A model generated the notes under the pieces. That model was not told the DNA's origin. It saw nothing but the letters and a program-made list of their open reading frames with translations, and made no database searches. The position numbers were made by a program, and so were the translations under genes. Positions 1 to 10,048 of a stretch of 10,048 nucleotides of DNA are shown here, one piece after another; position 1 is the stretch's first letter; each line of letters begins with the position of its first letter. The DNA lies in contig CAZGJX010000128.1 of the NCBI GenBank assembly GCA_964525635.1, positions 1-10,048 of the forward strand, given 5' to 3'. This DNA is from an uncultured archaeon (GTDB lineage Archaea > Asgardarchaeota > Lokiarchaeia > Sigyniarchaeales > SOKP01).

Positions 1-600
1 CAAATCACCCAAATTGAAAATTTGAATTTAAACAAAAATCTAATATCTCTTGATCTCTCTAATAATCTAATATCTTATATTTCAAATCTTTCTTCATTAG
101 TTAATTTAAAAATTTTGTGGATAAAATCAAACGATATATCATCTATCGAAAATATTGAAAATTTGGAAAATTTAAATTGGTTAAGTTTAGAAAACAATAA
201 AATTACCCAAATAACTAGTTTGGAAAATCAAAGAAAACTAAGTATACTTGATTTGAAGAATAATCAAATAAACCAACTTGATAATATAGGGACTCTACCT
301 AATTTACAGTTTTTATACCTTAATAATAACAAAATTAGAAAACTTTGTAATTTTGGTGATTTCCCAAATCTAAAAAATATCAATTTAAGTAATAATGAGA
401 TTACTGAAATACAAACTTTAGATTATTTACCCAATTTAGAATTTCTTGATCTAACAAATAATAAAATCTCTGAAATCAAAGGTTTAGGAAAGCTAACAAA
501 TCTTAAACGTGTATATCTCAGTGGTAATCCGCTACCCAAGGAGCAATCACGATGGTCAACACAAAAATTAATTCAATATTGTCAAGAAAATAATATTTAA
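1..600 (+). CDS. Leucine-rich repeat protein, SDS22/internalin-like 22-residue repeats (5' truncated by window edge)
   Basis: The frame is open from base 1 (CAA ATC ACC CAA ATT GAA AAT TTG = QITQIENL), so the TTG at 22 is internal. Repeats follow LxxLxLxxNxIxxIxxLxxLxx, e.g. LEFLDLTNNKISEIKGLGKLTN, and end in an LSGNP cap. Stop TAA at 598-600. Confidence 0.93.
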   Translation, partial: QITQIENLNLNKNLISLDLSNNLISYISNLSSLVNLKILWIKSNDISSIENIENLENLNWLSLENNKITQITSLENQRKLSILDLKNNQINQLDNIGTLPNLQFLYLNNNKIRKLCNFGDFPNLKNINLSNNEITEIQTLDYLPNLEFLDLTNNKISEIKGLGKLTNLKRVYLSGNPLPKEQSRWSTQKLIQYCQENNI

Positions 601-775
601 TTGAGTATTATTTTTAACATCTAGTGTAATTAAAAATGAATTGGGATGTTATAAATCAAAAATTAGTACCAAAGAATGGAATGTAATTAATTTTCTTATA
701 AATTCATATAAATTAAAAGTATATATAAATTCCTCCATAAAACTATATAAAAAAAAGAAAGGGCGTAATATAATA

Positions 776-2104
776 ATGATTATAAAAAATAATCATATCG
801 ACTCGTTTTGGATTAACTATTTTAATTATGACCTTCCAGATATATTTCTTGATTTAGAATTTTTACAATATTTAAGATTATCATCATCTTTTCATAAATT
901 TCCAGCATCCTTTTTTAAAATGAAACAACTTAAAACTTTAATATTAGACTTTAATGGTAGACCATCTAATTTTGATGATCTACAACAATTAGTAAATCTA
1001 AAGAAAATTAAATTTTACTGTTATGAATTTCCTTATTGGATAATTAAATTAAAAGAATTAGAATCAATAAAAATGACTTCATTTATAGAAATAAAGCTAC
1101 CTGAATTTATCAAAACATTAGAGAGTTTAAAAAGGATTCAGATTTGGTATTCTACTAGTGAGGAAAATTCTTTTGTTCCTTATACTTTTGATCCTATAAT
1201 TGGAAATTTAAATCAGTTAGAGAGTCTTTCTTTTGGTGCTGATTTATTAACTAAAACTATTTATGAAGATTCTCTTTTTAATTGTCGGAACTTAAAAGAA
1301 TTATCTTTTTATAGAATCAAATTATTTCATCATTCATTAGATAATTCAACTAAAGGAAAAATACCATTAAATATTTTTAAATTAAAACATCTGAGAAAAT
1401 TAATTTTCAATGGATGTGAAATTAGAGAAATTCCTAAAGAGATCCTTCAATTAAAGAAGTTAGAAGTTCTCAATCTTTATGCTAATAATCTTAAGGAAAT
1501 ACCTAATTTTCTTTTTCAATTATGTAACCTAGAAGAATTATATCTCACATATACTTTCTGTTCTACATTACCAGATTCACTTTGCTTAATCCCCCAATTA
1601 AAAATATTATATTTATCTAATAATCCCTTGTGGTATTTACCAAAAGACTTAGGGAAATTAAAAAAACTTGAAGAATTATACGTAGATAATAATAGGTTAG
1701 AGGATTTACCTGATTCAATTTGTGAAATAACTACTTTAAAAAAGATTGATACAACACATAATGAAATTAGATACTTACCAGAACATATTGGAAATCTAAA
1801 GAACTTAGAAATCTTAAGAATACCTTATAATAAAATAATAGATCTTCCAATATCAATAGGTAGATGTGCTAAACTTTGGAAACTTATATTATGGGGAAAT
1901 CCACTTGAAGAATTACCTAACTCATTATTGGAGTGTGAATCATTAAAGATTATTAAAATATCTCTTAACCAAATTCAAAATCTATCACAACATAGTCAAG
2001 AAATTTTGCAGCAATTAGAGAAAAGAAATCATGTAAGAATAATAACAAAAATAAATTATACACAAAGAAAGCATCCTTCTTTCTTATCAAATCCAAATGA
2101 TTAG
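776..2104 (+). CDS. Leucine-rich repeat protein with 23-residue LxxLxLxxNxLxxLPxxIxxL repeats (SHOC2/Roco-LRR-like)
   Basis: Clear repeats in the C-terminal half, e.g. LEELYVDNNRLEDLPDSICEITT, with degenerate repeats before them. The ORF track starts at TTG 641, but 641-775 looks like AT-rich intergenic DNA. The in-frame ATG at 776 lies ~30 nt after TATATAA (744-750) and is the preferred start; the start is uncertain. Confidence 0.88.
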   Translation: MIIKNNHIDSFWINYFNYDLPDIFLDLEFLQYLRLSSSFHKFPASFFKMKQLKTLILDFNGRPSNFDDLQQLVNLKKIKFYCYEFPYWIIKLKELESIKMTSFIEIKLPEFIKTLESLKRIQIWYSTSEENSFVPYTFDPIIGNLNQLESLSFGADLLTKTIYEDSLFNCRNLKELSFYRIKLFHHSLDNSTKGKIPLNIFKLKHLRKLIFNGCEIREIPKEILQLKKLEVLNLYANNLKEIPNFLFQLCNLEELYLTYTFCSTLPDSLCLIPQLKILYLSNNPLWYLPKDLGKLKKLEELYVDNNRLEDLPDSICEITTLKKIDTTHNEIRYLPEHIGNLKNLEILRIPYNKIIDLPISIGRCAKLWKLILWGNPLEELPNSLLECESLKIIKISLNQIQNLSQHSQEILQQLEKRNHVRIITKINYTQRKHPSFLSNPND

Positions 2105-2590
2105 TCATTTAATAGATAGAATTTTAGATTCCCTTAATAATAGATTTTTATTAATAAAAAAGATTATTTTTTAAAAGAAACTAAATGCTCAAACCTATAT
2201 TTTTAGAGATATAGCCACATTATATTCTGATTATTATTTTTAGAAGAAAGGAATTAATTATCTAGGAGTTATATGAAAGAAAAGATTGTAAAAATAAATT
2301 TAAATTATAAATTTAAATGATGATTGTATTTACAACTCCATTTATATATTTAATTAATTTAATAATAGTTTTCCTTATACAAATCTCTCACGAACAATTT
2401 ACATACAAAAAAGGATTATCAATGAAACTCTCTATTTTAATAAAATAAATAAATTTAAACAAAAATGGCAAAGATAGTTTTTCTTCTTATTTTTCAAATA
2501 TTGATAATTAATACAATATATAGTAAATTTATATAAGGAGTAATTATTGTATTAGATTTATAATTAACCAAATGCAAAGAGTTGTAAATA

Positions 2591-3274
2591 ATGAACTTGG
2601 ATATTTATAAAGATTTATTTTTAAATAAAATTATAACTCAATCGTCAATTACCAACATTATGGGAAAAATTACACGAGGTAAAACTTCTAAAGATTTTAA
2701 GACATTGAAACATGATTCTACAAGGAAAATAGTGATGTTAATATGATCTGACGGTCTTGAACGTATTTTGGGCAAATCTGGTTTAGAATCATTAGTTGAA
2801 ATTGGTTACACTCAAGATCACATTCACCATTTGATAAAACAAGGATTTCAGTTTAAATTGATAATTTTTAATCCTATAAGATCATGTTTATTAGCAACAT
2901 GGAATAATGCAGCTAAATTGGCTTCTGAAGTTTATCCAAAAGCAAAGAAAAAGATTTATAATAAAATTGAAGAACTAAAAAAAGTCTCTTTTAAAAAAAT
3001 AGAGAAAGAAACGTCAATGATCTGGGGTGATGTTGATAAATCTGGGCCATTAAATCCAAATTATATGACTTATAAAAGGTTCAAACAATCTAAAGGTACA
3101 TTAATAGATGTATGAGCTTTTTTTTATTTTATACTTCATTTTAGGGAATTGTTTTCAGGTGATGGATATACATATAATCAAAATGGAGGAAGAACATTAA
3201 AAGAATATATTTGCATAAATCAAAAACTGAAAAATTTTGCAGATTTTAGATTGATAGATATAGAAATTTCATGA
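2591..3274 (+). pseudogene. Hypothetical protein frame (227 codons) interrupted by two in-frame TGA codons; probable recent pseudogene
   Basis: A single frame runs from ATG 2591 (MNLDIYKDLF...MGKITRGKTSKDF...KIVMLI*SDGLERILGKSG...GTLIDV*AFFYFILHFRELFSGDGYTYNQNGGRTLKEYICIN...IEIS*). TGA occurs at 2744-2746 and 3113-3115, with no frameshifts. The listed ORF 2768-3115 is only the middle segment. TTTATAA at 2557-2563 is at promoter distance from the ATG. Confidence 0.8.
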
Positions 3275-3398
3275 GTTTATTTTTTCGTAAGTTTATCAGT
3301 CATTCATGAAGAATTTTTCTATATTTTTTTTTGTTATCTGGTATTTTTCTTTCCAAAAATTATTTTCCAATTGAAAATTAAGATAACTGTAAGAATTG

Positions 3399-3412
3399 CC
3401 CAAATTTTATAA
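3399..3412 (+). promoter_or_regulatory. Putative archaeal BRE/TATA promoter for the radical SAM gene (near-leaderless)
   Basis: CCCAAA followed by TTTTATAA (3405-3412), about 30 nt before ATG 3442; no Shine-Dalgarno. Such motifs are common by chance in AT-rich DNA. Confidence 0.4.
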
Positions 3413-3441
3413 TTTGATAACTTTTTTCATATATTATATAA

Positions 3442-4590
3442 ATGCTAAATATTCAAGATATTTTCAAGAAAAAAACAGAACTTCTCTGTAAAGGATTATA
3501 TCTAAATAGAAATAATTTAGAGGATTATAATAACCAAACCTTTTATTTAGATTATGGTAGAAAGGGAGGGGCAGGTCCATTAGGGGGAAGATATTTTTTA
3601 TTTGATGATGATAAGACTTTAGTCAACATTGCACTGAAAGATCTTCCTCACAGAACAGATTTAACTTTAAAATTTACTCAAGATCAATTCTATGAAATTT
3701 ATAACAAAGATAATAATAATCATTTCTGTAATCTTAAATTAATAAAATACCCCAATTATTATTCCTCCATTTATAAAACATCAGATGGAATTCCAATGAA
3801 AAAAATAGCTTTAATTCATGGTATTGATTGTCTTGCTACTACTATCTATCAAAAATGTAGTTATTGGGATTGTGGTAATGCATGTAAATTTTGTGGAATT
3901 CAACTAAGTTTAGCAAATAATGATACTATTGTTGAAAAATCAGCTAAACAAATATTAGAAGTAATTGATATAGCAAAAAAAGAAGGAAGATGTTCCCATA
4001 TTACATTAACAAGTGGTACTGATTCTAGCAAGGATAAAGGAGCTTTAAGATATATTAATATTATCAGACAATTAAAAGATAAACACCCTGAACTACCCAT
4101 ACATATTCAAATTGAACCTTTAGAAGACCTAACTTTTTTAAATAAAATAAAAGAAAGTGGTGCAGATACCATTGGGATACATATTGAAATACTAAATGAT
4201 AAATTAAGGAAAAAAATAACTCCTGGAAAGTATAAATTACCTTATAAATTATTTATTGAAAACTGGAAATATGCAGTTGATATTTTTGGGAATAATCAAG
4301 TTGAGACTTATATTTTAACTGGTTTTGGAGAATCAACTGATGAATTATTTCGTAAAATAGAAGAAATTATATCAATTGGAGTAATTCCATTTATTACCCC
4401 TGTGAGAGCAATACCAGGGAAATATGATATAGAATCACCTATAAATCCAATTGAGTTACTAAAAATATATAGAAGAACAGCTAAATTAATGAAAGAAAAT
4501 GGTATCAATCCATTAGAACATAAAGCAGGTTGCGTTAAGTGTGGAGGATGTTCAGCTATAAATGAAGCTTATAAAAGTGTAAATTCATAG
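3442..4590 (+). CDS. Radical SAM protein, MSMEG_0568 / Nit1C NitD family
   Basis: Family-like motifs: N-terminal GRKGGAGP, KIALIHGIDCLATTIYQKC, cluster motif CSYWDCGNACKFC, ADTIGIHIE, FGNNQVETYILTGFGE, and C-terminal Cys cluster KAGCVKCGGCS. Confidence 0.88.
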   Translation: MLNIQDIFKKKTELLCKGLYLNRNNLEDYNNQTFYLDYGRKGGAGPLGGRYFLFDDDKTLVNIALKDLPHRTDLTLKFTQDQFYEIYNKDNNNHFCNLKLIKYPNYYSSIYKTSDGIPMKKIALIHGIDCLATTIYQKCSYWDCGNACKFCGIQLSLANNDTIVEKSAKQILEVIDIAKKEGRCSHITLTSGTDSSKDKGALRYINIIRQLKDKHPELPIHIQIEPLEDLTFLNKIKESGADTIGIHIEILNDKLRKKITPGKYKLPYKLFIENWKYAVDIFGNNQVETYILTGFGESTDELFRKIEEIISIGVIPFITPVRAIPGKYDIESPINPIELLKIYRRTAKLMKENGINPLEHKAGCVKCGGCSAINEAYKSVNS

Positions 4591-4721
4591 TTGTCGTTTT
4601 TCTAGACAAATCTGGATACTATAAAATCTTCTCATATCTAAAGAGAACTCTCAATATGATATGATCTCCTCTTATTTTTTTAACTAATTTAAAAAATTTA
4701 TTTAGTCGTTCCTATTAAATC

Positions 4722-4737
4722 GAAAGAAGTTTAATAT
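4722..4737 (+). promoter_or_regulatory. BRE + TATA box for the putative structured RNA
   Basis: Purine-rich GAAAGAAG immediately followed by TTTAATAT (4730-4737). Archaeal spacing predicts a start near G4760/G4761, where the structured segment begins. Confidence 0.55.
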
Positions 4738-4759
4738 AGTTAAAATAAATTGTATTTTT

Positions 4760-4965
4760 GGAGGATGATATCAGAAACAGATATATTATTTAGCATTGGA
4801 ATAATATTCTCTGAGGATTTCCCTCAATTGTAGAATAGACTTCTCATGTCGAGAAGAAGGAATCTCTCATCGATTGTGTCTATATGGTACAATCGGGACT
4901 GTCAGTTACCAGTCAACAAAGAGGAGTTTATGGATGTCTACAAATGTCCAGATTTTTAGTAACTA
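4760..4965 (+). ncRNA. Unannotated structured RNA candidate (5' long hairpin plus four-way junction on a long helix); sRNA or cis-regulatory leader
   Basis: 4811-4950 is ~41% GC (57/140) versus ~14% in 4961-5110. Nested helices found by hand: TTGTAGA 4828-4834 / TCTACAA 4937-4943; ATAGACTTCTC 4835-4845 / GAGGAGTTTAT 4921-4931; hairpins 4851-4868, 4871-4895 (10 bp) and 4897-4914; 5' hairpin ATATTATT/AATAATAT plus TCAG/CTGA and GAGG/CCTC. Several G-U pairs work only on the + strand. Confidence 0.7.
4931..4957 (+). terminator. Possible hairpin plus oligo-T terminator at the 3' end of the structured RNA
   Basis: TGGATGT-CTACAA-ATGTCCA (7 bp, 2 G-U) followed by GA and TTTTT (4953-4957). Confidence 0.35.
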
Positions 4966-5114
4966 TATAATCTTTATTAACTTTATTTTGATATGTTTTA
5001 GCTTGCTATAACAATCAATTATTAAATTTCTTCAAAAAATTAATAATTATTTAAATCTTTAATTTAATTAGATAAGATTGTTAATTAATTCTCCAAATAA
5101 ATATTAAAGTAAAA

Positions 5115-6755
5115 ATGACTGAAATTAAAACCTCTAAGGATCAAAAGAAAAATGATAAAGAAAATGGAAAAGAAAATAGTTTTAAAAATCTTTCCAATAT
5201 AGAAATAAAAAGAATATATTATCCTGAAGCCATAGAAAATCTGGATTATTCAAAAGATTTAGGCGAACCTGGACAATATCCGTTTACAAGAGGGGCTTAT
5301 GATAATATGTATAGAGGAAGATTTTGGACTATGAGACAATTTGCAGGTTTTGGAACCGCTAAACAAACAAATGAAAGATTTAAATTTCTCATTGACCATG
5401 GACAAACAGGATTAAGTGTAGCATTTCATTTTCCAACATTATATGGATATGAGTCTACTGATGAGAAAGCTTTAGGTGAGATTGGAAAGTGTGGAGTTGC
5501 TATAGATACATTAAAGGATATGGAAACCTTATTTGATGGAATTGATTTATCTAAAATATCTACATCAATGACTATCAATGGTCCAGCATCAATATTATTA
5601 GCAATGTATATAGTTGTTGGAGAGAAACAAGGAATATCCCCAGAGAGATTAAGGGGAACAATTCAAAATGATATTCTAAAAGAATATATAGCGCAAAAAT
5701 CATGGATTTTTCCACCAGAACCATCTATGAGATTAATTGTTGATACAATTGAATATTGTACTAAAAATGTTCCCCAATGGTATACAATTAGTATTAGCGG
5801 ATATCATATCAGAGAAGCAGGATCAACTGCAATTCAAGAGTTAGCATTCACACTAGCGGACGGATTTGCTTATGTAGAAGCCGCATTGGAGAGAGGTTTG
5901 AATATTGATGATTTTGCTCATCGATTATCATTCTTTTTTAATTCTCATAATAATTTTTTTGAAGAAATTGCGAAATATAGAGCAGCTAGAAGAATATGGG
6001 CAAGAAAAATGAAAGATAAGTATGGTGCTAAAAAATTAGAATCAATGCGATTGAGATTTCATACACAAACGGCTGGAGTCTCATTGACTGCTCAAGAATC
6101 CGAAAATAATATTGTAAGAGTAACCCTTCAAGCATTAGCAGCTGTTTTGGGTGGAACACAATCTCTCCACACTAATTCATTCGATGAAGCTTTATGTTTA
6201 CCTACAGAAAAATCAGTTAGAATCGCTTTAAGAACGCAACAAATAATAGCAAATGAATCTGGAGTTTCAGATACTGTTGATCCCCTTGCTGGATCATATT
6301 ATATAGAGTGGTTAACAAATAAAATGGAAGAAGAAGCAGAAAACTATTTTCAAAAGATTGAAGATTTAGGTGGAGTTATTCCAGCTATTAAAAAGAATTT
6401 CTTTCAAAAAGAAATCGCTAAAGCTTCATATCAATATCAAAAAGAAATCGAAAATAAAGATAGAATAATTGTTGCTGTAAATGAATATCAACCAATTTCA
6501 TGTAGAAACCCAGAAATTTTAAAAATAGATGAAAAGGTCTCAGTTGATCAAATAAACAATCTCAATAAAGTTAAGGAAGAACGAAATAACGAGGCAGTTA
6601 AAATAGCTCTAAATAAACTTAGGGACGCAACAAGAGAGAAAGTAAATTTAATGCCTTATATAATAAGTGCTGTACGAGAATATGCTTCAATTGGAGAAAT
6701 TGTAAAAGAACTAAAAGAGATTTTTGGTATTTATATAGAAGATTCAATTTTTTAG
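5115..6755 (+). CDS. icmA: Adenosylcobalamin-dependent acyl-CoA mutase, large substrate-binding subunit (methylmalonyl-CoA mutase family; isobutyryl-CoA mutase IcmA-like)
   Basis: Family motifs PGQYPFTRG, WTMRQFAGFG, GTIQNDILKEY, ISISGYHIREAG, FEEIAKYRAARRIW, LGGTQSLHTNSFDE, DPLAGSYYIE. Specificity positions are Phe76 and Gln194 (ICM type), not Tyr/Arg (MCM type). Family assignment is near certain; substrate is inferred. Confidence 0.9.
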   Translation: MTEIKTSKDQKKNDKENGKENSFKNLSNIEIKRIYYPEAIENLDYSKDLGEPGQYPFTRGAYDNMYRGRFWTMRQFAGFGTAKQTNERFKFLIDHGQTGLSVAFHFPTLYGYESTDEKALGEIGKCGVAIDTLKDMETLFDGIDLSKISTSMTINGPASILLAMYIVVGEKQGISPERLRGTIQNDILKEYIAQKSWIFPPEPSMRLIVDTIEYCTKNVPQWYTISISGYHIREAGSTAIQELAFTLADGFAYVEAALERGLNIDDFAHRLSFFFNSHNNFFEEIAKYRAARRIWARKMKDKYGAKKLESMRLRFHTQTAGVSLTAQESENNIVRVTLQALAAVLGGTQSLHTNSFDEALCLPTEKSVRIALRTQQIIANESGVSDTVDPLAGSYYIEWLTNKMEEEAENYFQKIEDLGGVIPAIKKNFFQKEIAKASYQYQKEIENKDRIIVAVNEYQPISCRNPEILKIDEKVSVDQINNLNKVKEERNNEAVKIALNKLRDATREKVNLMPYIISAVREYASIGEIVKELKEIFGIYIEDSIF

Positions 6756-6766
6756 GGATATATAAA

Positions 6767-7168
6767 ATGTCTAAAGAAAAAAGAATAAAGGTAATTGTTG
6801 CAAAACCAGGATTAGATGGTCATGATAGAGGTGCTAAAGTTATTTCAAGAGGGCTCCGAGATGCTGGTATGGAAGTAATATACACAGGTATTCAGCAAAC
6901 TCCCGATGATATTCTTAATTCAATAATTCAAGAAGATCCTGATGCTGTTTTATTAAGTATTCTAAGTGGAGCTCATAATGCATTATGCTCTAAAATAATG
7001 GAAAAACTTGAGGAAAACAAAATAGACGACATCTTAATTGCAGTTGGAGGAATAATTCCTGAAGAAGATAAAGAATTTCTTCAAAAGAAGGGATTAAAAG
7101 GTTTTTATGGTCCAGGAACAGAAATTAAAACTATTGTTGAATTCGTAAAGAATAATCTAAAAAGATAA
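6767..7168 (+). CDS. icmB: Acyl-CoA mutase small cobalamin-binding subunit (IcmB / MCM C-terminal domain)
   Basis: B12-binding motifs AKPGLDGHDRG (DxHxxG), LSILSGAH and GGIIP. Starts 11 nt after the large subunit, consistent with an operon. Confidence 0.92.
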   Translation: MSKEKRIKVIVAKPGLDGHDRGAKVISRGLRDAGMEVIYTGIQQTPDDILNSIIQEDPDAVLLSILSGAHNALCSKIMEKLEENKIDDILIAVGGIIPEEDKEFLQKKGLKGFYGPGTEIKTIVEFVKNNLKR

Positions 7169-7205
7169 TAAGAAAAGCTATAACAATTAACATTATATAT
7201 TTTTC

Positions 7206-7664
7206 TCAAGTATCTGTTTCTTTTGTTTTATATAAACCTATCCGTAAATCATATTGTTTTGGACTGTTTGGACAATTTATTTCACAACATGCTGGAAGAT
7301 ATGAATATACCTCAAATTTATTAGTTGGTACAAGTAAATATATTAGAGAGTGAATAAGTGAACAATTCTTATTTAATTCATTTAGTGGCCCTTCGCATAA
7401 AGCAGTTTTATGCTCTTTTTTATTTACAAATAAACATAATCCTTCTCCAGGATAAAAACCGAATAAATATTGATATTTTGGAATAATGGGATATTTTTCA
7501 CTTTCGACTTTTTTTTTGTATTTGATCTCAATATTATTAAAAGAAAGAGTAAATTCTAAAGCTTTATAAGAATCATTCAATTTATCTTCTTCTTCTATTT
7601 CATGAACTATAAAATCTCTTGAAACAGCCTGATCGATCAATTTTTCTAATTCTATATTATACAT
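7206..7664 (-). CDS. Hypothetical protein (152 aa, several Cys including CCEINC)
   Basis: Uninterrupted ATG-started ORF with normal composition, 21 nt downstream of the 83-aa gene on the same strand and convergent with the mutase genes. No family recognised. Confidence 0.75.
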   Translation of the reverse strand: MYNIELEKLIDQAVSRDFIVHEIEEEDKLNDSYKALEFTLSFNNIEIKYKKKVESEKYPIIPKYQYLFGFYPGEGLCLFVNKKEHKTALCEGPLNELNKNCSLIHSLIYLLVPTNKFEVYSYLPACCEINCPNSPKQYDLRIGLYKTKETDT

Positions 7665-7685
7665 TAATTATTAGTTCAAATCCTA

Positions 7686-7937
7686 TTATTCTTTTTTTTT
7701 AGGATCAATCCATTCTGAATAAATTTCTGTGATTATTTGCTTTAAATTTTTACAATTAGGACATGATTCTTCATTTAATTTCTTAAAAGTATAATCTCCT
7801 GGCTTGAAAGGACGAGAGTATTTATTCTGGCAATTTTTACATTTTATTACTGTATTAACTTTTTGTACAAACCGTTCTTTTCTATCTAATATATCTCCTA
7901 TACAAGGAATTGGTGGAAGTTGAGGTTCTTCACTCAT
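7686..7937 (-). CDS. Small archaeal zinc-ribbon protein
   Basis: CKNC...RPFKPGDYTFK...CPNC...ITEIYSE: two CxxC pairs around an R-x-F-x-x-GDY-x-FK segment that I recall from small archaeal hypothetical proteins. Confidence 0.8.
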   Translation of the reverse strand: MSEEPQLPPIPCIGDILDRKERFVQKVNTVIKCKNCQNKYSRPFKPGDYTFKKLNEESCPNCKNLKQIITEIYSEWIDPKKKE

Positions 7938-8096
7938 TTTAAATCAATTGAAAATATCTATACTTAGGTATTATAATGAAAAATGAATTAATATTTTTAT
8001 GGTTGAGTTTTTTAAATAAATTCTTCAAAAGGGAAGATTATTCTTTTTTATAACTATTTTTCATTTTTAGTTTGAAATTTTCTAAATTTAAAATTT

Positions 8097-8239
8097 AAAT
8101 ACTTAAATTTTTTACCAGATCTATTTAAATAGGGCTTAATGAATCTATTCATTAAAATATAATTTTAAATAGTAATATGATCAATCTTATATTATTAAGA
8201 TTTGCCAATATTTTTAATAAAACAAAAGTTATTTAAAAA
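8097..8239 (+). repeat. Duplicated ~143-bp upstream/promoter region, copy 1
   Basis: Aligns with 9522-9663; 53 of the first 61 nt are identical by manual alignment. Both copies contain two TTTAAATAG boxes and end in AAAAAATG at a zinc-ribbon gene. Confidence 0.9.
8192..8220. promoter_or_regulatory. Imperfect palindromic operator candidate, copy 1
   Basis: TTATTAAGATTT-GCCAA-TATTTTTAATAA (9/12 symmetric), ~28 nt after the start of TTTAAATAG at 8164. Homologous to the perfect palindrome at 9617-9645. Confidence 0.45.
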
Positions 8240-8794
8240 ATGTTTTGCTTCAATTGTGGTAAAGAAATAAGAGGTTCTAATCAAAATTATTGTATTAATT
8301 GTGGAATTGATCTTCAAAATGTATCAAAAATACAATTAAAAAACAACACTAATAATATACAACAAAATACTAATTTAATAATAAAAAATCCACGAGATTT
8401 TCCTATTCCTTCAATTTCAGAAAAAGAAAGTAAAAATATAGGGCGAAATTCAAATAAATGTTTTTTATTATCACTTATATCATTCTCATTATCTAGTTTT
8501 ACTCTTTTGATACTTGTTGATTATTATTCTGGTGGTACTATCGGTAATTTTCTTCCTAATAATAGAGGTATTTTGTTTTTATTTTATGCATTTTTAATTC
8601 ATATTGTAGGATTTATATTAGGAATTATCAGTTTAGTTAATAGTAAGAAAGCAAGTTTGAGAGAAGATAATAATGCTTATAGAACAATAGGGATTATAAT
8701 TGCAATTATTAGCATGATACTTTGTATAGTAGGACTTGTATATCGTTTCTATCCAATTTACTTAAATGATATCAGTTATTCGAGTTGTGGATAA
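8240..8794 (+). CDS. Zinc-ribbon domain membrane protein (N-terminal CxxC...CxxC, Asn/Gln-rich linker, 3 predicted TM helices)
   Basis: MFCFNCGKEI...NYCINCG, then a low-complexity linker and three hydrophobic segments (CFLLSLISF..., GILFLFYAFLIHIVGFILGIISLV, TIGIIIAIISMILCIVGLV). Confidence 0.88.
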   Translation: MFCFNCGKEIRGSNQNYCINCGIDLQNVSKIQLKNNTNNIQQNTNLIIKNPRDFPIPSISEKESKNIGRNSNKCFLLSLISFSLSSFTLLILVDYYSGGTIGNFLPNNRGILFLFYAFLIHIVGFILGIISLVNSKKASLREDNNAYRTIGIIIAIISMILCIVGLVYRFYPIYLNDISYSSCG

Positions 8795-8858
8795 TAATAA
8801 TATTTTTATTAAAATTATAAAAATAAAATATAAAAATAAATAGATGATTAATTTGATA

Positions 8859-9404
8859 ATGTATTGCTCAAGTTGTGGAGAGGAAATAAAAGCTTTAAAT
8901 CAGAAATTTTGTAGTAATTGTGGAATTGAAATTAATATTAAAAATATTAATTTTCAAAATCAAATAAGAAGTAATCCCAGGTTAACACAGAATAATATGA
9001 GGGGAAAATTCAGCCGCTCCAATCAATTTATAAAAAATAATCAACAAAATTTATATCAACCACAATCTTCAACTAAGTTTTTGATTTTTCCATTATTATC
9101 CTTTTTTTTCCCTATAATTACATTTATCGTGGGAGGGATATATGTCTTCAATGTTTTCTGGTTTGACCCTTTCGGTGAACTTTTTTATATATTTCCCACT
9201 TTTAATTCTATGTTAGCTAAAATGATATTTTTAATGAATCTATTAGGATTAATATTTGGAATAAAATCTCAAAAATATCCTCCAGACAATTTTAGTGAAA
9301 GATGTGGAAAAATAATAGGAAAATTCGGTATTATTATTAACGCAATAGCACTTGCTTCATTCTTTTTAAATATCTTACAAATCCGGACTTATTTATACTT
9401 CTGA
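8859..9404 (+). CDS. Zinc-ribbon domain membrane protein, paralog 2
   Basis: MYCSSCGEEI...KFCSNCG, N/Q-rich linker and three hydrophobic segments. The ORF track starts at 8844; ATG 8859 is preferred because the paralogs begin M-[YF]-C. Ends in TGA. Confidence 0.88.
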   Translation: MYCSSCGEEIKALNQKFCSNCGIEINIKNINFQNQIRSNPRLTQNNMRGKFSRSNQFIKNNQQNLYQPQSSTKFLIFPLLSFFFPIITFIVGGIYVFNVFWFDPFGELFYIFPTFNSMLAKMIFLMNLLGLIFGIKSQKYPPDNFSERCGKIIGKFGIIINAIALASFFLNILQIRTYLYF

Positions 9405-9476
9405 GCATAATAATTGAATAATTAACAATTATAATTAAATAGTTAAAAATTGAGAATAAAAAAGAGGTTGATAATA

Positions 9477-9557
9477 ATATATTGTGAAAAATGTGGAGAA
9501 ATAATAGATCGTACTAATAGAAAATACTTAAATTTTTCACCAGATTCATTTAAATAG
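9477..9557 (+). pseudogene. Truncated zinc-ribbon paralog remnant
   Basis: After SD-like GAGGTTGA (9464-9471) the frame reads ATA TAT TGT GAA AAA TGT GGA GAA ATA = (I/M)YCEKCGEIIDRTNRKY, matching the paralog N-termini. It then runs into the duplicated promoter and stops at TAG 9555-9557, before the second CxxC. Confidence 0.75.
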
Positions 9558-9663
9558 GGGCTAACAAATCTATCCATTAAAAGATACATTTAAATAGTAA
9601 ATCAATCAATTATATCTTATTAAGATTTACCGAAAATCTTAATAAAAAAAAGGTGAATAAAAA
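9522..9663 (+). repeat. Duplicated upstream/promoter region, copy 2
   Basis: Direct imperfect repeat of 8097-8239; includes SD-like AGGTGA before ATG 9664. Confidence 0.9.
9617..9645. promoter_or_regulatory. Perfect 12-bp inverted repeat, operator candidate, copy 2
   Basis: TTATTAAGATTT-ACCGA-AAATCTTAATAA lies between the TATA-like TTTAAATAG and the start codon. Confidence 0.55.
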
Positions 9664-10048
9664 ATGTATTGCTCCTATTGTGGTAAAGAAATAAGAAATC
9701 CTAATCAATCATATTGTAGTGATTGTGGAAGTGAAATTCAAATCAATCATATTAATTTTCAAAATCAAACAAGAACTAATTCACAGATAACTCAAAATAG
9801 TATAAAGGAAAAAATTAACTTTTCTGATCAATATATAATAAAAAATCAATCAAAATTATATCCACCACAGTCTTCATTAAGATATTTGATTCTTCCATTA
9901 GTTTCATTTATTCTTCCTATAATTATATTTATCATAGTAGCAGGCTTTTATATCAACGATGATATTTATTATAGCCCCATTGGTTATCTTTTTTCTATAC
10001 ATCCTTCTTTCAATTCAATTTTAGTTAAAATGTTAGCTTTGATGAATT
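9664..10048 (+). CDS. Zinc-ribbon domain membrane protein, paralog 3 (3' truncated by window edge; absent from ORF track)
   Basis: Open frame MYCSYCGKEIRNPNQSYCSDCGSEIQINHINFQNQTRTN...PQSSLRYLILPLVSFILPII...FNSILVKMLALMN to the window end, colinear with paralog 2. Confidence 0.9.
   Translation, partial: MYCSYCGKEIRNPNQSYCSDCGSEIQINHINFQNQTRTNSQITQNSIKEKINFSDQYIIKNQSKLYPPQSSLRYLILPLVSFILPIIIFIIVAGFYINDDIYYSPIGYLFSIHPSFNSILVKMLALMN

What the first reader, a model, noticed from the sequence alone, without database searches (positions are those of the whole stretch)
4760..4965. Unrecognised ~200-nt structured RNA with a four-way junction and its own TATA box, upstream of a B12 mutase operon
Seen in sequence: a GC island (~41% vs ~14% downstream) in a 524-nt intergenic gap that folds almost completely. 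Domain 1 (4761-4825) is a long irregular hairpin. In domain 2, contiguous 4828-4845 pairs with 4921-4931 and 4937-4943, giving an 18-bp helix with a GGATG bulge. It encloses three hairpins: GAGA(A)GA/TCTCTC, CGATTGTGTC/GGTACAATCG and GACTG/CAGTC. Four G-U pairs in the main helices favour a + strand RNA over DNA palindromes. A BRE/TATA lies at the right distance from the 5' end, and an oligo-T lies at the 3' end. Established knowledge: it lacks the hallmark motifs of tRNA, 5S, SRP, RNase P and canonical cobalamin riboswitches as I know them. Inference: a novel archaeal ncRNA or regulatory leader.
Basis: partly seen in the sequence, partly recalled or inferred. Interest (0 to 1): 0.85.

Follow-up and report, generated by a model that had tools for sequence, protein, structure and literature searches.

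The report
Gene-less mini-transposon carrying TnpB guide RNA
The folded, GC-rich island upstream of the B12 mutase genes does not regulate them: it is the guide-RNA part of a roughly 390-bp protein-less jumping element (IS607/TnpB family) inserted at the end of the neighbouring radical-SAM gene in an Asgard archaeon, a kind of element already described and already found elsewhere in this genome.

Summary
The GC island and its fold are real: 38-42% GC against 15% downstream, and domain 2 has z = -3.6. The stretch is not unique and is not tied to the mutase.

- **Mobile element.** Window ~4576-4966 is a gene-less derivative of an IS607-family element (serine-recombinase tnpA plus a 733-798-aa tnpB-like gene). 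Full copies lie on two other contigs.
- **Shared ends.** It has their left end (4576-4625) and right end, with recombinase-type repeats in inverted orientation.
- **Empty site.** Three same-genus genomes have the radical-SAM and mutase genes 156-159 bp apart (524 bp here). The insertion replaced the last codons of the radical-SAM gene.
- **RNA family.** A covariance model finds 12 copies in this genome, at least 40 in a congener, and hits in 15 of 41 family genomes. About a quarter of the 42 aligned copies sit directly 3' of tnpB.
- **Structure.** Covariation supports hairpins Pa-Pd and a pseudoknot between the Pd loop (4903-4909) and the scaffold's 3' end (4959-4965), the hallmark of TnpB omega RNAs.
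The 18-bp helix and four-way junction are specific to this copy.

Expression could not be tested. This scan has already reported the same kind of element on other contigs of this genome.

Verdict: new member of a known kind.

The parts
4576..4966 (+). Whole gene-less IS607-type element (~390 bp; boundaries good to about 2 nt)
   Evidence: Left and right ends are shared with the full-length element on contig C51 (72% identity over 113 and 99 nt). Similarity between copies stops at these points. The segment is missing between the same two genes in three same-genus genomes.
4576..4625 (+). Left end (LE): AGTGTAAATTCATAG... with two 8-bp sites, TCTAGACA (4601-4608) and TCTGGATA (4611-4618), 10 bp apart. 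It supplies the last codons and the stop (SVNS*) of the radical-SAM ORF.
   Evidence: Near-identical to the sequence upstream of tnpA on C51 (90% over 50 nt). The same LE motif occurs at 13 sites in the genome. The radical-SAM protein of relatives ends ...INEAYKALE/KAV/KAI, here ...INEAYK-SVNS.
4626..4791 (+).
   Evidence: The alignment of eight gene-less copies shows only scattered conserved positions here. There is no similarity to the C51 element. A 22-codon ORF (about 4766-4834) is not conserved in the other copies.
4792..4966 (+). Omega-RNA (reRNA)-like scaffold
   Evidence: Covariance model R1 scores 188.9 bits here and finds the same module directly 3' of tnpB-like ORFs and in many ORF-less copies.
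4797..4800 (+). 5' strand of the tentative closing helix H1 (TGGA), pairing with TCCA at 4947-4950
   Evidence: RNAalifold consensus; 88% paired in A2 but nearly invariant. In tnpB-linked copies this is the Leu-Asp codon pair of the RuvC-III motif, so the conservation may reflect coding.
4813..4825 (+). Hairpin Pa (GAGG / CCTC)
   Evidence: 97% paired in A2. Present only in ORF-less copies.
4840..4856 (+). Hairpin Pb (CTTCTC / GAGAAG).
   Evidence: Compensatory changes occur at all 6 pairs, for example UA:13 against CG:11 at one pair. C118 has TTTCCT/AGGAAA and C75 has TCCCG/CGGGA.
4870..4896 (+).
   Evidence: All 11 pairs show compensatory changes, with up to 6 pair types per position.
4897..4914 (+). 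Hairpin Pd (GACTG / CAGTC), the 'nexus' stem-loop; its loop is TCAGTTAC
   Evidence: 95% paired; 4 of 5 pairs have compensatory changes.
4903..4909 (+). Pseudoknot 5' strand (CAGTTAC, the Pd loop), pairing with 4959-4965
   Evidence: 87% paired against 18-52% for slid controls and 76% for shuffles (0 of 500 as high). AU/CG counts are 15/11 at one pair and AU/GC 17/9 at another. The model used for the alignment contains no pseudoknot, so the alignment was not fitted to it.
4934..4952 (+). Right-end sites ATGTCTACA and ATGTCCAGA, 10 bp apart, inverted relative to the two LE sites; presumed TnpA-binding sites
   Evidence: TGTCCAGATTT is the reverse complement of the LE's AAATCTGGACA. The motif with its flanks occurs at 13 RE-type sites in the genome. 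The binding function is inferred.
4959..4966 (+). Pseudoknot 3' strand (GTAACTA) and the right-end terminus. The family consensus is GTAACTGT; this copy has G to A at 4965.
   Evidence: The substitution turns the terminal C-G of the pseudoknot into C-A and makes the RE dinucleotide (AT) differ from the LE's (GT).
4967..4986 (+). Presumed guide segment (flanking DNA read into the omega RNA)
   Evidence: Inferred from the known architecture of TnpB omega RNAs (PMC10711439, PMC10055086). Conservation among copies stops here. No other site in the genome matches it with 1 mismatch or fewer.
3442..4590 (+). Radical-SAM gene whose 3' end received the insertion
   Evidence: Pfam Radical_SAM. Orthologues in three congeners are 55-63% identical and have a different C-terminal tail.
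5034..5071 (+). Upstream block of the mutase gene, conserved in the genus and lying outside the element (probably its own promoter region)
   Evidence: AAAAAATTAATAAT...TTTAATTTAATTAG aligns in all four genomes.

Best explanation
Window ~4576-4966 is a non-autonomous, protein-less derivative of an IS607-family insertion sequence, comparable to a MITE or PATE. It keeps the two ends that the serine-recombinase TnpA needs and the omega-RNA (reRNA) scaffold that the element's TnpB-type nuclease uses as its guide RNA.

Shown. The element inserted in this lineage at the 3' end of the radical-SAM gene. It belongs to a dispersed family. Its RNA module is the one found next to tnpB genes. The module's helices and pseudoknot are maintained by compensatory changes.

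Inferred. The + strand is transcribed, possibly by read-through from the radical-SAM gene, which runs in the same direction. The RNA ends in a guide copied from the flanking DNA (about 4967-4986). It is used in trans by the cognate 798-aa TnpB-like protein on contig C51, which shares the same nexus loop, pseudoknot and end. After TnpA excises the element, the TnpB-RNA complex would cut the emptied site, and repair from a sister copy would restore the element. This is the homing model shown for IS605 and IS607 elements.

The element has no demonstrated role in controlling the mutase genes.
For: 1. Not unique. blastn and nhmmer find partial and full paralogues on at least 9 contigs.
2. Parents. 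On C22 and C51 the 3' module lies directly after large tnpB-like ORFs (Pfam Cas12f1-like_TNB; weak OrfB_IS605; NCBIfam guided_TnpB region; PDB hits to TnpB and Cas12f RuvC/TNB). These ORFs are preceded by genes that pass the NCBIfam IS607-transposase cut-off, 168.7 and 162.7 bits against 110.
3. Ends. Window 4576-4620 matches the LE upstream of tnpA on C51, and the LE and RE carry inverted 11-nt motifs.
4. Empty site. The gap is 156-159 bp in G001, G002 and G003 against 524 bp here, with a changed radical-SAM C-terminus.
5. Spread. Model R1 hits 15 of 41 family genomes, with at least 40 copies in G002 and 12 here. About 10 of the 42 aligned copies are tnpB-linked and the rest are ORF-less in varied contexts.
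6. RNA structure. 89% of cells pair against 39-55% for slid controls, 35 of 36 pairs show compensatory change, and the pseudoknot pairs at 87% against 18-52%.
7. Literature. PATE-like elements and stand-alone omega RNAs that act in trans are described (PMC10055086, PMC10691335). For IS607, matching-dinucleotide insertion, a fixed right-flanking nucleotide and an essential pseudoknot are described (PMC10711439).
Against:
- This copy has a G-to-A change at 4965. It removes the terminal pseudoknot pair and makes the RE dinucleotide differ from the LE's. In ISXfa1 a single pseudoknot mismatch cut activity more than 10^4-fold (PMC10711439), so this copy may be impaired for guiding, for moving, or for both.
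- The interior, including hairpins Pa and Pb, is not present in the C51 parent, so the element is not a simple deletion derivative.
- The tnpB-like proteins score below the curated NCBIfam TnpB cut-offs. Their nuclease activity is assumed.
- The main covariation counts come from an alignment fitted to the model's structure. The copies also fall into a few subfamilies, so the number of independent events is smaller than the cell counts suggest.
Confidence: 0.86

Rival explanations
1. The same element, but an inert relic: it can no longer move and its RNA, if made at all, is not used. Its structure only reflects a recent origin from an active copy.
For: G-to-A at 4965 weakens the pseudoknot and makes the end dinucleotides unequal. 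The interior is poorly conserved. No expression data exist. The guide has no second target in the genome.
Against: All five helices are intact in this copy, and 6 of 7 pseudoknot pairs remain. A tnpB-linked copy in G001 (L061) carries the same GTAACTATA terminus, so the variant may be tolerated. Across the family the fold is kept by compensatory changes, which argues for selection on the RNA at least until recently.
Confidence: 0.3
2. A novel cis-acting leader, riboswitch or attenuator that controls the downstream acyl-CoA mutase genes.
For: It lies upstream of the mutase on the same strand and folds well as a single sequence, with alternative pairings (Pb against the long helix).
Against: It is absent from the same intergenic region in three congeners that keep the gene pair and the mutase's conserved upstream block. 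Homologous copies lie next to unrelated genes. The module is the 3' flank of tnpB genes. No riboswitch family matches. About 148 nt of AT-rich spacer, including the conserved mutase upstream block, separate it from the start codon.
Confidence: 0.02
3. A purely DNA-level feature: the palindromes are recombinase or other protein-binding sites of the transposon, and no functional RNA is involved.
For: The LE and RE carry paired 8-bp sites in inverted orientation that are best read as TnpA sites.
Against: IS607 transposases act on double-stranded DNA and do not need hairpins (10.1101/2023.11.20.567912). Helices Pb, Pc and Pd vary in sequence while keeping their pairing, with frequent G-U pairs that only work on the + strand RNA. 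The loop-to-tail pseudoknot covaries.
Confidence: 0.05
4. A domesticated stand-alone guide RNA that directs a TnpB-like protein to a host target for regulation, as in the TldR-type repressors.
For: Stand-alone omega RNAs are numerous in these genomes. RNA-guided repressors derived from TnpB are known (PMC10705468, title and abstract only).
Against: The presumed guide matches only its own flank. The element has intact transposon ends and is a lineage-specific insertion. Both tnpB-like genes sit inside transposons with tnpA.
Confidence: 0.03

Closest known systems
Stand-alone omega RNAs and PATE-like gene-less IS elements of OMEGA systems (G. stearothermophilus ISGst-related PATEs, PMC10055086; stand-alone omega RNAs summarised in PMC10691335)
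   Same: Both are protein-less, keep both transposon ends and an omega-RNA scaffold next to the right end, occur in several dispersed copies in genomes that also hold effector-encoding parents, and have a guide supplied by the flanking DNA.
   Different: Those examples are IS200/IS605 elements (Y1 transposase, hairpin ends, bacterial). This one has IS607-type ends (serine recombinase, double-stranded substrates, paired 8-bp sites), lives in an Asgard archaeon, has parents with 733-798-aa TnpB-like proteins, and carries an extra Pa-Pb hairpin module that the parents lack.
ISXfa1 (Xylella fastidiosa) IS607 TnpB reRNA (PMC10711439)
   Same: Both have an RNA of about 150 nt or more at the right end with several stem-loops, a pseudoknot between an apical loop and the scaffold's 3' end, insertion at matching dinucleotides, and an invariant nucleotide after the right end. 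Here the consensus is ...CTGT or ...CGGT followed by variable sequence.
   Different: No sequence similarity was tested or claimed. This scaffold has an additional possible closing helix, and in gene-less copies the Pa-Pb module. Activity is untested.
IS607-family elements and IStrons of Clostridium (10.1101/2023.11.20.567912)
   Same: Both have a tnpA(Ser)-tnpB-omega RNA organisation in the parents. The proposed role of TnpB is to cut the scarless donor joint so that the element is retained.
   Different: There is no group I intron here (no Rfam hit). That paper states that IS607 elements lack inverted repeats, whereas this family has an 11-nt subterminal inverted repeat.
Cobalamin riboswitch and other Rfam cis-regulators
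   Same: Only the position upstream of B12-dependent mutase genes.
   Different: No match at gathering or permissive thresholds. The stretch is absent from the orthologous site in congeners.

Membership tests
IS607-family transposon, non-autonomous derivative | Ends shared with an element that encodes a serine-recombinase (MerR-HTH plus resolvase) TnpA | tested here: met
   The LE and RE match the C51 element. The C51 and C22 TnpA proteins pass the NCBIfam transpos_IS607 cut-off and have Pfam Resolvase plus MerR domains.
IS607-family transposon, non-autonomous derivative | Evidence of mobility: several dispersed copies and an insertion polymorphism (empty site) | tested here: met
   There are 13 LE-type and 13 RE-type sites in the genome and four short LE-RE pairs. 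Copies occur in 15 of 41 family genomes. The site is empty in three congeners.
IS607-family transposon, non-autonomous derivative | Insertion by recombination at matching dinucleotides, with no target-site duplication | tested here: inconclusive
   The family consensus fits: LE A-GT-GTAA with RE ..CT-GT, or LE A-GG-GTAA with RE ..AC-GG-T. No duplication is seen. In the window the RE has AT where the LE has GT, and the pre-insertion sequence cannot be reconstructed to the base because the congeners are too divergent.
IS607-family transposon, non-autonomous derivative | Encodes its own transposase | tested here: not met
   No ORF of 60 aa or more lies in 4591-5114, and blastx finds no tnpA remnant. 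The element is therefore filed as a non-autonomous derivative, not as an IS.
TnpB omega RNA / reRNA | Lies at the transposon right end, at or overlapping the 3' end of tnpB in autonomous copies | tested here: met
   About 10 of the 42 model hits abut a tnpB-like ORF. On C51 the ORF reads into the scaffold.
TnpB omega RNA / reRNA | Conserved multi-stem secondary structure supported by covariation | tested here: met
   (89% paired; 35 of 36 pairs with compensatory change). Caveat: A2 was aligned to the model.
TnpB omega RNA / reRNA | Pseudoknot between a stem-loop's apical loop and the scaffold's 3' end, just before the guide | tested here: met
   The Pd loop (4903-4909) pairs with 4959-4965: 87% paired, slid controls 18-52%, two pairs with frequent compensatory change. 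The window copy itself has 6 of 7 pairs.
TnpB omega RNA / reRNA | The guide is the flanking DNA beyond the right end, so conservation stops at the end | tested here: met
   Alignments lose all similarity after ...GTAACTGT or ...GCAACGGT.
TnpB omega RNA / reRNA | Transcribed, bound by TnpB, and able to direct TAM-dependent DNA cleavage | not testable with these tools
No biochemical assay is available.
Known Rfam families (cobalamin riboswitch, SRP, RNase P, snoRNA, group I intron and others) | Score at or above the family's gathering threshold | tested here: not met
   There are no matches at gathering thresholds. The best permissive hits have E of 0.46 or higher, far below the cut-offs. No tRNA or tmRNA was found.
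Cis-regulatory leader of the acyl-CoA mutase operon | Conserved association with the regulated gene in related genomes | tested here: not met
   Three congeners have the mutase with its conserved upstream block but no element.

The most novel reading that the evidence does not exclude
The Pa-Pb hairpin pair (4813-4856) may be an undescribed RNA module specific to gene-less elements. It is missing from the tnpB-linked parents, where the tnpB coding tail occupies its place. It is joined to at least four different omega-RNA 3' halves or element ends in several genera of this Asgard family, and Pb is kept by compensatory changes. If so, stand-alone guide-RNA elements in these archaea are not mere deletion products. 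They would carry a dedicated, exchangeable 5' module, for example for expression, processing or stability, or for contact with the enlarged N-terminal half of the 730-800-aa TnpB-like proteins.
Probability: 0.2. Interest if true: 0.5.

Novelty: new member of a known kind. Interest (0 to 1): 0.25.

Why it matters
- **It removes a false lead.** The stretch is neither a B12/mutase riboregulator nor a new class of archaeal ncRNA. It is a transposon part that landed there by chance in this lineage.
- **It adds a well-documented archaeal IS607 example.** Stand-alone TnpB guide RNAs were described mainly for bacterial IS605 elements. This one has an exact empty site, parents in the same genome, and comparative support for the scaffold and pseudoknot.
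- **It helps define the guide RNA of unusually large Asgard TnpB-like nucleases.** That is of interest for the evolution of Cas12 and Fanzor and as a possible tool.
- **It has a side effect on the host.** The insertion rewrote the last codons of a radical-SAM gene without destroying it.

Tried and rejected
- **Rfam and tRNA.** Rfam at gathering and permissive thresholds, and ARAGORN, found nothing usable. The weak SNORD28 hit (E = 2.7) and a C/D-box reading were dropped: no proper C box is present and the region is not conserved between copies.
- **Group I intron (IStron).** Considered because IS607 IStrons exist. No Rfam intron hit.
- **Expression.** Expression remains untested.
- **A second target for the presumed guide.** Only the element's own flank matches with 1 mismatch or fewer. 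Sites with 2-3 mismatches are what an AT-rich genome gives by chance.
- **Remnants of tnpA or tnpB coding sequence inside the element.** blastx found only the RE-proximal ~125 nt, which match the C51 TnpB tail (E = 1e-4). That match reflects DNA homology of the scaffold. There is no tnpA remnant.
Rejected. In this copy a 7-bp outer part (4828-34/4937-43) can coexist with the family structure at -39.2 kcal/mol, against an MFE of -45.9.
- **Interior of the multi-copy A-type element.** It is not assembled. The copies end at contig edges, and tblastn finds only the C22 and C51 tnpB genes.
- **Pa as a decayed NAARNI coding tail.** The similarity is too weak to claim.

Full report
**1. The observation**

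The gap between a radical-SAM ORF (3442-4590) and a methylmalonyl-CoA-mutase-family ORF (5115-6755, followed by a B12-binding subunit at 6767-7168) is 524 nt. GC rises to 0.38-0.42 in 4800-4949 and falls to 0.15 just downstream. The genome as a whole has 26.8% GC.

The whole stretch is not exceptional (z = -1.85). Domain 2 alone is (z = -3.59, 0 of 200 shuffles). The minus strand folds less well. Rfam, at curated and permissive thresholds, and ARAGORN find nothing.

**2. The stretch is not unique**

Searching the window's own genome (4.45 Mb, 245 contigs) gave near-full-length paralogues on C118 and C75. Copies of the 3' half lie on C93, C51, C22, C88 and C31, and copies of the 5' half on C106 and C22.

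On C22 and C51 the 3' half lies directly after large ORFs (733 and 798 aa). Their C-termini match the TnpB/Cas12f RuvC-TNB region (Pfam PF07282, weak PF01385; NCBIfam guided_TnpB; PDB TnpB and Cas12f chains). Each is preceded by a MerR-HTH plus resolvase gene that passes NCBIfam's IS607-transposase cut-off. These are IS607-family elements of about 3.1 kb.

**3. The window holds both ends of such an element**

The sequence upstream of tnpA on C51 (AGTGTAAATTCATAGTTGTCATTTTTCTATACAAATCTGGACAC) is almost identical to window 4576-4620 (90% over 50 nt). Its AAATCTGGAYA is the reverse complement of the TGTCCAGATTT at window 4945-4955.

A motif census finds 13 right-end-type and 13 left-end-type sites in the genome, many of them at contig ends. 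It also finds four short LE-RE pairs without ORFs, on C128, C118, C75 and C93.

Each end carries two 8-bp sites 10 bp apart: LE TCTAGACA/TCTGGATA, and RE TGTCTACA/TGTCCAGA in the opposite orientation. I read these as recombinase-binding sites, which is an inference. Against the C51 element, the window element matches over its first 113 nt and last 99 nt (72% each) and not in between.

**4. Empty sites**

In all three same-genus genomes the orthologous radical-SAM and mutase genes are adjacent, with 156-159 bp between them. Their radical-SAM proteins end ...INEAYKALE...KAV or ...KAI. Here the protein ends ...INEAYK followed by SVNS and a stop, all encoded by the left end.

The AT-rich block directly upstream of the mutase gene (5034-5071) is conserved in all four genomes and lies outside the element. 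So about 390 bp (4576-4966) were inserted in this lineage. The mutase kept its own upstream region.

**5. The RNA module**

A MAFFT alignment of seven copies from three genomes gave an RNAalifold consensus of local hairpins plus a short closing helix. A covariance model built from it (R1) found:
- 12 hits in this genome;
- at least 40 in congener G002;
- hits in 15 of 41 genomes of the family, spread over 7 of 13 genera.

On the 42 hits held as loci (A2), 89% of cells pair, against 70% for shuffles and 39-55% for slid partners. Compensatory changes occur at 35 of 36 pairs. A2 is fitted to the model, which favours the structure. The unfitted seven-sequence alignment already showed 13 compensatory pairs.

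The family structure in window coordinates:

| Element | Positions |
|---|---|
| H1 (tentative closing helix) | 4797-4800 / 4947-4950 |
| Pa | 4813-4816 / 4822-4825 |
| Pb | 4840-4845 / 4851-4856 |
| Pc | 4870-4880 / 4886-4896 |
| Pd | 4897-4901 / 4910-4914 |

Its 5' strand belongs to Pb, and part of its 3' strand is a right-end site.

**6. The pseudoknot**

The Pd loop (CAGTTAC, 4903-4909) is complementary to the last bases of the element (GTAACTG in the consensus, 4959-4965). In the other subfamily the pair is CCGTTGT/ACAACGG, and a third combination (CCGTTAC/GTAACGG) also occurs.

The model has no pseudoknot, so the alignment was not fitted to it. Even so, 87% of cells pair, against 18-52% when slid and 76% in shuffles (0 of 500 as high). 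Two positions switch AU to CG or GC in 9-11 sequences.

A loop-to-3'-end pseudoknot just before the guide is the signature of TnpB omega RNAs and is essential in the IS607 element ISXfa1 (PMC10711439). The same paper describes matching-dinucleotide insertion and a fixed right-flanking nucleotide. That fits the invariant ...CTGT and ...CGGT termini here. Similarity among copies ends exactly there, as expected if the next bases form the guide.

**7. Which copies have a nuclease gene**

About 10 of the 42 aligned hits abut a tnpB-like ORF. The rest have no ORF and lie between unrelated genes. Gene-less, omega-RNA-bearing elements that must use a TnpB made elsewhere are described for bacterial IS605 families ('PATE' elements, PMC10055086) and as 'standalone omega RNAs' (PMC10691335).

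The likely partner here is the C51 element. It shares the LE, the Pd loop, the pseudoknot and the terminus. The closest relatives of its TnpB-like protein in named genomes are Promethearchaeota (Asgard) MAGs.

**8. State of this copy**

All helices are intact. Position 4965 is A where the family has G. This loses the terminal pseudoknot pair and makes the right-end dinucleotide (AT) differ from the left-end one (GT). One tnpB-linked copy in G001 has the same variant. The presumed guide (4967-4986) matches nothing else in the genome at 1 mismatch or fewer, which is the ordinary transposon configuration.

The element points the same way as the radical-SAM gene, so read-through could supply transcription. 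Expression could not be examined.

**9. What remains unexplained**

Hairpins Pa and Pb are absent from the tnpB-linked parents, where the coding tail of tnpB occupies that place. In G002 the homology between gene-less copies and their parent begins right after the tnpB stop codon. Yet the same Pa-Pb module is joined to several different 3' halves and ends:
- both right-end subtypes;
- a G002 subtype;
- a ~430-bp repeat family of another genus, with different termini;
- two further repeat families in this genome.

Its role is open.

**10. Verdict**

The finding is a real, structured and probably RNA-level feature. It is the guide-RNA cassette of a gene-less IS607-type element, not a regulator of the B12 mutase genes and not a new RNA class.

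Earlier notes of this scan reported the same kind of element, and the large TnpBs, on other contigs of this genome. I re-derived the parts I rely on. I looked for the pseudoknot, and found the ISXfa1 paper, after reading one of those notes.

Noticed in passing
window 4573-4590: The insertion replaced the last 2-3 codons of the radical-SAM gene. The left end of the element now supplies Ser-Val-Asn-Ser and the stop codon (TCATAG is conserved in all left ends), so the gene stays open with an altered tail.
   Followed up: yes
window 4813-4856; also G000 C106:3322-3422, C22:16187-16290, C1:52655-52761, C32:16278-16381, C29:8022-8125: The Pa-Pb hairpin module occurs in several gene-less repeat families with different 3' parts but not in the tnpB-linked parent elements. 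Pb covaries. Its function is unknown.
   Followed up: partly
L064:1230-1790, L075, L039, L024 (G027); L038 (G033); L036 (G020): A ~430-bp repeat family in another genus has sharp ends (TATAGTTAGCAAAAATAATA ... TTTTAATAGTCT) and the Pa-Pb module in its middle. It lies next to unrelated genes (LSM, MFS transporter, epimerases), and one copy sits between a truncated and a full epimerase gene.
   Followed up: partly
G000 C22:18110-20311 and C51:16234-18630: Two IS607-linked TnpB-like proteins of 733 and 798 aa, about twice the usual size and only 30% identical to each other. Only their last ~250 aa match known TnpB/Cas12f profiles.
   Followed up: partly
G000 contig ends (C19 both ends, C31, C75, C88, C126, C169; C98, C114, C118, C122, C160, C233, C244): A multi-copy element of the 'GCAACGGT' subtype breaks the assembly at 15 or more contig ends (seven right-end and eight left-end sites). 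Its interior is not in the assembly, so the true copy number of full elements is underestimated.
   Followed up: partly
window 5034-5071: An AT-rich block upstream of the mutase gene (AAAAAATTAATAAT..TTTAATTTAATTAG) is conserved in all four genomes of the genus. It is probably the mutase promoter region.
   Followed up: no
window 4766-4834: A GGAGG followed by ATG opens a 22-codon ORF that runs into Pa. It is not conserved in the other copies and is probably fortuitous.
   Followed up: partly
window 1-2104: Two leucine-rich-repeat proteins (Pfam LRR_4, LRR_8, LRR_14) lie at the left of the window.
   Followed up: no
L069 (G002:C122) 263-1361: In G002 a gene-less copy lies directly upstream of another tnpA-like gene on the same strand, so these elements are nested or tandem.
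   Followed up: no
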